Assembly (NCBI GenBank): GCA_004321885.1
Contig: SCQK01000013.1
Span: 96,001 to 160,000, forward strand
DNA length: 64,000 nucleotides
Direction of reading: 5' to 3'
Origin: Patescibacteria group bacterium
GTDB taxonomy: Bacteria > Patescibacteriota > Patescibacteriia > Magasanikbacterales > GWA2-37-8
The notes under the pieces are model-generated. The model saw nothing but the letters and a program-made list of their open reading frames with translations. It was not told the origin of the DNA and made no database searches. Positions 1-64,000 of the stretch are shown here, one piece after another. Within the stretch, counting starts at the first letter, position 1. Each line of letters starts with the position of its first letter. The translations under genes were made by a program, and so were the position numbers.

Positions 1-2
1 TT

Positions 3-197
3 GTGTCCGCTAAAACCGTAAAGAATCATTGGTATTATGGCTGGGGAATCAAGGTGTGGTTTTGGCCCAAGATGTGGATTTACAATGTTTCCGGTTTTGA
101 CGCGATTGAAATAAAACTGAAAAATGGTAAAACGTACAGAATAGGCACGGATGAACCTGAAAAATTGGAGCAGACAATTTTTAATTCGATTAAATAA
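3..197 (+). CDS. C-terminal fragment of a small PH-domain-like protein (partial at window edge)
   Basis: ORF runs in from the window edge; GWGIKVWFWPKMW...YRIGT resembles bacterial PH-like membrane-associated domains; weak. Confidence 0.25.
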   Translation: MSAKTVKNHWYYGWGIKVWFWPKMWIYNVSGFDAIEIKLKNGKTYRIGTDEPEKLEQTIFNSIK

Positions 198-287
198 CGA
201 GGAACGGCAAAATTCTGAACTCAAGCGCCGCCACGCTCTCACTCCACAATACTTAGTTTCTATCTCTTGACAACATATAAACTAGAA

Positions 288-681
288 TGGGGGATAGTTT
301 ACATCTTCTTATCAACAATAACTCTATGGACGACATCGCCTTCTCTGCAATGACGGAAGAAAATGAGATTGACTTTTTGCGCGATAAATCATCTCACAAA
401 TACGTATACGACAAAACTACGATTGATTCGCTTAAAAAACGTTTCGCGTTAGAGGATAGTTAGAGAAATTCTTGTTGATCTGAATTTCCAAAAACAAGGT
501 TTCGGAAAGCAACTGATGAGTATGTGCGTAGAACACGCGAGGGATAAAGGGGCCGTGGGCGTGGTGACTGAAACGGCTTTTGACAATATTCCCATGCAAA
601 AACTGTGTGAAAAACTGGGTTTTAAAAAATGGGAAAATCCGCAATGGAAAAAAGGCATAACTTACAAATTAGTATTCAATT
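288..681 (+). pseudogene. GNAT-family N-acetyltransferase disrupted by a 1-nt frameshift (N-part 288-464, C-part 467-681)
   Basis: C-part VDLNFQKQGFGKQLM...CEKLGFKK is a GNAT motif A/B region; N-part MGDSLHLL... ends at TAG 462-464, and the frame resumes at +1. Confidence 0.4.
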
Positions 682-987
682 AGATATGCGTGAGTATGTT
701 TTCAGAAAATACATCCCTGAATATCGGGCTTTTTACGCTTCAGAAAAGAAAAAAATAATAAAAGCTCTTGGCCCAACAACAAAAATTGAACACGTAGGTT
801 CAACGGCTGTTCCCGATCTTGGGGGTAAAGGTATTCTTGATATTGTCGTGGGTATCCCAAAATCAAAAAAGAGGCGGTAAAAAAAGCCCTTGGCGATGGT
901 GAAAAATACAGAAAATATAAAGAGGAATTTATTCAAAATATTTTGAGGATGAAGCCAATCAACATATTCAACGGGAGTTCGAAATAA
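629..987 (+). pseudogene. GrpB/UPF0157-like nucleotidyltransferase remnant, frameshifted at an A-run near 860-880
   Basis: IEHVGSTAVPDLGGKGILDIVVGIP matches the GrpB core; the reading frame continues in +1 after aaaaaaga (KKEAVKKALGDGEKYRKYKEEF); too short for an intact GrpB. Confidence 0.4.
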
Positions 988-990
988 ATT

Positions 991-1683
991 ATGCCCGACC
1001 CATCCCAATTCACCGGCGACAAAAAAGTGGGGCAAAACTCACTGTTTAGCGCTCCGGAAAAAAAGTTCATAAACTGGGCCGCGCCAAAAGTGCCGGCTCG
1101 GATCAAAAGCCATCACCTCACCTACTCCACCATTGTTTGGAGTTTGGGTATAATTTTATTCGGCTATTTGGCGCAAGACGACCTCAACTGGCTGTGGGGA
1201 GCAAGCGCCATGATTTTATTGCAATGGCTCACGGATGTGCTGGACGGGGCGGTTGGCAGACGCAGAAACAAGGGGTTGGTCAAGTGGGGCTATTACATGG
1301 ACCATTTTCTGGACTATATTTTTCTCTGCTCGGTGCTTATCGGCTATTCGTTTTTCCTAAACGACTACTTGGACAATTCGCTGTTCTTTATTTTGGCGGT
1401 TTTCGGCGGCTTCATGGTCAATTCCTACTTGTCGTTCGCGGCCACAGGCGAATTCCGCATTACCTACCTCAAAATCGGCCCCACCGAGATGCGACTGGTG
1501 TTTATTATCGTCAACACCCTGCTTGTGATTTTCGGAAAAACTTACATGGCGCGCGCTCTTCCCTACGTGCTCGCTTTTTCCGCGGCCGGATTGTGGCTGG
1601 TGGTGTACAGAACCCAGAAAATGATTTGGAAAAAGGACATGGAAGCCAAAAATCCTAACGCAATTGAATCGTCTGGGCGGTGA
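991..1683 (+). CDS. CDP-alcohol phosphatidyltransferase family protein
   Basis: D(x)2DG(x)2AR(x)8G(x)3G(x)3D signature in DVLDGAVGRRRNKGLVKWGYYMDHFLDYI; multiple TM segments. Confidence 0.65.
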   Translation: MPDPSQFTGDKKVGQNSLFSAPEKKFINWAAPKVPARIKSHHLTYSTIVWSLGIILFGYLAQDDLNWLWGASAMILLQWLTDVLDGAVGRRRNKGLVKWGYYMDHFLDYIFLCSVLIGYSFFLNDYLDNSLFFILAVFGGFMVNSYLSFAATGEFRITYLKIGPTEMRLVFIIVNTLLVIFGKTYMARALPYVLAFSAAGLWLVVYRTQKMIWKKDMEAKNPNAIESSGR

Positions 1684-2071
1684 TACTGCCGTCCGAATTA
1701 GCCGCGCCGCCGGCCACGACATTCTCCCCCACCTTCAAATCATCAGCCGATCCGTCGGCTGATTTTGTTATTTGCGTGGAAGTGGAAAAAAATACTATTT
1801 TTGAACCGCCGTCGCGTAATTTAAGAGTAAGACTTTTGTCGTCTTTGGAGATAACTTCACCGGTCACGAAACCGGCGCCGCCGTCAAAACCCTGCCCTTG
1901 TCCGTTTCTTCTTGCCGCGCCTCCCTGGCCTTGCCCGCCTTGGACAAATCTCTGAAAATTATTTTGCCTGTTGGCGGCGACTTGGCTTTGGTTGAATTTC
2001 ATTCCGCCATAAAACGAACCGCCTCCGACCGCTATTAAAACGATGATAAATACCGGCAACATTTTTTTCAT
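1655..2071 (-). CDS. secreted/membrane-anchored hypothetical protein (DUF5666-like beta-rich domain), last gene of the efflux cluster
   Basis: N-terminal TM or signal peptide MKKMLPVFIIVLIAVGGG, G/Q-rich linker, C-terminal beta-strand-like repeats. Confidence 0.5.
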   Translation of the reverse strand: MKKMLPVFIIVLIAVGGGSFYGGMKFNQSQVAANRQNNFQRFVQGGQGQGGAARRNGQGQGFDGGAGFVTGEVISKDDKSLTLKLRDGGSKIVFFSTSTQITKSADGSADDLKVGENVVAGGAANSDGSITAQTIQLR

Positions 2072-2123
2072 ATAAATTAATTACCCCTCCTTAATCCTCC
2101 CCTTAATAAGGGGGGGGAAATTG

Positions 2124-3347
2124 TTATTCGTAACGCAAAGCGTCTATCGGGTTAAGGGCCGCCGCACGCCTGGCCGGATAATAGCCAAAGATTATGCCGA
2201 TGGCGGCGGAAACGCCGAAAGCCAACAAGATCGAAAACAGCGAAACTTTAGTCTGCAAAATACCCAGCCGGGTGACGCCGAATGAGATCAGCCAACCCAA
2301 AATTACGCCGATCAGACCGCCCAAAAAAGTAAGCGCCACGGCCTCGGTTAAAAACTGAAAATTTATCTCATTGCGCTTGGCGCCGATGGCTTTGCGCAAA
2401 CCGATTTCCCTGGTTCTTTCCGTTACCGTGGTTAACATCATATTCATAATGCCGATGCCTCCCACCACCAGCGAGATGCCGGCCACGGCGGCCAAAAGGA
2501 TCGTAAACGTCTGGGTAACGCTGGAAGCGGCGGCTACGATGTCGGCCTGGTTTAGGGTGTTGAAATCTGCCAATTGCGGATCGGAAATATTATGTCTGTT
2601 CAGCAACAAGCCGGTAATCTCTTGCTGTATTTCGGCCATTGATTGTGAATCTTTGGCTTGCACGCTGATGGTGGTAACGTAAGAATCACCGGCCAAAAAT
2701 TTTTGCGCCGTGCTGATGGGAATAAAAATCATGTCATCCTGACTGCCAAAACCGCCTCCGCCTTTTGTCCTGGTGATGCCGATAATCTTAAACTCTATGC
2801 CCCTGACGCGTATTACCTGTCCCACGGCCTGCACGCCCTCGCCAAACAAGTCATCGCGCGCCGTGGGCCCGAGCACCGCCACTTTGGACAGCCCGCGCAA
2901 GTGCTGTTCGGATATAAAATCTCCCTGGTCTATCTGTATATTTCGCACAGCCGGATAAGCGGGCACGGTGCCAACTACCGAGGTGTTGGTGTTCTTGCCT
3001 TTGGCCGTTACCTGATAACGGCCGGATATCTCGGGAGCGACCGCCTGGGCCAGGGTGATTTCTTTGATGATGGCGTCGGCATCGGCCTGGGTGAGAGTGC
3101 GGGCCGAGCCGCGCCCGGCGCTAACCTGAAAACCCGGCCCTCTCTGCGCCCCGGGCATTACCAAAATCAAATTGGAGCCGATTGATTGAATACTGTTTTG
3201 AATAGTGCCTTTGGCTCCTTCACCGATGGCGATCATGGCTATCACCGAGCTGATACCGATGACAATGCCCAGAATGGTCAAAAACGACCGCGCTTTGTTG
3301 GCGGAAAGGGCCATATATGTTTCCTGCATCATGTCGCTTGTTTTCAT
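2124..3347 (-). CDS. ABC transporter permease, MacB/FtsX family
   Basis: N-terminal TM, large periplasmic domain, C-terminal FtsX 3-TM domain; 4-nt overlap with the upstream ATPase gene. Confidence 0.85.
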   Translation of the reverse strand: MKTSDMMQETYMALSANKARSFLTILGIVIGISSVIAMIAIGEGAKGTIQNSIQSIGSNLILVMPGAQRGPGFQVSAGRGSARTLTQADADAIIKEITLAQAVAPEISGRYQVTAKGKNTNTSVVGTVPAYPAVRNIQIDQGDFISEQHLRGLSKVAVLGPTARDDLFGEGVQAVGQVIRVRGIEFKIIGITRTKGGGGFGSQDDMIFIPISTAQKFLAGDSYVTTISVQAKDSQSMAEIQQEITGLLLNRHNISDPQLADFNTLNQADIVAAASSVTQTFTILLAAVAGISLVVGGIGIMNMMLTTVTERTREIGLRKAIGAKRNEINFQFLTEAVALTFLGGLIGVILGWLISFGVTRLGILQTKVSLFSILLAFGVSAAIGIIFGYYPARRAAALNPIDALRYE

Positions 3348-4039
3348 ACTCGTGTTTTAGCGTCGTTCACCAATTCGCCGTCTCTGATGGAAATAACCCT
3401 GCCGGCGTGCTGCGCCACTTCTCGTTCATGGGTGATCAAAACGATAGTCCGACCCTGTTCTTGATTCAATTTTTGAAATGTTTCCAGAACGATTTTTCCG
3501 GTTTTGGTATCCAAATTGCCGGTGGGCTCATCGGCTAAAATCAAAACCGGATTGTTGACCAGGGCCCGGGCAATGGCCACGCGCTGTACCTGCCCGCCCG
3601 ACAATTGATTGGGGCGGTGTTCAAAACGGCTTTCTTCCAAACCGGCCGCTTTCAGAGCCAAAGTGGCGCGCTCCTCCCTTTCCTTCTCTTCCACTTCGGC
3701 GTAGACGAGCGGCAACATTACGTTTCTTATCACCGTGGCCCTGGGCAAAAGATTAAATTGCTGGAAGACAAAACCGATTTTATTTTTGCGCAAATCAGCC
3801 AGTTCATCCTCGGAAAAATCAGCCACGTTTTTGTCGTTAAAAAAATACGCGCCGGAAGTGGGGTTGTCCAAGGCCCCCAAAATATGCATAAGCGTGGACT
3901 TGCCCGAACCGGAAGGGCCCATAATAGCGACAAACTCGCCGTCTTCTATCTTGAAACTAACGCCTTTTAGAGCCTGAAATTGACCGCCATCGCCGCTAAT
4001 GTAGGTTTTTACGACATTCTTAACCTCTAACATAATCAA
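3344..4039 (-). CDS. ABC transporter ATP-binding protein (MacB/LolD-type)
   Basis: Walker [13 protein letters not shown] signature [15 protein letters not shown], Walker [12 protein letters not shown]. Confidence 0.9.
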
Positions 4040-5856
4040 CGGGTTTGCATCCGGAAAGTGCCGCCGCCCGCCCCTCCCGCGCCCCGATTGCCGCCTCCAC
4101 CAAACAAACTGGGGGCCTGCTGGCTTGGCGCGGCGGCCGTCTGGGTGATGGTTCTTGAAACCACCAAATCACCTTCCTTCAGTCCGCTTATAATTTCAAT
4201 GGAAGTATCGTTGGAAATGCCTGTCTCCACGTTTTGCCGGCGCGGCGGCGCAGCCGATATAACGCCCTGATTGCCGCCCGCCTGCGACACGCCGTCTAAA
4301 ATTTCCACGTAACTGGCATCGCCTTGCGTTTTTACGGCGGCCGAGGGAATTAGCAAAACATCTTGTTTCACGTCGGTGATTATGGAAGCCGAAACGCTCA
4401 TGCCCGGCTTGACTTGTTTGTCCTGCGTATCAAAAACGATTTTCACGTTATAGGTGACCACTCCCTGCGTTACCGTTCCAAGCGCATCAATTTCCGCAAC
4501 CTTGCCCGTCATATTCAAACCCTCTATGGCGTCAAACGTCAAAGTGGTTTTTTGACTCGGCTTGACTTTGGCCGCGTCAACCTCGTTTAAAGAAATCTCG
4601 GCCAGCTTCTGTTTGGTAATCAACGTGGCGGCCGCGACTCCGGCTGAAAGAGAATCGCCTTTTTTTACGGTCACCGAAGCCACCACCCCGTCAAACGGGG
4701 CGCGCACCGCGTAATCGGCCAGCTTTTCCCGGGCATCAGTCAAGGCATTCACGCGCTGGGCCACTGCCAGCTCCTGGGATTTTATATCCAACGGATCCGC
4801 CCCCCCCTTTAAGTCGGCCAGCGACAATGTCTTTTCCGTGATGGCGCGGTCGGCGCTGACAATACTATTTTTGGCGCTGTCTATGGCCTGCTTCGCCGAT
4901 AACAAATTCGCCAGCTGGTTGTTGACCTTGGCGGTGAAAGAATCAAGCGATGTCTGGTGGGTGGACACGGCCGCCGGAATCGTGATTCTAATCTGTGATT
5001 GGGCCTGTATCATGGCGTTTTGCGCCGCGTCCACAAAATCATTCATATTTTTCACCGCGTCGGCTATCAGCTTGGCTGTTTCATAAGTTTCAAAAATAAT
5101 ATTTTCCAAAGTGGAAGTGGAAGAGACGCGCGAAGACAATTTGTAGGCGTCAAAGGTAGTATTAAAATCAATGCGCGCCTTGTCATAAGAATTCACCGCG
5201 TCATTTTTATAGCTAACGTATTTGGGATAATTGGCATAATCGTATTGCGCCGACTGCTCCAGATACCAGTTTATGTTTGACTTGGTCGCGTCAAAAGTTT
5301 TGCCGTAAATCATGTCCTCCAATCCCGTCATTGTGGCGGGCAAATCCAAAAAAGCGGCGGCCACGTCATTGTAGCCGTCATCGTAAGACTTGTCTAAATC
5401 GCTTTGGGCCGTGACTTTCGCTTCCCTGGATTGTTCCAAGTCATTTTCCGCCTGCAAAACAGACAGCGGATCAGCCGCCTTTTTCAATTTATTCAAAGAC
5501 AATTTGGCCGAAGTTAGATTTGACTGGGCGTCACGCACGGCTTTCAAGGCGTCCTTGGCGTTAAGCGAAACCAAAATCGCGCCGGCCTTCACTTCTTGCC
5601 CCTGTTTTACCGCCACGTAAAGAACATCGCCCGATGCTTTTGCTTTGGCATCGGCCTGGTTGGACGCCGCTATCTGCCCGCTGCCGGTAATGGAATTTAT
5701 CAACGTTCCTCTTTCCGCGGCCGCCAAAACATATCTAATTTCCGTTTTACCGCCGGCCGCGGCTTTAATGATATAGTAACCTCCGAACGCGAGCGCGATT
5801 ATTATCAGCCCGAAAATTATTTTATGATTTTTCACGAATTGTAAAATTTTTCGCAT
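4036..5856 (-). CDS. HlyD/MacA-like periplasmic adaptor with a very long coiled coil and a Gly-rich C-terminal tail
   Basis: N-terminal TM; lipoyl-like half (LYVAVKQGQEVKAGAIL); roughly 300 aa of predicted coiled coil; beta-barrel half; C-terminal GGGGNRGAGGAGGG tail. Confidence 0.7.
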   Translation of the reverse strand: MRKILQFVKNHKIIFGLIIIALAFGGYYIIKAAAGGKTEIRYVLAAAERGTLINSITGSGQIAASNQADAKAKASGDVLYVAVKQGQEVKAGAILVSLNAKDALKAVRDAQSNLTSAKLSLNKLKKAADPLSVLQAENDLEQSREAKVTAQSDLDKSYDDGYNDVAAAFLDLPATMTGLEDMIYGKTFDATKSNINWYLEQSAQYDYANYPKYVSYKNDAVNSYDKARIDFNTTFDAYKLSSRVSSTSTLENIIFETYETAKLIADAVKNMNDFVDAAQNAMIQAQSQIRITIPAAVSTHQTSLDSFTAKVNNQLANLLSAKQAIDSAKNSIVSADRAITEKTLSLADLKGGADPLDIKSQELAVAQRVNALTDAREKLADYAVRAPFDGVVASVTVKKGDSLSAGVAAATLITKQKLAEISLNEVDAAKVKPSQKTTLTFDAIEGLNMTGKVAEIDALGTVTQGVVTYNVKIVFDTQDKQVKPGMSVSASIITDVKQDVLLIPSAAVKTQGDASYVEILDGVSQAGGNQGVISAAPPRRQNVETGISNDTSIEIISGLKEGDLVVSRTITQTAAAPSQQAPSLFGGGGNRGAGGAGGGTFRMQTR

Positions 5857-5857
5857 A

Positions 5858-6328
5858 CTAAGGCATAACCCTGATAAATTTCGCTTCTATCTGGCCAACG
5901 TCATTGGGCGAGCCGATGACCACGATATAACTGTCAACTTTCAAATCCCCGGGCTTGACCAAATCGCGAAAAAAACGGATGGCGGTGTTGTCTTTAAGCA
6001 AAACTATCTTTTCCATGCCTTCGCGACTTTTAATCACCAACTGCTTATCTTCAATTTTAATGATTTGCCCGAAAACGCCGTTGGCATTCATAAAATCTCG
6101 GCTTCCTATGACGTTCATCATGCCCATAAAGCCCGTTCTCGGACCGCCGAAATTGCGATGGTAATTATCGCTCCAGCGGTAAGAAAAGCCGGCTTTTCTG
6201 GCGCCGACAAACACGCCAGCTTGAAAAACAAAAAGCAGTAAAAGCAGGCAGCCGACGGACAAGACGGCGATGATAAACGATTTTGACGCCAAAAAGCTAC
6301 TTTTGATATTGATATTTTTGTTCTCCAT
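5858..6328 (-). CDS. hypothetical membrane-anchored extracytoplasmic protein
   Basis: single N-terminal TM; overlaps the upstream gene by 32 nt (translational coupling) in the sigma/efflux cluster. Confidence 0.45.
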   Translation of the reverse strand: MENKNINIKSSFLASKSFIIAVLSVGCLLLLLFVFQAGVFVGARKAGFSYRWSDNYHRNFGGPRTGFMGMMNVIGSRDFMNANGVFGQIIKIEDKQLVIKSREGMEKIVLLKDNTAIRFFRDLVKPGDLKVDSYIVVIGSPNDVGQIEAKFIRVMP

Positions 6329-6716
6329 AAATTATGATGCCGCGCACGAACAGCCTTAGCGATATTAAAAGCGCCAAAACCGCGGCGAGCAAAATTATTA
6401 AACCCATCACCGGCAATGATTCAAGCAAAGACCAGGCAAAATCCTGCCAATAGGCGTAGACCGAGCCAAAATCGGAAAATAACAGGGAAAAAAACTTAAA
6501 AAATCCGGATTCGGCAAAACCGCGCCCGGCCAGACGCAGGGCGCCCACCAGCGCGACCGCCGAACACAACGTACTGGCGAAAAAAATTACCAGTTTCCGC
6601 CTTAAAGCCAAAAATACCCGCTCTTTTTGAATGCGGTTCATTACTTTATCCAAAAGTTCCTCAGCCGGCCGGGGCGAACTTATATTGGTAAACAATTTTT
6701 CAAAATCTTGGCGCAT
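6297..6716 (-). CDS. putative anti-sigma factor (short cytoplasmic N-terminus plus TM segments)
   Basis: immediately downstream of an ECF sigma factor; roughly 35-aa cytoplasmic head then hydrophobic helices. Confidence 0.4.
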   Translation of the reverse strand: MRQDFEKLFTNISSPRPAEELLDKVMNRIQKERVFLALRRKLVIFFASTLCSAVALVGALRLAGRGFAESGFFKFFSLLFSDFGSVYAYWQDFAWSLLESLPVMGLIILLAAVLALLISLRLFVRGIIIYGEQKYQYQK

Positions 6717-6778
6717 ATTATTCGCCTTAAAAAAAGACCTCTGCTAACTAATACGCACGGGGTCCTTGTTTTGGTGCG

Positions 6779-7405
6779 CTAATCCGCCCGCAAAAGCTTT
6801 TTTAGGGCTACCAGCGCGCGCAAATGGCGGCTTTTTACGGTGTTAAGCGGTTCGTCCAAAGTTTCGGCGATTTCTTGAAAAGTAAGATGGTCGTTGTAAT
6901 GAAGAAACAGCACATCGCGGTAAGCCGGGGCCAATGAAGCCACGGCCCGGGCCAATTCCTCCGCTAAATTTTTCCGCTCGTACAGCTCCGCGGGCAATGG
7001 CGACGGATCGGCTAATGTCTCTTCAAACCTCTCCGCTTCTTCAGCGCCCGAGTCCAATTGAGAAAAAACCGGCATCTTTTTTTTGCGTAAAAAATCAACG
7101 GCCGTATTATGGGCGATTCTGAAAATCCACGGTTTGAAACTTTTTGTTTGGTCAAATTTCTTCAAATTGCGCCAACATTTGACAAAAGTTTCTTGGGCCG
7201 CGTCTTCGGCATCGGGCGCGTTGCCAAGCCGCCTGTATAAAAAAGCGTAAATCGGCCCCAGCCAGCGGGAAAACAAAAACTCCAGCGCCTTTTGGTCGCC
7301 GCTTAAATATTCGGCCACGAGTTGTGGGTCGGACAATTCTTGCACAAGATAAAGTATATCATTATTTTTGAAAATGTGGTATAATATTGTCGCTATGCCA
7401 GACAT
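6779..7405 (-). CDS. ECF-type RNA polymerase sigma-70 family factor (start moved to the internal Met; the ORF-track start 7588 gives an S/G-rich extension)
   Basis: region 2 (FLFSRWLGPIYAFLYRRLGNAPDAEDAAQETFVKCWRN, FKPWIFRIAHN) and region 4 HTH (LTFQEIAETLDEPLNTVKSRHLRA). Confidence 0.75.
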   Translation of the reverse strand: MSGIATILYHIFKNNDILYLVQELSDPQLVAEYLSGDQKALEFLFSRWLGPIYAFLYRRLGNAPDAEDAAQETFVKCWRNLKKFDQTKSFKPWIFRIAHNTAVDFLRKKKMPVFSQLDSGAEEAERFEETLADPSPLPAELYERKNLAEELARAVASLAPAYRDVLFLHYNDHLTFQEIAETLDEPLNTVKSRHLRALVALKKLLRAD

Positions 7406-7898
7406 AAGCGAGGAGAAACCGTTAGCGGCAGTTGAAGAGAAACCAGCCACTGAAAACGAAACCGAAACGCCCCAGGCGGACCCGGCCGTTGTTGAAGTTG
7501 AGCAAGCGCCGGAAACGGACGAAAAGAAGCCTGAAGCAGAGCCGGCAAGAACCGAGGCTGTCTCCAAGCCGCGTTTTTCGCCTTTCAAAAAACCCGCTCT
7601 GCATTTGCCTCAAAGCCGAGACGAGGTCACGATGAAGATTGAAAAAATTTTAGAGGACGGCTTGAATGAACCATACCAACGCCTGTCGCCCATCGCGCGC
7701 AAGGAATTCAAACTCAAAGGCGAGCAGACCGCGGCCAAAATCCGCGAGCTGATGAGAAGCGCGCGCGTGAAAGCGAAAAAAATCTTGCGCCTGATTTTGG
7801 AGTGGCTAAAAATGCTGCCCGGCATAAACAAATTTTTTCTGGAACAGGAAGCGAAGATAAAAACGGATAAGATAATGGCGCTCAAGAGGGTTTCTTAA
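7395..7898 (+). CDS. hypothetical protein with an acidic E/P/A-rich N-terminus and a conserved basic C-terminal domain; alternative start 7630
   Basis: ORF directly precedes the ATPase gene (3-nt gap); the N-terminal low-complexity part overlaps the divergent sigma gene, so the true start is uncertain. Confidence 0.4.
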   Translation: MPDISEEKPLAAVEEKPATENETETPQADPAVVEVEQAPETDEKKPEAEPARTEAVSKPRFSPFKKPALHLPQSRDEVTMKIEKILEDGLNEPYQRLSPIARKEFKLKGEQTAAKIRELMRSARVKAKKILRLILEWLKMLPGINKFFLEQEAKIKTDKIMALKRVS

Positions 7899-7900
7899 CT

Positions 7901-10447
7901 ATGTTTGAAGAACTCCGCCCCATTCTTGATTTCCTCTCCCAAAATAAAGCATTCATGCTTGTACTCCCCTACCTCGGCGGAGCGTTCGCGCTTTGGATTT
8001 TTTTGAAAATCCTACGTTCGGCATTTCACGCCGGCGGACAAAACAGCCGCGCCTATCACAAAGCCGTCCTTGTCATCAAAGTGCCCAAAGAAAAAAAACA
8101 CGAGGGCCAGCAAAACACCACGGCCGCCGAAGACAACATCACTCAAATCCGCGAGCAAATCGCCATTGCCGAAACACTCTTCTCGGCCATCGCCGGCCTG
8201 CGCCGCGAAAAAAGTTTTTTCCGCTGGCTAATCGGGCGCAACGACCACCTATCGTTTGAAATCGCGGTCATTGACAGCAAAATAAATTTCTACGTGGCCG
8301 TGCCCGAAAAATTAAAAAACTTCGCCGAACAGCAAATCCACGCCCAATACCCACACGCCGAAATATTGGAAGAGCCCGATTACAACATCTTTAAGCCGCA
8401 AAGCCATATTTTGGGCGCCAGCTTGTGGTTCAAATACCGCTCGGCTTTTCCGTTCAAGACCTACAAAAAAATTGACAGCGACCCCCTGCTTGCTTTGCTG
8501 AATCCGCTAAGTAAAATTTTGGACAACGAGGGCGCGCTTATCCAATACATCGTGCGGCCGGCCTCGCCCAAATGGCGACGCCAGGGCGTGCACATGATTC
8601 GCGACATTAAAGAGGGACAGAAATTTGAATACGTGGCCCGGCGCGGAAAAATTTTACGCTCCCTGATGCGTTGGAAAAAAGCGATTTTCCCCAAACGGCC
8701 AGACCCTTCCAAACAAACCAGCGTAGCCGAACCTTATCACTTGACTCAAATGGAAGAAGAGATGGTGAAGTCAATGGAAGAAAAGCTCTCCCACGGCGGG
8801 CTGGAGATTACGATTCGCGTCGTCAGCTCGGCCGACAATAAAGAAAAGGCCCAGCTCAATTTGGAAAATATCTTGAACGCGTACAGCCAATACAATATAT
8901 ATAGGTATGGCAACTCGTTTGGCGCGGCCGTGCCCCGCCGGCCCGGCGCCCTGATACGCGATTCCATTTTCCGCAACTTTGACGACAAGCGCTATATGGT
9001 GGCGGCCACTGATGAAATGGCCAGCTTTTGGCACTTGCCCAACCCGCACACCGAGACCCCGCACATCAACTGGCTGGGGGCGCGCAAGGCTCCGCCGCCG
9101 GTCAACATGCCGAAAGAAGGCGTAATACTGGGCCGGGCTGTTTACCGAACCGAGGAAACCATTGTGCGCAGCCAGCGAACCGACCGCCGCCGTCATCTGT
9201 ACACCATCGGCAAATCCGGCGTAGGCAAATCCAACCTGATACAAAATATGGCCGTTCAAGACGTGCAAAACGGGGAAGGTATCTGCATCATAGACCCGCA
9301 CGGGGATTTCGTGGAATACGTTTTACAACACGTACCCAAAGAACGCGCCGACGACGTGATATATTTTAATCCGGCAGATATTGAGCGTCCGATCGGTTTG
9401 AACATGCTGGAAGTGCGCACCGAAGAGCAAAAGGATTTCGCCACCCAGGAAATGATTTCTATTTTTTACAAATTAGTCACGGACCCGGCCATGATCGGCC
9501 CCATGTTTGAACATAACATGCGCAATGTGATGCTGACCCTGATGTCGGACCTGGAAAACCCGGGCACCATCGCCGAAATTCCGCGCATGTTCACCGACGA
9601 TGAATTCGTGAAGGGCTGGAAGAAAAAATTGACCGACCCCATGGTCTTGGCTTTTTGGGAAAAAGAAATGGCCAAGACCTCGGACTTTCACAAATCCGAA
9701 ATGCTCGGGTATTTAATTTCCAAAGTCGGCCGCTTTGTGGAAAATGCCATGATACGCAATATCATCGGCCAGTCGCATTCGGGTTTTAATTTCCGCGAAG
9801 TGATGGACAGTAAAAAAATTCTGCTGGTGAATTTATCCAAAGGTTTAGTGGGAGAAATAAACTCAAACCTTTTAGGTCTGATTATCGTATCCAAACTGCA
9901 AATGGCCGCTCTGGAGCGCGCCTCCATGCCCGAAGAACAGCGCCATGATTTTTACTTATATATGGACGAGTTTCAAAATTTTATTACCGATTCCATCGCC
10001 ACGATTTTGTCCGAAGCGCGAAAATACCGCCTGTGCCTGGTGATGGCGCACCAATATTTGAAACAGCTGGAAGACAACAAGGGCAAGACCGCGGTGCGCG
10101 ACGCGGTGCTGGGCAACGCCGGCACCATCGCCGCTTTCCGCATGGGCGTGGAAGATGCCGAGGTGCTGGTGAAAGAATTCACGCCGGTCTTTAACGCGTA
10201 CGACTTGGTAAATATAGAACAATACACGGCCTATGTAAAATTGCTTATTGACAACACGGCCGCGAAACCGTTTAATATGATGACCTACCCCCCCACCCCG
10301 GGCAACAAGGAACTGGCCGCGGCCATCAAAGAGCTGTCGCGCCTGAAATACGGCCGGCCGCGCGAAATAGTGGAAGCCGAGATAATTGAACGGGCACAAC
10401 TGTCCGCGATAGGGGGGAAAGCCGAGTTAAGCGAAGCGTCGCTCTAG
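7901..10447 (+). CDS. membrane-anchored TraD/VirD4/HerA-like (FtsK-HerA superfamily) P-loop ATPase with a roughly 415-aa N-terminal module
   Basis: Walker A YTIGKSGVGKSNL; IIDPHGDF box; DEFQNF and EARKYRLCLVMAHQYLKQL motifs typical of coupling-protein/HerA ATPases; N-terminal TM. Confidence 0.7.
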   Translation: MFEELRPILDFLSQNKAFMLVLPYLGGAFALWIFLKILRSAFHAGGQNSRAYHKAVLVIKVPKEKKHEGQQNTTAAEDNITQIREQIAIAETLFSAIAGLRREKSFFRWLIGRNDHLSFEIAVIDSKINFYVAVPEKLKNFAEQQIHAQYPHAEILEEPDYNIFKPQSHILGASLWFKYRSAFPFKTYKKIDSDPLLALLNPLSKILDNEGALIQYIVRPASPKWRRQGVHMIRDIKEGQKFEYVARRGKILRSLMRWKKAIFPKRPDPSKQTSVAEPYHLTQMEEEMVKSMEEKLSHGGLEITIRVVSSADNKEKAQLNLENILNAYSQYNIYRYGNSFGAAVPRRPGALIRDSIFRNFDDKRYMVAATDEMASFWHLPNPHTETPHINWLGARKAPPPVNMPKEGVILGRAVYRTEETIVRSQRTDRRRHLYTIGKSGVGKSNLIQNMAVQDVQNGEGICIIDPHGDFVEYVLQHVPKERADDVIYFNPADIERPIGLNMLEVRTEEQKDFATQEMISIFYKLVTDPAMIGPMFEHNMRNVMLTLMSDLENPGTIAEIPRMFTDDEFVKGWKKKLTDPMVLAFWEKEMAKTSDFHKSEMLGYLISKVGRFVENAMIRNIIGQSHSGFNFREVMDSKKILLVNLSKGLVGEINSNLLGLIIVSKLQMAALERASMPEEQRHDFYLYMDEFQNFITDSIATILSEARKYRLCLVMAHQYLKQLEDNKGKTAVRDAVLGNAGTIAAFRMGVEDAEVLVKEFTPVFNAYDLVNIEQYTAYVKLLIDNTAAKPFNMMTYPPTPGNKELAAAIKELSRLKYGRPREIVEAEIIERAQLSAIGGKAELSEASL

Positions 10448-10477
10448 TGTCATTCCGGCCCCCGAGCCGGAATCCAG
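10448..10477. repeat. family-A hairpin repeat GTCATTCCGG-N7-CCGGAATCCAG
   Basis: other copies 11562-11588 (inside dnaX), 21342-21368, 21505-21530, 50745-50773, 55957-55991, 61391-61419 (inverted), 63974-64000 (partial). Confidence 0.85.
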
Positions 10478-10481
10478 TAAC

Positions 10482-11987
10482 ATGTCCACCCTCTACCGCC
10501 TCTACCGCCCGCAGAAGTTCGCCGACGTGACGGGCCAAGAGCACATCATCCAAACCATAACCAACGAGATATGCGCCGCTAAAACGGCGCATGCTTATCT
10601 ATTCTCGGGCCCGCGCGGCACCGGCAAGACCACCCTGGCCCGTCTGCTGGCTAAGGCCGTGAACTGCCAAAACCGCAAAGATGGGGAATCTGAACCGTGC
10701 AATGAGTGCCCATCTTGCGCGGAAATTTCCGCCAGCCGCAATATAGACGTAATGGAAATAGACGCGGCCTCGCATACGGGCGTGGAAAATGTGCGCGAAA
10801 ATATCATAGACAGCGCGCAATTTCAGCCCACCAAATCCAAATACAAAATTTTCATCATAGACGAGGTGCACATGCTTTCCACTCCGGCTTTCAACGCCCT
10901 GCTCAAAACCCTGGAAGAGCCGCCGGCGCACGTGATTTTCGTGCTGGCCACCACCGAACTGCAAAAACTGCCGGCTACCATTGTATCGCGCTGTCAACGT
11001 TTTACCTTCAAAAAAATCGGCTTTGACCAGATGATGAGCAAACTTTTGAAAATCTGCAAAGACCAGGACGTAAAGGTGGACAAAAAAGTGCTGGAGCGGG
11101 TGATAAACAAAAGCGACGGCTGTATGCGCGACGCTGAATCCCTGCTTGGTCAAATTTTAACGTTGAATCAAAAAAATATCGGGCCCGAAGACGCGGAAAT
11201 GATTTTGCCCACGTCCAATGCGCGACAGATTTTGAATTTCGTGGATGCAATTTTGAACCGCGACGTTAAAAGCGCCGTGGCTCTGATAAACGAACTGGTT
11301 TCCGACGGCGTGAATCTGGAGCAATTCGCCTATGACGCGCTGGAAATTTTGCGCCTGCTGATGATTTTGCAATACGACCCAACCAAGGAAATTTTGGATT
11401 ACAGCGACGAAGACGCCAAACTGATTAAAAAAATGACCAAACAGGCGCCGGCCGAGCAGATTATAAAATTAACGGACGCGCTGATGGCGCGCCGAGCGCA
11501 AATTAAATCCGCGCCTATTCCCCAGCTGCCCCTGGAGCTCTTCGCCGTGGAATTCTCAAACTGTCATTCCGGACTTGATACGGAATCCATCGCCGCCAAC
11601 TGTCATTCTGAGGCCCCGCTTAGCGGGGACGGAGAATCCCTCTCGCCATCTATCACGCAAAAAATCAAAACCACTCTGGACGAAATTAAAAACAAGTGGC
11701 ACGATATAACTGCCGGCCTCACCGAACAAAATCACTCACTCGGCTTTATCCTGAAAATGGGCGAACCGGCCAGAATGGAAGGAAATGAACTGTATTTGCG
11801 CGTGCCATTTTCCCTGCACAAAGAAAAAATTGAAGAGCAAAAAACCAAAAAATTGATAGAGGGCGCGATGACAGACGCCTTTGGGGAAAAAATTTGCCTG
11901 ATTTGCGAGGTGACGCAGGCGCAAAATGATGATGGCGAAATCACCCAGCTCGCGAGTGAATTTGGGGGTGAAGTTGTCTCACTCTAA
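10482..11987 (+). CDS. dnaX: DNA polymerase III subunit gamma/tau
   Basis: YRPQKFADVTGQEHI, AHAYLFSGPRGTGKTT, Zn module CNECPSC, box IFIIDEVHML; carries an in-frame repeat insertion at 11555-11613. Confidence 0.9.
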   Translation: MSTLYRLYRPQKFADVTGQEHIIQTITNEICAAKTAHAYLFSGPRGTGKTTLARLLAKAVNCQNRKDGESEPCNECPSCAEISASRNIDVMEIDAASHTGVENVRENIIDSAQFQPTKSKYKIFIIDEVHMLSTPAFNALLKTLEEPPAHVIFVLATTELQKLPATIVSRCQRFTFKKIGFDQMMSKLLKICKDQDVKVDKKVLERVINKSDGCMRDAESLLGQILTLNQKNIGPEDAEMILPTSNARQILNFVDAILNRDVKSAVALINELVSDGVNLEQFAYDALEILRLLMILQYDPTKEILDYSDEDAKLIKKMTKQAPAEQIIKLTDALMARRAQIKSAPIPQLPLELFAVEFSNCHSGLDTESIAANCHSEAPLSGDGESLSPSITQKIKTTLDEIKNKWHDITAGLTEQNHSLGFILKMGEPARMEGNELYLRVPFSLHKEKIEEQKTKKLIEGAMTDAFGEKICLICEVTQAQNDDGEITQLASEFGGEVVSL

Positions 11988-11997
11988 CCATCCCCAC

Positions 11998-12831
11998 ATG
12001 AAAATAATTATAATATCTTTATTACTAATCCTTGCTCCGGTCGCAGTTTCGTCAAAAACTCTAGTCAACCTTAACGTGCCCTTTACTCCGGAAACACCGG
12101 ACAATGTTTGGACAGCGCCCTGGAAAGACGCCTGCGAAGAGGCCAGTATCGTGATGGTCAGCCAATATTATTTAGGCAAACAAAACGCGCTCATACCAAA
12201 AGCGGCCGCCAAGGCGCTGATGCAAAAATATTTTACGATAGAAAACAAAATTTTTGGCTGGAACGCCAACACCGACGCGGCGCATACGGCTAAACTCATA
12301 AACGAGCACTCAAAAATTTTTGCCGCGGAAATAAAAAACAATCCGACGTTGGCAGAAATTAAAGCCGAGGTACAGGCCGGCCGGCCGGTAATTGCCGCCT
12401 TAAACGCTCTTGCGTTGACAAAAATCAACGACCATTTGCGCTTCCGCCGCAACGGCTCGTATTATCACATGCTGGTCATAGTGGGCTATGACGATGAAAC
12501 GAACGAGTTTATCGTGAACGATAACGGCGATTACAGCGGACTTGACCATCGCTACAGTTATGATATTATAATGGACTCTTTGCGCGATTACAGCTACAAA
12601 ACGCACAAGGCGAACGGCCCGGCGCGGGCGTTATTTACTTATCGCAAAATGCTGGCCAAAACCGCGACCAGCAACCGAATTTATTGGATAGAAAAAAATG
12701 TGAAACAATACGTCACCCACCCGGCCGTATTCAAACAACGCGGTTGGAGATGGGCCAACGTGCAGGTGGTGGAAAAAAGTGTGTTGGATGGGTTGACCAG
12801 CGGCACGCCAATCGCGCCATTGTCATCCTGA
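11998..12831 (+). CDS. secreted papain-like (peptidase C39-like) domain protein
   Basis: signal peptide MKIIIISLLLILAPVAVSS; catalytic-Cys context WKDACEEASIVMVSQYY and His context HMLVIVGYDDETNEF. Confidence 0.55.
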   Translation: MKIIIISLLLILAPVAVSSKTLVNLNVPFTPETPDNVWTAPWKDACEEASIVMVSQYYLGKQNALIPKAAAKALMQKYFTIENKIFGWNANTDAAHTAKLINEHSKIFAAEIKNNPTLAEIKAEVQAGRPVIAALNALALTKINDHLRFRRNGSYYHMLVIVGYDDETNEFIVNDNGDYSGLDHRYSYDIIMDSLRDYSYKTHKANGPARALFTYRKMLAKTATSNRIYWIEKNVKQYVTHPAVFKQRGWRWANVQVVEKSVLDGLTSGTPIAPLSS

Positions 12832-12860
12832 ATTTATTTCAGGATCTCCAACCCGTAACC

Positions 12861-12930
12861 TCCGAGGTCGTCTAATGGCAGGACTCGAGACTCTGAATCT
12901 CGATATCTAGGTTCGAATCCTAGCCTCGGA
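12861..12930 (+). tRNA. tRNA-Gln (anticodon CTG), no encoded CCA
   Basis: acceptor TCCGAGG/CCTCGGA, anticodon stem CGAGA/TCTCG with loop CTCTGAA, T-arm CTAGG-TTCGAAT-CCTAG. Confidence 0.7.
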
Positions 12931-12933
12931 ACA

Positions 12934-13644
12934 ATGAAGATCGTCATTGTAATTCCCACATACAACGAAAGGAAGAACATCTCCAAACTAACCGAGAAAA
13001 TTTTTGCTTTGCGAATTGACGGGCTGGAAATGATCGTAGTGGACGACGGCTCGCCCGACGGAACCGGCGACAAGGTAAAAAAATTGGGCGAACGATTTCC
13101 GGTGACCCTGCTGGCGCGCGAAAAAAAACGCGGACTCGGTTCGGCTTACCTCGCCGGATTCAAGAAAGCCCTGGAAATGGGGGCTGATTTTATTTTTGAA
13201 ATGGACGCGGATTTGTCGCACGACCCCGACGACGTGCCAAGATTACTGGAGCCGTGCCTGGACGGCGCCGATTTGGCCATCGGCTCGCGCCGGGTGGCCG
13301 GCGGAAAGATTATCGGATGGGGCTGGGCGCGCAAATTCATGAGCGCCGGAGCCATGCGGCTGTCGCGCCTGATACTTCAATTAAAAAACAAAGACGTTAC
13401 CTCCGGCTTCAGATGTTGGCGCCGCGAAGCGCTTTTAAGAATTGACTTGGACAAAATCAAAAGCAACGGCTACGCTTTTCAGGAAGAAATACTCTGGCGC
13501 GCCCAGCAGGCGGGCCTGAAAATTGCCGAGGTACCGGTAATTTTTGTTGACCGCGAAGAAGGCAAATCCAAACTGGGCTGGAGAGAGGTATTGGAATTTT
13601 TTAAAGTAATGCTGTCATTGCGAGCGAAGCGAAGCAATCCCTAA
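12934..13644 (+). CDS. GT2 family dolichyl/polyprenyl-phosphate mannose (or glucose) synthase-like glycosyltransferase
   Basis: VVIPTYNE, VVDDGSPDGT, DAD motif, Dpm1-like fold; the C-terminal 11 aa are read from a family-B repeat. Confidence 0.8.
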   Translation: MKIVIVIPTYNERKNISKLTEKIFALRIDGLEMIVVDDGSPDGTGDKVKKLGERFPVTLLAREKKRGLGSAYLAGFKKALEMGADFIFEMDADLSHDPDDVPRLLEPCLDGADLAIGSRRVAGGKIIGWGWARKFMSAGAMRLSRLILQLKNKDVTSGFRCWRREALLRIDLDKIKSNGYAFQEEILWRAQQAGLKIAEVPVIFVDREEGKSKLGWREVLEFFKVMLSLRAKRSNP

Positions 13645-13693
13645 CACAAATGATTGGGATTGCTTCGGCGCTATGCGCCGCCTCGCAATGACA
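13613..13693. repeat. family-B nested palindrome GTCATTGCGAGCG..AAGCAATCCC..GGGATTGCTTCG..CTCGCAATGAC
   Basis: other copies 13859-13940, 19249-19298 (half), 21854-21937, 63753-63846. Confidence 0.85.
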
Positions 13694-14648
13694 ATAACAA
13701 CTCGTCAAAGGTTTTCACCCTCATTAATTTCATTTTTAATTCCTTCACTCCGGGAACGCCTTTGAAATAATAGGCGAGGTGTTTGCGAAAAGTTACCATA
13801 CTTCCTTCGCCGTAGCGCTCTAAATGCAGTTGCGCATGGCGGAGAATGACGTTTAAAATGTCATCGCGAGGAGACTGCAGGCCGACGAAGCAATCCCCTG
13901 CTTTATCAGATGGGGTTGCTTCGCTACGCTCGCAATGACAACGGAAAATCCACGGGTTGCCAAGCGCCCCGCGGCCTATCATCACGCCGTCCGCGCCAGT
14001 AATTTCCAAACACCGGCGGATGTCTTCGGACGAATTTATATCACCATTGGCCAGCGCCGGAATCTTTAACAACTTTTTCACGCGGCCAATCATTTCCCAG
14101 TTCGCTTTGCCGCTGTAGCCCTGCGTCTTGGTGCGGCCGTGAATCGTGAGTAAATCAGCGCCGGCCGCTTCCAATTTAGGCGCGAACTCCAAAATTTCTT
14201 CCTCTCTCCCCCACCCCAGCCGCGTCTTCACGGAAATCGGCGCGCCCAAATCCGCTTTTTTTAATTCTGCCACGATTTTTACCGCTCGCTCGTGGTCTTT
14301 CATCAAAGCCGCGCCCGAATTGACTTTGCCGGTTAATTTCGGCACCGGACAGCCCATATTAATGTCAATCCCGTCGGGTTTAAATTTTTCAACTAAAATC
14401 TCCGCGGCCTGACGCACTTGTTTGGGCTCGGCGCCGAACAATTGCAAAACAATCGGCCTTTCAATCGCGTCAAACTCGCACATTTTCAAGGTCTTGGCGT
14501 TGCCGCGGCAAATCGCCTCGGCGCTCACCATTTCCCGAAAAATCACGAAATCCGGGCCTGAAACCTCGCGGCAAACGCGACAAAACGGCCCGTCGGTCAT
14601 ATCGGCCATGGGCGCGAGCGCGACAATAGATCGTTCATCCATCCACAT
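13671..14648 (-). CDS. dusB: tRNA-dihydrouridine synthase (start moved to the internal Met; ORF-track start 14876)
   Basis: LAPMADMTDGPFCRVCRE, GIDINMGCP, TIHGRT, MIGRGALGNPWIF; contains an in-frame repeat at 13859-13940, and the C-terminus runs into a repeat at 13613-13693. Confidence 0.8.
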   Translation of the reverse strand: MWMDERSIVALAPMADMTDGPFCRVCREVSGPDFVIFREMVSAEAICRGNAKTLKMCEFDAIERPIVLQLFGAEPKQVRQAAEILVEKFKPDGIDINMGCPVPKLTGKVNSGAALMKDHERAVKIVAELKKADLGAPISVKTRLGWGREEEILEFAPKLEAAGADLLTIHGRTKTQGYSGKANWEMIGRVKKLLKIPALANGDINSSEDIRRCLEITGADGVMIGRGALGNPWIFRCHCERSEATPSDKAGDCFVGLQSPRDDILNVILRHAQLHLERYGEGSMVTFRKHLAYYFKGVPGVKELKMKLMRVKTFDELLLSLRGGA

Positions 14649-14709
14649 AGTAAAAATTAAGGGCCTCCGCGAAGACGCGAGGAGGCCCATCTTGCGTCGA
14701 CGCGCCTCC

Positions 14710-15312
14710 TCATCGCGCCGACGAGAACTGATAAACCAAACCCGGATTCTGATACTTCCCCGACGGGTCGCGGTAGCCGAGCTCGCTCCGGCCAGCCTTG
14801 GCGAGCGTCTCGGCAAAGAGATCGACGACAACCTCCTCGCCGCCCTCACCGGCAACCACCACCCAGGTGTAGCCAAATCCGAGGCCCGGCAGCATCTTGC
14901 CGCACGCCCTGGCCTGCAACCCCGCCTCCATCAGCAAGACAAACAGATAGGCGTGATAGTACCGGCAGCACGCTATGGCATGGCTGAGCGCGAATGACAG
15001 TTTGGCCTGCTCCGGCGAGGGCGAGAACACGAATCTGTGATACGTCTGGCGCGCATCCTCGTCCAGCTTCGTGTCGTTAGCCAGAACCACCGCGTTATGC
15101 GGCAACGCGGCGAGCACGAGGGTCTTTACCGCCGCAAGTCGCGCGCCGATGCCCTGCGGAGAGCTGGCTTGTTCCCGCGCCAGCCGCAGATGACATCCTA
15201 TGAAGCGGTACTCGTCATCCATCTGCACGTCGAAGATGTTCTCTCCCACCCACTGTCGCCTCGCCTCAACGACCTGGGGCTTCCCGTTGTCTGCCTGCCC
15301 GTTGTCTGACAT
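14710..15312 (-). CDS. hypothetical protein in a GC-rich (about 60%) island
   Basis: 200-aa ORF with high third-position GC, unlike its neighbours; no recognisable domain. Confidence 0.35.
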   Translation of the reverse strand: MSDNGQADNGKPQVVEARRQWVGENIFDVQMDDEYRFIGCHLRLAREQASSPQGIGARLAAVKTLVLAALPHNAVVLANDTKLDEDARQTYHRFVFSPSPEQAKLSFALSHAIACCRYYHAYLFVLLMEAGLQARACGKMLPGLGFGYTWVVVAGEGGEEVVVDLFAETLAKAGRSELGYRDPSGKYQNPGLVYQFSSAR

Positions 15313-15373
15313 GTTCTCTCTCTCCTGTTTTTGCTAACAAAATAATGCCCAAAAAATCGTTTTCTGTCAACAA

Positions 15374-15402
15374 TTGCGTAATTTCATTTCTCGGGTTATA
15401 AT
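15374..15402 (+). promoter_or_regulatory. sigma70-like promoter (TTGCGT-17-TATAAT) for the downstream gene
   Basis: hexamers with a 17-nt spacer about 50 nt upstream of ATG 15455. Confidence 0.4.
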
Positions 15403-15454
15403 ATCCGAAAGATTTGACATAAGCAAGCTATCCGCCTTGCGCCATTAAACCAAT

Positions 15455-16030
15455 ATGAAAAAAATCATCGCCGTAGCCGCAGTCATCATAGTCGCCGCCG
15501 GCCTCTGGTACGGTTTTACACTTAACAGTAAGAAGCAAACCAACAGTTCCAACGACTATCAAAAATACGAAAACACCGCTTACGGTTTTAGTTTGGAATA
15601 CCCGAAAACCTGGCACGCGACCGGAGCAAGCGCCACTTCCACGGTTATCAGTTTCAACGACACGGCGCCCAGCGAACCTGTGGAGGGCGCAGAGACGACC
15701 TCATCAGCCGTGATAGACATCATGATAATAGAAAACTACGACAACATCAGCTTGGGGGAATGGACTGACTTGTCTTTGGGGCTGGGGCCGGAACTGAACA
15801 TTTTGAGCGAAGAAACAATTGAAGCAAACAATACAAAATTTTTGGTGAAAACTTTTACGCCCCTGAAATTGCCCGAGGCCGCGCCGACCGCGGCGGCTTT
15901 TACCGCCTTGAATGATGAAAAATATTTCGCGCAAATTAACTACATGGGCGAAGAGCCGAATTTTACCGCCGGCATGAAACATTTCAAGCATTTACTGTCC
16001 AGTTTTCAGTTGACTTCGGCCGCGCCGTAG
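15455..16030 (+). CDS. membrane-anchored or secreted hypothetical protein
   Basis: N-terminal signal or TM MKKIIAVAAVIIVAAGLW; no catalytic motifs. Confidence 0.55.
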   Translation: MKKIIAVAAVIIVAAGLWYGFTLNSKKQTNSSNDYQKYENTAYGFSLEYPKTWHATGASATSTVISFNDTAPSEPVEGAETTSSAVIDIMIIENYDNISLGEWTDLSLGLGPELNILSEETIEANNTKFLVKTFTPLKLPEAAPTAAAFTALNDEKYFAQINYMGEEPNFTAGMKHFKHLLSSFQLTSAAP

Positions 16031-16061
16031 GATATAATGCAATAACTAAAAAATTTCAGAT

Positions 16062-16697
16062 ATGCGAACTTCCCTTCCATTTACCCATCGCCAGCTCTCC
16101 CCTTCGCCGCCTTCGCGGCATGAGAAAGGGGAGAGGGGGACGACTGCAATATTGCCAGCTATATTGCTCATCGCGTTTGGCATTGCGGCGAGATTTTTGC
16201 CCCATCCGGCGAACTTTACTCCCATCGGCGCCATTGCTATTTTTGGCGGACTGTATCTGCCCAAAAAACTTTCTGTTTGGCTGCCTCTCTCGGCCATGCT
16301 TATCAGCGATATTTTTATCGGCTTTTATTCATTGCCGATTATGGCCAGCGTGTACGTCGGCTTTATGTTCGCCAATCTGCTATCCTTGACAGCGCGGGGC
16401 AAACTCGCATATACAAAAACCGCCTTTGGGCGGTTTGGGACTATTGCCGGCGCCACGGCGCTAAGTTCAGCCATTTTTTACCTCTTGACAAACGCGGCGG
16501 TTTGGGCATTCGGCTCTATGTATCCGCACAATTTCACCGGCCTTTTGGAATCATACTACCTGGCTCTCCCCTTCTTCCGAAACAGCCTGGCGGGCGACGT
16601 TTTCTTCACTTTCGTTTTAGTAGGCGGGATGGAGTTGCTAAAACATACGTTAAGGGATTCCTCCGCTCTCCGCCGGCTGGCGAATCGATCGGAATGA
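16062..16697 (+). CDS. polytopic membrane protein (ECF-transporter S-component-like); the N-terminal 28 aa are read through a family-D repeat
   Basis: 5-6 predicted TM helices; possible alternative TTG start near 16150. Confidence 0.5.
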   Translation: MRTSLPFTHRQLSPSPPSRHEKGERGTTAILPAILLIAFGIAARFLPHPANFTPIGAIAIFGGLYLPKKLSVWLPLSAMLISDIFIGFYSLPIMASVYVGFMFANLLSLTARGKLAYTKTAFGRFGTIAGATALSSAIFYLLTNAAVWAFGSMYPHNFTGLLESYYLALPFFRNSLAGDVFFTFVLVGGMELLKHTLRDSSALRRLANRSE

Positions 16698-16699
16698 CA

Positions 16700-18118
16700 T
16701 TATCCATACGGTAACTCCTCTGGCTCTGGCGGTTCTTCTTTTCTCTCTTCTTCCACAGCAGGCCCGACAGGCAAATCCAAATCAATGGGCAAGCCAAACG
16801 GCGGCTCCGAGCGCTTGGTGGCGGATTTCTGCAACAACGGGGTCTTCACACTCGGCAACGGGAAGTGCCACAAAGTGGCCAGCTCTTCTATGTTCAAAAT
16901 ATAGGGCGTGCCGTACACTTTAATCTTGCGCTTCTTAAACGCGTTCACGAATTTGCGTTTTTTCCAAACCACTATAAGCTTCTTAAACGCGTAGTAGGCC
17001 TTGGTCACCACGTAGGGCGTGAGCTGGTTGCGGTTGACCATGCTAAATTGCTTTAGCGAGCCGACATAGCCGTCCAAGCACCGCGAGGGATTGAAAACTT
17101 CCTTGCGCGCCACATACAGGGCGCGTATTTTTGTCTTAAAGCCGACCTTGGCGATTTTGTCTTCCACGGCCTGCACCGTATTTTTCAGGCCCGGCGGCAA
17201 TTCGCTCACTTTGCCGGCCACGACCTCTTCCCTTTTGACTTCTTTTTCCTTTGGTTCAAAGTTCCAATTCCACACGTCCATGAGCATCTCAAACAGCTTG
17301 GCCGGCAAACCCAAAATGCCGCCCAGAATGCCGGCCTTGGCCGGGGCTTTTTTTTGCGCGATGATTTCCTTTACCAGACTGATGCCGGCGGCCTGCCAGG
17401 TATCGGCCACTGGCTCAATCACGATTTGCGTGAAAAAATTCTCGCCCGCCCCGAGTCGCGTGAAATTTTCCAGCACCGCGGCCATAGGGTCGTTGAACAT
17501 GGCGTCTTTGGTCACGCTGTGCTCAAACTCGGGATAGGTGCGGATGGGGTAGGCATTGTGGCCGGCTAAAGTGAATTCCACGCCGAAGACGTCTTCCGCG
17601 TCATTGGGAAATTTTGTCGGAATGACGCCGACATAATCCTCTATTTCCGTGATTTCGGCCGTCGGGTATTGGGCGTAAATGGCCGCTTCCACCACGTCGC
17701 GAAATTCTTGCTCGGTATAAATTAAAAATTGAATATAGCCGGCCATGGAAATAATCTCAAAGCTGAACCACTTTTGTTTTTTGCCCAGCCAAAATTTTTC
17801 GCCGACATTGGGCCCGACCAGCGCGCCCGACAGGTGCGAAAAAAGCTGTTCCACGGCCTTGGGGCTTTGAATCACCTCTTGCGGAATCTCAATGGCCAGC
17901 ACGAGCCATTTCCATTTGCTTGTGTAAAGCCCCTGCCGATACCACAGCCACAGCTCCTGCCCCATGTAGAAAAAAATTAAGAGCAAAATAGCCCAGCCGA
18001 TGATGCCAAACAGGGCCAAAATTATTTTTCCGCTGGACCACGTAAGCAATTGGTCCCAAAACGAAAAATTTAGATTGAATGAGACTCCGCCAAAAGGCGA
18101 CTCCATGCCAGTGGGCAT
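16700..18118 (-). CDS. ATPase-less paralogue of the N-terminal module of the 848-aa ATPase (7901-10447)
   Basis: shared blocks: LVLAIEIPQE/VLVIKVPKE, EQLFSHLSGAL/ETLFSAIAGL, FSFEI...AAIYAQYPTAEITE/SFEI...QQIHAQYPHAEILE, ELATLWHFPLP/EMASFWHLPNP; N-terminal TM; no P-loop. Confidence 0.65.
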   Translation of the reverse strand: MPTGMESPFGGVSFNLNFSFWDQLLTWSSGKIILALFGIIGWAILLLIFFYMGQELWLWYRQGLYTSKWKWLVLAIEIPQEVIQSPKAVEQLFSHLSGALVGPNVGEKFWLGKKQKWFSFEIISMAGYIQFLIYTEQEFRDVVEAAIYAQYPTAEITEIEDYVGVIPTKFPNDAEDVFGVEFTLAGHNAYPIRTYPEFEHSVTKDAMFNDPMAAVLENFTRLGAGENFFTQIVIEPVADTWQAAGISLVKEIIAQKKAPAKAGILGGILGLPAKLFEMLMDVWNWNFEPKEKEVKREEVVAGKVSELPPGLKNTVQAVEDKIAKVGFKTKIRALYVARKEVFNPSRCLDGYVGSLKQFSMVNRNQLTPYVVTKAYYAFKKLIVVWKKRKFVNAFKKRKIKVYGTPYILNIEELATLWHFPLPSVKTPLLQKSATKRSEPPFGLPIDLDLPVGPAVEEERKEEPPEPEELPYG

Positions 18119-18119
18119 A

Positions 18120-18281
18120 TCATTTATTTATAAACCGGTACACGCCGCCATAGATAATCAAAACCCCTAACACTGTCCACCACCAGCCAAACAAACCCGA
18201 AACATAGCCGGCGTAATAGGCAATAACGCAAATGATGGTGGCAATAGCCGCCACCATGTGACGCACGAGATTATCGGTCAT
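18120..18281 (-). CDS. 53-aa hydrophobic peptide (MTDNLVRHMVAAIATIICVIAYYAGYVSGLFGWWWTVLGVLIIYGGVYRFINK), absent from the ORF track
   Basis: two predicted TM helices; the stop lies 1 nt before the start of the 472-aa paralogue on the same strand. Confidence 0.4.
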   Translation of the reverse strand: MTDNLVRHMVAAIATIICVIAYYAGYVSGLFGWWWTVLGVLIIYGGVYRFINK

Positions 18282-18306
18282 AGATAATAATTACCACGTT
18301 AGTATA

Positions 18307-19221
18307 TCACACAACCGCCCGCCTTTGCCATTTTTCCGCCAGCACCAGCAGAGGGGCGGCGATAAAAATGGAAGAATACGCCCCGCTGGCAAAACCAATA
18401 AGCAGGGCCAGGGCGAAGTAATGGATAGAAGCGCCGCCAAAGAGATAAAGGGCGATAAGGGCGAACAAAGTGGTAACGGTCGTGTTGATAGAGCGCATTA
18501 AAGTCTGGTTCAGACCGTTGTTAACCACCTCGGCAAAGTCTTCGTTGCGCCGGCGCAATAAATTTTCCCTGATGCGGTCGTAGACCACGATGGTGTCGTG
18601 CACGGAAAAACCCAGCACGGTTAAGAGAGCCACCACGAAAGCAATATCCACCTCCACGCCCCAGCCATGCCCCAAAACCGAAAAAATACCCATCACCAAA
18701 AAGACGTCATGCACCACCGCGATTATGGCCAACAGGCCGTATTTCCAGCTGGCCACGGGCCGCGACACCTTGCGAAAGGCATAGGCGATATACAATATAA
18801 TGCCCAGGTTGACGAAGATAATGGCCCACACCGCCCGCGTGCGCAATTGCTTGCTTACGGCCGAGCCGATTGTTTCAAAACTAATTTCCTTCACCGTGTT
18901 TTCTTTGGTCTGAAAATTTTGCGTCAAGCGCTTTAGCGCCTCCTGATGTTTTTCTTCGCTCAAAAATTCGGTGCGGATAATAATGCTGTCTTCGCCGACG
19001 TTTTGAACTTGAACATTTTTCAAATCCACTTCGGCAAAAACTTTTTGCACATCAGCGGCCGGCGGCCGGTTGCGGCTAAACGATATTTCCAACAGAGAAC
19101 CGCCGGTAAAGTCAATGCCCGGCTTTAGCCCCCACATAAATATCAAAACAAAGGCGGCCACAGTTACCAGTCCGCTGAAACTAAGCAGTACCTTGGAATA
19201 CTTTATGAATGGTATGGTCAT
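18307..19221 (-). CDS. secF: protein translocase subunit SecF
   Basis: SecF signature KPGIDFTGGSLLEI plus a 6-TM core. Confidence 0.85.
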   Translation of the reverse strand: MTIPFIKYSKVLLSFSGLVTVAAFVLIFMWGLKPGIDFTGGSLLEISFSRNRPPAADVQKVFAEVDLKNVQVQNVGEDSIIIRTEFLSEEKHQEALKRLTQNFQTKENTVKEISFETIGSAVSKQLRTRAVWAIIFVNLGIILYIAYAFRKVSRPVASWKYGLLAIIAVVHDVFLVMGIFSVLGHGWGVEVDIAFVVALLTVLGFSVHDTIVVYDRIRENLLRRRNEDFAEVVNNGLNQTLMRSINTTVTTLFALIALYLFGGASIHYFALALLIGFASGAYSSIFIAAPLLVLAEKWQRRAVV

Positions 19222-19230
19222 AGTGAAAAA

Positions 19231-21333
19231 TTATGTATGGGATTGCTTCCCGCCAGAGGCGGGCAGGCGCTCTTCGCTCGCAATGACATTTTTTTTATGC
19301 CCCAAAAACATCCAATTGCCATACTCATTGAACCAGCGGAAAACAATGCGGATATTGATGCGGGTAACGGTAATGGCCGTAAACATGGAGACCAACGTGC
19401 CGATGGCCAACGTGACGGCAAAGCCCTGCACAAACCCGGTGCCAAACCATATAAGGAATCCGCAACTGATAAGGGTGGTGATATTGCTGTCGCGAATGGA
19501 CGGCCAGGCGCGCGCGAACGACTCCTCGGCCGCCGACAGCAAACTGCGGCCATTGCGTAATTCTTCTTTCATGCGCTCAAACACCAGCACATTGGCGTCT
19601 ACGGCCATACCGATAGACAAAATAAAGCCGGCAATGCCCGACAAGGTTAAAGTTACTCCGATAATCTTAAAGATGGCCAAACTTAAAAGGGCGTAGACGA
19701 GCAGAGAAACATTGGCCAACAAGCCGGGAAAGCGATAATAGCCAATCATGAAAAGCAAAACTAAAATCAAACCAACAATGCCGGCGAAAAAACTTTTACG
19801 CAGATACTCGGAACCCAAAGTGGCGTCCACTTTCTGCTGGCTGATGAGGTCTACGGCCACGGGCAAAGCGCCGGCGTTGAGGCGCTGGGACAAAAGCCGC
19901 GCTTCGCCGAGCGTGAAACTGCCCGAGATGACGGCCGAGCCGCTGGTGATGGCTTCGTTCACGCGCGGAATGCTAATGGGCTCACCGTCCAAAAATATGG
20001 CCACGTTCTTGCCCACATTGCGCGTGGTGATATCGCCGAACAATTTTGTGCCTTCTTCGTTGAATTGCAGATTGACCTGCACTTGTCCGGACTGATTATC
20101 CTGGGTTACCTCGGCGCGCTTGAGCTGCTTGCCCGACAAGCCCGAGCTTTTCCATTCCTCGGCCGGCGGCACGACATCGGAAGCCTGTTTAGTCTTCACG
20201 TACACGCGGGCCACCTCATATTCCCTGGACGGCTTTTCATCTTTTTTGTAAATAATGTGAAAACCGAATTTTGTTTCCACCGCATTGGACACAGCGCCCT
20301 TGGGCATCGCGCCCGCCGCCTCTTCAAACTCCGGCACCATTTGGCCCTTCTTAAACCAGCCCAGCTCTTCGCCGCGCACTTCCAATTTTTTATCCGGAGA
20401 ATATTGCTGTACCAACTGGGCAAAATTGGCGGGCGACGCCTGGGCTTTTATTTCACCGGCTCTTTGGCGGGCCTGGTCTTTGTTCAATTTGCTTTCACAC
20501 CCTTCGGCGCCGGCATAACAAACCAACAAGTGCGACGCGTTTATCATTTTTTCGCCGTCGCGGCCGGAGAGCCGTTTTACCACGTTCAAGCCGTCAAAAC
20601 TTTTCACCAGGGTTTTGCCCGCCTGGCCGTCTTTGGCTTTCTCGGCCCAAGCAAAAATTTCCGGATAAATTTCTTTGGTAATAAATCCCAGATTGCCGCC
20701 CTTGTCTTTGCTGGCCTGGTCTTCGGAATATTGGGCCGCGATTTTGCCGAAATCGGCCCCGGGTTTTAGGGCCGCGGTTAGAGCTGTTTTGGCTTTTTTA
20801 TCGGCCGCGCTGTTAAAAACGTCCAGGTCTTTTTTTTCTTGGGGTGTCAAATCGCGGGCCGGGTCGTGATTTTCTTCCTTAAATTCCAGTATCGGAGTTT
20901 CGCCAATCATTTTGATGGCCTGATTGACATCGGTAACGCCGGGCAATTCCACAATCACGCGATAATCGCCGCCGACCTTGGTGGTTTGCACCAATGGCTC
21001 GGCCACGCCCAGGCCCCCGCGCACGCGCCGCTCTATCACGTCGCGCACGCCTTCCACGGCGTCGCCGCGGTCGCCTTCGGGAATGGTTTCTGTTTTGGCC
21101 TGATAAACCAAATGCGCGCCGCCCTGCAAATCCAGGCCCAGATTAAAGCCCTTATCCGGCAAGCGGGGCAAACCGATGTTGGCCGCGTTGTTGAGCCAGT
21201 CTATGCCGCGGTTGGCGAACGCCGGCAAAACAATAAGCAGGGTGGCAATGGCCAAAGCGACCACGCCGGCCGCGTGCCATTTTAATTTTTTCGCCGACGA
21301 AACCTTGTTGGAAATTTTTACTGCCATAAACAC
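19231..21333 (-). CDS. secD: protein translocase subunit SecD with inserted parvulin-type PPIase domain(s)
   Basis: SecD motifs LGLDLQGG and GGLGVAEPLVQ plus the TM core; inserted segment ASHLLV...GEELGWFKKGQMVPEFEEAA...FGFHIIYK matches PpiC/parvulin; a second partial parvulin-like segment GADFGKIAAQYSED...GGNLGF. Confidence 0.85.
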   Translation of the reverse strand: MFMAVKISNKVSSAKKLKWHAAGVVALAIATLLIVLPAFANRGIDWLNNAANIGLPRLPDKGFNLGLDLQGGAHLVYQAKTETIPEGDRGDAVEGVRDVIERRVRGGLGVAEPLVQTTKVGGDYRVIVELPGVTDVNQAIKMIGETPILEFKEENHDPARDLTPQEKKDLDVFNSAADKKAKTALTAALKPGADFGKIAAQYSEDQASKDKGGNLGFITKEIYPEIFAWAEKAKDGQAGKTLVKSFDGLNVVKRLSGRDGEKMINASHLLVCYAGAEGCESKLNKDQARQRAGEIKAQASPANFAQLVQQYSPDKKLEVRGEELGWFKKGQMVPEFEEAAGAMPKGAVSNAVETKFGFHIIYKKDEKPSREYEVARVYVKTKQASDVVPPAEEWKSSGLSGKQLKRAEVTQDNQSGQVQVNLQFNEEGTKLFGDITTRNVGKNVAIFLDGEPISIPRVNEAITSGSAVISGSFTLGEARLLSQRLNAGALPVAVDLISQQKVDATLGSEYLRKSFFAGIVGLILVLLFMIGYYRFPGLLANVSLLVYALLSLAIFKIIGVTLTLSGIAGFILSIGMAVDANVLVFERMKEELRNGRSLLSAAEESFARAWPSIRDSNITTLISCGFLIWFGTGFVQGFAVTLAIGTLVSMFTAITVTRINIRIVFRWFNEYGNWMFLGHKKNVIASEERLPASGGKQSHT

Positions 21334-21377
21334 AATTATTATGTCATTCCGGGCTTGACCCGGAATCTATTTCCGTG

Positions 21378-21450
21378 TGGACGGTGCAGGACTCGGACCT
21401 GCGGCCCTTGCGATGTAAACGCAATGCTCTACCAACTGAGCTAACCGTCC
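21378..21450 (-). tRNA. tRNA-Val (anticodon TAC), no encoded CCA
   Basis: GGACGGTTAGCTCAGTTGGTAGAGC..TTGCG-TTTACAT-CGCAA..GCAGG-TCCGAGT-CCTGC-ACCGTCC-A. Confidence 0.8.
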
Positions 21451-21537
21451 GTCCGCATCTCGGCTATGATTTTACCCCTTTTTGCCTTTTTTGGCAAGAA
21501 CCATTGTCATTCCTGCGCAAGTAGGAATCCACAATCA

Positions 21538-21840
21538 TTACGATTCGTCCAAAATTATCTTTTCTTTGAATCCTCCCCTGTCTTCGGCCTTGGTGGCGCG
21601 TATTTTTTCCAGCTCAACGGCGTCATAACCCTTGAAATCGCGCATGGAATTGAGAACTTCGTAAAGGTCGCCCAAATCATGTGGCGATTCCGAGGAAAAA
21701 AACTCTCCCAGCTCCTCCAGCAGTTTTTCCTTCAACTTTTTCCAGTATTCCTCACTGCCGGCGATATGGTACACCGCCTGTCCGCCTTTGGCTTTGATGA
21801 TTTCGGGAATCTTGTCCCGCACGAGTTTATTGTATTTCAT
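21538..21840 (-). CDS. all-alpha NTP pyrophosphohydrolase (MazG/HisE-like) family protein
   Basis: MKYNKLVRDKIPEII N-terminus and E-rich helices typical of small MazG-like NTP-PPases. Confidence 0.5.
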   Translation of the reverse strand: MKYNKLVRDKIPEIIKAKGGQAVYHIAGSEEYWKKLKEKLLEELGEFFSSESPHDLGDLYEVLNSMRDFKGYDAVELEKIRATKAEDRGGFKEKIILDES

Positions 21841-21967
21841 ATAATCTAATCGCTGTCATTGCGAGCGAGCCACAAGCGAGCGCGGCAATCCCTTCCGTGT
21901 TTGGGATTGCTTCGCCCCTTCGGGGCTCGCAATGACATTTAAGTTTCAAAATAATTTTTACCTGTTT

Positions 21968-22195
21968 TTATCGCTTCCAACATGAAACGAACTTCAAATT
22001 TCCTATTTCAACGCCCAGTTCCTCCGTCGCTTCTCGTTTCACCGTTTCCATGGGGCTTTCTCCAAACTCCACGTGTCCGCCGATGGAACCATAACAACCG
22101 TCCGCGTGCGCGCCCTTGCGTTTGGCGAGCAAGGTCTTGCCATCTTTTATTATCACCGCCCCGGCGCCCACTTTGATTATTTTATCTTCCGACAT
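21968..22195 (-). CDS. NUDIX hydrolase, apparently truncated after the Nudix box by a family-B repeat
   Basis: Nudix box GGHVEFGESPMETVKREATEELG; the ORF stops about 25 aa after the box, directly abutting repeat 21854-21937. Confidence 0.5.
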   Translation of the reverse strand: MSEDKIIKVGAGAVIIKDGKTLLAKRKGAHADGCYGSIGGHVEFGESPMETVKREATEELGVEIGNLKFVSCWKR

Positions 22196-22257
22196 AATTG
22201 AAACTTCGAACTTCTGATTATTTGACTTAAAAATATGATTATGGTAGGGTGTTTTTG

Positions 22258-22505
22258 CCGTCAGAGAGTGCTCGAAGGCCCTACTCCGGAAGACGTCCCG
22301 GAGCCAGGAGGAGAAGCCGTCCCACCATTCCATGCCGCCGGCCACAGTCCGGCCGCGAGGTGCGCGCGCTCCGCTTCCAAAGGGGCATCTCGAAAACTGT
22401 GCCGGGGTGGTTTGGCGTCTTTGCGCCAGATTGCACCCCACATGGACAGCGTCCTCCTACGGGGAGGACTATGGTTGCTTAGCGCCATCAACCCTCTCTG
22501 ACGGC
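22258..22505 (+). other. GC-rich roughly 250-nt element closed by a perfect 12-bp inverted repeat (GCCGTCAGAGAG ... CTCTCTGACGGC) followed by a T-run; candidate structured ncRNA or MITE
   Basis: about 65% GC against an AT-richer background; terminal stem plus T9; internal hairpin CTCCGG-AAGACGTC-CCGGAG. Confidence 0.3.
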
Positions 22506-22514
22506 GCTTTTTTT

Positions 22515-22733
22515 TTATTTGTATTTCTTCAACAACTCATCTAATTTTTTCATGATTGGCGCGCGCCAGTCGTCAATCATTTGCGTCCTGATAAATTTTA
22601 CCATTTTTTTGTCTTCCGCCGTCATCTTTTTACTCTCAAGTTCGTAAATTTTTCCCAAAATAAAATAATCTCTATCTTCCTTCAAAACATAACGTTTTTT
22701 GTCAATCGGACGAATTTTTGGTAATTTGTTCAT
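22515..22733 (-). CDS. hypothetical small basic protein (start moved to the internal Met; upstream ORF-track residues derive from a family-C repeat)
   Basis: MNKLPKIRPIDKKRYVLKEDRDYF...; no known domain. Confidence 0.4.
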   Translation of the reverse strand: MNKLPKIRPIDKKRYVLKEDRDYFILGKIYELESKKMTAEDKKMVKFIRTQMIDDWRAPIMKKLDELLKKYK

Positions 22734-22760
22734 ACTACACAATTCGTTGTGGCAACAATC

Positions 22761-22846
22761 GTCATCCTGAACTTGTTTCAGGATCCCCACTGTCCAATTC
22801 GCCGACTCGCTCGATCGGAGATGCCGAAACAAGTTCGGCATGACAG
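22761..22846. repeat. family-C composite hairpins GTCATCCTGAACTTGTTTCAGGAT ... ATGCCGAAACAAGTTCGGCATGAC
   Basis: related copies 23161-23203 (ATGCTGAAATAAATTCAGCAT) and 46141-46157 (CCTGAAACAAGTTCAGG). Confidence 0.7.
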
Positions 22847-22865
22847 TGACGCGGCTGGAAACTTA

Positions 22866-23159
22866 TCACTCCCATTCGTCGCTCAAGTCTTTCAAAGTGG
22901 GATTAAGTCCTTTTACTAAATTTATTTTCCACTGACGATGCCAATTTTTGATTTGTTTCTCTCTGTTAATTGCGTCACGTGGATCCAAAAAAACTTCGTA
23001 ATAAACTAACTTTTTCAGATTATACTGTTTTGTAAATCCCTCATTGATTCCATTTTTATGTTCTTCAAGCCGACGTTCTAGATTGTTCGTTATACCTACA
23101 TATAAAACCGTGTTGATGATGTTTGTTAAAATATACACATAAAATGTTTTCCCCTCCAT
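22866..23159 (-). CDS. GIY-YIG nuclease superfamily protein (UPF0213-like)
   Basis: YVYIL...LYVGITNNLERRLEEH matches the GIY-YIG motif. Confidence 0.85.
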   Translation of the reverse strand: MEGKTFYVYILTNIINTVLYVGITNNLERRLEEHKNGINEGFTKQYNLKKLVYYEVFLDPRDAINREKQIKNWHRQWKINLVKGLNPTLKDLSDEWE

Positions 23160-23201
23160 ACGATTTGCGATTGGAGATGCTGAAATAAATTCAGCATGAC
23201 A

Positions 23202-26156
23202 TTACTGGCCGTGACAGCGCTTGTATTTCTTCCCGCTGCCGCAAGGGCAAGGGTCGTTGCGGCCCACCACTTTGCCGGCCTCGTCGCGCACTTTTTTCCC
23301 GGCCGGCGCGGCGCCGTTGTCGCTGGTCTTGCTGGCCCCGCTAAACATCAGATTCCCCGCCTGCATCACCGACGGCGCTATCTGTATTCCCAAATTTACT
23401 TTATAAACCAAATACACCACTTCTTTTTGAATGTAATTAAGCAGTTCGTTGAACATCCGGTAGGTTTCTTTTTTGTATTCCACCAGCGGGTCGTGCTGGG
23501 CATAGCCGCGCAGGCCAATGCCGGTGCGCAAATAATCCACGGCCACCAAATGTTCCACCCACAGATTGTCTATGGCGCGCAGCAATACTTGTTTTTCTAT
23601 CTCGGCCATCATCTCGGGCGGGGCTTGTTTGACCAGCAGTTCCTCGTATTTATACTTGGCCGTTTCTATCAAAAATTCTATGAGTTGCGTCCTAATCGTA
23701 ACATCATCAACCCGCCCGCCCACCGGCGGGGCGCCAAATTCTCCGATTTTTTTCTTTTCATCGTCAGACAGCGGGAAAATGGTCGTCATTGTTTCGGCAA
23801 TTTCTTTCACATTCCAGTCACTGCGGTCTTCGGCGTTGGTATGGAACGAAACCACCTCTTCAATTTCCTGTTCTATCATTTCCAAAATCATGACGCGCAA
23901 ATTTTTTACCCCCTCTTTCGTCTCCCCCTTATCAAGGGGGAGAGAAGCGGTGGACGTCTCCGCCATATCACGAGAGAGAGAAGCGGTTGATTCAAAAGCG
24001 CGCAATACCTCGCGCCGTTTGCCGTAAATCACCTCGCGGTGCTTGTTGAGCACGTCATCGTACTCCAGCAAATGTTTGCGCGTGTCAAAATGCAAACCCT
24101 CCACTTTGCGCTGGGCGCTTTCTATAATGCGCGTAATCATCCCCTGCTCTATGGGCATGTCATCTGGCACTTTAAGGGCGTTCATTACCCCGCGTATTCT
24201 GTCGCCGGCAAAAATACGCATCAGGTCGTCTTCGGTGGAAAGGAAAAATTGCGACTGCCCCGGGTCGCCCTGGCGCCCGCTGCGGCCGCGCAACTGGTTG
24301 TCTATACGCCGGCTCTCGTGGCGCTCGGTGCCCAGCACAAACAAACCGCCGGCCGCGCGCACGCGCCCGGCTTCTTCGGGTACAGGCGGATTACCGCCCA
24401 AAATTATATCCACTCCCCTGCCGGCCATGTTGGTGGCCAGGGTCACGCGCCCGGGCTGGCCGGCCTGCGCGATTATCTCGCCCTCGCGCTCATGATTCTT
24501 GGCGTTTAGAATTTCATGCGCTATTCCCTCTCTTTGCAAATGCAAACTCAAGGCCTCGTTTTTCTCCACTGATACCGTGCCTATCAAAACCGGCTGGCCC
24601 TTGGCCTGTAATTCTTTTACCATCTGGGCGATGGCCTTGTGCTTGGCCTCTTCGGTTTTATAAATCCTGTCCGGAAAATTCGTGCGCTGGCTGGGTTTGT
24701 TCGGCGGAATTACCACCACTTCCAGTTTGTAAATTTTGCCGAACTCTTCGGCCTCGGTGACGGCCGTGCCGGTCATGCCCGACAGCTTTTCGTACAAACG
24801 GAAATAATTTTGAAAAGTAACCGTGGCCATGGTCTGACTTTCATGTTGAATGACCACGTTTTCTTTGGCTTCTATGGCCTGATGCAAGCCCTCGCTATAG
24901 CGGCGGCCCGGCATTTTGCGGCCGGTAAATTCGTCCACTATGAGCACCTCGCTGTTTTCCACGATATAGTCGCGGTCGCGCAAGAAAAGCGTCTGCGCCC
25001 GCAAAGCCTGCTCCACGTGGTGCACGGTACGCACCCCGCCCTCGGCGTAAATATTGTCCACGCCCAGCCATTTTTCCATTTTAGCGATGCCGGCTTCGGA
25101 AAGCGTGGCCGAGCGCATTTTTTCGTCTATGTTAAAGTCCTCGTTTTCTTTCAAGCGGCGCACCAGCTCGGCGAATTTGTAATACATGTCGGCCGCTTTT
25201 TCGGCCGGCGCGGAAATAATCAAGGGGGTGCGGGCTTCGTCTATTAAAATGGAGTCAACCTCGTCCACGATGGCGTAAAAAAACGGCCGCTGTACCATCT
25301 CGCTCAAATTTTGCACCATGTTGTCGCGCAAATAATCAAAGCCATATTCGTTGTTGGTGCCATAAGTGACGTCGCAGCCGTAGGCCTCTTGGCGCGAGCA
25401 GGGTTCCAAAAATTCCGTTTCCACTTTGTACATTCCTTTGGCGTCGCGTTCTTTGTCTGCTTCACTGCCCTCCTGTAACCCCACCCCCTGCCACCACACC
25501 AAAGATTTTGGTGTGGTGGCCTGCCCATCCCCTAATAGGGGAGGGGTTTTTGCGTAGCGAAAAGAAACACCAAGCTGTTGAATCACGCCCACGCTCAATC
25601 CCAAAGCATCATATATCTGCCCCATCCACACAGCGTCGCGTTTGGCCAAATAATCATTCACAGTCACCACGTGCACTCCCCTGCCGGCCAAGCCGTTTAG
25701 ATACACAGGCAAGGTAGCCACCAGGGTTTTGCCCTCGCCAGTGCCCATCTCAGCGATAGCGCCGCTATGCAAAGCCATGCCGCCCTTTAGCTGGACGTCA
25801 AAATGGCGCATACCAGTCAAACGTTTTGATGTTTCGCGCACCACGGCAAACGCCTCGGGCAAAATATCGTCCAGGGTGGCGCCGTCGGCCAAACGCTTTT
25901 TGAACTCATCGGTTTTGCCCCGCAACTGTTCCAAACTCAAAGACGCCATCCCGCTTTCCAGGGCATTGATTCTTTCCACGAGCGGCTTGTATCCGGCAAT
26001 CACTTTCGCATTCGGGTCGCCAAAAATTCTGCTAAAAAAAGACATAGAACCACTAATCTTTTTCGCTAATCTCACTAATCGCGAACGCCGTAATTCTATC
26101 ATATTTACGCGGAAAAGCAAGGGGTCGCGCGGTACACTGGCTCGCGCGATGAACAA
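23202..26156 (-). CDS. secA: preprotein translocase ATPase SecA
   Basis: DEAD motor motifs, TYGTNNEYGFDYLRDNM, C-terminal Zn finger CPCGSGKKYKRCHG; carries two in-frame repeat-derived insertions (23908-23986, 25468-25538). Confidence 0.95.
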   Translation of the reverse strand: MFIARASVPRDPLLFRVNMIELRRSRLVRLAKKISGSMSFFSRIFGDPNAKVIAGYKPLVERINALESGMASLSLEQLRGKTDEFKKRLADGATLDDILPEAFAVVRETSKRLTGMRHFDVQLKGGMALHSGAIAEMGTGEGKTLVATLPVYLNGLAGRGVHVVTVNDYLAKRDAVWMGQIYDALGLSVGVIQQLGVSFRYAKTPPLLGDGQATTPKSLVWWQGVGLQEGSEADKERDAKGMYKVETEFLEPCSRQEAYGCDVTYGTNNEYGFDYLRDNMVQNLSEMVQRPFFYAIVDEVDSILIDEARTPLIISAPAEKAADMYYKFAELVRRLKENEDFNIDEKMRSATLSEAGIAKMEKWLGVDNIYAEGGVRTVHHVEQALRAQTLFLRDRDYIVENSEVLIVDEFTGRKMPGRRYSEGLHQAIEAKENVVIQHESQTMATVTFQNYFRLYEKLSGMTGTAVTEAEEFGKIYKLEVVVIPPNKPSQRTNFPDRIYKTEEAKHKAIAQMVKELQAKGQPVLIGTVSVEKNEALSLHLQREGIAHEILNAKNHEREGEIIAQAGQPGRVTLATNMAGRGVDIILGGNPPVPEEAGRVRAAGGLFVLGTERHESRRIDNQLRGRSGRQGDPGQSQFFLSTEDDLMRIFAGDRIRGVMNALKVPDDMPIEQGMITRIIESAQRKVEGLHFDTRKHLLEYDDVLNKHREVIYGKRREVLRAFESTASLSRDMAETSTASLPLDKGETKEGVKNLRVMILEMIEQEIEEVVSFHTNAEDRSDWNVKEIAETMTTIFPLSDDEKKKIGEFGAPPVGGRVDDVTIRTQLIEFLIETAKYKYEELLVKQAPPEMMAEIEKQVLLRAIDNLWVEHLVAVDYLRTGIGLRGYAQHDPLVEYKKETYRMFNELLNYIQKEVVYLVYKVNLGIQIAPSVMQAGNLMFSGASKTSDNGAAPAGKKVRDEAGKVVGRNDPCPCGSGKKYKRCHGQ
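25468..25538. repeat. family-D CCCCTCCC...GGGAGGGG element with a CCACCACACCAAA-N-TTTGGTGTGGTGG core
   Basis: near-identical copy at 46641-46706; long copy 33832-33952; shorter CCCCTCC..GGAGGGG copies 2084-2120, 16096-16143, 23908-23986, 32401-32436, 39687-39733, 40690-40723, 47323-47364, 51559-51597, 57288-57324, 58103-58140. Confidence 0.85.
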
Positions 26157-26176
26157 ATTTATGCTATAATATCCCC

Positions 26177-27898
26177 ATGGCCGAAAACATCTTTTTGCAA
26201 ATAAGCCTGCTGTTGGCCCTCACGGTGGGCGCGGCTTTCATTCTGCGCCTCCTGCGCCAGCCCCTGATTATCGCTTACCTGGCCGTGGGCGTGCTGGCCG
26301 GCCCCATGTTTTTCAATCTGCTCAAAGGCGGGGCAAATGTTTACGACGCGTTCGCCAAAATCGGCGTGGTGCTTTTGCTGTTTGTCGTGGGCCTCAATCT
26401 CAATCTCGGCTATCTCAAAAAAATCGGCAAAGTGGCCATCATCACCGGCCTGGCCCAGGTTACGCTCACCGCTCTCATCGGCATGGCCATCTTGCAGGCG
26501 CTCAAATTTTCCCTGCTCTCTTCCATCTATCTGGCCGTCGCCATCACCTTTTCTTCCACCATCATCATCACCAAGCTGCTCAATGAAAAAAAACACACTG
26601 AAAGCATGTACGGCCGCTATGTCATCGGCCTGATGCTGATGCAGGATTTTGTCGCCATTATTATAATGATGATTCTGGGCATCACCCGCCAGCAGGCCGA
26701 ATTTTCCGCCGGCGCGCCCCTGGCCCTGAAAATTATTTTTCTGGCTGGCTTTATTCTGGCTCTAACAAAATACATTGCCCCCGCCATCTTAAAACGCGTG
26801 GCCGACTCCGGGGAATTTTTGTTTGTCTTTACCCTGGCCTGGTGCCTGGGCATCGCCAGCATCACCTATTGGCTGGGCTTTCCGGTGGAAGTCGGGGCCA
26901 TCATCGCCGGCCTCACCCTGGGCTCAACGCCCTATCAGCCAGAAATTTCCAGCCGCGTCAAACCATTGCGCGATTTTTTCATTGTTTTGTTTTTCATCAT
27001 TCTGGGCGGCAGTTTGGAGCTAAACAATTTGCGCGCTTCCCTCGCGCCCGGCCTCATTCTTTCGCTTTATATCCTCATTGGCAACCCGCTCATTCTTTAC
27101 ATCCTTTATCGCCTGCACAAATTCAACCGTCGCAACAGCTTTTTATCGGCCCTTACCGCGGCCCAGGTGAGCGAGTTCGGCTTTATATTGCTTTACACCG
27201 GCGCCGGCATCGGCCACCTGGGGAAAAACGAGATTCCTGTTTTTACTCTGGTTGCCTTAATCACAATCTTCATTTCTTCCTACCTTATTACTTACAATGA
27301 AAGAATTTATCATTTTTTGAAGCCGTTTTTTGCCCTGTTCGGCAAAGACAACCGAACGCAAAAAGAAGACGATGCCGCCTCTTATGATGTCTGGGTCTTC
27401 GGCTATCATCGCATCGGCTGGAAGGTTTGCGAAGCATTGATTGAAAAAAAGATTAAATTCGCGGTGGTGGATTACAATCCGGAAATTATTTCCAAATTAA
27501 AAAAACGCGGGGTGCCCAGTTATTTCGGCGATGCCTCGGATATAGAATTTTTAGACGCCTTGCCTCTGGGCGAGGCTAAACTTATTATTTCCACTTTGCC
27601 CACGGTAGAAGACCAGCGCGCCCTGATAGCGCATGTAAAGCACAACGGCAAAATTAGACGCGGGCGGGCGCGCCAGGCCCCGTTTTTCATCGCCAGCTTG
27701 TACGACGACGCCTACCTACAGGAGCTGTATGAAATGGGCGCGGATTATGTGATGATGCCGCATCTGCTGGGCGGCCAGCGCATTTACGATGTTTTGAAAC
27801 GCGGGCATTGGGCCAAAGAAGGCTTGAAAAAATTAAGGCAGTACCAAAAAGACGAGCATAATTCGCGCTTTGAGGCGCTGGGCGCCCGCCATTGTTAA
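26177..27898 (+). CDS. CPA2-family cation:proton antiporter (KefB/KefC-like) with a C-terminal TrkA-N/RCK domain
   Basis: 12-13 TM Na/H-exchanger core followed by a Rossmann-like VWVFGYHRIGWKVCEAL...VVDYNPE segment. Confidence 0.8.
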   Translation: MAENIFLQISLLLALTVGAAFILRLLRQPLIIAYLAVGVLAGPMFFNLLKGGANVYDAFAKIGVVLLLFVVGLNLNLGYLKKIGKVAIITGLAQVTLTALIGMAILQALKFSLLSSIYLAVAITFSSTIIITKLLNEKKHTESMYGRYVIGLMLMQDFVAIIIMMILGITRQQAEFSAGAPLALKIIFLAGFILALTKYIAPAILKRVADSGEFLFVFTLAWCLGIASITYWLGFPVEVGAIIAGLTLGSTPYQPEISSRVKPLRDFFIVLFFIILGGSLELNNLRASLAPGLILSLYILIGNPLILYILYRLHKFNRRNSFLSALTAAQVSEFGFILLYTGAGIGHLGKNEIPVFTLVALITIFISSYLITYNERIYHFLKPFFALFGKDNRTQKEDDAASYDVWVFGYHRIGWKVCEALIEKKIKFAVVDYNPEIISKLKKRGVPSYFGDASDIEFLDALPLGEAKLIISTLPTVEDQRALIAHVKHNGKIRRGRARQAPFFIASLYDDAYLQELYEMGADYVMMPHLLGGQRIYDVLKRGHWAKEGLKKLRQYQKDEHNSRFEALGARHC

Positions 27899-27958
27899 GT
27901 TTTGAATATTAAAAACTCGCACACGAAAACATAGAAAAAGATATCCACAGCCCCGCGC

Positions 27959-27987
27959 TTGACACTAAGCGGGGTGTAAAGTATCAT
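27959..27987 (+). promoter_or_regulatory. consensus sigma70 promoter TTGACA-17-TATCAT
   Basis: near-perfect hexamers with a 17-nt spacer about 110 nt upstream of the 28102 ORF, followed by a structured leader. Confidence 0.5.
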
Positions 27988-28101
27988 ATACCGGCTTCGG
28001 AAAGTGGTAACGGGCCCATCCGTCGGTTGACGGAGAATTAGGGCTACGTGCCAATCCTCTAAAGCCCTCGCATGAGCGAGGCAACGAACAAGGAGAGACG
28101 G

Positions 28102-28485
28102 ATGGAAACCAAGACGCAGAAGGGGAACCTCGCCGTGCCCGTCATCGCCCCCGACACGGACCAGCTCCAAAAGGCAATCTTCACGCACGAGCCCACCCCG
28201 ATCGTCTACAAGAACGAGAAGGGCGAGCTGGTGCGCTGCTGGGCGGCCTTCAACGCCGTCCACGCCGAGACCGCCGACAAGAGCGTGTTCGTGCTGCGGG
28301 GCAAGATCGTGGCCGGCGACGCGAACTTCCTGCGCGCGCACGAGAACGCGGTGCGCCGGAACTACGAGGCGTCCCTCATCTACAAGCTCGGGCAGGACTA
28401 CGCCCAGCTGGAGATGTGGGACAAGTCCGGCAAGGACGAGATCCCGCCGGGCACGTTCTCGAGCGACGACCACCGCGCGCGATAG
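28102..28485 (+). CDS. hypothetical protein in a GC-rich (about 62%) cassette (start chosen at METKT after AAGGAGAGACGG; ORF-track start 28072)
   Basis: strong SD 7 nt upstream; high GC3 codon usage unlike the rest of the window. Confidence 0.45.
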   Translation: METKTQKGNLAVPVIAPDTDQLQKAIFTHEPTPIVYKNEKGELVRCWAAFNAVHAETADKSVFVLRGKIVAGDANFLRAHENAVRRNYEASLIYKLGQDYAQLEMWDKSGKDEIPPGTFSSDDHRAR

Positions 28486-28637
28486 CGCCACCGACAGAAC
28501 CACGGCGCTAACCGCAACCGCACATTCCCACCAGTCGTCCCCTCCCCAATTCGGGACGCATCTCACAGTAGACTGTGAACCCCATCGCGACACGCGTCGC
28601 GGTAGCGCGGTTCCCTCTGCGAGACACAACACAAGAG

Positions 28638-28670
28638 GCCCGACCCAGCAACAGCAGGTCGGTCTTTTTC
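28638..28670 (+). terminator. intrinsic terminator (GCCCGACC-CAGCAACAGCA-GGTCGG-TCTTTTT)
   Basis: GC-rich stem followed by a T-run about 150 nt after the 28485 stop. Confidence 0.6.
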
Positions 28671-28735
28671 GTTTACAAAAAACCCCGCTCATTGCGGGGT
28701 CTATAGCTTTATAACTTGATAACTTTCTACTTCAA

Positions 28736-29377
28736 TCACGGTTCCACCAAAATCTGCGCCGCGCCGCCGCCATCGCACGTGATGAAGAACTTGCCCACAT
28801 ACTTGGCCGTGGCAATGGCGAAACCGTATTTGGGCACATAGTACGACTGCTTGCCGAAAGCAACGGTGTGCGCCTTGGCATCGCGGTTGTCCAGCATAAA
28901 CTGCTTGCCTTTTTTCATGGTCAAAGACCCGGGCGTGCCTTTGCATTTATAAAACTGATAATAATACCCGGATTTGCGATAGATACTTAAAGCCTTAGTG
29001 TAACTTAATGTGGCCGAAGGGCTGACGCCTGTTTTAGCGCCAGTACCCGTAACACCACCTGTGCCTGGCACCGTGGATGCGGCGGTAGTGGCGGTAGTGG
29101 CGGTTTTATCCGTGGACGGCTGTTCCCCTGCCTCGGTAGTGGTCGCGGTCTGCTCTTCGCCCGGCGCCGGACTGACGGCCGGTTTCTTGCCCCATTTATT
29201 CCAGGCCAGCAAAGCCACCACAATCGCCACAATCACGATAATTGTGGGCAGATTGCCTTTTTTGTCCGCCGGCGGCGCTTCGGGCGCCGACTGCCCGCCT
29301 GTTGGCGGGTTTCCCGCTCCGCCAACTGGCGGATTGGTATTTTGGTTGTCCATAAAGTCAAAAATTACATTACTCAC
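28736..29377 (-). CDS. membrane-anchored secreted hypothetical protein with a P/T/G-rich linker
   Basis: N-terminal TM IIVIVAIVVALLAW, low-complexity linker, C-terminal roughly 100-aa globular domain. Confidence 0.5.
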   Translation of the reverse strand: MSNVIFDFMDNQNTNPPVGGAGNPPTGGQSAPEAPPADKKGNLPTIIVIVAIVVALLAWNKWGKKPAVSPAPGEEQTATTTEAGEQPSTDKTATTATTAASTVPGTGGVTGTGAKTGVSPSATLSYTKALSIYRKSGYYYQFYKCKGTPGSLTMKKGKQFMLDNRDAKAHTVAFGKQSYYVPKYGFAIATAKYVGKFFITCDGGGAAQILVEP

Positions 29378-29453
29378 ACTTTCCCTCCGCTATCATCAAT
29401 ATACCCCAACCCGCTCAAAAAGTCAACGATTGCGGGATCCCCGCCGCGTTTAC

Positions 29454-29479
29454 AAAAAATCCCCGACTTAGCCGGGAAT
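29454..29479 (-). terminator. hairpin plus U-run downstream of tRNA-Trp (family-E CCCGACTTAGCCGGG hairpin)
   Basis: minus-strand RNA TCCCG-GCTAAGT-CGGGA-TTTTTT. Confidence 0.45.
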
Positions 29480-29489
29480 TTTTTACTTG

Positions 29490-29560
29490 CAGGGGCTGAG
29501 GGAATCGGACCCCCAACTTCTCTTTTGGAGAGAGGTGTTATACCACTTAACTAAGCCCCC
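29490..29560 (-). tRNA. tRNA-Trp (anticodon CCA)
   Basis: GGGGGCT..GTTA-AGTGGTA-TAAC..CCTCT-CTCCAAA-AGAGA..GGGGG-TCCGATT-CCCTC-AGCCCCT-G; discriminator G73 and a wobble 1:72 pair as in E. coli tRNA-Trp. Confidence 0.8.
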
Positions 29561-29577
29561 GAGAGGGGCGGCTCTTA

Positions 29578-29733
29578 TTATTTCGTCTCTTTGTGCATGG
29601 TATGTTTTTTGCAATGCCGGCAGAATTTTTTCATCTCCAAGCGGTTTTTGAGAGTTTTTTTGTTGCGGGTGCTGAAATAATTCGCGCGCTTGCATTGCGA
29701 GCATTCCAACTTGGCCAAATTATCTTGAGACAT
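29578..29733 (-). CDS. rpmG: 50S ribosomal protein L33 (missed by the ORF track, under 60 aa)
   Basis: [51 protein letters not shown]: Zn-ribbon CxxC...CxxC and the L33 consensus. Confidence 0.85.
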
Positions 29734-29755
29734 AATAAAATATTAGGCTTGGTGG

Positions 29756-29784
29756 AGTGTAGCACACTTCACGCGAATTGTCAA
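29756..29784 (-). promoter_or_regulatory. sigma70-like promoter TTGACA-17-TACACT upstream of rpmG
   Basis: minus-strand hexamers with a 17-nt spacer about 20 nt upstream of the rpmG ATG. Confidence 0.5.
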
Positions 29785-30022
29785 AATTATTTCCCTCTTG
29801 ACAACTCATACACAGGAGGTATGATAAAAGTAGACGAACCTTTTATTTCATACTGTATGGGGACGCGAAAGTGCGGGCGCGCCTAGGCTAACCGAGGCGC
29901 CTCTTTACAAGGAACCGCTGGCTGAAAAACAACCGGTTCGGGGCAAGAGTCCCGAAACAAGCGCTTGGCGCACGGATTGTTTTTCAACCCCAGGTCGGCT
30001 GGGTCTGCCCGCAGTGTAGAGT

Positions 30023-30051
30023 TAAAAACAGTCCCGACTTAGTCGGGACTG
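30023..30051 (-). terminator. intrinsic terminator after tRNA-Thr(GGU) (CAGTCCCGA-CTAAG-TCGGGACTG-TTTTT)
   Basis: perfect 9-bp stem plus a U-run immediately 3' of the tRNA. Confidence 0.5.
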
Positions 30052-30061
30052 TTTTGGCGCG

Positions 30062-30323
30062 AGCCGATGAGCGGATTTGAACCGCTGACCACCTCCTTCG
30101 CTTATACTTTATATTGCTATAAAGACTAGACTGTATCTTTGGCTTATCCTTTACCGGACTTAGCCACCCTTGTCAGTCGTTCGCCCGCGATTAGCGGGAC
30201 GGTCTTGTCCCAATTTATTTAGGGATATTAACCGTTATTCGGGATTCACCACGATGTTTCCATCGTGATGGGCGAGGCTTGCGGCTCACCATGGAGGTGC
30301 TCTACCAACTGAGCTACATCGGC
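30062..30323 (-). tRNA. tRNA-Thr (anticodon GGT) interrupted between nt 36/37 by a 189-nt intron (exons 30288-30323 and 30062-30098)
   Basis: joined exons give GCCGATGTAGCTCAGTTGGTAGAGCACCTCCATGGT|AAGGAGGTGGTCAGCGGTTCAAATCCGCTCATCGGCT, a canonical cloverleaf very close to E. coli tRNA-Thr(GGU). Confidence 0.75.
30099..30287 (-). ncRNA. group I-like self-splicing intron in the tRNA-Thr(GGU) anticodon loop
   Basis: 5' exon ends in U, intron ends in G; P1 can form with a U-G wobble (AUGGU|GAG with CUCGCC(C)AU); P2 hairpin CACGAUG-GAAA-CAUCGUG; internal ACAAGACCGUC resembles the Tetrahymena P3/P4 segment GCAAGACCGUC; ACAGUCUAGUC is a P7-like element. Confidence 0.6.
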
Positions 30324-30328
30324 ATTTT

Positions 30329-30988
30329 CTAATTTTTTTTATTTTCCAAAATCCTCATTAATTCATCTCTCATTTTTTTATTATGGTAATAAACTGTTAA
30401 AACTCCATGTCTACTTTTTTCGCGATAAGTACCTTTTCTAACAGACATTGTTATCGTGCTTTTGTAAAATTGATTTTTATTTACCTTTATTTGCCCCTTC
30501 CAAAACCTTAGCGCTTCAGTCACTGAAATGTCATTGAATAACTGAAGGCTAAACTTAAGGTCTTTTCTTCTAATGGAAAAAAATTTAACTAAAAAGTCAA
30601 TAAATTTCTTGACCAATCTTGGGTCAGTATTTCCCAACCTAACTGTGCATTTATCCGCTTTTGTTCCCTCCCCCCAGTATAACCCAAGTCCAAAACCATA
30701 TAAAATTCCCTCTTTTAATGTATGTGGATACTTTATGACAAATGGATCACCGTTTGGGTTATTTTTTTTGTAAATAGCTTCACTGATAGATCTACACGTA
30801 ATCGAATATTTTTCCATCCAATAACGTATTTTATTTACTGAACATTCGAAAATATTGGCAATTTCTTGTGCCGACTTTCCCTGATTTTGATATAATTTTT
30901 GCAAAACACCTTTGCTTATCATATCACAAATTATATCATAGCCGACTGAATAGTACAAGTAACCCCAAGTAGATAATATGGTTGTCAA
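30329..30988 (-). CDS. HTH-containing protein with a degenerate LAGLIDADG-like motif; putative free-standing homing endonuclease between two intron-containing tRNA genes (TTG start)
   Basis: N-terminal HTH (SAQEIANIFECSVNKIRYWMEKY); ILYGFGLGLYWGEGTKADKCTVRLGNTD resembles the single-motif LAGLIDADG core; the ORF opens inside the tRNA-Tyr 3' exon and ends 6 nt before tRNA-Thr. Confidence 0.4.
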   Translation of the reverse strand: MTTILSTWGYLYYSVGYDIICDMISKGVLQKLYQNQGKSAQEIANIFECSVNKIRYWMEKYSITCRSISEAIYKKNNPNGDPFVIKYPHTLKEGILYGFGLGLYWGEGTKADKCTVRLGNTDPRLVKKFIDFLVKFFSIRRKDLKFSLQLFNDISVTEALRFWKGQIKVNKNQFYKSTITMSVRKGTYREKSRHGVLTVYYHNKKMRDELMRILENKKN

Positions 30989-30997
30989 TGAACCTTG

Positions 30998-31291
30998 TGG
31001 GTGGAGTAGGATTCGAACCTACGAAGGCAGAGCCAGCAGATTTCATTTATCCAAAAGTTTCCTTCTAGCATGGACTATATCTTTATCCTATCCGCCAATC
31101 TGGCCGATAGGATACTCTGGTATCTAGTCTCTACGGCGCCCCCGACTTTGCCGGGGTTCCCACGGTATTAGCATGCCCGCCAGTTGGCGGATTTAGCTTT
31201 CACCGTTATCCCAGAGAGTTCATCCTAAAGTTACCTTTAGGAGCTGCGTTTCAACACAGTCTGCTCCAGTTGACCACTTTGGTATCCACCC
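30998..31291 (-). tRNA. tRNA-Tyr (anticodon GTA) interrupted between nt 35/36 by a 212-nt group I intron (exons 31256-31291 and 30998-31043)
   Basis: joined exons GGGTGGATACCAAAGTGGTCAACTGGAGCAGACTGT|AAATCTGCTGGCTCTGCCTTCGTAGGTTCGAATCCTACTCCACCCA: type-II tRNA with a long variable arm and an anticodon loop CUGUAAA identical to E. coli tRNA-Tyr. Confidence 0.8.
31044..31255 (-). ncRNA. group I intron (IC3-like, Azoarcus/cyanobacterial tRNA-intron type) in the tRNA-Tyr anticodon loop
   Basis: contains GUAGAGACUAGA, identical to the P7/P3 core of the Azoarcus tRNA-Ile intron; P3-like GCUAAAUCCGCC; 5' exon ends in U and the intron ends in G. Confidence 0.7.
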
Positions 31292-31310
31292 ATCTTCTTA
31301 AATTTTCTTG

Positions 31311-31382
31311 AGCCGCCTCAGGGATTCGGACCCTGGACCTACGGTTTACAAAACCGTTGCTCTACCGCTGAGCTAAGGCGGC
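31311..31382 (-). tRNA. tRNA-Thr (anticodon TGT)
   Basis: GCCGCCT-TA-GCTC-AGCGGTA-GAGC-A-ACGGT-TTTGTAA-ACCGT-AGGTC-CAGGG-TCCGAAT-CCCTG-AGGCGGC-T. Confidence 0.85.
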
Positions 31383-31443
31383 AATTATACCGCTGCCTGC
31401 CCGCCTTTGGCGGGAGCTAAGGCGGTGTCTGCGCGCGTTTGAC

Positions 31444-32382
31444 TCAAGCGGCTACTGCCCTAGTCACCTCTGGCGACCGCACTTCCATTTTTTTTATTCT
31501 TTCCCTAAAACCATCCAATTTGTTGTTGTCGGGATTGACCATCCGCAAACCATTCATTCCCTTCTCAGCCAGCTCTTTGTCGCCGCATATTATAGCAATT
31601 TCCGTCATTAAGTCAAGGTACTTGGGGTTTTGCGGTTCCAATTCCGCGGCCGCCACTATGGCCTCGCGCGCGGTTTTGGGCTGATTCACTCGCAAGAGCA
31701 GTTCGGCGATGTGGTAATAGCGCGGGGAAAAAGAATCATTAAGCAAAACCGCCTGCTGATAATACCCAATCGCTTCTTCCAAATCACCCTGGCTCTCGGC
31801 GATTTCGGCCAGCTTCACCAAAACGCTGTCATCATCAGGCTCCAGTTGAAGCAAAAAGCGATATGTCTGCCGCGCCTCCTCCAAAGAATTCTTAGCCGCG
31901 TAAGTGTCGCCCAATCCTCGGTAAGCGGAGGCGGCTTTGGGGTCAACTTTAACCGCGGAAATAAACAAATTTTCCGCTTTTTCAAAATCTCCTAATTTTA
32001 AGTACTGCTCAGCCTCCTGCACCAGATGGCTCAATTTGATTTCGCGCTCCTGCGGGTCTTGGTCTGCGCGCTGTTCTCTCGCCTTTACGCTTTGCTCGTG
32101 CCGCAACAGTGTTTCCACCTTGGCGAAATACGAACGAAAGCGCGTCTGCGCGTCGCCCCAGACGCGCCCCAGGGGCCGCAGGGTCTTTTTTACGTTCTCG
32201 CGCAAACGATTGCCGCGCTCTTCCACTCGCTTTATAATTATTTCTTTTTTCTTTTGCAAAATTTTTTCTTCTGATAAATTATTCACGTCCAAATTGGCCA
32301 CTCGCGGAAATTTACGCCCCAAAATTACCGCTATAACGGCCGCGCAAACTACAATAATGACAAGCGGTATTATATAGAGCAT
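31444..32382 (-). CDS. TPR-repeat membrane protein (start moved to the internal Met at the TM segment)
   Basis: N-terminal TM MLYIIPLVIIVVCAAV; several TPR-like helices (AYRGLGDTYAAKNSLEEA...). Confidence 0.7.
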   Translation of the reverse strand: MLYIIPLVIIVVCAAVIAVILGRKFPRVANLDVNNLSEEKILQKKKEIIIKRVEERGNRLRENVKKTLRPLGRVWGDAQTRFRSYFAKVETLLRHEQSVKAREQRADQDPQEREIKLSHLVQEAEQYLKLGDFEKAENLFISAVKVDPKAASAYRGLGDTYAAKNSLEEARQTYRFLLQLEPDDDSVLVKLAEIAESQGDLEEAIGYYQQAVLLNDSFSPRYYHIAELLLRVNQPKTAREAIVAAAELEPQNPKYLDLMTEIAIICGDKELAEKGMNGLRMVNPDNNKLDGFRERIKKMEVRSPEVTRAVAA

Positions 32383-32393
32383 AACAAAGTACT

Positions 32394-33194
32394 TTACTTT
32401 TCCCTCCCTTTTATAAGGGGAGGGGCAGGGAGGGGTAGAACAGCATTCTTCGCGATGTCCAGCCATGTTTCCAGCTTGGCCGAAGCGCCCCCCACCAGCA
32501 CGCCGGAAACGTTCTCGCATTTCAGGTAGCCGGCGATGTTTTCCGGCCGCACGCTGCCGCCGTACAAAATTATTACAGCAGCCGCAGGCAAAAGTTCAAC
32601 GGCCAATTTATCTATAAAATTGTGCGCCACGGCGCAGGCCTCCGTATCATCGCAAGCGTTGCCGGTGCCAATGGCCCATACCGGTTCGTAGGCGATAAAA
32701 AGCGGCCTTTCGTCTTCTTTCGGCCAGGCCAAATTTTGCAAAGCGGCCCGAAGTTGGATTTCCAAAACTTCCTCTGTCTTACCCTCTTCTCTTTCCTTGG
32801 CTGTCTCGCCCACACACAGCACGGGCGTGAGTCCGGCTGCCAAAATCGCTTCCAATTTTTGCCTCACTTCATGATTGCTTTCGCCAAATTGATGCCGGCG
32901 CTCGGAGTGGCCGACCAGCGCGTATTCGCAACCGGCCGCCTGAAACATCTGGGCCGAAACTTCGCCGGTGTAGCCGCCCTTGTCCACCCAATAAACGTTT
33001 TGCGCGCCCACGCCGATGCCGGCGTCGCGCAGTACCTGGCCAGCGCTGTATAAAGAAAGCGCGCTTGGAAAAACAGTCATTTTCACGTTCGTCGGAAATT
33101 TTTCCGCCTCGCCGGCCAAAGCGTTGGCCAAAATATTGCTCTCGTCAAAATCCAAATACATTTTCCAGTTGGCGAAAAGATAAATTTGTTTCAT
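32394..33194 (-). CDS. tpiA: triosephosphate isomerase
   Basis: FANWKMY, VGHSERR, AYEPVWAIGTG, GGS...N; the C-terminal tail PLPAPPLIKGREK is encoded by a family-D repeat. Confidence 0.9.
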   Translation of the reverse strand: MKQIYLFANWKMYLDFDESNILANALAGEAEKFPTNVKMTVFPSALSLYSAGQVLRDAGIGVGAQNVYWVDKGGYTGEVSAQMFQAAGCEYALVGHSERRHQFGESNHEVRQKLEAILAAGLTPVLCVGETAKEREEGKTEEVLEIQLRAALQNLAWPKEDERPLFIAYEPVWAIGTGNACDDTEACAVAHNFIDKLAVELLPAAAVIILYGGSVRPENIAGYLKCENVSGVLVGGASAKLETWLDIAKNAVLPLPAPPLIKGREK

Positions 33195-34579
33195 ACGAGT
33201 AATTTCAAAATTTCTTCTTTTGATTTCGGCCCGATTACCGCCAACCGCATTCGCTTCCAATCAAAAAATCTTCGTGCCGCGCCACGCACCTGCCCGGCCG
33301 TAACGCGCTCTATTTTTTCCAACTGCTGTTCCGGCGTCTCTATTTTATCAGCGAACCAGTGCTGGCGCGCGAACCACTCGGCCACGGCGCTGGAATTTTC
33401 CATGGATAGCGCCATGCGGCCCGAAATGTTTGTTTTGGCGTCGTCTAATTCTTTTTTGCTGATGCCTTTATCCGCAATTTTTTTCAGTTCGCTTTTAATT
33501 ACCGAAAGCGCTTCGCCCAGCCGGTTGGAATCCAAACCAGCGTTAATGGTGATAACGCCGGTTTCGTTGTGGCTGACCCCGCCGGCGTGAATCATATAGG
33601 CCAATCCCCTTTTCTCGCGCACCTCCACGAACAAACGTGAACTCATGCCGGAGCCGAGCACGGTAAGCAATACCGCGTTCGCGTACCTGATAGGATCGTT
33701 GTAGGCGAAACCCGCGAACCCCATCACAACGTGCGACTGATCTATTTTTCTCTGTTCAACGCTAACCCGTTTTTCCAACGGCAATTCGCCCGCCGGCCAG
33801 CTGAATTTTATAAAATTTTCTTTGTTGAAATACCCCTCCTTCCCGCTCCCCTTTATAAGGGGAGGGAAACTATCGGCAGTTCCTCCCCCTTGATAAGGGG
33901 GAGGCTCGCCACCACACCAAATGCTTTGGTGTGGTGGCGAGGAGGGGGTATTCGCGAAATACTTCGCGGCCAACTTTTTTATTTTTTCCCGCGGCGCGTT
34001 GCCCGACACCGCCAGCGCCATATTCGCGGGCGTGTAAGCATTTTTGTAATACGCGAACAGCTCGTCCCGCGTAATATTTTTTACTGTCTCGGCCGTGCCG
34101 GCCACATCCCGCCCCAGTGGATTGCCGCCAAACACCGTGCGGTCAAAAACCAGCTCCACGGCCATGCTCGGATTATCTTCATACATCTTTATTTCTTCGG
34201 CAATCACTCCCCGCTCTTTGGTGATTTCTTTTTCGTCAAAAGTGGAATCAAAGAGCATGTCCGCCAAAATATCAAAAGCCAATTCCACCCGCCGGCCGTC
34301 TATTTTAATATAATAGCCGGTATAATCCTTGTAGGTAAAGGCGTTATAATCCGCGCCCACCGCGTCCAACTCGCGCGAAATATGCTGGGCCGTGGGACGT
34401 TTTTTTGTTCCTTTGAACATCAGATGCTCCACAAAGTGCGAAGCCCCGGAAATTTTCGCTGTCTCATAGCGCGAACCCACCGGCAATAAAACCATCACCG
34501 TGACGGCTTTGGTGCCGCCCGTCGGCGCCGTGATTAGCGACAAGCCATTTTTTAATTTTGATAGCCGATGCATAATCAC
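33191..34579 (-). CDS. M16 family zinc metallopeptidase (insulinase-like)
   Basis: HxxEH inverzincin motif HFVEHLMFKGT; two-domain M16 fold; carries a roughly 35-aa in-frame repeat insertion (33832-33952). Confidence 0.8.
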   Translation of the reverse strand: MIMHRLSKLKNGLSLITAPTGGTKAVTVMVLLPVGSRYETAKISGASHFVEHLMFKGTKKRPTAQHISRELDAVGADYNAFTYKDYTGYYIKIDGRRVELAFDILADMLFDSTFDEKEITKERGVIAEEIKMYEDNPSMAVELVFDRTVFGGNPLGRDVAGTAETVKNITRDELFAYYKNAYTPANMALAVSGNAPREKIKKLAAKYFANTPSSPPHQSIWCGGEPPPYQGGGTADSFPPLIKGSGKEGYFNKENFIKFSWPAGELPLEKRVSVEQRKIDQSHVVMGFAGFAYNDPIRYANAVLLTVLGSGMSSRLFVEVREKRGLAYMIHAGGVSHNETGVITINAGLDSNRLGEALSVIKSELKKIADKGISKKELDDAKTNISGRMALSMENSSAVAEWFARQHWFADKIETPEQQLEKIERVTAGQVRGAARRFFDWKRMRLAVIGPKSKEEILKLLV

Positions 34580-34809
34580 TCAACACCCAACAGCTTGCGT
34601 AAATTTTTATTGGCAAACTCAAGTTTTCTGATTTGCCAATCTTCCAGATTGTTTCCGCCGGCAACTTCAATTGACTTAGTTTCGGCGTTCCAGTCAGCGT
34701 CTATGCCGTCATCCTTCAAGCTCCTTAAAACCACCGCTATATTGCCTTTATATACGGTTTCTTCTTTCTCTAACATCCCAAACCTCTGCCTTGGCACGTC
34801 GTTGGTCAT
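34576..34809 (-). CDS. hypothetical 77-aa protein
   Basis: 4-nt overlaps with both neighbours (proS and the M16 gene), suggesting co-translation; no known domain. Confidence 0.4.
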   Translation of the reverse strand: MTNDVPRQRFGMLEKEETVYKGNIAVVLRSLKDDGIDADWNAETKSIEVAGGNNLEDWQIRKLEFANKNLRKLLGVE

Positions 34810-36131
34810 ACAAATTTTTCTTTTAAGTAATTACTTAAATCTTTTATTGCCACCCTGTTTTGCTTCATGGTATCACGGTCGCGCACGGTGATTTTTTTGT
34901 CTTCCAGCGAATCAAAGTCCACTGTCACGCAATACGGGGTGCCGATTTCATCCTGCCGGCGATAGCGCTTGCCGATGCTTTGGGTGTCGTCGTAATCTAC
35001 CGCGAAATCAGCGCGCAAAGCCGCGGCCACCTCTTTAGCTACCTTAGCCAGATTTTCTTTTTTAGACAAGGGCAAAACAGCGACCTGTACCGGCGCCAAA
35101 TGTTTGGGAAATTTCATCACCACGCGCGTTTCGGTTTCGCCTTTTTCCGCCGTGGGGGCCTGTTCTTCGTGATACGCTTCCAACAAACACACCAGCAACG
35201 TGCGGTCTATGCCAAAGGTTGGCTCTATCACGTGCGGCAAAAACTTTTCGCCGGTTTCCGGGTCAGTATAATGCAAATCCTGCCCGCTCACAGCCTCGTG
35301 GCGCGACAAATCAAAATCCGTGCGATAGGCAATGCCGTGCAACTCTTGCGTTCCAAACGGGTATTTGTATTCAATATCCACCGTGCGCTTGCTGTAGTGG
35401 GCGCGCTCGTTGTCCGGTATTTCGCGCCAGACCAGATTATCCGTGTTTACTTGCATGGCATCTTTCCACCAGCGCTTGATTTCACTAAGCCACATTTCAA
35501 AAACTTTTTCCCATTCATCGGGCTTGATAAAATATTCCAGCTCGCCGATTTCAAATTCGCGCGTGCGGAAAATAAAATTGCCGGGCGTAATTTCATTGCG
35601 GAAACATTTGCCGATTTGGGCGATACCGAAAGGCAAACGGCGGCGAGTAGTGTTGACGATGTTTTTGAAATTGACGAACATGCCGCCGGCGGTCTCCGGG
35701 CGCAAATAAGCCGTGGTGGCGGTGTCTTCGGTGGTGCCCAAAAACGTCTTGAACATCAAATTAAAACTTTTTGGCGCGGTCAGCGCGCCGCCGCAGTCCG
35801 AACATTTTTTCCTTTTGGGGAGCTGGTCGCTGCGAAAACGATGATGGCACTTTTTACACTCCACCAGCTCATCGGAAAAATTTTGCAAATGCCCCGAGGC
35901 CTCCCAGGCCTTGGGGTTCATGATGATGGCGCTATCCAGCGGCACCATATCCTCGCGCTCTTGCACGAAAAATTTCCACCACAGTGATTTGATATTTTGT
36001 TTTAGCAAATGCCCGAGCGGGCCATAATCCCAGCTGTTAGCCAGTCCGCCGTAAATCTCACTGCCCGGGAACACAAACCCGCGCCGTTTGCACAGCGACA
36101 CGATTTTATCCATCAGGTCATTTTCTGGCAT
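34806..36131 (-). CDS. proS: proline--tRNA ligase (archaeal/eukaryote-type class II)
   Basis: class II motifs 2 and 3 (FRNEITPGNFIFRTREFEIGELEYF, GIAYRT...), C-terminal Zn-binding/anticodon-binding domain of the archaeal type. Confidence 0.9.
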   Translation of the reverse strand: MPENDLMDKIVSLCKRRGFVFPGSEIYGGLANSWDYGPLGHLLKQNIKSLWWKFFVQEREDMVPLDSAIIMNPKAWEASGHLQNFSDELVECKKCHHRFRSDQLPKRKKCSDCGGALTAPKSFNLMFKTFLGTTEDTATTAYLRPETAGGMFVNFKNIVNTTRRRLPFGIAQIGKCFRNEITPGNFIFRTREFEIGELEYFIKPDEWEKVFEMWLSEIKRWWKDAMQVNTDNLVWREIPDNERAHYSKRTVDIEYKYPFGTQELHGIAYRTDFDLSRHEAVSGQDLHYTDPETGEKFLPHVIEPTFGIDRTLLVCLLEAYHEEQAPTAEKGETETRVVMKFPKHLAPVQVAVLPLSKKENLAKVAKEVAAALRADFAVDYDDTQSIGKRYRRQDEIGTPYCVTVDFDSLEDKKITVRDRDTMKQNRVAIKDLSNYLKEKFV

Positions 36132-36310
36132 AAAATTTCAAATATTAATTCCATCAAACCCTTGACAAATGACGATTATGTGTTACACTATAATCAAATG
36201 TTAGCTGAACACTGACCGTATGGCAGGTGTCCCGGGGCGACTTGGGAATAGGCTATTCCCCCTTAAATGGGGGTTTTATTTTTTTATAATTCTAACACAA
36301 AAATCATTTT

Positions 36311-37234
36311 TTATAATACAATCTTATCTATTTGCTTGCTTAAATTTTTTCCACTAGACATAAACTTTAACGTTGCGAGCAAATCTGTTTGTGTTTGTGA
36401 CAACTTTTCACCTAAAATTTTATCTTGTTTGAATTTACCCGTATTTTCGCCATTTTTTTTCCGTTCTTTAAATGTTTTTGAGACGAAATGTTTGCCTAAT
36501 TCCTCCAATAACGTCGCTCTTTCATTCTCACAATTTTTTATCCTTTCTTCGGCCATTGAATTATAATCCTCCGAAATTTCTATTCCTAAATAATCGCAAC
36601 CCAATAATTTAGCCGCAACTAAAGTTGAACCGCTTCCCGAATATGGATCCAAGACAACCCCTCTTTTTCCGTCTAAAACCGAAAAAATTGCTCTTGCCGG
36701 CAGAATCATCGGAAATGGCGCGGGATGATTCACACATCGTTCCGGTGGAAATCGCCAAATAGACGTTAGTAAAGCATGTCTTGAGGCCAACTCCTCACCA
36801 ATTTTATTACCTGCGGGCTTATGCAACCAGTAAATACGTTCATCTACCTGCCAGAATCGCCATCCTCTGATATTGGCTGCTATCATTCTATCCCAAATTA
36901 TTTCCTGGCGCATGGTCCAATCCGATTTAGATAGCCAACTAATTGGATGTATCATCTCACCTTTTTCCCATCTCACTTTATGATTATAAAAAAAAGATCC
37001 GCCCGGTTTCGTTATACGAAAAATTTCGTTTAAAATTTCAACCTGTTCGTTTTGATACTCTTCTTCATTCTTGGCGTCACTAATCGCATTATACAAAACA
37101 TTTTTTACAAGCCAACCCTTATTTTTTTCCTTTTTATTATAAGGGGGTGAAGTAACGCAAACATCTATGATATTTGAATCAATCGTCTTTAAAATATCTA
37201 ATGTATTACCTTGTAAAATCTGATTGACTCTCAT
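36311..37234 (-). CDS. beta-class N4-cytosine/N6-adenine DNA methyltransferase
   Basis: motif IV SPPY near the N-terminus and motif I VVLDPYSGSGST near the C-terminus (circularly permuted beta class); AT-rich gene. Confidence 0.85.
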   Translation of the reverse strand: MRVNQILQGNTLDILKTIDSNIIDVCVTSPPYNKKEKNKGWLVKNVLYNAISDAKNEEEYQNEQVEILNEIFRITKPGGSFFYNHKVRWEKGEMIHPISWLSKSDWTMRQEIIWDRMIAANIRGWRFWQVDERIYWLHKPAGNKIGEELASRHALLTSIWRFPPERCVNHPAPFPMILPARAIFSVLDGKRGVVLDPYSGSGSTLVAAKLLGCDYLGIEISEDYNSMAEERIKNCENERATLLEELGKHFVSKTFKERKKNGENTGKFKQDKILGEKLSQTQTDLLATLKFMSSGKNLSKQIDKIVL

Positions 37235-37908
37235 TTTGCCTTTTCGGTTAAAAAATTATAAAATTTTCCGTTAAAATTGGAACGATTATCTTTTAGAGCC
37301 TTTACGTTAATATAAACGATTTTTAATTTTTTGCAATTTTGATAATCCCGAAAACCAAAGGAAGCACTTCGTAAAAAAGTCCCCTTCTCTCGACTCTTAT
37401 TTTTGAATCTTTTCTTTAATTTAAGCTTCAAACAGCTTGTAAATCCCTCGTTACAAAAAGGAAATTCCAAAATATAAATTAATTGCCCGTCAATAAAACC
37501 GCTAACCAAAATGTTTAGATTTGCCGCTAAATCTTTTTTAAGCCGCTCCGGTGTATAATCAGTGAAATTGCCACCTCCGTCAAGTTTTCTCGGCGTCTTA
37601 CGATTATTATTATCGCCGGTACAAATATTTCTCGGTTTTGCTTCACAAGCAATAAATTCACCGCCGATACTCACACTTTGTTTAAAACCATTGTAACCTA
37701 TTTTTTTGTTGCTGTGCGTATAGCCAGCCAAAGTTATCGTAATGAATTCTCTAATAGTAGAAGAATTTTTATCATTTATATAAATGGTAAGCAAATCATT
37801 AAATAACGATATTAAATCATCTTTAGATTTATCCAACAAAAGAGCATTCAACTCCTTATGCGGTTTGGTGGCGTATGTAATTAAAATATCAGATAACGCG
37901 TTATTCAT
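37231..37908 (-). CDS. putative type II restriction endonuclease (PD-(D/E)xK-like) cognate to the adjacent methyltransferase
   Basis: 4-nt overlap with the MTase gene; very AT-rich; candidate E-x-K in GGEFIACEAKP; no similarity to housekeeping proteins. Confidence 0.5.
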   Translation of the reverse strand: MNNALSDILITYATKPHKELNALLLDKSKDDLISLFNDLLTIYINDKNSSTIREFITITLAGYTHSNKKIGYNGFKQSVSIGGEFIACEAKPRNICTGDNNNRKTPRKLDGGGNFTDYTPERLKKDLAANLNILVSGFIDGQLIYILEFPFCNEGFTSCLKLKLKKRFKNKSREKGTFLRSASFGFRDYQNCKKLKIVYINVKALKDNRSNFNGKFYNFLTEKAK

Positions 37909-37919
37909 AAGCAGAAAAT

Positions 37920-38468
37920 TTACACCGTATTTATCTCCCCCTCTTTTTTCTCCCCCACTTCCTCAATTTTCTCGTTAAATTCTTTCACCATCTTGTCCAG
38001 CTCCTCCTGCAAGCGAAATTTTTCGTCTTCGCCGATTTCCTTGTCCGCCTCGGCCTGTTTCACCATCTCTTTGATTTCCTCGCGTGTCTTGCGCACGGAA
38101 ATGCGCGCCTGCTCTAATTTTTGGTGTAAAACTTTTATCAACTCGGCGCGGCGCTCGGTGGTGAGCTCGGGTAAAAATATGCGCACCGAATTGCCGTTGT
38201 TGACCGGATTTAACCCCAGCCCGCTGTCGCGCACCGCTTTTTCAATCGCGGCCAGCACGCTCTTATCCCACGGTTCTATGTTCACCGTCTTCTGGTCGGG
38301 CACAGTAATGGACGCCATTGCTTTTACCGGCTGTTTCACGCCATAAGCCTCTACCTGAATATCTTCCACGATAGCCGTGGAGGCGCGGCCCGTGCGCAAG
38401 CCAGACACGTCTTTTTTCAGGAACTCCACTATCTGGTCAAAGTCCGATTTGAAGTCATTGATGTTCAT
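37920..38468 (-). CDS. frr: ribosome recycling factor
   Basis: full-length RRF consensus (VSGLRTGRAS, VEAYG, ITVPDQ). Confidence 0.9.
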   Translation of the reverse strand: MNINDFKSDFDQIVEFLKKDVSGLRTGRASTAIVEDIQVEAYGVKQPVKAMASITVPDQKTVNIEPWDKSVLAAIEKAVRDSGLGLNPVNNGNSVRIFLPELTTERRAELIKVLHQKLEQARISVRKTREEIKEMVKQAEADKEIGEDEKFRLQEELDKMVKEFNEKIEEVGEKKEGEINTV

Positions 38469-38596
38469 AAATGAAATGTAACATTAATTTTACGAATGCG
38501 GCCGAATATGTTCGTAGCGCCTTGTGCTGTCAAAGCGGCACGGCCGAGGCCTCGCGGCCGAGGAAAGCGAGAACATATCCGGCCGCATGAGTTATA

Positions 38597-39679
38597 TTAT
38601 TTGTCAGCGGTGGTAAACCCTAAAAACAACGTATTGCCGGATTTCTTGTGCGCCAGCATATCCACCGGAATGGTATTGGTCGGCAACTTGCGCGTCACCC
38701 AATTCTTGCCCCCGTCCACGGACTTGTAAAACGTGGAACGCGCGTTCGCTCCACCCTCGCCCAATATCGTGCCGGTGTAATAGAGCTCGGACTGATTCTG
38801 CGGATTGACGGCGAACGCGTAAATGTTCACGCTTCCCGGCGGGGTAAGCAGTTTCAAATCAACCCATGTTTCGCCCGAGTCGTCGGAGCGCAAAATGCCG
38901 TATTTGGAAATCCAAAACAAGCTGTTGGCCTGGGCCGGATTCAAAATCAGTTTATAAAAATCCTTGCTGCCGCTGAAATTTTCCAGCGGCTTGCTCATGT
39001 CCTGCCAGCTGTTGCCATTGTCATCGGACCGAAACAGCCCGCTCCCCAGCGTGGCCGCGTACAAACGCCCGGGTTTGGCCGGGTCGGCCAAAAGATACCG
39101 CGTGTCAACTCCAAACCGGTGCACGATTCTCCAGCTCGCCCCGCTGTCGCGGCTGCGCAAGACGTCCCCGCCCAATTCCGCGCCGTAAATCGTTTTTGAA
39201 TCCCCGGCGTCCACGGCCACCGCGGCCAAGCGCTGGTCCGGCCTTTCTTCGGTAAACACCATTTTCCAGGTGCGCGCGCAGTCGTCTGTTTTATAAATAT
39301 GCCCTCCGTCGCTGGCGTAGATATTGCACTTGTCTCTCGGGTCCACGGCCAGCGCGTAAATAAATTTGCCCTGCATGTCCTTGGCCAGTTGCCAGGTCTG
39401 CCCGTTGTTGTAGGAATAAAAAAGCCCCTGCCCGCGCGAGCCCAAGTACAAAGCGTTTGGGTCGCTCGGGTCTGTAAAAAATTTGTACGCCTTCACCAGG
39501 CCGATGCTTTTTATCCCCTGGTCCGTAAGCAGGGTAAAAGCCGGCTGCCACGACTCGCCCTTATCGCCCGAACGAAATACGCCCATGGCCCCGCTGCCCT
39601 TTTTGCTAAAACTCACGCACCCCTGGCCGGCGAGCAATAAAAAAGCCGCCAGGCCGATTAAAATTTTCTTTTTTAACAT
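38597..39679 (-). CDS. BNR/Asp-box repeat beta-propeller lipoprotein (Ycf48/sialidase-like)
   Basis: lipobox LLAGQGC; at least 7 Asp-box repeats SxDxGxxW (SGDKGESW, SYNNGQTW, SRDSGASW, SDDNGNSW, SDDSGETW, SVDGGKNW). Confidence 0.75.
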   Translation of the reverse strand: MLKKKILIGLAAFLLLAGQGCVSFSKKGSGAMGVFRSGDKGESWQPAFTLLTDQGIKSIGLVKAYKFFTDPSDPNALYLGSRGQGLFYSYNNGQTWQLAKDMQGKFIYALAVDPRDKCNIYASDGGHIYKTDDCARTWKMVFTEERPDQRLAAVAVDAGDSKTIYGAELGGDVLRSRDSGASWRIVHRFGVDTRYLLADPAKPGRLYAATLGSGLFRSDDNGNSWQDMSKPLENFSGSKDFYKLILNPAQANSLFWISKYGILRSDDSGETWVDLKLLTPPGSVNIYAFAVNPQNQSELYYTGTILGEGGANARSTFYKSVDGGKNWVTRKLPTNTIPVDMLAHKKSGNTLFLGFTTADK

Positions 39680-39740
39680 ACTATTTACCCTTACCTCCCT
39701 CCCCCTTAAAAAAGGAGAGGACAGGAGGGGGTATTCAATT

Positions 39741-40637
39741 TTACCAATTTAACAAAAGTTGCTCCACGGCCAAGCGCTGATTTACGTTTTGCCGCAAGAG
39801 CGCTCTGGTCTGGCCGATGCTGTCTATAATTGCGGCCGCCTGACAAGCCGCCGGGCCCGGTCTTTTCCCCAACATCACCTCGCGCCACAATGTCTGCCAT
39901 ATTTCCAAAACCTCATTCATCCGGTCTTTGTTAAGTCCCTTCTCGTCTTTCTCCAATAAATTTTCCATTTTTTTCATGCGCTCGTAAACCGGCCGGCCGA
40001 TGATTTCCTCCCAGCGCTTTACCTCGCCGAGCCATCCATTCAGGCGCTCTTCGTTCTCGGCCAAGTCAATCGCCAGCCCTGGTTTGCCCAACGCCAGCTT
40101 GGCCGCCATGGCCGCGCGCTCGCCATAGCCCGCTTCCGCCAAACCAGCGCGTATTTCTTCTGCGGGCGCTGGCGCGAAGTAAAAAACCTGACAGCGCGAG
40201 CGGATGGTCGGCAACAAGCCCGTGTCATCCGCGGTCAAAAGAAAAAAAACGCTTCTTCCGGCCGATTCTTCCAAAACTCTAAGCAGGGCATTGCCCGATT
40301 CTTTGTTTAGCTTCTCGGCTTCGTCTATGATGCCTACTTTGTACCCACCCATCCAGGCACGCCGGTTGGCAAACTCTTTGAACTGCCGCGCCTGGGCCAC
40401 GGAAATATCCTGATTTAGTTTGCCGGTTTTTTCGTTTACCTGCCGCTCTACATAATAATAATCCGTGTGCGAAGATAGTTTTGCCGCCTCCACCGCCAGC
40501 AATTTAGCCGCGACATAATTCGCCATTGTCCTCTTGCCCGTCTGGTCGCGCCCCACAAAGCAATACGCGTGCGCCAAATTGCCGTTTTTTATACAGTTTT
40601 CAAAAAAAGACAACGCTTTTTGGTGGCCGATTAACAT
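39741..40637 (-). CDS. holB: DNA polymerase III subunit delta-prime
   Basis: AHAYCFVGRDQTGKRT P-loop-like motif, SRC motif TIRSRCQ, clamp-loader fold. Confidence 0.8.
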   Translation of the reverse strand: MLIGHQKALSFFENCIKNGNLAHAYCFVGRDQTGKRTMANYVAAKLLAVEAAKLSSHTDYYYVERQVNEKTGKLNQDISVAQARQFKEFANRRAWMGGYKVGIIDEAEKLNKESGNALLRVLEESAGRSVFFLLTADDTGLLPTIRSRCQVFYFAPAPAEEIRAGLAEAGYGERAAMAAKLALGKPGLAIDLAENEERLNGWLGEVKRWEEIIGRPVYERMKKMENLLEKDEKGLNKDRMNEVLEIWQTLWREVMLGKRPGPAACQAAAIIDSIGQTRALLRQNVNQRLAVEQLLLNW

Positions 40638-40732
40638 ATAAACATTTTACCAAAAAAACACAGAACTGGCAATGACAGCGACATTGCTACCCCTCCCAAC
40701 CCTCCCCTTATCAAAGGGAGGGATTATAGGGA

Positions 40733-41770
40733 TTATTTGGTTGCCAAAATACTGCGCTTATAATTATCCAAATTGTCCAGCGCGATGCCCGTACCTTTTG
40801 ATACGCACAAAAGCGGCTCTTCGGCCACATAGGTGGACACGCCAGTGGCCTGGGCAATCAGCTCGTCCAGATTGCGCAACATGGCCGAGCCGCCGGATAA
40901 AATAATGCCCTTGTCTATCACATCAGCCGCCAGCTCGGGCGGAGTCTTGTGCAAAACCTCTTTCACGGCTTCTATTAAGTGCTCTAAATCCGTGCGCAGG
41001 GCCTCGGTGGTGTCGTCCGAGGTTGCAGTCAGGGTGCGCGGCAAGCCGCTAATCATATCCAACCCTTTTATCTCCATGGAAATTGGCTTGTCCATAAACA
41101 TGGCCGAACCCACTTTTATTTTCATTTCTTCGGCCATGCGTTCGCCAATAGCCAGATTGTATTTGTGGCGCACGTAATCCACGATGGCTTTGTCAAATTT
41201 ATTGCCGCCAATGCGCGCCGAGCCCCACGATACAATGCCGCCCAAGGAAATGACCGCGATTTCGGCGGTGCCGCCGCCAATGTCTATAATCATGTGCCCC
41301 GAAGCCGCGCCAATGGGAATGTCGGCGCCGATGGCCGCCACTATCGGTTCCTTTATTATATATGCGGCGCGCGCTCCGGCCGCGATGGTGGCGTCTATCA
41401 CCGCGCGCCTCTCGGTGGAAGTGATGCCGGCCGGCACCGACACCATCACCTCGGGCCGAAACAAATGCACCCCGCCCAGCGCCTTGTTGATAAAGTATCT
41501 TAACATCGCCTCGGTGGTGTGGTAGTTGGCGATTACGCCGTCTTTGAGCGGACGCTCGGCGATAATACTGTCCGGCGCGCGGCCAATCATGTCTTTGGCT
41601 TCCAGCCCGACAGCCAAAACTTTGCCATCGGCTTTGGAAATGGCCACCACGCTGGGCTCGTTCACCACAATGCCTTTTTTGGGAACATAAACAAGCACGT
41701 TGGTGGTGCCGAGGTCAATGCCGATTTTTTTGATGAACATATTTTGAAAATTCCAATTACCAATATCCAA
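40733..41770 (-). CDS. mreB: rod shape-determining protein MreB
   Basis: actin-fold motifs IGIDLGTTN, DIGGGTAE, full-length MreB consensus. Confidence 0.95.
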   Translation of the reverse strand: MDIGNWNFQNMFIKKIGIDLGTTNVLVYVPKKGIVVNEPSVVAISKADGKVLAVGLEAKDMIGRAPDSIIAERPLKDGVIANYHTTEAMLRYFINKALGGVHLFRPEVMVSVPAGITSTERRAVIDATIAAGARAAYIIKEPIVAAIGADIPIGAASGHMIIDIGGGTAEIAVISLGGIVSWGSARIGGNKFDKAIVDYVRHKYNLAIGERMAEEMKIKVGSAMFMDKPISMEIKGLDMISGLPRTLTATSDDTTEALRTDLEHLIEAVKEVLHKTPPELAADVIDKGIILSGGSAMLRNLDELIAQATGVSTYVAEEPLLCVSKGTGIALDNLDNYKRSILATK

Positions 41771-41856
41771 TGACCAATTATTTCGCTTCGCTCAATGAAT
41801 ACAAATGTCAAATTTTGACATTTGGATTTTGAAATTGATTTGACATTGGAAATTTG
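41771..41856. promoter_or_regulatory. array of CCAATGTC/CAAATGTCAAA direct repeats upstream of mreB; a similar array at 43315-43410 upstream of the DUF4012 gene
   Basis: shared 14-mer TCCCAATTACCAAT/TTCCAATTACCAAT and CCAATGACCAATT in both intergenic regions; at least 3 iteron-like copies each. Confidence 0.35.
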
Positions 41857-43314
41857 TCATTTGAACTTTACAACTATCTCCCTGTCCTCTCGCAGATCAG
41901 TGACTAAATCATAACGCGTGTCTCCGTGCTTGGCGCTCGGTTCTCCGGGCGCCGCGAATACCACACTTTTACCAAAATCCAGGCCCAGAGTCAATCCAGG
42001 CGCCACGGTGCCAATTTGTTTTTGTACCAGCAAATCATAAGCGCCGGTTTTAATCTGGCCGGCTATTTCCGGTGCGACCGCGTACCTAAATTCCAATCCG
42101 CCGGTCCCACCCGGCTCCACGGAAATAAACGCGCCAAACCACTGACGCCCGTTTTCCAGGCCCTGGTCCGCGGACGCGGTTTTCTTTTTACCCTCGGGCA
42201 TGGCGCCGGAAACCGCGATAATTTTACTGCCCGCCGGCACATATATACGCGCGTAATCGCGATAGCGCGTGGTGCGCCAGTCAAATTTGCCGTTGTGCTT
42301 GAATTTCATTTTGGCCGTGGCGATAAAACTGCCTTTGCCGTCGGGCGCCAGGGAATACGACAGCTCACGCGTGATGCTGGCGTCGGTTTTCAGCGCGGCT
42401 AAATTGGCGTCGGCCCACAGCAAATAATCGCCGCTGGTCTGGCGCATCTGGCCGGAAATTTTTTTCAGCGCCAAAACCGGCTGGACCGCGGGCGACGGCG
42501 AAAAAACAACGATTTGCTTTTCACGCAACAATTTTTCCACCAAAGTTAGATACTTGGGCCAACGCAAGAGCACGCGCGTTTTCAAATCGTCTATGAACGC
42601 GCGCGTCAATTCGCCGAGCAGGCGCTTGCGCTCGTCAAAACTGATTCCCTTTTTGGCATAGCCATACTCCACTTCATATTCCAGCTTTTCGGTAAAATTT
42701 TCCGCGGTAAATTCCAGGCCGCCGGCTTTCACCGGCCCGCTTAAGCGCAAAATTTCTTCAATCACGGTGGGTGTAATTCCGATGACCGCGTCTATGACAT
42801 CGGCCGCTTCTCCCCTTTCCAATTTATACAATTCCAGGGCCTTGGCCGAAGACAAGGCGAAATCCGGCGACCAATTGCTGTCGCGAAACTCCCAGCGCTT
42901 GATGCCCAAATATTTTGAGAGGGGCTCGGGCGGCTCGGCCGCGAAATCATTGGGCGAAGAGTTATCCAAAATCTCGGTGCCTTCCACTTTCAAAACCTGG
43001 GGCACGGCTTTATCCATCCGCACCACCGCGTAAGTGCCGATAAAACCCCCGCCCGGACGCAATTCCGTGTTGTTCAAAAACAACAGCAGATAAGTGCGCG
43101 GCCCGGTGTAGCCCAAAATTTCCTGCATCGGATTGCCCGCAGGCAAATTGAGTTTCTGGCTGATTTTTTCTCCGGCCTTTTCCACCAGCGCGTCTTTCAG
43201 GCCGAAATACTTAAACCAAACCCATAAGGCGAGCACACTTGAAGCCAATAACACAAAAAAGATAACAATCACTAATTTAAATTTTGACATAATAGCGATA
43301 GCCTTAAATCCCAA
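41857..43314 (-). CDS. membrane-anchored DUF4012-like extracytoplasmic protein
   Basis: N-terminal TM; LLLFLNNTELRPGGGFIGTYAVV motif characteristic of DUF4012. Confidence 0.55.
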   Translation of the reverse strand: MGFKAIAIMSKFKLVIVIFFVLLASSVLALWVWFKYFGLKDALVEKAGEKISQKLNLPAGNPMQEILGYTGPRTYLLLFLNNTELRPGGGFIGTYAVVRMDKAVPQVLKVEGTEILDNSSPNDFAAEPPEPLSKYLGIKRWEFRDSNWSPDFALSSAKALELYKLERGEAADVIDAVIGITPTVIEEILRLSGPVKAGGLEFTAENFTEKLEYEVEYGYAKKGISFDERKRLLGELTRAFIDDLKTRVLLRWPKYLTLVEKLLREKQIVVFSPSPAVQPVLALKKISGQMRQTSGDYLLWADANLAALKTDASITRELSYSLAPDGKGSFIATAKMKFKHNGKFDWRTTRYRDYARIYVPAGSKIIAVSGAMPEGKKKTASADQGLENGRQWFGAFISVEPGGTGGLEFRYAVAPEIAGQIKTGAYDLLVQKQIGTVAPGLTLGLDFGKSVVFAAPGEPSAKHGDTRYDLVTDLREDREIVVKFK

Positions 43315-43417
43315 TTACCAATTAATGACCAAACCCCCCAATGACCAATTCGCGAATTGGACATTTGAACATTGGAACTTGATTGGGCATTGGACATTGG
43401 GATTTGAAATTTTTTAT

Positions 43418-44902
43418 TCACGTCCTCTGTTTGGCCGACACATTAAACCCCAAATACTTTCCAAACATCAGATGCGTGACCGCGTCTATACATGGAAAAG
43501 CCGAGAAAAAAATGAGCGACACGGGCAGCAGCAGCCATTGCAAAATCATGTACAGGTATTTGTGCGGCGAGTGCGCCTGGGGACGGCGCGGCAAAATCAG
43601 CAGGCTCATCAGCATAGAAACCAACAGCCCCAGCATGGCAATGCTCATCAGAATTTCCAAAATGTTCGGGGTATTGAAAAACAGCGCGCTTTGACGGACA
43701 TCGTTTCCGGCCACCCACAGCGGCAGGCGCCCGACCACAGTGATTAAAATCGCCACCACGGCCCAGCTCCATTTGCCTTCCCACTCGTGGAAAAGCGCCA
43801 CGAATTTTTTTGTCCAGGGCACCATTTTGTTTTTGCGCAAATTCCACAGCAAATACGGAATATGCTCGGCGCCCCAGGCCCAGCGCCTCTGCTGAAAATA
43901 CAAATTTTTCAAACTCTGCCACCAATTTTCCGCGCGCGCCGTATCCATGGATACCGGAATATACAACGGGGTCACTTCGTAATCGCCGTTGTATTTCAGC
44001 CAGCATTGAAAAAATATGCGCGAATCCTCGCTGACAATGTCTTTGGCGTGGCCCCCGCAGTCCATCACCGCCTTAAAACTCATGCTGTGGGAAGAAAAAG
44101 TAACCAGGTTGTCCAAACGCGCCAGGGAAAACAGCATCCAAAAACTGGTGCCAAAGGCCATGATGCGCAAGACCGAGGGCGACTCCCACAAATTGTTATT
44201 GTACAAAGTGATGGGTTGGAAAGAACTGCGCTCGGGACGCGGATGCAACGAGTACATATAAGTAAGATGGCTGAAAAACTGCGGGTGCACCACTGTGTCC
44301 ACGTCCAACACTGAAATAATTATGTCTTCATAACGCCAGCCTTTGGCATCGGCGTATTTTTTGAACTGCCATTCGGCGTAGTTGACATTGGAACCCTTGC
44401 CCGGAATTTCATCGGGCAAATCCTGGGGGTGCGTGTAGAGCAAAATGTCGGCAAACTTGCCGGCGTAATTTTTTTTGATTTCATTTTGAATTTCCTGCCA
44501 GTGCGTTAGCTGGCGCGCCTCGCCCGAGACCACCAGATAAAGTTTTTCCGGCGGATAGGTGGACTCAGCAATGCCTTTGAGGGTGCAATTCACGACACCC
44601 CAACTTTCATTATACAATGGCAAAAAAATTACATTCTTCTTTTCTTCCCAATTTGGGAATTCCTTTTTGAGTCGTGCCAGCCAGTCCACTTTGATGGCGC
44701 GGCGAAACCGGCGCCAGGAAAGAAACAGATAAAAAGAAAAATACGCCACCCGAATCACCCAATAGATGTCAAAGATTATTATAAAGTATATCATCCAAAG
44801 CGGTTTTACGAAAGAGACGACAATGCCGGCGATAAGCGTCGCCCAAATACTGGCCCCGGGCAAAATTTCGTAGATGCGATAGCGAGTAAAATCCGAGAGC
44901 AT
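43418..44902 (-). CDS. processive GT2 glycosyltransferase (cellulose/chitin/hyaluronan-synthase-like) with multiple TM helices
   Basis: D, DxD, and QxxRW motif (QQRRWAWG) plus flanking TM bundles. Confidence 0.8.
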   Translation of the reverse strand: MLSDFTRYRIYEILPGASIWATLIAGIVVSFVKPLWMIYFIIIFDIYWVIRVAYFSFYLFLSWRRFRRAIKVDWLARLKKEFPNWEEKKNVIFLPLYNESWGVVNCTLKGIAESTYPPEKLYLVVSGEARQLTHWQEIQNEIKKNYAGKFADILLYTHPQDLPDEIPGKGSNVNYAEWQFKKYADAKGWRYEDIIISVLDVDTVVHPQFFSHLTYMYSLHPRPERSSFQPITLYNNNLWESPSVLRIMAFGTSFWMLFSLARLDNLVTFSSHSMSFKAVMDCGGHAKDIVSEDSRIFFQCWLKYNGDYEVTPLYIPVSMDTARAENWWQSLKNLYFQQRRWAWGAEHIPYLLWNLRKNKMVPWTKKFVALFHEWEGKWSWAVVAILITVVGRLPLWVAGNDVRQSALFFNTPNILEILMSIAMLGLLVSMLMSLLILPRRPQAHSPHKYLYMILQWLLLPVSLIFFSAFPCIDAVTHLMFGKYLGFNVSAKQRT

Positions 44903-45055
44903 ACTACTTGTTTAATTTCCTCACAACCCCTCTTTCCGCCCCGTCATTCGACGGGGCTTCGCGCGGTCAATGTATTTTCCTTACTATTCCGCGCTCCGCG
45001 TCCACCCCGCACCAAAACTCTCTTCGCTCATTTGGTGCGGGGCATGCTTCCACCA

Positions 45056-46114
45056 TTACTGTTCTATTCTCTTCACTATACCCTTGTTCGCATCAACTTC
45101 AACGAGGTCGCCGTCTTTAAAAACTTTGGTGGCTATTTCGGTTCCAATGATGCATGGCTTTTTCAGTTCACGCGCCACAATGGCGGCATGTGAAAGCAGA
45201 CCACCCGCGTCGGTTACAAACGCCGCCGACATCTTCATTAAAGATAAATACTCTGGCCGCGTCATCCCCGCCACCAAAACATCACCCGGCTTAAAATCAG
45301 TATCCGCTTTAGGATCAAAAACCACGCGTACGCGGCCGCGCGCCATCCCTTTGTATGCGACCATACCTTTTATTTCAGAACCTGGCAGTCCAGCCACTAT
45401 CCCCTCCATTATTTTCTTAAATTCCTCACCTTTATACAGATTAAATTTACCGTCGGCATCGTATAAAATCGCGCAACCACGATACCTCTCGGTCAACTCT
45501 TCCGCATCCGGTAAATTACCATTCAAAAAATATTCACGGATTTCTTCTTTAAGAAGCACAGAAATTTCTTGAGTGGAAAATCTTTTCCCGATTAAAAAAT
45601 CCAAAATTTTCTGGAATATCCGCTCTGTTTCATTATAAATTGGTTCGCAATGAAGCCGCGCGCGTCTGAACGTATCTAAATATTTTTCCATTAATTCTTG
45701 CGGCAAAAAATTAATTACTTGTTTTATAGAAAAATTCGCGCTCGTCATTGCCAATAGTAAATCCTGAAATTTAAAAAAATCCGCCGGCGAAAAAGTATTT
45801 CTTGAGTCTAATTCTCGGATAAACTCATAAATTTTATCCGCGCCCATTGTCAGCTGGCTGGCCCATTGACCAGGCTTTACGGAATCCTTTATTATTATTG
45901 AAACCAAAAGCTGGCAGTAAGCGCTCAATTCACTACGAACCAGATAATTTGAACTGGTTCCAGATTCAAAAACGATCAGATTGTGCGCCAAGCCTTGGCC
46001 AGCCAATTCTTTGATACTTCTCGCATAAAAATCGCCGTACAGACTGACAAAAGGCAGGCCCCACTGACCCGACCAATTTTTTGTCCAAATTTCATTGGTA
46101 AAAATTTTATTCAT
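45056..46114 (-). CDS. PEP-utilising-enzyme mobile-domain protein (PEP synthase/rifampin-phosphotransferase-like C-terminus)
   Basis: C-terminal GDVLVAGMTRPEYLSLMKMSAAFVTDAGGLLSHAAIVARELKKPCIIG; start moved past a repeat-derived N-terminal extension (ORF-track start 46150). Confidence 0.6.
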   Translation of the reverse strand: MNKIFTNEIWTKNWSGQWGLPFVSLYGDFYARSIKELAGQGLAHNLIVFESGTSSNYLVRSELSAYCQLLVSIIIKDSVKPGQWASQLTMGADKIYEFIRELDSRNTFSPADFFKFQDLLLAMTSANFSIKQVINFLPQELMEKYLDTFRRARLHCEPIYNETERIFQKILDFLIGKRFSTQEISVLLKEEIREYFLNGNLPDAEELTERYRGCAILYDADGKFNLYKGEEFKKIMEGIVAGLPGSEIKGMVAYKGMARGRVRVVFDPKADTDFKPGDVLVAGMTRPEYLSLMKMSAAFVTDAGGLLSHAAIVARELKKPCIIGTEIATKVFKDGDLVEVDANKGIVKRIEQ

Positions 46115-46152
46115 AATAATTACCCCTCCCTCACCCTCCTCCTGAAACAAGT

Positions 46153-46632
46153 TCAGGACAGGCTCTTAAAAAGGGGCGGGCTGGATGGGGTCACCCGCGC
46201 TTCGCCGCTGTATTGGGGGGCGATGTAGCGGCCGGGTTTAGCTCTTTTGAAACGCGCCAGCGCCTGGGCCGGAGTCCAGCCGGGTTCCAGAGAGATTACC
46301 GGGATTTTCAGGGCGTAGGCCATGGTGTTGCCGAACGTAGCGGCCAGACGACTGGCGGTAAAACTCTCGGCGCCGCTCACCACCCCGATGCCTTTAATTT
46401 TTTTCAGCGGCAATTTTTGTTTTTTCAGGAATTTGTCAAATGCTTCCACGATGGATGTCCTATTACCACTAGATTCCCCCGTACTTAGTCGGGGGAATGA
46501 CAATCGGGCTCCACAGGCCTTCGGCACTATGGAGCCAGCGATAATTCCACAGGCCTTCGGCACTATGGAGCCAGCGATAATTCCGGAAACGCAAATAGCC
46601 CCTTCTTGGTTATTATCTACAATAAGAAACAT
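46153..46632 (-). CDS. TsaB/YeaZ-like (Kae1-associated) N-terminal domain protein, short, with a tandem-repeat-encoded duplication
   Basis: KKIKGIGVVSGAESFTASRLAATFGNTMAYALKIPVI resembles TsaB; GIIAGSIVPKAC x2 is encoded by a 39-bp tandem repeat. Confidence 0.45.
   Translation of the reverse strand: MFLIVDNNQEGAICVSGIIAGSIVPKACGIIAGSIVPKACGARLSFPRLSTGESSGNRTSIVEAFDKFLKKQKLPLKKIKGIGVVSGAESFTASRLAATFGNTMAYALKIPVISLEPGWTPAQALARFKRAKPGRYIAPQYSGEARVTPSSPPLFKSLS
46505..46582. repeat. 39-bp tandem direct repeat x2 (GGCTCCACAGGCCTTCGGCACTATGGAGCCAGCGATAATTCC), family F, preceded by a family-E hairpin at 46475-46500
   Basis: related single copy 61421-61463 (GGGCTCCACAG-CCCCGACTGAGTCGGGG-ACTATGGAGCC) and a partial copy at the window end 63983-64000. 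Confidence 0.75.
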
Positions 46633-46713
46633 AAAAAAAACCCACCCCCTGCCACCACACCAAAATCTTTGGTGTGGTGGCCTGCCCCTCCCCTAATAGG
46701 GGAGGGTAGCTCG

Positions 46714-47322
46714 CTATGTTAGCTCATCAATCACTGTCGTATGCTTGCCCTCAAACACGCTATACAAAAACTTATCACCTATTTCTCGCCTTTCACTAAA
46801 CTCTTTCTCGCTTAACGTAGTGTACCTAATAGGCTTTCCCAGATATTTTTCATATGCCGCGATGGTCTTGGCCACCACCAGCGGCTTCAAATTGCCCACT
46901 AAAAGCACATCAGTCACATTTTCCGAACCGGTAAAAAGTCCGGTCAGCATAAAAAGCTTCAAACGGCCGGCTTTTGTTTTTAAGTCCTCAATCAATTTTT
47001 GCTCTTTAATCAGATTCTCTTTGGCCAAAAGCGACTTTAATTCAAAAAACAGGGTGCAGTCGGTTTGCAGACGGTAGTATTTGGAGCGCGTGGTGCCGGC
47101 GTTGTCCGGGTCCTTGGCTATTTTTTCCAAGGATGAAACCGGCGCGAGCAAACCGATGTCTTCCAAATTGGCCAGCTCGCGGCGCACCGCGTTCATCTGC
47201 CCCTCTATTTCGCGCACTATTTCGCGCACGTAAAACGACCTCTGCGGGTGCTTAAAAAGCAGGCTCAAAATCTTGATTCTGGTCTTTGAACCAAAAAGTT
47301 GTTCAAGCATATAATGTACCAA
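46714..47322 (-). CDS. winged-HTH transcriptional regulator-like protein
   Basis: N-terminal GSKTRIKILSLLFKHPQRSFYVREIVREI wHTH; C-terminal domain unknown. Confidence 0.5.
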   Translation of the reverse strand: MVHYMLEQLFGSKTRIKILSLLFKHPQRSFYVREIVREIEGQMNAVRRELANLEDIGLLAPVSSLEKIAKDPDNAGTTRSKYYRLQTDCTLFFELKSLLAKENLIKEQKLIEDLKTKAGRLKLFMLTGLFTGSENVTDVLLVGNLKPLVVAKTIAAYEKYLGKPIRYTTLSEKEFSERREIGDKFLYSVFEGKHTTVIDELT

Positions 47323-47434
47323 TCTCCCCCTCTCCTTTTAGAAGGGGAGGGACAGGGAGGGGTAAATTATCAATTGCGCTATTCTTTAATACATAGTATA
47401 ATAATTACACTTCAAAAAGTAAAGATGCGCCAAT

Positions 47435-49666
47435 ATGCGGCCGGTTTTGCAATTACACGAATTTTTTGTGGAAGGCAACGACCCTTTCGCCTCGCACGTC
47501 CTGCTAAACATCACCGAACCATCCACTCCCGAAGAAATGGACAAGGGGTATTTTTTCGCGGTCTGCGAGATTAGCGGCGGAGACAACAAATACATCAGCC
47601 GTGCCCAGGAAATGGTGGATGAAATTGAAAACAGCTATTACGAAACCGGAGACGAAGCCGACAGAAACTCGCTGGAAATAATCCTGGACAAAATCAACCA
47701 GCAGTTCATGGCTATCGCCAAAAAGGATTCTCCGCTCAACTGCGCGCTGGGAGCCATCCGGCAGGGCGATGTTATCTTCAGCTTTTGCGGCCAGCCGCAA
47801 ATGCTTTTGTTTTACAAGCACCGCGACCAGTACGACAAAATGGACCTTATCGCCGAAAATACCGGCGATGAAAACCCGGAAGACAGGCAACTGTTTTCGC
47901 AAATCGTGCAGGGCAAAATCAGCGCCAATGATTTTTTCTATGTCAGCACCTCGCGCGTGGCCGATTACTTCAGCCACGACCGCCTGCAAAAAATTATTTC
48001 CTCGCGTCCACCGCGCCAAAGCGCCGAACATCTGCAGAAAGTGCTATCTGAACTGAAAAATAATTTGTCTTTCGGCGGCATTATCATTCATCGCGAGTCC
48101 GAGGGCGACGAGGGCGTAATGCCGAAAATCAGCCTGCCCAAAAAAGGCTCGGTAAAATCTTTGGCCAACTTGTTTCATACCGAGCAAAACACGGCGCGCA
48201 TTTTGTCCCCGTCCATATTCCCGCGCCTGCCGGATAAAGCGCCGCCCGGCGAAGAGCGGGCCTTGCCCGCGCGCCCGGCCCCTGCCCGCCTGGCCCATTT
48301 GCGCCAGCACGCGTCCAGAACCGCGCCAGCCAAACGAATTGATTACAGCGCCGCCTTGCGCGCGCTTGCCCGCGGAGCCGCGGCCTTTCTCCGGTTTCTC
48401 ACAAACGCTCTAATCTGGCTGGCCAAGTTTTTCATCGCTGTTTTTGCCGGCATCGGCAAGGGTCTTGGCTTAATATTCATCGTCGCGATAAATTATCAGA
48501 ACAGGCGCGGACTGGTGCTAGGGCACTACGGCCGCCAGTGGCGGGCGTACAAAGATTTCATCAAGCGCATGCCGCTTCTCACTAAAATTTTAATCGCAAC
48601 CGGATTTTTGGCGGCCATTGGACTGGTCGCCGGGGTCAGTTATTTAAAAATGAAACAAAAACAAGATAACGAGGAACGCGCCGCCAAAAGCGCGATAGAA
48701 ACAATCAGGGGCCAGCTCACTTCGGCCGAAAGCGCGCTCATTTACAACAACTCGGCCGCCGCGCTCGGGCAATTAACCGAAGCCGAAGCGCTTTTGCAAA
48801 AATTAAACTGCGAGAAAAAACCCGGCGAATGCGGCGAATTAAAATCCCAGTTGGACGCCCTTTTTGCCAAAACCAGAAAAGAAACCCGCGCCCGGGCCGA
48901 GATGCTGGCTGATTGGAGCGCGCTGTCCCCGGGCCTGGCATTAAAGCTCGTGGCGATGAATAAAGAAATTTTCGGCTACGGCCCCACTACCAGTCTTTTG
49001 TATTACAACTTCGTCAGCAAAGAAAGCGCGCTTGTCCCCGGTTCGCTGGCCGTGAACGGATTCGCGCGAGCCGCGGCGCCAAAAGAAAACGATTTTATCG
49101 CGCTGTTAAATGATGACTTAAAAAACTTGTCCGTATTCAAACCCAAAGACCGCGCCTGGCAAAGCATTGACATAGAGCATCCTTCCGCCGGAGCGGCTAC
49201 TCTCGCCATTTCCGTGTATAACCGCCGGATGTACACGGTTTCGGACAAACAAATTTACCGCCACGACGGTATCCGCGCCGGCTATGGCCGGGGCAAAGAG
49301 TGGCTAAGCGAGCCGGCGGAACTATCTGATACCATAGACCTGGTCATAGACGGAGATTTGTGGACTCTTTCCAAAACCGGCCGCTTGCAAAAATTTACCG
49401 GCGGCAAAAAGCAGGCCTTTGAAATTACCGGGCTTAATCCGGCGCTTGATTCGGCCGATGATATTTGGACCTACACGGACCTGAACTACTTGTATATTTT
49501 AGACGGCGCGCGCGAGCGCATTGTGCTCCTAGGCAAAGACGGCCAACTGCAAAGGCAAATCACGGCGCTCGAGCTGAAAGGCGCCACGGGCATGGCGGTG
49601 GATGAAACAAATATGAGCGCGATTTTTGTCAGCCAAGGGAAGTTGTACCAAATTTCACTAAAATAA
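47435..49666 (+). CDS. PP2C/SpoIIE-like phosphatase-domain membrane protein with a Pro/Ala-rich linker and a C-terminal extracytoplasmic domain
   Basis: PPM-like motifs YFFAVCEISGGDNKYISRAQEMV and GDVIFSFCGQPQMLLF; 2-3 central TM helices. Confidence 0.5.
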   Translation: MRPVLQLHEFFVEGNDPFASHVLLNITEPSTPEEMDKGYFFAVCEISGGDNKYISRAQEMVDEIENSYYETGDEADRNSLEIILDKINQQFMAIAKKDSPLNCALGAIRQGDVIFSFCGQPQMLLFYKHRDQYDKMDLIAENTGDENPEDRQLFSQIVQGKISANDFFYVSTSRVADYFSHDRLQKIISSRPPRQSAEHLQKVLSELKNNLSFGGIIIHRESEGDEGVMPKISLPKKGSVKSLANLFHTEQNTARILSPSIFPRLPDKAPPGEERALPARPAPARLAHLRQHASRTAPAKRIDYSAALRALARGAAAFLRFLTNALIWLAKFFIAVFAGIGKGLGLIFIVAINYQNRRGLVLGHYGRQWRAYKDFIKRMPLLTKILIATGFLAAIGLVAGVSYLKMKQKQDNEERAAKSAIETIRGQLTSAESALIYNNSAAALGQLTEAEALLQKLNCEKKPGECGELKSQLDALFAKTRKETRARAEMLADWSALSPGLALKLVAMNKEIFGYGPTTSLLYYNFVSKESALVPGSLAVNGFARAAAPKENDFIALLNDDLKNLSVFKPKDRAWQSIDIEHPSAGAATLAISVYNRRMYTVSDKQIYRHDGIRAGYGRGKEWLSEPAELSDTIDLVIDGDLWTLSKTGRLQKFTGGKKQAFEITGLNPALDSADDIWTYTDLNYLYILDGARERIVLLGKDGQLQRQITALELKGATGMAVDETNMSAIFVSQGKLYQISLK

Positions 49667-49671
49667 CTTCG

Positions 49672-50076
49672 TTATTTTAACGCCGCCTTCCCACCCGCTT
49701 CTTCTATTTTTTTCTTCATGGCTTCGGCTTCTTCTTTTTTCACGCCTTCTTTTATCACCTTGGGCGCGCCATCCACCAGCGCTTTGGCGTCGGCCAAACC
49801 CAGACCGGTGATTTCTTTTATCACCTTGATAACATTGATTTTGCTCGCGCCGGCTTCGGTGAGTTCAACGTTGAACTCAGTTTTTTCCTCCGCGGCCGGG
49901 GCCGCGCCGGCAGCTGGAGCAGCCATCATCATAGCCGGAGCCGCGGCGGATACGCCGAATTTGTCTTCCAGAATTTTGACCAGCTCGGCCAAATCCAGCA
50001 CGGACATTTTTTCTACTTGTTCCACGAGGTCTTTGAATTTGGCCGGGACCTCTACGGCCTTTTTTTCTTCGGACAT
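49672..50076 (-). CDS. rplL: 50S ribosomal protein L7/L12
   Basis: full-length consensus with an Ala/Pro hinge and C-terminal [22 protein letters not shown]. Confidence 0.9.
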
Positions 50077-50080
50077 ATGT

Positions 50081-50602
50081 TTAGGCTTGCGCCTTTGATA
50101 TATTACTTAACACTGAAACGAAATTGCGCAACGTTCCGGCCAGCACATTGACGAAACCGGAAATCGGGGCCTGCAAAGAACCAACCATCTGACCGAGCAA
50201 TTCAGTCTTGCCGGGCAAAAGAGCCAAGCTCTTTACCGTCGCCTCGTCTATAAACTTGCCTTCCAGCACGCCGCCGAAAAGTTTCACCACTTCGTGGGTC
50301 TTGGCAAAGTTGAAAACCAGCTTGGCCGGAGCCACTTCATCGGCGCCGAAAAAGCTGGCCACGCCGCCCGCGAAAACTTCCGGATTGATATTGTCAAGAG
50401 CCGCCTCTTGACAGGCGCGCTTGAGCAATGTTTTCTTGGCGGCCAAAACTTTAATGCCTTCCTTGCGGCAGGTCTTGCGCAATTCCTCGGCTTCAGAAAC
50501 CTTCAGCCCCTGGAAATTGGCAAAAACAGCCGACTTGGACTGTTTCAGCCCTTCGGTCAGCGAGCTAATCGTTGCTTGCTTTTGCTGTTTTGTCTTTGGC
50601 AT
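50081..50602 (-). CDS. rplJ: 50S ribosomal protein L10
   Basis: L10 consensus ([24 protein letters not shown]...); 4-nt gap to rplL. Confidence 0.9.
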
Positions 50603-50679
50603 ACTATGAATATAATCTCATTCGCTCAGAACTGAATTAATAAATTAATTCAGTTCGCTCGCTCATTTCGATTATAAAC

Positions 50680-50704
50680 AAAAAATCTGTGTTTCCACAG
50701 ACTA
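50680..50704 (-). promoter_or_regulatory. candidate attenuator hairpin plus U-run inside the long rplJ leader
   Basis: minus-strand TCTGTGG-AAAC-ACAGA-TTTTTT about 80 nt upstream of the rplJ ATG; the leader is about 235 nt. Confidence 0.35.
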
Positions 50705-50837
50705 ATCCCGCCAAAGGCGGGCAAGAGCGCAAATCGACCTATACTGTCATTCCGGCTTCCGAGCCGGAATCCAGTTCTTTTTTGCACCTCGGCAGGTAAT
50801 TAAGCCCTTTCGGACACCTGCTGTCTATGGTGACAAT

Positions 50838-50866
50838 AATATACAGGAAGCATAAAAAAATGTCAA
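50838..50866 (-). promoter_or_regulatory. sigma70-like promoter TTGACA-17-TATATT for the rplJL operon
   Basis: consensus -35, 17-nt spacer, near-consensus -10. Confidence 0.4.
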
Positions 50867-50870
50867 GAAT

Positions 50871-51554
50871 CTAATAGATTATTGTGCCTCTAATTTGTTC
50901 TTGACCGATGGCCCTCCCCAATTCCTCCAAATCAGTGCCTTTGACAAATAATACTTTCAATTTTAATTTCTGCGCTTCTTGGGCGGCCAGCGGGTCAAAA
51001 GGCAGATTAGCTCCGGGCGACCACTTGCTCCCCACTATTTTTCGCAGTTCAGCCCAGGTCATTTTTTCTATTGGCTTGGCCTGCTTGTCAATTTTCGGGT
51101 CGGCCGTATAAACATAGTCAACATTGGAAGCGTTGAGCACTTCTTTGGCGCCGTAGGTTTTGGCCAGCCAGACCGCGTCTCTGTCCGTGGAACACCCGGG
51201 CTTCCAGCCGCCGGCGACAATAATCGGCTTATTAGTTTTTATTTTCTTGGTCGGGTCAACGACAATTTCCGCGTGCGCAAATTTGCCAAAAAGCAAACGG
51301 ATAAAATGCGCGTTCAGATGCGTGGCGTGAATGCCCAGCCAATCCAAATCCGCTTTGCTGGCGCCGTGTGCCTGGCCCAAAGCGCGCTGATACTGGCGGC
51401 ATGTCGCCCCGCCGCCGATAACCAAAATGAACCTCTCCCCTTTTTTGACGCGCTCAATAATTAAATTTTTGAAACGTTTCAAAAATTGTATGTCAAAACC
51501 CTCTTTGGGAATCACGATGGAACCGCCCAGAGAAATTATTTTAAGCAAGCTCAT
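50871..51554 (-). CDS. amino-acid-kinase-family UMP kinase (archaeal-type PyrH-like)
   Basis: KIISLGGS, VIGGGATCRQY, AGG glycine-rich loops of the carbamate/UMP kinase fold. Confidence 0.6.
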   Translation of the reverse strand: MSLLKIISLGGSIVIPKEGFDIQFLKRFKNLIIERVKKGERFILVIGGGATCRQYQRALGQAHGASKADLDWLGIHATHLNAHFIRLLFGKFAHAEIVVDPTKKIKTNKPIIVAGGWKPGCSTDRDAVWLAKTYGAKEVLNASNVDYVYTADPKIDKQAKPIEKMTWAELRKIVGSKWSPGANLPFDPLAAQEAQKLKLKVLFVKGTDLEELGRAIGQEQIRGTIIY

Positions 51555-51732
51555 AATACCCCCCTCCTCGCCTCCCCCCTAAGAGGGTGGAGAGAGTTAG
51601 ATGGACCATTATGAGGAAGATTTTGACGGGAATGCTTTATTTGTTCCGGCCTGTTCGCTTTCCAGCGGCTCGGCGTGCGATAGGCTGTCTTGCCTTTTTG
51701 CGCCCGGTTGGATGAATAATTTTTCACACCTA

Positions 51733-51954
51733 TTACAATTTATTTTTTAATTCTTTAATTTTATTTTCCATCGCGCCCAGATATTCTTTCATCCCCTTCA
51801 CCAACTTTATCCCCTCTTCAAACTTTTTTATCCCCTCCTCTAAATCAATATCTTCTTTCTCAAACCAGCCAACTATTCCTTGCAGCTCCTGATACGATTT
51901 AGCGAAATTAAATTTTTTCTCTGGCATATCATTAATTAGCGAAAAATACATCAA
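51733..51954 (-). CDS. xseB: exodeoxyribonuclease VII small subunit
   Basis: 73-aa helical protein FNFAKSYQELQGIVGWFEKEDIDLEEGIKKFEEGIKL, directly downstream of xseA. Confidence 0.65.
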   Translation of the reverse strand: MMYFSLINDMPEKKFNFAKSYQELQGIVGWFEKEDIDLEEGIKKFEEGIKLVKGMKEYLGAMENKIKELKNKL

Positions 51955-51960
51955 AAATCC

Positions 51961-53169
51961 TTAAACAAACAGCGCGGCCTGACCGGCTTTTTTAGCGCCC
52001 GTCCTTACTACCCTGCTCTCTATACTCCCCTTGCTTAATTCTATCATAATCTCGTCGCCCGCGTCCACCGTTGCCGCGTCGCGTAAAATTCGTCCGCTTT
52101 TGTCGCGCGCTATGCCATAGCCGCGACGCAGAACCCTTTTTGGGTCAACATTTTTAAACAGTCGCTCGGACGACAAAACAAATTCGTTTTTGCGCTGCCG
52201 GCTGTTTTCCAGCGCGGAAAATAAACCAAAAAATTTATCGGCCAGCGCCCGGCCGCGGGCCAGCGGAGCCTCAAAATCAGCGGTCAAAGCGGAAAACGCC
52301 GAATCGGTTTGCCAGCGCAGTTTAAGCGCCCGATGGGACAACGACTCGCTGAAATTATTCAGTTCAAAATCCAGCCGCGACCCGAACTCCCGCTTGTCCG
52401 GCACCAGTATTTCCACGGCGTTGGACGGCGTGGAGGCGCGGACATCGGCCGCGAAATCAGATAAAGACTCGTCGCGCTCATGTCCCACGCCGCAGATGAC
52501 CGGAATTTTACTGCCATACACGGCGCGCGCCACTGCTTCGCTGTTGAAAGCGGCCAAGTCCTCCAGTGAGCCGCCGCCGCGAATCAGCGCCAGCGCTTCC
52601 GGCCTGTCGTCGTCGGCCAGCGCGTTAAACTCCGCGAAAGCCGAAACAATATCTTCCACCGCCCCTTCGCCCTGCACCAAGGCATGTCGCAAAATTAACT
52701 CCGTTCCGCCCCAGCGGTTGTTCAAAATCCGTTTGAAATCGCCGAAAGCGGCGCTGTCGCGCGAAGCAATCACGCCGATTTTTTGCGGCAAATACGGCAG
52801 GGGTCTCTTGCGGCTTTGAGCAAACAGCCCCTCGGCTTCTAATTTTTGTTTCAATAACAAATACGCGCGTTTAAGAGAACCCTCGCCCACCAGTTCCACG
52901 GCCTGCGCCACCAGGCTGAACTTGCCGGTCTTTTCATAAATATTCGGGTAGCCGGTAACGCGAATTTTCATGCCGTCTGTTAGCTGGACGCGCAATCGCC
53001 CCAGGGCCGCGAAACAATTTAACGTCGCCTTTTCGTCTTTCAAACTAAAAAAAACCCAGCGGCCCTGTGAAACCTGATATTGCGACACCTCGCCCTCCAC
53101 GATGAACTCGCCGGCGACAAGGCCGTTGATTTGCGCGATAAATTCGGAAACAGTGAGGGTTTTTATCAC
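51961..53169 (-). CDS. xseA: exodeoxyribonuclease VII large subunit
   Basis: N-terminal OB fold (VSGEVSQYQVSQGRWVFFSLKDE), catalytic core GRGGGS, C-terminal helical region. Confidence 0.85.
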   Translation of the reverse strand: MIKTLTVSEFIAQINGLVAGEFIVEGEVSQYQVSQGRWVFFSLKDEKATLNCFAALGRLRVQLTDGMKIRVTGYPNIYEKTGKFSLVAQAVELVGEGSLKRAYLLLKQKLEAEGLFAQSRKRPLPYLPQKIGVIASRDSAAFGDFKRILNNRWGGTELILRHALVQGEGAVEDIVSAFAEFNALADDDRPEALALIRGGGSLEDLAAFNSEAVARAVYGSKIPVICGVGHERDESLSDFAADVRASTPSNAVEILVPDKREFGSRLDFELNNFSESLSHRALKLRWQTDSAFSALTADFEAPLARGRALADKFFGLFSALENSRQRKNEFVLSSERLFKNVDPKRVLRRGYGIARDKSGRILRDAATVDAGDEIMIELSKGSIESRVVRTGAKKAGQAALFV

Positions 53170-53777
53170 AAAATTATACTGCCGCCGACCAGCCAGCTGA
53201 AAATCGCGCCAATGATGGGCGAAATCAATTCAAACAGAAAAAAAATAAAAATCAGCAGGATAAAAAATCCGTAGCGCTCCAAAAATATTTTTATACTTGA
53301 AGCCGAGTCCGGCAAAATAGCGTACAAAATCTTGGAGCCGTCCAAGGGCGGAATGGGCACCAGATTAAACACCAAAAGCATGACATTGGCGTAAACAATG
53401 ATGGCCAAAAAACCGACCAGCTCGCGGCCAACGGGAGCGAAGCGGATGACGGCCGCAAAAGCCGCGGCCAGCAAAAAATTGGCCATTGGCCCGGCCAAGG
53501 CCACCAGGGCCGGCCCCCATTTTTGGTTGCGCAAATTGTACGGATTATAGGGCACGGGCTTGGCATAGGCGAACAAAAATTGGCCCCGCGTCATTACGAA
53601 AAGCATTAAAGGTAAAAGAATGGTGCCCCACAGGTCAATGTGGGCCTTGGGGTTTAGGGTAAGCCGGCCGGCGTAGCGCGCCGTGGGATCGCCCATGGCA
53701 TCGGCGGCCCAGCCATGCGCGTATTCGTGGATAATGGCCGAGGGAATAATGATGAGGAAATAAAAAATGAAATTCAT
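53166..53777 (-). CDS. site-2-protease-family (M50) zinc metalloprotease
   Basis: HExxH in a TM helix (IIHEYAHGWAA), LDGS motif (PPLDGSKIL), polytopic. Confidence 0.8.
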   Translation of the reverse strand: MNFIFYFLIIIPSAIIHEYAHGWAADAMGDPTARYAGRLTLNPKAHIDLWGTILLPLMLFVMTRGQFLFAYAKPVPYNPYNLRNQKWGPALVALAGPMANFLLAAAFAAVIRFAPVGRELVGFLAIIVYANVMLLVFNLVPIPPLDGSKILYAILPDSASSIKIFLERYGFFILLIFIFFLFELISPIIGAIFSWLVGGSIIL

Positions 53778-53781
53778 AGGG

Positions 53782-55008
53782 CTACGACGCGGGCGCGGGT
53801 TTGGGATTTTTGGTGGATGTTTCCGGTTTTATATTCTCGTTCACTTTTTTTATCAACGAGCGATAAAACGGTTCCCCAAGCACGTTTTCGTTTTCGCCGA
53901 GCATTTTCTTGAAAACAGCGGCCAAGGCCGGATTGTTTTGCACGCGCAACACCGAATTATGCGCCGGGTCGTCATCATTTTCCCATGATTCATTCCACCA
54001 GGCAAAACCGATAACCCGAGGCCACCGGCCGAAAAACAGTTCCGTGAGAGCGTCTTTGGCCCAATCTTCCTGCTTGACTGCCGGATGCCCGTTTGTAAAT
54101 CCCAATTCCAAAATCACTACCGGTTTTGTCTTGCTTAATTTGGCCAAGCGCGGATAAACCGCGTCCATCATTTCACGCATGGTCTCGGCCTCGGCCATTG
54201 GCGTGCCTGCTCCGTAGATGCTCACTCCCAGCCAATCTATCCACTTGTCGCCGGGGTAATAATTTTCAAATTTATTCCAGGCTGTATTTGGAACATCGTC
54301 GCTGTTGATATGAAACGCCCATAAAATATTGCTGGCGCCCTCCTCGCGCGACAAACGGATAATTCTTCGGTACGCGTCCTTAAATCTTTCCGGGCCGTCA
54401 AATTGTTTTTTATCGCCATAACCAAGCTTGGCCCCGCCGCCGTTCCATTTCCCGTTCCAGGCAAACCATTCGCCGTTTACTTCGGTGCCGAATTCCGCCA
54501 GCAGGGGTGTGCCGAATGTTTTGGCGCCGCGCGCCCAGGCGCGCAGGTCTTTGTCAAAATCTCCCCTGATGATTCGCGCCAAAGTATATTTCGGCTCTTT
54601 CACGTTTTGTTCTTCGCTGGAGCGCAACATCAGGCGAATAAACGGAACACTGCCATTGTCGCGAATCCAGCTCGCGGTTTTGACCGGAAACGGCTTGCCC
54701 TTAAACCAGTTGTGCGTGAAATAAACCCAGACTGCTTTTTTGCCCACCGCCTCCTGATAACTCGCCAACTCTTCTTTTTTTATCTGGTCTTCTTCGGCAA
54801 ATTCTCCGCCCGGAAAAACCCCGTGATAATATTTGCCGGCCCCGGGCGTCGCCACCACCTGCCCTTTGGCCGTGATTCCGTTTAGGGTGGAATTTTGCTG
54901 TGAAACGGCTTTGGAGCCGAAATAAAACCTAAACAAAGCCAAACCGCCTAAAAAAAGAACAACTAAACCCGCCACCGCGAAGGCCAAATATTTTTGCGCT
55001 TTGGGCAT
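53782..55008 (-). CDS. membrane-anchored GH26-like glycoside hydrolase (beta-mannanase/endoglucanase-H family)
   Basis: N-terminal TM; WAFHINSDD, WLGVSIYG, VVILELG blocks of the GH26 (beta/alpha)8 fold. Confidence 0.6.
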   Translation of the reverse strand: MPKAQKYLAFAVAGLVVLFLGGLALFRFYFGSKAVSQQNSTLNGITAKGQVVATPGAGKYYHGVFPGGEFAEEDQIKKEELASYQEAVGKKAVWVYFTHNWFKGKPFPVKTASWIRDNGSVPFIRLMLRSSEEQNVKEPKYTLARIIRGDFDKDLRAWARGAKTFGTPLLAEFGTEVNGEWFAWNGKWNGGGAKLGYGDKKQFDGPERFKDAYRRIIRLSREEGASNILWAFHINSDDVPNTAWNKFENYYPGDKWIDWLGVSIYGAGTPMAEAETMREMMDAVYPRLAKLSKTKPVVILELGFTNGHPAVKQEDWAKDALTELFFGRWPRVIGFAWWNESWENDDDPAHNSVLRVQNNPALAAVFKKMLGENENVLGEPFYRSLIKKVNENIKPETSTKNPKPAPAS

Positions 55009-55134
55009 ATATTATGTTATAAAAATATATCGGTATTTTACACCAAAACGCGCAAATATGCCAGTCCGCAATCCAGTTGTTGACAATGCGCGGCGCGGTG
55101 TTATATGATAAAAACATACCATATAAGTATAAAT

Positions 55135-55533
55135 ATGAGCAAGGCAACCCTAACGACAATCATCGCGATTTTGGCCGCCGCGCTCGCCGGCTATATTATC
55201 TGGGCCGCCACCCGGCCCCAGCTTCTGCCAGCCGGCGGACCGGAACAACCGTCGCCAACCGGCACGGCGACTGCCGCCAAGCCGCAGACATACGGGGTGG
55301 AAATAAAAAATTTCACTTTCGCGCCGGCGAATCTGCGGATAAAAAGCGGCGACACGGTAAAGTGGGAAAATTTTGATTCAGTGCGCCACTCGGTATCTTC
55401 CACTTTCTCGGACCTTAATTCCGAGCTTCTGTCCGTAGGCGAAACGTTTAAATACACCTTCAAAAACGCCGGCGCCTACGACTATGATTGCGGCCCGCAC
55501 CCGAACATGAAGGGAAAAATCATCGTGGAATAG
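55135..55533 (+). CDS. cupredoxin (plastocyanin/amicyanin-like blue copper protein), secreted
   Basis: signal peptide; Cu ligands H (VRHSV), C-x2-H-x4-M (YDCGPHPNMKG). Confidence 0.8.
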   Translation: MSKATLTTIIAILAAALAGYIIWAATRPQLLPAGGPEQPSPTGTATAAKPQTYGVEIKNFTFAPANLRIKSGDTVKWENFDSVRHSVSSTFSDLNSELLSVGETFKYTFKNAGAYDYDCGPHPNMKGKIIVE

Positions 55534-55547
55534 CGCGGCGAAAACAG

Positions 55548-55946
55548 CTACTCCGTGGTCTGGCCGTCAAATTCGGCCTCGTTGGCCGTGGCCTCTTCTT
55601 TTGTTTGCCGCACTATGCCGTCTTTGTGGTGGGCCGGGGAATAAATCGTATATAGTTTGAGGTCTTCTGTTTCGGAAGTGTTAATGACATTGTGCTGGGC
55701 GCCGGCCGGCACCACAATCACCGCGCCGTCGCCGATTTCATACTCGTTGCCGTCAATTATACATTTGCCTTGCCCTTGTTCAAAGCGAAAAAACTGGTCG
55801 TTGCCCGGGTGCACTTCCATGCCGATTTCTTCCTTTGGTTTTAAGCTCATCAGCACCAGCTGGCTGTGTTTGCCCGTATAAAGCACCTTGCGAAAATTGT
55901 TGTTTTCCAAGGCGTCTTTTTCCATATTGGTAAAAAATCCTCGCAT
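55548..55946 (-). CDS. cupin-domain protein
   Basis: HxH...E...H-like cupin motifs (MEVHPGNDQFFRFEQGQGKCII...GAQHNVIN). Confidence 0.7.
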   Translation of the reverse strand: MRGFFTNMEKDALENNNFRKVLYTGKHSQLVLMSLKPKEEIGMEVHPGNDQFFRFEQGQGKCIIDGNEYEIGDGAVIVVPAGAQHNVINTSETEDLKLYTIYSPAHHKDGIVRQTKEEATANEAEFDGQTTE

Positions 55947-56009
55947 ATTTTTTAACTGTCATCCCGGTCGCCGCAGACAACCGGAATCCAGTGTTAAGAA
56001 TAATTTTTT

Positions 56010-57014
56010 TTATAAACCGGCCGGGGCGTTTTCTTTTCTGCTTTTCCACGCCAAGACAAATAATACAAGAGCCGCGATGAACAAAACAACACTGGCATTT
56101 TTTACGCCCCGGAATAATTCGTCCAGTCCGGTTTGCAGAAGGTTCATGATAAACGCGCGCGCCGCCTCGGGCGTGGGCGACAGATGAACCGCGTCGAGCA
56201 GGCGCGTTTTGATCTGGGCGGCATTGGCGAAAAACCATAACGAGCTCGCGGCCAAAGGCGCGGCCAGCCAGGCCAGGAGCGCCTTTTTGTTTTTCTTGTG
56301 GATGAGGGCGATGACGGCTAAAAGCGCGAGTGCGACAACCGCCGCAACGCCCGCGCCCTGTTTGGCGCGAGCCGCGTAAGCCCGCGCCAGGGCGAGCTCG
56401 GATTGTTTTGGCGCCAGCGCCTCTCCCACATCCACTGTATCGGGAATCTGTTTCAAAAAAATCTTCAATTCAGCGTCAAAATCCCGCATGGCCTTTTCCT
56501 CGCTCATCGCGGGGTTCCGGCAGGTTACCGCCGGGTTCTCTCCCCTCTGCGCCCGCAGTTGGAAATCTATAATTTCCATGGGCGAACAAACAGGTAAGGC
56601 ATTGTAATTTTTTCTGACCAGAGCGGATAAATTTTTCGCCGCGGCCGCTTTTTGGTCTTTGACGCTGACTGTGAAATCAATGGACGGCTCGGTACCGTTC
56701 AAGTAACCCACTACCTGGTCTATGGCTTTGTCTGAATTGGTCTCCAGCCACTGGGCTGAAAAAATATCCGCCAAAGCGCCGGCAATGTCTGCTTCGGACA
56801 AAGACACCGCCGCTTTATTTTCTTTAATCAGCTGACTGTAAATAATCCCGGGCGCGAGGCGAAGCGCCTGATTGTAGGCGTCCGCTTTTTTGAGCGTTGT
56901 TTTGTAAAACTGCGGCGCCAGCAAATTTTTGGAAAGCGTGAGCGCTCCCACCGTCGCGATGATGAGCGGCGCCAGGAACAAAACGATGACGAACGAAACG
57001 ATGTGTCTGGGCAT
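56010..57014 (-). CDS. hypothetical membrane protein (N-terminal TM plus a C-terminal TM pair)
   Basis: hydrophobic termini, Ala-rich helical middle; no known domain. Confidence 0.45.
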   Translation of the reverse strand: MPRHIVSFVIVLFLAPLIIATVGALTLSKNLLAPQFYKTTLKKADAYNQALRLAPGIIYSQLIKENKAAVSLSEADIAGALADIFSAQWLETNSDKAIDQVVGYLNGTEPSIDFTVSVKDQKAAAAKNLSALVRKNYNALPVCSPMEIIDFQLRAQRGENPAVTCRNPAMSEEKAMRDFDAELKIFLKQIPDTVDVGEALAPKQSELALARAYAARAKQGAGVAAVVALALLAVIALIHKKNKKALLAWLAAPLAASSLWFFANAAQIKTRLLDAVHLSPTPEAARAFIMNLLQTGLDELFRGVKNASVVLFIAALVLFVLAWKSRKENAPAGL

Positions 57015-57185
57015 ATAATTATAAACTATCTAAATTAGTCCCATTTTTTCAAACCAATATCTCCACAGACCGGCTCCAAATTCAAATTTTTAGAAAAAAA
57101 ATTACAAATCATATTTCAAAAACAGCATTAACTGTACCAATCAAAAGTGTTCATGAGGTGCGTTAGATATTACACACACAGACTC

Positions 57186-57274
57186 TGGCGGAAGGAGAGG
57201 GATTCGAACCCTCGATGGCTTACGCCAAACCGCCTTTCCAGAGCGGCGCCATAGACCAACTAGGCGATCCTTCC
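57186..57274 (-). tRNA. tRNA-Ser (anticodon GGA) with an encoded CCA
   Basis: GGAAGGA...CCGCT-CTGGAAA-GGCGG, long variable arm, GAGGG-TTCGAAT-CCCTC, TCCTTCC-G-CCA. Confidence 0.85.
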
Positions 57275-57283
57275 AACTCTTTT

Positions 57284-58099
57284 CTAAACCCCACCCTTTG
57301 TCTCCCCCCTTACAGAGGAGGGATGTGATGTTTGCCCCAATTTACCCCAAAACAGCGCGAAAGTCAATCCGGCGATGAGCGCCAGCATGCCCCACTGGGC
57401 CGGGGTAAAATAAAAATAGCGCGCGTCGCTGACCGGCAAATCAGTGGCGCGTAAAAAATCAAAAAAGAACCGGACCGCCGCGTAAGACAAAACCGAATAA
57501 AGCGCGACCAATCCCCAGCGCTTTTTTATGAGGCGAGTAAATAATAGATAAAAAACAGCAAATAACGTAAATCCTAAAATAGATTCCAGCAAGCCCAAAT
57601 CAAAACGCGCGCCGTCTGGTAAATTCACGGCCAGAAAAAAATTTGACAGCCTCCCGGGATGCAAATGCGTGAAAAAACAACCCAAACGCCCAACCCCCCA
57701 CCCCAACCATAAACTTAAAGCGCCGATGTCCAAATACGGCTTGATTTCCCGACAAGTAAATTTTTTTATTTTTACAAACAAATACAGGGCAACGCCGGCG
57801 CCGAAAAATCCGCCCAGCGAAGACGCCCCGCCCTGCCAAAATTTCAAAATATCGCCCGGGTTCTGCGCGTAATACGCGCTGTCGTAAAAAATCACGTGAA
57901 AAACACGCGCCATAATCAACGCGCCAATGAGCATCCAGACCCCCATATCCAAAATCACTTCGCCGGACAAAAAATATTTCTTCGCCAGCTTGTAGCCGAA
58001 TAAAACCGCGGCCAAAATTCCCAGCGAGACGAAAAGACCCCAAACATGAATAGTGAGAGGGCCTAAGGAAAAAGATTCAAAGTGAAAGTATGGAAGCAT
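57284..58099 (-). CDS. lgt: prolipoprotein diacylglyceryl transferase
   Basis: Lgt signature region GRLGCFFTHLHPGRLS and a polytopic topology; the C-terminal tail is read from a family-D repeat. Confidence 0.7.
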   Translation of the reverse strand: MLPYFHFESFSLGPLTIHVWGLFVSLGILAAVLFGYKLAKKYFLSGEVILDMGVWMLIGALIMARVFHVIFYDSAYYAQNPGDILKFWQGGASSLGGFFGAGVALYLFVKIKKFTCREIKPYLDIGALSLWLGWGVGRLGCFFTHLHPGRLSNFFLAVNLPDGARFDLGLLESILGFTLFAVFYLLFTRLIKKRWGLVALYSVLSYAAVRFFFDFLRATDLPVSDARYFYFTPAQWGMLALIAGLTFALFWGKLGQTSHPSSVRGETKGGV

Positions 58100-58171
58100 A
58101 ATACCCCCTCCTCTATCCTCCCCCTAAAAGGGGGAGGAAGTGTTAAAGCCCACCCCCCTTAGATGGAAATT

Positions 58172-59512
58172 TTACAGATATTTCAGCGCTTCGCCGGGTT
58201 TGTTTATCACGCGCACGTAATTCTCGTCCAAATGGCCGATGGTTTTGTGCTTGTCCGCCAACTGATGAATGAAGTCCAAAAGCGGCTGCCAAAAGTCCTG
58301 GTCGTAAAGCAAAGTCGGGAGCGGCGTGATTTTTTTCGTCTCTTGCAAAGTAAGCAGTTCAAACAACTGATGCATGGTGCCGAGCCCGCCCGGGAAAAAT
58401 ACAAACGCCTTTGACGGCGAAGTGATTATCAGCTTGCGCACGAAAGGAAAAAAGAATCCGAGCGATTTAGTGACGTAACTGTTTACCCGTTCGCCGCCCT
58501 CAAACCGCATATTCAGACCGATACTGGCGCCACGCGCTTCAAACGCCCCTTTGTTGGCCGCTTCCATGATGCCAGGGCCGCCGCCGGTGATAGTGGTGAA
58601 CTTGTTCTTGGCCAAAATTTTGCCGAGCTCATAAGCCGCTTTGTAATACGGACTGTCGGCGGCGATGCTTTTGGTGCCAAGCACCGTCACATCATCTTTG
58701 ATGCTGGTCAAAAATTCAAAACCGTCCACCAGTTCGGCCATGATTCTGAACACGCTCCAGTCCAAGCCGCCCTGGCAATGAGGATTTGAAGAACCAACTT
58801 CGCAAACATTCGGCCTGTCCACGGCGCCGACTTTGATGCGCGCCAGCGCCTCTTCGGCCGTCTCAACCACATGCCACTTGTCAACGTATGACTCCGGAAT
58901 GCAACCGGTTTCGCGCGCCGACTTCTGACGCAAAAAATTTATCACCGGCTGCCAAAAATCCTTGCCCACCAGAATTATCGGAACGTTGACCATCTGCCCC
59001 AGCTCAATATTGTCCACCACTTCAAAAAATTCGTCCAAGGTGCCAAAACCGCCCGGGAAAAATACGAAAGCGTTGGCCGGCGAAGTAAGCATCACCTTAC
59101 GCGTGAAGAAGTAGTAAAAACCGATGGCCTTGTTGACGTAAGGATTGATGCGCTGTTCGGTCGGGAGCTGGATGTTCAAACCCACCGACTCGCCGCCGGC
59201 TTCGTGGGCGCCCTTGTTGGCCGCTTCCATAATACCCGGCCCGCCGCCGGTAAGAGTGGTAAAACCGTTTTTCGCCAACAATCGTCCGAGCTCTAACGCG
59301 ATTTTGTAATATTTATTGTTGGCCGGCAAACGCGCCGAACCCAAAATAGTAACCTCATTTTTGAGGGTGGATAAAAACTGATACCCTTCCACGAACTCGG
59401 TGATGATGCGAAAAATTCTCCAGCTGTCGCGGTAGTTGACCACTTCACCGGCGGTGACGAGCGGCCTGTCTTTCATGAGTGATTTTAAGGCAAGCGTAGC
59501 GTTTTTAGGCAT
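58172..59512 (-). CDS. tandem-duplicated LOG-family (TIGR00730, cytokinin riboside 5'-monophosphate phosphoribohydrolase-like) protein
   Basis: two copies of GGGxGxMEA ... PGGxGTxxE (PGGFGTLDEFFE and PGGLGTMHQLFE). Confidence 0.8.
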   Translation of the reverse strand: MPKNATLALKSLMKDRPLVTAGEVVNYRDSWRIFRIITEFVEGYQFLSTLKNEVTILGSARLPANNKYYKIALELGRLLAKNGFTTLTGGGPGIMEAANKGAHEAGGESVGLNIQLPTEQRINPYVNKAIGFYYFFTRKVMLTSPANAFVFFPGGFGTLDEFFEVVDNIELGQMVNVPIILVGKDFWQPVINFLRQKSARETGCIPESYVDKWHVVETAEEALARIKVGAVDRPNVCEVGSSNPHCQGGLDWSVFRIMAELVDGFEFLTSIKDDVTVLGTKSIAADSPYYKAAYELGKILAKNKFTTITGGGPGIMEAANKGAFEARGASIGLNMRFEGGERVNSYVTKSLGFFFPFVRKLIITSPSKAFVFFPGGLGTMHQLFELLTLQETKKITPLPTLLYDQDFWQPLLDFIHQLADKHKTIGHLDENYVRVINKPGEALKYL

Positions 59513-59569
59513 ATATTCTGGATTCCCGCTCCCCGCCTTCGCGGGGACAAGCTTCGTGGGAATGATAAT

Positions 59570-61006
59570 TTAGGTTAATTTGTTTCCTACTTGTAAAACA
59601 GCTTCTTCGCCCAGGCGCGGGCCGATAATCTGCGCGCCGATGGGCAGGCCTTTTTTATTGTTCCCTACCGGCACCGACAGCGCGGGCATGCCAGCCACAG
59701 CCGCCGGGGCAACCATCACGTCGGCCATGTACATGGCCAGCGGGTCATCGGCCTTTTCGCCGAGGCCGAAGGCCGGAAACGGCGAGGTGGGCGTGAGCAG
59801 GACGTCAACATCTTTGAAAACATTTTCAAAATCATTTTTTATCAGCGTGCGCACTTTTTGCGCTTTCTTGTAATAGGCGTCATAGTAGCCGGCCGACAGG
59901 GCGTAGGTGCCGATGAGTATGCGGCGCTTCACTTCTTCGGGAAAGCCCTGCGCGCGCGATTTGGCGTAAAGGTCATATAAATTTTTCGCGTCGGCGCGTA
60001 CGCCATAACGCACGCCGTCCAGCCGCCCCAGATTGGAGCTATCCTCACTGGGCACGATAATATAGTAGACGGCGATGGCATACTTGGTAAAAGGCAAACT
60101 GACTTTTTTTATCTCGCACCCGGCCTCTTTTAATTTTTCCGCTTGCGCCAAAATAATTTCCCGCGTTTCTTTGTCCATTCCCTCCACATCCAAATATTCT
60201 TTAGGCAAACCCACTGTCAGGCCTTTGACGCTTTTGCTTATCGCCTTCGTGTATTTGGGAACTTTGTCGGCCACGGTCGTGGCGTCCAGCTTATCTTGTC
60301 CGGCCATTATTTCCATCAGCAGAGCGACGTCTTCTGCGGTCTTGGCCAGGGGGCCGACGGTATCAAGCGAGGAGGCCATTGGCATGATGCCAAAGCGTGA
60401 ATTACGGCCATAACTGGGGCGCAGACCAACGATACCGCAGAAAGCGGCTGGCTGGCGGATAGAGCCGCCTGTGTCTTCGGCAATGGCGTAAATACACATG
60501 TTATCGGCCACCGCCGCGGCCGAGCCCCCCGATGAACCGCCCGCCACTTTGCCGGTGTCGCGCGGATTGCGCACCGGGCCGTACATGCTATTTTCATTAC
60601 TGGCGCCGTGGCCGAAAGTGTCGCAATTATTTTTTCCCACAAGCACTCCGCCTTGCTGACGGATTTTTCTAATTACCGTGGCGTCAAACGGCGGAGTGTA
60701 GTTGTCCAAAATTTTTGCCGCGCCGGTGGAACGGATGCCGGCCGTGCAAATGGCGTCTTTGACCGCGAAAGGAACCCCCGTGAGGACATCACCTTTACCG
60801 GACGCCAGTATTTTATCCGCCGCCTTGGCCTCGGCCAAAGCCGAATCTTCGCAGACAGTAATAAAAGCGTTTATTTCTTTGTTGCGTTTTTTTATTCTAT
60901 CCAAACAAACCCTGGTAATTTCCACGGAGGTAAATTCTTTTTTCTTCAGTCCCTCGGCCGCTTGTTTAATTGTCAGTTCGTTTAATTCCATACTACTCTT
61001 CGCCAT
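59570..61006 (-). CDS. gatA: Asp-tRNA(Asn)/Glu-tRNA(Gln) amidotransferase subunit A
   Basis: amidase signature GGSSGGSAAAVA, Ser-cisSer-Lys triad context. Confidence 0.9.
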   Translation of the reverse strand: MAKSSMELNELTIKQAAEGLKKKEFTSVEITRVCLDRIKKRNKEINAFITVCEDSALAEAKAADKILASGKGDVLTGVPFAVKDAICTAGIRSTGAAKILDNYTPPFDATVIRKIRQQGGVLVGKNNCDTFGHGASNENSMYGPVRNPRDTGKVAGGSSGGSAAAVADNMCIYAIAEDTGGSIRQPAAFCGIVGLRPSYGRNSRFGIMPMASSLDTVGPLAKTAEDVALLMEIMAGQDKLDATTVADKVPKYTKAISKSVKGLTVGLPKEYLDVEGMDKETREIILAQAEKLKEAGCEIKKVSLPFTKYAIAVYYIIVPSEDSSNLGRLDGVRYGVRADAKNLYDLYAKSRAQGFPEEVKRRILIGTYALSAGYYDAYYKKAQKVRTLIKNDFENVFKDVDVLLTPTSPFPAFGLGEKADDPLAMYMADVMVAPAAVAGMPALSVPVGNNKKGLPIGAQIIGPRLGEEAVLQVGNKLT

Positions 61007-61286
61007 TAAAAACTCCGGGGACGACCAGCTCGTTGTCTGATACTTTCGGCATCTGGGTCAGTAATTCTTTTTTCGTGGCGCAATCACGCGGCGCGTCTTC
61101 GCGAGTCACGTCGGACAAACCGGTAACCTGTGAGGTCGGCTCAATATTTTCCGTATCCACTTCGTTCAAAATCTTCATGTAATCCAAAACCGCCGAAATC
61201 GTTTCGGCGTGGCGTTTTTCTTCCGCCGGAGTGAGTTCTATCCGCGCCAGTTTAGCGATATTTTTTACTTCTTCAATGGTGAGCAT
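60993..61286 (-). CDS. gatC: Asp-tRNA(Asn)/Glu-tRNA(Gln) amidotransferase subunit C
   Basis: MLTIEEVKNIAKLARIELT...; overlaps gatA by 14 nt. Confidence 0.8.
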   Translation of the reverse strand: MLTIEEVKNIAKLARIELTPAEEKRHAETISAVLDYMKILNEVDTENIEPTSQVTGLSDVTREDAPRDCATKKELLTQMPKVSDNELVVPGVFNGEE

Positions 61287-61472
61287 AGTGTTTTTTTGCA
61301 ACAGTAATATTTCTACAATTTTTCAAACATTGTGGAAAATATTAAGCCGGACAGAGATTCCTCGGCTTCGCCTCGGAATAACAATCTACTGGATTCCGGC
61401 TCGTGGGCCGGAATGACAGCTGGGCTCCACAGCCCCGACTGAGTCGGGGACTATGGAGCCAGCAATTGACAA

Positions 61473-62846
61473 TTACCAGCCAAACGTTTTTGCCACATCA
61501 TCAAGCGTTTCTCGCCGGCGGATAATTTTTATTTCCCCGTTCTGCGCCAAAAGTTTGACCGGCGAAGAAAGCAGGCAATGGTGCGAAGCCAAGGCGTCTT
61601 GATACGCGCCGGTGTCAAAAATCGCCAGATACAAGCTGTCGTCTTTTTCCAAATCATCCAAACGCGGCAAAGAAATGTAGCTCCCCTGCCCAGTGTATTT
61701 ATCGTCGGCGTCGCAAGTCATGCCGGCCAGCCAGCTCTGGGTTTTATTTTTGCTGTTCAGATAATTCACCGGCACCACATGCCACTTTTGGTGCAAGGCC
61801 CAGGTGTCAAGCAAATCGTTCATGAAACTGCCATCCACCACGTACCACTTGCGATTCTTGCCCTGCTGGATGTCTTTTTCGCACAATACTTTGTAAATCG
61901 TCACCTGGGCCGGCGACACCACATAGCGCCCCCACTCGCAAACGATATTGGGCGGCGCGATTTGATTTTTCTCACAAAACTCCTTCAAAAATTTTATCAG
62001 GTTTTCTATCAAGCTGTCTATACTGTAGCGGAATTTGCGGTCGTAGGGAATGGGCATGCCGCCGCCGATGTCAAGCGTGTCCAGCGAGGGATTTATCTGC
62101 TTTAATTTCAAATACACTTCCATGGCTTTGCGCACGGGCCGCAAAATATCCTTAAGCAATTCTATCTGCGAGCCGATATGGTAATGCAAGATTTTTAGGT
62201 TCTTAATTTTCCCCAAACGGCTGATTTCTTTTTCCGTCAATCCATACCTGTCCACCTTGTGATTCCAGTGCGAACTCACCTTCACGTCCACGGACAAGCG
62301 GATGCCCACATTGCCGCGATACGATTTCAGATACGCCAGCTCGTTCAAATCCTCTATTATCGGAATGATGTCCAAATTTTTCGTTTTCAGCTCGCCGATG
62401 AGGTCTAAATATTCTTTGGTCTTTGGCCCGTTGCAAATCACTTTAATTTTATTGTTCAAACTGCCGGTGCTCCACATTTTTTTCACCAGCTTCAGCTCGT
62501 TGGCCGAGCCGGTCTCCAGATTGGCGCCTTCGGTTACCAGTGGCAAAATAAATTCTTTGTTCTGGTTCACCTTCATCGGGTAGTGATAAAAAAACTTGGC
62601 CGGATAGCGGTAAATCTTGACGTAGGAATTAAACAAATCAATCAGCTCATCCACGCGCTCTTCCAAAATGAACGGAAAAACTATCTCCAGAGGCGTGCCA
62701 TATTTTTTCACGATGTTCATCAGGTCATACTGGTAATTGCCTTCTTTGGCCACCAGATGATTAGCGCTGTTAATATCAAAATACTGGGTGTTGAAATTCT
62801 TCACTCCCAGCTTCCAATATTTGCGCAGGTTTTGCAGTTTTGGCAT
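61473..62846 (-). CDS. fold-type III PLP decarboxylase, biosynthetic arginine decarboxylase (SpeA)-like (start moved to the internal Met; ORF-track start 62999)
   Basis: YPMKVNQN, EAGSANELKLV, GGGMPIPYD, CEWGRYVVSPA blocks. Confidence 0.65.
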   Translation of the reverse strand: MPKLQNLRKYWKLGVKNFNTQYFDINSANHLVAKEGNYQYDLMNIVKKYGTPLEIVFPFILEERVDELIDLFNSYVKIYRYPAKFFYHYPMKVNQNKEFILPLVTEGANLETGSANELKLVKKMWSTGSLNNKIKVICNGPKTKEYLDLIGELKTKNLDIIPIIEDLNELAYLKSYRGNVGIRLSVDVKVSSHWNHKVDRYGLTEKEISRLGKIKNLKILHYHIGSQIELLKDILRPVRKAMEVYLKLKQINPSLDTLDIGGGMPIPYDRKFRYSIDSLIENLIKFLKEFCEKNQIAPPNIVCEWGRYVVSPAQVTIYKVLCEKDIQQGKNRKWYVVDGSFMNDLLDTWALHQKWHVVPVNYLNSKNKTQSWLAGMTCDADDKYTGQGSYISLPRLDDLEKDDSLYLAIFDTGAYQDALASHHCLLSSPVKLLAQNGEIKIIRRRETLDDVAKTFGW

Positions 62847-63008
62847 ATTGGTAGCCCGTACGGGAATCGCACCCGTCTTTTCGCCGTGAGAGGGCGATGT
62901 CCTAGCTGATAGACGAACGGGCCATCGTTCGCGCCCGTTCCGAAACGAACGCGCCATTTTTAGCGAAAATATTGTACCAACAAAAAACGTAAAAGTCAAT
63001 TTGAATGG

Positions 63009-63758
63009 CTATTTTTTCATCAATTTCTCAATCACCTCCACGTCATTATTTTTCGCGAACGCTCCGTAAATCGCTTTCAATTCCTTTTGATTAAACCCGT
63101 AACCCAATTCAAGCGCTTGCTTGGCCGAGCCGTACGCTTTATCCAAATCATTCTTGTTTAGATAAATCAACGCCAGCATCCAGTGCGATTCGGCAATGCC
63201 CGGCGCCAAGTCAATGGCTTCCTGCGCCAGCTTGATCGCCTCGTCATTCTTGCCTTGCAACATCTTGGCGCGCGCCAAACCCCAGATAATTGTTTGCCGG
63301 CGCGGACTGTAGGGCAGAATTTTTTTATACTGCTCCACGGCCGCTTCCAAGTAACCGGGGTTTAGCCAAAAATCATAACCGTCTTGATAGGCCCTGGCCA
63401 AAATCGCGCCGGCGCGCGCGTCGGCCGGATATTTTTCCAAATAAAATTTCATGGCGCCCTCTCCCACCGAATACATATCCGCGGCCAATTTTCGGTAATC
63501 GGAAAAAGCAAAATCCGGGTGCTGGGCCAGCCATACCAAGAAAAATTGTCCGAATTCAAAAGAGATGTCGTAGGCGTACGGATTTGGTTTTATTTTTATC
63601 GCCTCTTTGTGCAGTTTGATGGCCGAGCCGAAGTCGGTCATCGCTTTTCTGATGGCCAGGGCCGAAATATGGTCGGCCTTGGCCGGAATAATGGAAAAGC
63701 GGTTGATGAGAATGAAGGCGGCGAAAAAAATAAGCAAGATGGCGAGGAGGCGTGTCAT
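63009..63758 (-). CDS. TPR-repeat membrane protein (start moved past a repeat-derived N-terminal extension)
   Basis: N-terminal TM LLAILLIFFAAFILI; TPR-like helices. Confidence 0.6.
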   Translation of the reverse strand: MTRLLAILLIFFAAFILINRFSIIPAKADHISALAIRKAMTDFGSAIKLHKEAIKIKPNPYAYDISFEFGQFFLVWLAQHPDFAFSDYRKLAADMYSVGEGAMKFYLEKYPADARAGAILARAYQDGYDFWLNPGYLEAAVEQYKKILPYSPRRQTIIWGLARAKMLQGKNDEAIKLAQEAIDLAPGIAESHWMLALIYLNKNDLDKAYGSAKQALELGYGFNQKELKAIYGAFAKNNDVEVIEKLMKK

Positions 63759-64000
63759 TGCGAGAAGCCCCGACGTAACGTCGGGGCGACGCGGCAATCT
63801 CTCATTTGCCTGGGATTGCTTCGGCCTTTCACGCCTCGCAATGACATCCACCCCGGCCAAAAGATAGAAAAAAAATAAATACGATGACTCGTTTTCAAAA
63901 ACAAACAAATTTTGAACCAGGTGCGCGGTAAAAAAAGCGCCCAGGCCAATGGCTAAAATCCAATCACGATTATCTGGATTCCGAGCCCGAAGGGCTCCAT

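Follow-up and report, generated by a model that had tools for sequence, protein, structure and literature searches.

A tRNA-Tyr(GUA) gene of a Patescibacteria group bacterium is interrupted by a group I intron at position 35/36, in a cluster with a second split tRNA gene

The window analysed here, a stretch of 64 kb from a 175,928-bp contig that is itself part of a larger genome, carries on its minus strand a tRNA-Tyr(GUA) gene interrupted by a group I intron between anticodon positions 35 and 36 (Table 1). The split gene lies in a canonical Thr-Tyr-Thr tRNA cluster, beside rpmG and tRNA-Trp, and the tRNA-Thr(UGU) gene upstream of it is probably the first gene of a shared transcription unit. 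The tRNA-Thr(GGU) gene on the other side is also split, an observation absent from the first-pass annotation of this DNA; ARAGORN miscalls it as Arg(gcg), a type of miscall described in Table 1 of PMC13011429. The hairpin and T-run read from the sequence just 3′ of this gene form a candidate terminator of the tRNA cluster, although a consensus scan did not pick up the segment. An unannotated reading frame between the two split genes, outside the intron and likewise absent from the first-pass annotation, encodes a protein identical to NCBI EPN28_03575 (Patescibacteria group bacterium), in line with the CPR-like host proposed earlier from the letters.

Table 1 Features of the split tRNA-Tyr locus and its neighbours, in window coordinates.
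Feature	Position	Strand	Details
tRNA-Thr(UGU)	31310..31382	-	18 nt upstream of tRNA-Tyr, same strand
tRNA-Tyr(GUA) exon 1	31256..31291	-	36 nt; 3′ end ...GCAGACUGU; acceptor 5′ strand, 3-bp D-stem, anticodon-stem 5′ strand, loop C32 U33 G34 U35
Group I intron	31044..31255	-	212 nt; first and last base G
P1	31244..31259	-	exon CUGU and intron G (31259-31255) pair with guide CGCAG (31248-31244)
P2	31223..31242	-	8 bp, GUAA tetraloop cap (L2, 31234-31231); both-sided changes in 7/8 pairs
P3 5′ strand	31211..31216	-	CUCUGG, partner 31120-31115; 4/6 pairs covary, 100% paired
P4-P5-P5a domain	31162..31206	-	P4 ACGGUG/UACCGU, P5 AGC/GCU, P5a UCCGCC/GGCGGG; includes GCUAAAUCCGCC; P4 invariant, P5a covaries
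P6/P6a hairpin	31135..31161	-	P6 invariant; 5/7 pairs of P6a covary
J6/7, P7 5′ strand, J7/3	31121..31134	-	GUA, G-A(bulge)-GACUA, GAUA; includes GUAGAGACUAGA
P3 3′ strand	31115..31120	-	CCAGAG; forms P3/P7 pseudoknot; covariation
P8 extended hairpin	31086..31112	-	4/7 pairs covary
J8/7 and P7 3′ strand	31072..31085	-	UAAAGAUA, UAGUCC
P9	31051..31068	-	7 bp, GAAA tetraloop cap (L9, 31061-31058); 5/7 pairs covary
3′ tail	31044..31050	-	AUAAAUG; final base ωG (31044) abuts 3′ splice site
tRNA-Tyr exon 2	30998..31043	-	46 nt; 5′ end AAAUCUGC; A36 A37 A38, anticodon-stem 3′ strand, long variable arm, T-arm, acceptor 3′ strand; 3′ end discriminator A
ORF, HTH and LAGLIDADG-like	30329..30922	-	197 aa, unannotated
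Split tRNA-Thr(GGU)	30062..30323	-	exon 1 30323-30288, exon 2 30098-30062
Intron of tRNA-Thr(GGU)	30287..30099	-	189 nt, divergent group I, position 36/37
Hairpin and T-run	30024..30055	-	just 3′ of tRNA-Thr(GGU); candidate terminator

ARAGORN without intron mode found zero tRNA-Tyr genes within the 64-kb window, as the first-pass annotation had remarked in seeing no contiguous copy; with intron mode (-i) it reported tRNA-Tyr(gta) with i(37,212) at 30997-31291, and no other tRNA-Tyr was detected in the window with the mode on or off. The exon and intron coordinates, strand and boundaries proposed in that annotation were exact, including an insertion directly after U35 and a terminal G, both confirmed by the sequence and by the ARAGORN call, and U(-1) and ωG can be satisfied together at a single boundary only. 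Joined, the exons yield the complete type-II tRNA-Tyr that had been predicted, 82 nt long with a clean canonical fold, matching at 73/82 positions (89%) the intact syntenic tRNA-Tyr of a Magasanikbacteria locus (L242), with an identical anticodon stem-loop. The acceptor, D and anticodon helices were 100% paired, with compensatory changes, across 11 relatives. A search with RF00028, suggested earlier as a check, matched the full model (1-253) at 31051-31263 on the minus strand with 61.7 bits (E 3e-13) against a gathering score of 50 bits. The precursor folded at -119.6 kcal/mol (z = -6.45 versus shuffles), and GCTAAATCCGCC and GTAGAGACTAGA were located at intron positions 59 and 122, respectively. 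The splitting of tRNA-Tyr by a well-conserved group I intron is far beyond chance.

All core helices could be drawn with zero non-pairs in the window copy, and the P1-P9 fold, with compatible P3, P4 and P7, was supported by covariation in 11 Tyr-hosted relatives. In these, the specified P1-P9 pairings were formed in 95.2% of cells, compared with 32.5-47.6% when the partners were slid, and 43 pairs had changed on both sides, compared with 6-15 in the slid controls; the observed pairing and covariation values were reached by 0/500 shuffles. P2, P3, P5a, P6a, P8 and P9 covaried, P6a being 74% paired across relatives because its length varies, and P1, P4, P6 and P7 were invariant. Within P1, the C-G, U-A, G-C and U•G pairs were the same in 11/11 relatives and the fifth pair covaried, the U35•G wobble marking the 5′ splice site. 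P7, the guanosine-binding core with its bulged A and G-C pocket, was equally constant (11/11), and the terminal ωG was kept in all 19 Tyr-hosted relatives. The segment GCUAAAUCCGCC, previously labelled P3-like, is actually the 5′ strand of P5/P5a; the internal loop of this element, UAAA/CAU, appears to resemble an 11-nt tetraloop receptor, and relatives L026 and L062 carry the exact CUAAG/UAUG. No convincing P10 pairing was found for the window copy, in which the C 5′ of the guide G opposes A36; the holding together of the exons may pass to the anticodon stem instead.

From these features it is highly probable that a genuine group I intron, most likely capable of self-splicing, occupies 35/36 of a Patescibacteria tRNA-Tyr(GUA). 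The window copy itself would then be spliced, and the split gene is presumably the only tRNA-Tyr of the genome. The pre-tRNA would be transcribed, probably jointly with the upstream tRNA-Thr(UGU), and C32-U33-G34-U35 would pair with the guide CGCAG to form P1, with U35•G setting the 5′ splice site. Folding of the P3-P9 core would take place around the P3/P7 pseudoknot, and two contacts would probably brace it, with the L9 GAAA docking in the receptor-like loop inside P5 and the L2 GUAA docking on P8. Free guanosine would bind to the G-C pair beside the bulged A of P7 and attack 3′ of U35; ωG would then replace it, and the 3′-OH of U35 would attack the 3′ splice site, so that ligation of U35 to A36 would restore the loop CUGUAAA. 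Because CCA is not encoded at the 3′ end of exon 2, it would be added after transcription.

The architecture of the intron is compact and IC3-like, with P2 present, no P2.1, P5abc, P7.1/7.2 or P9.1, P5 continuing into a simple P5a, and a single P9 followed by a 7-nt tail. The classical IA type is defined structurally by additional helices, P7.1/P7.2, lying between P7 and P3′, for which the 4-nt J7/3 separating the P7 5′ strand from P3′ (GAUA) is too short; a 31-nt insertion at this position was present in relative L102 only. The compact IC3 architecture is that of Michel and Westhof 1990 and of GISSD. The Azoarcus/IC3 label initially given to the intron has partial support: this architecture agrees with it, but the published covariance-model classes assign 25/28 introns at 35/36 to IA and zero Patescibacteria tRNA introns to IC (PMC13011429). 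Classical IC3 tRNA introns, as taken from GISSD in Williams 2020, reside in tRNA-Leu(UAA) at 34/35, tRNA-fMet at 33/34, tRNA-Arg(CCU) at 36/37 and Azoarcus tRNA-Ile(CAU); the window intron shares with them a compact P1-P9 and GNRA loops on P2 and P9, but differs in insertion site and host. Its identity to a metagenome tRNA-Leu(UAA) 34/35 intron (L226) was 79% (z ~13), and its overall similarity to an incomplete Azoarcus sequence was not significant (z ~1.7). The 12-mer GUAGAGACUAGA may also occur in the Azoarcus ribozyme, which is no more than a lead; in the full-text literature, no match was obtained for this 12-mer in combination with Azoarcus.

Group I introns at 35/36 were reported in Patescibacteria tRNA-Asn(GUU) as well as tRNA-Asp(GUC) by Nakagawa et al. 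(mSystems 2026, PMC13011429; preprint bioRxiv 10.1101/2025.07.03.662931), and those hosted by Asn and Asp genes self-splice accurately in vitro. Table 1 of the same work lists Tyr(GUA) 35/36 in GCA_016699995.1, Tyr accounting for 1/22 of the set. A 35/36 intron in Patescibacteria tRNA, Tyr included, is therefore not novel, having been described in 2025-2026, and the first-pass expectation, namely that Tyr would be an unusual host in a CPR-like genome, is not supported, given that entry and the ~20 further Tyr-hosted copies found here. The window intron has in common with the published family its phylum, insertion after U35, the U(-1)/ωG rule, a length within ~190-220 nt and the lack of an internal endonuclease gene; it differs from the published set in coming from another genome, and in residing in a minority host. 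The approach of RF00028, intron-aware ARAGORN and the U(-1)/ωG rule, and the type of object, are shared with the tFind catalogue of bacterial tRNA genes split by introns, which raised the number of known classes to 21 from 4 (Williams 2020, bioRxiv 10.1101/2020.01.27.920355).

At least 120 metagenome contigs carried the 19-nt core GCCGUAGAGACUAGAUACC unchanged, within genes for tRNA-Asn, tRNA-Asp and tRNA-Tyr. Exon logic with clean anticodon loops assigned 42 copies to Asn, 16 to Asp and nine to Tyr (~13%), counts that cover canonical-sequence loops only, His-hosted copies not being established. What P1 recognises is the CUGU that the loops of the hosts (Asn GUU, Asp GUC, Tyr GUA) have in common in positions 32-35. 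Tyr-hosted copies formed two lineages distant from each other, of which one came from contigs with an Omnitrophota label, and a neighbour-joining tree without bootstrap nested the Tyr lineage of the window in Asn/Asp-hosted diversity. Pattern matches in L053 and L080 were rejected as introns, being tandem tRNA-Tyr genes. A search for annotated relatives of the intron matched no plasmid and gave a single, trivial match, in an unannotated phage record.

The 197-aa protein encoded between the two split genes has an N-terminal HTH followed by a LAGLIDADG-like domain, and homologues were found in Magasanikbacteria, Moranbacteria, Jorgensenbacteria and Azambacteria. Its motif G-L-Y-W-G-E-G (G80, L81, Y82, W83, G84, E85 and G86, invariant in 42 homologues) may, in our reading, be aligned to the LAGLIDADG consensus, with a conserved acidic residue. 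Even with E values as high as 10 allowed, no Pfam LAGLIDADG model matched the window protein; LAGLIDADG_3 was weakly matched by 6/42 homologues (best E 0.0055), below the curated threshold. The family profile found no LAGLIDADG match among PDB sequences, and Foldseek against PDB, PDB-sequence profiles, NCBIfam and Pfam recognised the HTH only. The family comprises two subfamilies with 1,105 and 667 database matches (E-value cut-offs 1e-3 and 1e-10, respectively), the motif being kept in both. In each, the end of the ORF overlaps, or is a few nucleotides from, the 5′ end of a tRNA gene, namely Thr(GGU) for the window-type subfamily and tRNA-Tyr for the other.

As a simple model, an endonuclease cutting intron-less tRNA-Tyr at the insertion site was rejected, because the gene for a 68%-identical homologue neighbours an uninterrupted tRNA-Tyr whose anticodon stem-loop is identical (L242/L243) and because the Tyr-adjacent subfamily stands immediately upstream of intact tRNA-Tyr in 4/4 protein-found contexts. 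An obligatory tie to split tRNA-Thr(GGU) was likewise rejected: the association was enriched (6/8 contexts split), but the gene is intact beside the ORF in L244/245 and L248/249. Another role, which we consider doubtful, would be that of a free-standing homing endonuclease targeting tRNA-gene flanks in CPR and Omnitrophota, whose double-strand breaks would drive co-conversion of adjacent endonuclease-less group I introns. To our knowledge, such collaborative homing is so far known from phage genes. If true, it would explain the spread of tRNA introns without internal endonucleases and would revise the published inference of limited horizontal transfer for these introns.

The proximity of this ORF also raises the question of whether the intron, though real, depends on a protein, the HTH and LAGLIDADG-like product encoded 76 nt downstream of the split tRNA-Tyr acting as maturase for the Tyr intron, the Thr(GGU) intron or both. 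Some mitochondrial LAGLIDADG proteins, such as I-AniI and the yeast bI3 maturase, do act in this way. We nevertheless regard such dependence as improbable: the Tyr intron is present in syntenic relatives that lack the ORF (L026 retains a remnant only), the Tyr-adjacent subfamily adjoins intact tRNA-Tyr in all four of the unbiased contexts mentioned above, and the Asn- and Asp-hosted 35/36 introns splice protein-free in vitro (PMC13011429). In addition, intron-like nhmmer matches in L160 and L178, with no ORF directly upstream, suggest ORF-free split tRNA-Thr(GGU) genes, as candidates only.

The part of the genome in view is 64 kb, and an intact tRNA-Tyr elsewhere could do the work, leaving the window copy as a decaying relic, unexpressed or unspliced. 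This seems very unlikely for a copy in which all catalytic-core elements are intact and identical to those of relatives, whose exons share 89% identity with an intact orthologue, and which occupies the canonical tRNA-Tyr position, one that relatives have kept whether or not they carry the intron. Moreover, compensatory changes preserve its helices, and the intron is therefore under purifying selection. Scarcely credible is a boundary displaced by 2 nt, with another host such as Phe(GAA) or Ser(UGA). ARAGORN does return Ser(tga) or Phe(gaa) for L013, L024, L042, L045, L062 and L102, and 2-nt ambiguities of this kind are documented in PMC13011429, but the shift would require an intron without a terminal G, and the exons display the long variable arm and 3-bp D-stem of bacterial tRNA-Tyr and match intact tRNA-Tyr genes.

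For annotation, the lesson is that standard tRNA finders overlook the split tRNA-Tyr, so that the genome would seem to be without tRNA-Tyr and tRNA-Thr-GGU and would score as less complete. That an essential, probably single-copy tRNA of a minimal genome should need its own ribozyme is interesting, and already published. What is added here is that Tyr-hosted copies are common and fall into two distant lineages, that two split tRNA genes stand in one cluster, and that these tRNA genes have a physical link with a family of uncharacterised LAGLIDADG-like genes, a linkage that bears on how endonuclease-less tRNA introns persist and move.

In this Patescibacteria genome, the tRNA-Tyr(GUA) gene of the window is interrupted by a group I intron that is genuine and well supported, and the exon and intron coordinates proposed in the first-pass annotation were borne out exactly (Table). 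As had been stated there, no contiguous tRNA-Tyr is visible: ARAGORN in default mode found none in the whole 64 kb, and its intron mode called tRNA-Tyr(gta) i(37,212) at the split locus. As claimed, the joined exons form a type-II tRNA, and its shape is that of a canonical bacterial tRNA-Tyr: the acceptor stem has 7 bp and the D-stem 3 bp, the anticodon loop reads CUGUAAA, the variable arm is long and the discriminator base is A; CCA is not encoded at the end of exon 2. The Rfam group I model RF00028 matched the locus over its full model length with 61.7 bits (gathering score 50, E 3e-13). At the 35/36 junction alone is the 5' splice site preceded by U and the 3' splice site by G, a rule that the Ser-UGA and Phe-GAA phases, chosen by ARAGORN for some relatives, fail. 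At the 5' end of the neighboring tRNA-Thr(UGU), a 12-mer recurs 44 nt upstream; this may be coincidence or what remains of a tRNA 5' fragment.

Table. Features of the window and of compared loci (L013, L026, L045, L102, L107).
Feature	Locus	Coordinates	Strand	Remarks
12-mer CCGCCTTAGCTC, second copy	window	31414-31425	minus	
tRNA-Thr(UGU)	window	31382-31310	minus	73 nt; 18-nt spacer before tRNA-Tyr exon 1
12-mer CCGCCTTAGCTC	window	31370-31381	minus	tRNA-Thr(UGU) 5' end
tRNA-Tyr exon 1	window	31291-31256	minus	36 nt; ends in ...GCAGACUGU
RF00028 match	window	31051-31263	minus	
tRNA-Tyr intron	window	31255-31044	minus	212 nt; first base G, last base G
tRNA-Tyr exon 2	window	31043-30998	minus	46 nt; starts with AAAUCUGC
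197-aa ORF	window	30922-30332	minus	between the two split tRNA genes
Split tRNA-Thr(GGU)	window	30323-30062	minus	exon 1 30323-30288, intron 30287-30099 (189 nt), exon 2 30098-30062
Terminator-like hairpin	window	30024-30055		after tRNA-Thr(GGU)
Structured-looking spacer	window	29860-30020	minus	G+C-rich; between the hairpin and rpmG
Ribosomal protein L10 leader	window	50671-50848	minus	RF00557, 53.6 bits; ordinary rplJL operon feature
Tyr-hosted intron locus	L102	1987-2308		240-nt intron
ORF without stop codon before tRNA-Tyr	L013	about 5030-5650	minus	
ORF without stop codon before tRNA-Tyr	L045	7145-7807		
ORF without stop codon before tRNA-Tyr	L107	about 5066-5791	minus	
C-terminal ORF remnant	L026	2099-2332	minus	directly upstream of split tRNA-Tyr

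Elements P1 to P9 were assigned from the sequence and an unconstrained fold, and all assigned helices are free of non-pairs in the window copy. In P1, CUGU|G pairs with CGCAG and the 5' splice site is marked by U35•G; P2 has 8 bp and a GUAA loop, P3 is CUCUGG/CCAGAG and P4 is ACGGUG/UACCGU. Between P5 and the following P5a lies an internal loop, UAAA/CAU, which by its pattern resembles a tetraloop receptor of the 11-nt type; the relatives L026 and L062 have the exact form (CUAAG/UAUG). P6 and P6a, J6/7 (GUA), P7 (G-A(bulge)-GACUA with UAGUCC), a J7/3 of just 4 nt, P8, J8/7 (UAAAGAUA), P9 with a GAAA loop and the 3' tail AUAAAUG, whose final base is the terminal guanosine (ωG), complete the intron; a convincing P10 could not be drawn for the window copy. 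Both motifs singled out in the first-pass annotation exist in the intron, at positions 122 and 59. The "P3-like" GCUAAAUCCGCC is actually the 5' strand of P5/P5a, and GUAGAGACUAGA comprises J6/7, the P7 5' strand and the beginning of J7/3. The Azoarcus ribozyme presumably contains the latter 12-mer, but its overall similarity to the window intron is not significant, so that the name "Azoarcus-type" describes at most an architecture.

Given this conserved anatomy and what experiments have shown for other 35/36 introns of the family, P1 would present U35•G, and exogenous guanosine, seated at the G-C pair next to the bulged A of P7, would cut after U35. The pocket would then be taken by ωG in place of exogenous guanosine, and U35 would attack the 3' splice site and be joined to A36, restoring CUGUAAA.

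Species-representative genomes were scanned with a subgroup-independent pattern (ωG, tRNA-Tyr 3' exon and T-arm), and nine of the 119 pattern matches listed were true split tRNA-Tyr genes. Clade A, with 73-77% identity to the window intron, contains L024 and L062, labelled "Patescibacteria group", and L026, whose gene order matches the window across 31.4-36.1 kb (48-82% amino-acid identity) despite its "Gammaproteobacteria" label. Clade B (45-49% identity) contains L013, L042, L061 and L107, labelled Omnitrophota, together with L045, labelled "Patescibacteria group" and with exons resembling Omnitrophota ones, and L102, labelled "Gammaproteobacteria". Pairs of the pre-specified structure were counted in 11 aligned Tyr-hosted clade-A precursors: 95.2% of cells held standard pairs (32.5-47.6% in slid controls) and 43 pairs were changed on both sides (6-15 in slid controls), and on each measure all 500 shuffles stayed below what was observed. 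Covariation is seen in P2, P3, P5a, P6a, P8, P9 and the tRNA helices; P1, P4, P6 and P7 are invariant, as expected for a catalytic center.

As for the host, the ORF adjoining the intron is identical to an NCBI protein labelled "Patescibacteria group bacterium". The tRNA-Tyr is likewise split in the close relative L240/241, with the same M16-TIM-TPR-tRNA gene order, and intact at the corresponding place in the Magasanikbacteria relative L242/243 (GCA_001783215.1); the intron is therefore polymorphic among related genomes. Since the intact gene matches the spliced product of the window at 73 of 82 positions, the in-silico ligation product corresponds to a real intron-less gene.

The classical structural definition of IA introns includes P7.1/P7.2, placed between P7 and P3'. 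The window intron has 4 nt there and otherwise follows a minimal, IC3-like plan of P2, simple P5/P5a and a single P9. In the Tyr-hosted intron of L102, a 31-nt insertion lies between the P7 5' strand and P3', where IA introns carry P7.1/P7.2. The window intron belongs to an already published kind: group I introns at 35/36 of Patescibacteria tRNA-Asn and tRNA-Asp go unseen in standard annotation, and their self-splicing in vitro is accurate (Nakagawa et al., mSystems 2026, PMC13011429; preprint dated July 2025). A set of 4,934 complete genomes held 28 introns at 35/36, of which 19 came from Patescibacteria and 25 had IA as the best-scoring covariance model, and zero Patescibacteria tRNA introns fell in the IC class (PMC13011429). 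The published, model-based class of the family is IA; the architecture in the window is IC3-like. Table 1 of that report holds a single Tyr(GUA) 35/36 case (GCA_016699995.1), and split bacterial tRNA classes had already been raised from 4 to 21 (Williams 2020 preprint, bioRxiv 10.1101/2020.01.27.920355); the earlier view of Tyr insertions as unusual for CPR genomes is therefore out of date.

The 19-nt core of the window intron, GCCGTAGAGACTAGATACC, occurs in at least 120 metagenome contigs, many from groundwater, and its position is constant across several tRNA genes. Hosts were called by exon logic; among the listed copies, clean anticodon loops read CUGU|UAA (Asn) 42 times, CUGU|CAC (Asp) 16 times and CUGU|AAA (Tyr) 9 times. 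CUGU at 32-35, the exon part read by P1, is common to the three hosts. In some Asn-hosted copies, which measure 509-565 nt, an HNH-type reading frame ends within the P1 loop; longer relatives with an HNH-type 3' end (C-x-N-C-H) there include L128, L136, L155, L202, L208, L218, L224, L232, L235 and others. Their host is tRNA-Asn wherever cleanly resolved, in agreement with endonuclease-containing Asn introns in the literature. A crude neighbor-joining tree, built without bootstrap, clustered introns mostly by host (same-host nearest neighbor: Tyr 18/19, Asp 13/14, Asn 23/30), with the Tyr lineage of the window within Asn/Asp diversity and the Omnitrophota-type Tyr introns as a distinct, distant lineage. 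Close relatives also hold different tRNA hosts and insertion positions, because the metagenome contig L226 has, at the classical tRNA-Leu(UAA) 34/35 site, an intron 79% identical to that of the window with the same 19-nt core.

A second split gene, overlooked in the first-pass annotation, lies in the same cluster. ARAGORN labelled it Arg(gcg) i(35,189), a miscall: the boundary with U(-1), the last exon-1 base, and ωG gives tRNA-Thr(GGU) with the intron at 36/37, P1 pairing GGU|GAG with CUCGCC, and the spliced exons form a clean tRNA-Thr(GGU). The RF00028 score was just 26.2 bits, and the intron is the "divergent" Thr intron of PMC13011429 Table 1, with an identical ARAGORN miscall; homologues occur in L240-243, L246/247 and L250-252. 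No Rfam family matched the spacer between the terminator-like hairpin and rpmG.

Against the ORF between the two split genes, Pfam gave no family at the curated cut-off and weak HTH matches alone at relaxed E-values. Its N-terminal HTH matches the HTH modules found in phage families that bear a homing-endonuclease annotation, and the family shares an invariant block, G-L-Y-W-G-E-G ... R-L-G-N-(T/S)-D. The putative LAGLIDADG relationship is invisible to Foldseek and sequence profiles; Pfam LAGLIDADG_3 was touched weakly by 6 of 42 homologues. Two subfamilies were distinguished. The window type (1,105 database hits) in every case lies directly against the 5' end of tRNA-Thr(GGU) or overlaps it, and several homologues of this type take their stop codon from the TAG that forms positions 8-10 of this tRNA. 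The L163 type (667 database hits) ends no more than about 60 nt before tRNA-Tyr starts, or runs into it; of 19 split tRNA-Tyr genes, about 10-11 have it upstream. In L013, L045 and L107, the Omnitrophota-type open frame continues through tRNA exon 1 into the intron, up to J2/3.

In a simple model, the ORF product would cut intron-less alleles at the insertion site, but this is unsupported, as the ORF also stands beside intact tRNA genes. Among contexts found through the protein, the adjoining tRNA-Thr(GGU) was split in 6 of 8 for the window type, and tRNA-Tyr was intact in 4 of 4 for the L163 type, in unrelated neighborhoods and at 2-10 nt; adjacency to a tRNA gene is thus conserved and the intron optional. 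Just a C-terminal remnant is left in L026, which suggests that the ORF was gained and then decayed at this spot. The family may act as a free-standing homing endonuclease directed at tRNA flanks or as a domesticated DNA/RNA binder. The side observations that may merit follow-up are that a single cluster holds two split tRNAs and that a family of LAGLIDADG-like ORFs is linked to tRNA genes.

What the first reader, a model, noticed from the sequence alone, without database searches (positions are those of the whole stretch)
36311..37908. AT-rich restriction-modification module
A beta-class SPPY methyltransferase (motif IV N-terminal, motif I C-terminal) and, overlapping its start by 4 nt on the same strand, a 225-aa AT-rich ORF with a plausible PD-(D/E)xK core. 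GC content here drops to the low 30s. A classic mobile type II R-M pair is inserted between proS and frr. It could explain phage or plasmid defence in this lineage.
Basis: partly seen in the sequence, partly recalled or inferred. Interest (0 to 1): 0.5.

Follow-up and report, generated by a model that had tools for sequence, protein, structure and literature searches.

The report
Mobile TCGA-type restriction-modification gene pair
This is an ordinary two-gene bacterial restriction-modification cassette (a DNA-cutting enzyme plus the methylase that protects the host's own DNA) recently inserted between two housekeeping genes of a Patescibacteria genome. Its only unusual point is that the cutting enzyme belongs to a widespread family that no domain database yet describes.

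Summary
Two minus-strand ORFs (R, 37231-37908, 225 aa; M, 36311-37234, 307 aa) share a 4-nt ATGA overlap and lie in the lowest-GC 1.6 kb of the window (0.345 vs 0.504).

- **M** is a PF01555 beta-class amino-methyltransferase. It has SPPY at residues 29-32 and motif I at 194-202. It is 55-60% identical to REBASE entries labelled TCGA and 37% identical to the rotifer N4-cytosine methylase.
- **Linkage:** R is followed directly by this methylase in 79 of 79 informative metagenome loci and in five further gene contexts.
- **Insertion:** eighty relatives keep frr-glyS-M16 synteny without the pair.

The reading as a mobile type II R-M pair stands. Two corrections: the neighbour is glyQS, not proS, and the nuclease core is N...ExK. 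The target is probably TCGA; this rests on a database label plus non-specific host depletion. Novelty is low: a new member of a known kind.

The parts
37231..37908 (-). R gene: 225-aa putative type IIP restriction endonuclease with a PvuII-like PD-(D/E)XK fold. Candidate active site: E54 (helix 51-60), N73 (just before strand 74-77), E89-x-K91 (strand 85-95), plus invariant D46 and D117.
36311..37234 (-). M gene: 307-aa beta-class amino-methyltransferase (SPPY 29-32, HPAPFP 170-175, motif I 194-202). It is probably N4-cytosine-specific and probably targets TCGA. A Lys-rich C-terminal tail runs from about residue 240 to 307.
   Evidence: PF01555 at 103 bits. PADLOC MTase_II E 1.7e-33. Rotifer N4CMT structures 8s9m/8s9n E 6.6e-44. 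55-60% identical to five REBASE TCGA-labelled methylases. Motif positions.
37231..37234 (-). ATGA overlap of the R stop codon and the M start codon, consistent with translational coupling from R to M.
   Evidence: Sequence read.
37909..37919 (-). 11-nt spacer between the frr stop codon and the R start codon. This is the upstream edge of the inserted DNA. There is no room for a separate promoter, so R-M is probably read through from frr.
   Evidence: The frr promoter-like site at 38533-38505 comes and is a consensus match only.
36132..36310 (-). 179-nt AT-rich tail of the insertion between the M stop and the glyS start. It contains a GC-rich hairpin (36255-36274) and two promoter-like sites facing glyS (36204-36175 and 36168-36141).
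   Evidence: These are consensus matches only; function is inferred.

Best explanation
A 1.8-kb, two-gene type IIP restriction-modification cassette was acquired horizontally. It sits in the otherwise tight frr-glyQS junction of a Magasanikbacteria-like Patescibacteria genome.

- **Methylase.** The downstream gene encodes a beta-class SPPY amino-methyltransferase. It most likely makes N4-methylcytosine in the palindrome TCGA and so protects host DNA.
- **Nuclease.** The upstream gene encodes a small PvuII-fold PD-(D/E)XK nuclease. It most likely acts as a homodimer, binds Mg2+ through E89, N73 and neighbouring acidic residues, uses K91 as the catalytic lysine, and cuts unmethylated TCGA. A blunt cut (TC^GA) is possible, because its closest structural relatives are blunt cutters.
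- **Expression.** The two genes are translationally coupled through the ATGA overlap. They are probably transcribed by read-through from frr.

**Shown:** gene structure, foreign composition, insertion relative to 80 relatives, methylase family and motif order, nuclease fold, conserved ExK, and strict R-M linkage.

**Inferred:** nuclease activity, target sequence, the methylated base, cut position, dimerisation, transcription pattern and the defence role.
For: - ORFs and the ATGA overlap.
- GC 0.345 against 0.504, and GC3 about 0.30 against 0.60-0.67.
- 80 relatives keep frr-glyS-M16 synteny with no R or M there. 26 of 69 have a frr-glyS gap of 60 nt or less.
- The R-to-M order recurs in five further unrelated gene contexts: between parA and a PBP gene, between gcvH and gcvP, upstream of tig, and two others. 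It also recurs in 79 of 79 informative metagenome loci.
- In all five other hosts examined, the pair has lower GC than its flanks.
- Methylase: PF01555 at 103 bits, SPPY before motif I. N4CMT structures E 6.6e-44. 55-60% identical to five REBASE TCGA-labelled methylases, 32-33% to CCSGG ones.
- TCGA is the most depleted 4-bp palindrome in the host window: 25 observed, 166 expected, z -10.9. It is also depleted in other carriers, pooled O/E 0.33.
- K91 and D46 are invariant and E89 nearly invariant across 59-79 distant members. K91 and E89 lie on strand 85-95.
Against: - The canonical first aspartate of the PD-(D/E)XK motif is Asn73 here and in all 120 close homologues. In many such enzymes a D-to-N change abolishes cleavage.
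- The TCGA assignment rests on REBASE labels that are themselves predictions ('P' entries).
- The host depletion does not discriminate. GATC and CTAG are depleted about as strongly in this window and in the other carriers. 15 of 80 relatives without the pair at this site also have TCGA O/E below 0.3. One carrier (L008) shows no depletion.
- Strong genome-wide TCGA depletion sits awkwardly with an insertion that still looks compositionally fresh.
- There is no sequence-level link to PvuII.
- No mobility genes or flanking repeats are present.
- Nothing here shows enzymatic activity.
Confidence: 0.8

Rival explanations
1. Decayed or domesticated system: the methylase is functionally solitary, and the 225-aa protein is a catalytically dead PvuII-fold DNA-binding partner (for example a regulator or specificity factor), because the catalytic Asp has become Asn.
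For: N73 occupies the canonical Asp position in all 120 close homologues. About half of the wider family keeps Asp: D in 75 and N in 56 of 150 representatives.
Against: - The N-type clade is full length, 52-73% identical across phyla, and keeps E89, K91, D46, E54 and D117 without exception.
- It stays strictly linked to the methylase and moves between genomes as a pair. That is the behaviour of an active, selfish R-M unit.
- D-type and N-type proteins pair with the same methylase clade.
- Natural Asn/Gln substitutions in PD-(D/E)XK active sites are known, for example in MspI, HinP1I and BglII (from memory).
Confidence: 0.12
2. The 225-aa protein is a phage-type or homing-type nuclease unrelated to restriction, and its position next to the methylase is incidental or serves another purpose.
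For: - Distant homologues (35% identical, phrog_3210, 'unknown function') are solitary genes in Synechococcus myophages, next to a helicase gene.
- The homing endonuclease I-Ssp6803I and Holliday-junction resolvases are among the fold matches.
Against: - Adjacency to the methylase holds in 79 of 79 informative loci and in five further gene contexts.
- There is no intron, intein or prophage context here. Both flanks are housekeeping genes in conserved synteny.
Confidence: 0.05
3. R is a modification-dependent (type IV-like) nuclease, as several of its structural neighbours are (DpnI, NhoI, Eco15I).
Against: - PvuII, a classical type IIP enzyme, is clearly the best match.
- A methyl-dependent nuclease translationally coupled to a methylase would attack its own host unless the specificities differ.
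- R lacks the separate methyl-reading domains of those enzymes (225 aa, single domain).
Confidence: 0.03

Closest known systems
PvuII restriction-modification system (R.PvuII plus the N4-cytosine beta-class M.PvuII)
   Same: - ExK on the third core strand.
- The partner is a beta-class amino-methyltransferase of the N4-cytosine type.
- A compact two-gene unit.
   Different: - No detectable sequence similarity to PvuII.
- About 70 extra residues, including a four-helix N-terminal region.
- Asn rather than Asp at the first catalytic position.
- No controller (C) protein gene. The genes are co-directional and overlapping, not divergent (the PvuII arrangement is from memory).
- Predicted target TCGA rather than CAGCTG.
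REBASE putative TCGA systems (M.PmaEXORF210P, M.Hwi430ORFCP, M.HciORF741P, M.TbaTF1ORF1101P, M.Tru12173ORF8030P)
   Same: The methylase is 55-60% identical over essentially its whole length, including the region between motifs IV and I that carries target recognition. It has the same SPPY motif and the same conserved C-terminal 'TFKERK' tail.
   Different: - Those entries are predictions, not characterised enzymes.
- Their hosts are Aquificota and Helicobacter, not Patescibacteria (host identities inferred from the REBASE strain names, from memory).
- Whether their neighbours belong to this R family was not checked.
Bdelloid rotifer N4CMT and cyanophage methylases (P-TIM68, S-CAM22)
   Same: Same methylase lineage: 37% identical to A. 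vaga N4CMT and 47% to the P-TIM68 methylase. The best solved-structure match is N4CMT, which makes 4mC experimentally (PMC10406627, PMC8885841).
   Different: N4CMT carries a chromodomain, has relaxed sequence specificity and no nuclease partner. Here the methylase is a plain bacterial enzyme coupled to a nuclease.
TaqI (the classical TCGA restriction enzyme) with M.TaqI, and H. pylori M.HpyAX
   Same: Probably the same 4-bp target, TCGA.
   Different: - M.TaqI is a gamma-class N6-adenine enzyme (from memory). M.HpyAX makes m6A at TCGA (PMC3936762). The methylase here has the N4-cytosine SPPY motif.
- R gives no match to any Pfam restriction-enzyme family, including TaqI's.
- The PvuII-like fold suggests a different, possibly blunt, cut.

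Membership tests
Type II (IIP) restriction-modification system | Separate methyltransferase gene with a SAM-binding motif and a catalytic motif | tested here: met
   PF01555 at 103 bits; SPPY 29-32; VLDPYSGSG 194-202.
Type II (IIP) restriction-modification system | Adjacent, separately encoded endonuclease gene with conserved linkage to the methylase | tested here: met
   4-nt overlap. R-to-M adjacency in 79 of 79 informative loci and in five further contexts. Nuclease fold.
Type II (IIP) restriction-modification system | Endonuclease cleaves a defined site unless the cognate methylase has modified it | not testable with these tools
   Requires expression and cleavage assays.
Type II (IIP) restriction-modification system | Short palindromic recognition sequence shared by R and M | tested here: inconclusive
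   TCGA is inferred from 55-60% identity to REBASE TCGA-labelled putative methylases and from TCGA O/E of 0.15 in the host. GATC and CTAG are similarly depleted.
Beta-class N4-cytosine DNA methyltransferases (PF01555 N6_N4_Mtase) | Match to PF01555 above the gathering score | tested here: met
   103 bits against a cut-off of 26.7.
Beta-class N4-cytosine DNA methyltransferases (PF01555 N6_N4_Mtase) | Permuted motif order: IV, then target-recognition region, then I | tested here: met
   SPPY at 29-32 and FxGxG-type motif at 194-202.
Beta-class N4-cytosine DNA methyltransferases (PF01555 N6_N4_Mtase) | SPPY/SPPF catalytic tetrapeptide typical of N4C enzymes, as opposed to DPPY in N6A enzymes | tested here: met
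   SPPY. The rule is stated in PMC8885841.
Beta-class N4-cytosine DNA methyltransferases (PF01555 N6_N4_Mtase) | The product is N4-methylcytosine | not testable with these tools
   Only homology is available: N4CMT E 6.6e-44 and M.NciI (4mC) at 32% identity.
PvuII endonuclease family (PD-(D/E)XK, EcoRV/PvuII branch) | Sequence membership (Pfam PvuII family, or similarity to the PvuII sequence) | tested here: not met
   No Pfam hit at E<=0.1. No PDB sequence hit, even with a family profile. hhalign against PvuII gives probability 0.15.
PvuII endonuclease family (PD-(D/E)XK, EcoRV/PvuII branch) | PvuII-like three-dimensional fold | tested here: met
   [not shown]
PvuII endonuclease family (PD-(D/E)XK, EcoRV/PvuII branch) | Catalytic triad D...(D/E)xK on core strands 2 and 3 | tested here: inconclusive
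   E89-x-K91 is present and conserved on strand 85-95. The Asp position before strand 74-77 is Asn73 in this clade, and D or N across the family. Placement is by secondary structure and motif spacing, not by superposed coordinates.
Orphan regulatory methyltransferase (CcrM-like) | Equivalog-level match to CcrM, and no partner nuclease | tested here: not met
   NF050803 scores 61.9 bits against a cut-off of 830. A conserved nuclease partner is present.

The most novel reading that the evidence does not exclude
The 225-aa protein founds an undescribed restriction-endonuclease family: 336 clusters at 50% identity, mostly from uncultured bacteria, with solitary copies in cyanophages. The family would have a PvuII fold and a natural Asn-for-Asp active site. 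It would cut TCGA differently from TaqI (blunt TC^GA) and be blocked by N4-methylcytosine. Its methylase partner would belong to the prokaryotic lineage from which the cyanophage and bdelloid-rotifer N4CMT enzymes descend.
Probability: 0.3. Interest if true: 0.45.

Novelty: new member of a known kind. Interest (0 to 1): 0.27.

Why it matters
As biology it is ordinary. Small type II R-M cassettes move between genomes all the time, and Patescibacteria are known to rely on them.

Three modest points of value follow:
1. The nuclease family has no model in Pfam, NCBIfam, PADLOC or the annotated part of PHROGs, so genome annotation and defence-system finders currently miss it. They would score hundreds of such methylases as orphans.
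2. If active, it would be a natural PD-(D/E)XK enzyme with Asn at the first metal-binding position. It might also be a new TCGA enzyme with a different cut and m4C sensitivity, which could be useful as a reagent.
3. The methylase is a close bacterial relative of the lineage that gave rise to the rotifer 4mC 'epigenetic' methylase.

Tried and rejected
- **Sequence searches for R** against Pfam, NCBIfam, PADLOC, PDB sequences (single sequence and profile), and hhalign against PvuII all returned nothing useful. Only structure prediction resolved the fold.
- **First structure model.** The model from 37 close homologues had an unresolved 68-84 loop covering the expected Asp strand. A more diverse 79-sequence alignment fixed this.
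- **AFDB Foldseek** was unavailable.
- **Palindrome avoidance as a test of the target.** TCGA is the most depleted palindrome in the window. The carrier-versus-non-carrier comparison does not single it out, because GATC and CTAG differ as much. I therefore treat avoidance as consistent with TCGA, not as proof.
- **Flanking repeats.** I looked for direct or inverted repeats, a target-site duplication or mobility genes at the insertion edges and found none.
- **Annotated copies elsewhere.** No copies in plasmids. Only solitary 'hypothetical' cyanophage homologues in phage records.
- **Literature search** for a characterised m4C TCGA methylase found nothing. The H. pylori TCGA methylase is m6A.
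- **Rejected readings:** proS as the neighbour (it is glyQS); a CcrM-type orphan methylase; a methyl-dependent nuclease; and a homing endonuclease (see the rival explanations).

Full report
**Observation.** R runs 37908 to 37231 (225 aa) and M runs 37234 to 36311 (307 aa). The R stop and the M start share ATGA.

GC is 0.32 for R, 0.361 for M and 0.345 for the whole 36132-37919 interval. The rest of the window is 0.504. This is the lowest of all 1.6-kb windows in the 64 kb (mean 0.501, sd 0.035). Third-position GC is 0.30 and 0.32, against 0.60-0.67 in glyS, frr and the M16 peptidase gene.

Upstream on the same strand is frr (RRF, E 1.4e-52).

**Methylase.** M matches PF01555 N6_N4_Mtase at 103 bits against a cut-off of 26.7, and PADLOC type II methylase models at E 1.7e-33. 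SPPY lies at residues 29-32 and the SAM-binding motif VLDPYSGSG at 194-202, which is the beta-class permutation. It is far below the CcrM equivalog cut-off (61.9 against 830 bits).

Its best solved-structure relative is the catalytic domain of the bdelloid rotifer N4CMT (8s9m/8s9n, E 6.6e-44). That enzyme makes N4-methylcytosine (PMC10406627). Rodriguez et al. state that N4CMT's closest bacterial homologues are N4C methylases recognising TCGA and CCSGG, and their Supplementary Data 1 gives the sequences (PMC8885841). BLASTP against those sequences gives the following:

| Comparison sequence | Identity to M |
|---|---|
| Five REBASE entries labelled TCGA (M.PmaEXORF210P, M.Hwi430ORFCP, M.HciORF741P, M.TbaTF1ORF1101P, M.Tru12173ORF8030P), over about 250-270 residues | 55-60% |
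| Prochlorococcus phage P-TIM68 methylase | 47% |
| A. vaga N4CMT | 37% |
| CCSGG group, including M.NciI (4mC) | 32-33% |

M therefore sits in the TCGA-labelled clade. Those labels are REBASE predictions ('P'), not measurements.

**Nuclease candidate.** R has no hit in Pfam, NCBIfam or PADLOC. It has no hit in PDB sequences, even with a family profile. Its only library match is PHROG 3210, 'unknown function'.

It is nevertheless a real family. There are 761 proteins at E<=0.01 in the 90%-clustered collection, all about 215-240 aa and all named 'hypothetical'. There are 336 representatives at 50% clustering. The exact protein is on record as a hypothetical protein of a Patescibacteria group bacterium.

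An AlphaFold model built on a diverse 79-sequence alignment reached pLDDT 96.6 and pTM 0.90.
- **Foldseek** agrees: PvuII E 1.4e-4, probability 1.0.
- **At sequence level** there is no link to PvuII.

**Active site.** Across distant family members only D46 and K91 are invariant. S49, S50, E54, K69, E89, G111, G113, D117 and F138 are at least 90% conserved.

In the model, E54 lies on helix 51-60. A short strand at 74-77 follows residue 73. E89-x-K91 lies on the long strand 85-95. This is the canonical layout: E on the helix, D at the start of core strand 2, and ExK on core strand 3.

Position 73 is Asn in the window protein and in all 120 close homologues. Among 150 family representatives it is Asp in 75 and Asn in 56. 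The family motif is therefore (D/N)-x15-E-x-K.

A D-type member (P0284) is followed by a methylase that is 50% identical to M and 50-56% identical to the TCGA-labelled ones. So D and N variants serve the same kind of system. I read Asn73 as a tolerated metal ligand rather than an inactivating change. This is inference. It is the main weakness of the nuclease claim.

**Linkage and mobility.** Looked-up homologues from five other settings all show R followed directly by a PF01555 methylase on the same strand:
- a Sungbacteria genome, between parA and a PBP gene;
- a locus between gcvH and gcvP;
- a locus upstream of tig;
- a locus beside a two-component system;
- a Planctomycetota contig.

In 80 metagenome loci recovered with the family alignment, 79 have the methylase immediately downstream. 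The remaining contig ends 8 nt after R. In all five other hosts examined, the pair has lower GC than its flanks.

**Empty site.** A scan with the GlyRS protein returned 80 related genomes, mostly Magasanikbacteria, at 64-82% GlyRS identity. They keep frr, glyS and the M16 peptidase gene in order. None has R or M there. In 26 of 69 the frr-glyS gap is 60 nt or less.

The insertion is thus about 1,788 bp (36132-37919). It begins 11 nt after the frr stop and ends with a 179-nt AT-rich tail. That tail carries a GC-rich hairpin and two promoter-like matches facing glyS. No repeats, target duplication or mobility genes flank it. The mechanism of insertion is unknown.

**Target sequence.** In the 62 kb of host sequence, TCGA is the most depleted 4-bp palindrome by a Markov expectation: 25 observed, 166 expected, O/E 0.15, z -10.9. 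The depletion is uniform across the window.

Across 32 other carriers the pooled O/E is 0.33, against 0.68 in the 80 non-carrier loci. However, GATC and CTAG are depleted about as much in both comparisons. 15 of 80 non-carrier loci are also strongly TCGA-poor, and one carrier is not depleted.

Avoidance is therefore compatible with TCGA but does not prove it. It cannot be credited to this particular, compositionally fresh insertion. It more likely reflects recurrent exposure of the lineage to TCGA-specific systems. I put TCGA at roughly 0.65. m4C rather than m6A is somewhat more likely still, given SPPY and the N4CMT kinship.

**Mechanism proposed.** M methylates TCGA on both strands. R, probably a homodimer like PvuII, cleaves unmodified TCGA in incoming DNA. 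The closest folds are PvuII, DpnI, ThaI and SwaI, which are blunt cutters (from memory). A blunt TC^GA cut is therefore a reasonable guess, and it would differ from TaqI.

The ATGA overlap suggests coupled translation. The 11-nt gap after frr suggests read-through transcription from the frr promoter-like site at 38533-38505. All of this paragraph is inference.

**Verdict.** It is a new member of a known kind. Interest is limited to the unannotated nuclease family, its Asn variant, and the methylase's kinship with the cyanophage and rotifer N4CMT lineage.

Noticed in passing
window 30329-30988 (-): A second low-GC island (GC about 0.34) holds a 219-aa ORF with no Pfam match. Its N-terminal helix-turn-helix part hits PHROG 'HNH endonuclease' families weakly (E 3e-7). 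It is probably another mobile or homing-type gene.
   Followed up: partly
window 34576-34809 (-): A 77-aa ORF is wedged between glyS and the M16 peptidase gene, with 4-nt overlaps at both ends. It has no Pfam match and no counterpart in any of the 80 related genomes, where the two genes nearly abut.
   Followed up: partly
loci L013-L092, frr-glyS junction: The junction that received the R-M pair is variable in relatives. The gap ranges from 4 to 3458 nt. 27 of 69 are over 300 nt and hold unrelated cargo: a Bro-N protein in L074, a weak rve-integrase match in L038, an 868-aa membrane protein in L064 (not scanned; a P-type ATPase is my guess from reading the sequence), and several unknown proteins. 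It looks like a recurrent insertion spot.
   Followed up: partly
whole window: GATC (O/E 0.22) and CTAG (O/E 0.33) are also strongly depleted. Yet the window contains only one [DNS]PP[YFWH]-type methylase motif in a real methylase. Other restriction systems are probably encoded elsewhere in the genome.
   Followed up: no
L173 2926-3522 (Synechococcus phage ACG-2014d gp036): 48 cyanomyophage records carry a solitary homologue of R, about 35% identical (phrog_3210, 'hypothetical'). In the ACG-2014d record examined it lies just after a helicase gene with no adjacent methylase. ACG-2014d is absent from the 16 phage records that match M at E<=1e-30. Related methylases occur in other cyanophages such as P-TIM68 and S-CAM22.
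   Followed up: partly
loci L013, L015, L018 and others (genome contigs titles): Many MAG records titled 'uncultured Gammaproteobacteria bacterium' share 75-82% GlyRS identity and the frr-glyS-M16 synteny with Magasanikbacteria genomes. Their taxonomic labels look wrong.
   Followed up: no
window 36255-36274: A GC-rich hairpin (CCCCC-loop-GGGGG) follows the methylase gene. Its T-run is on the plus strand only, so it scores as a terminator for the strand opposite to the genes. An adjacent 8-bp perfect palindrome, GGGAATAG/CTATTCCC, follows it.
   Followed up: no
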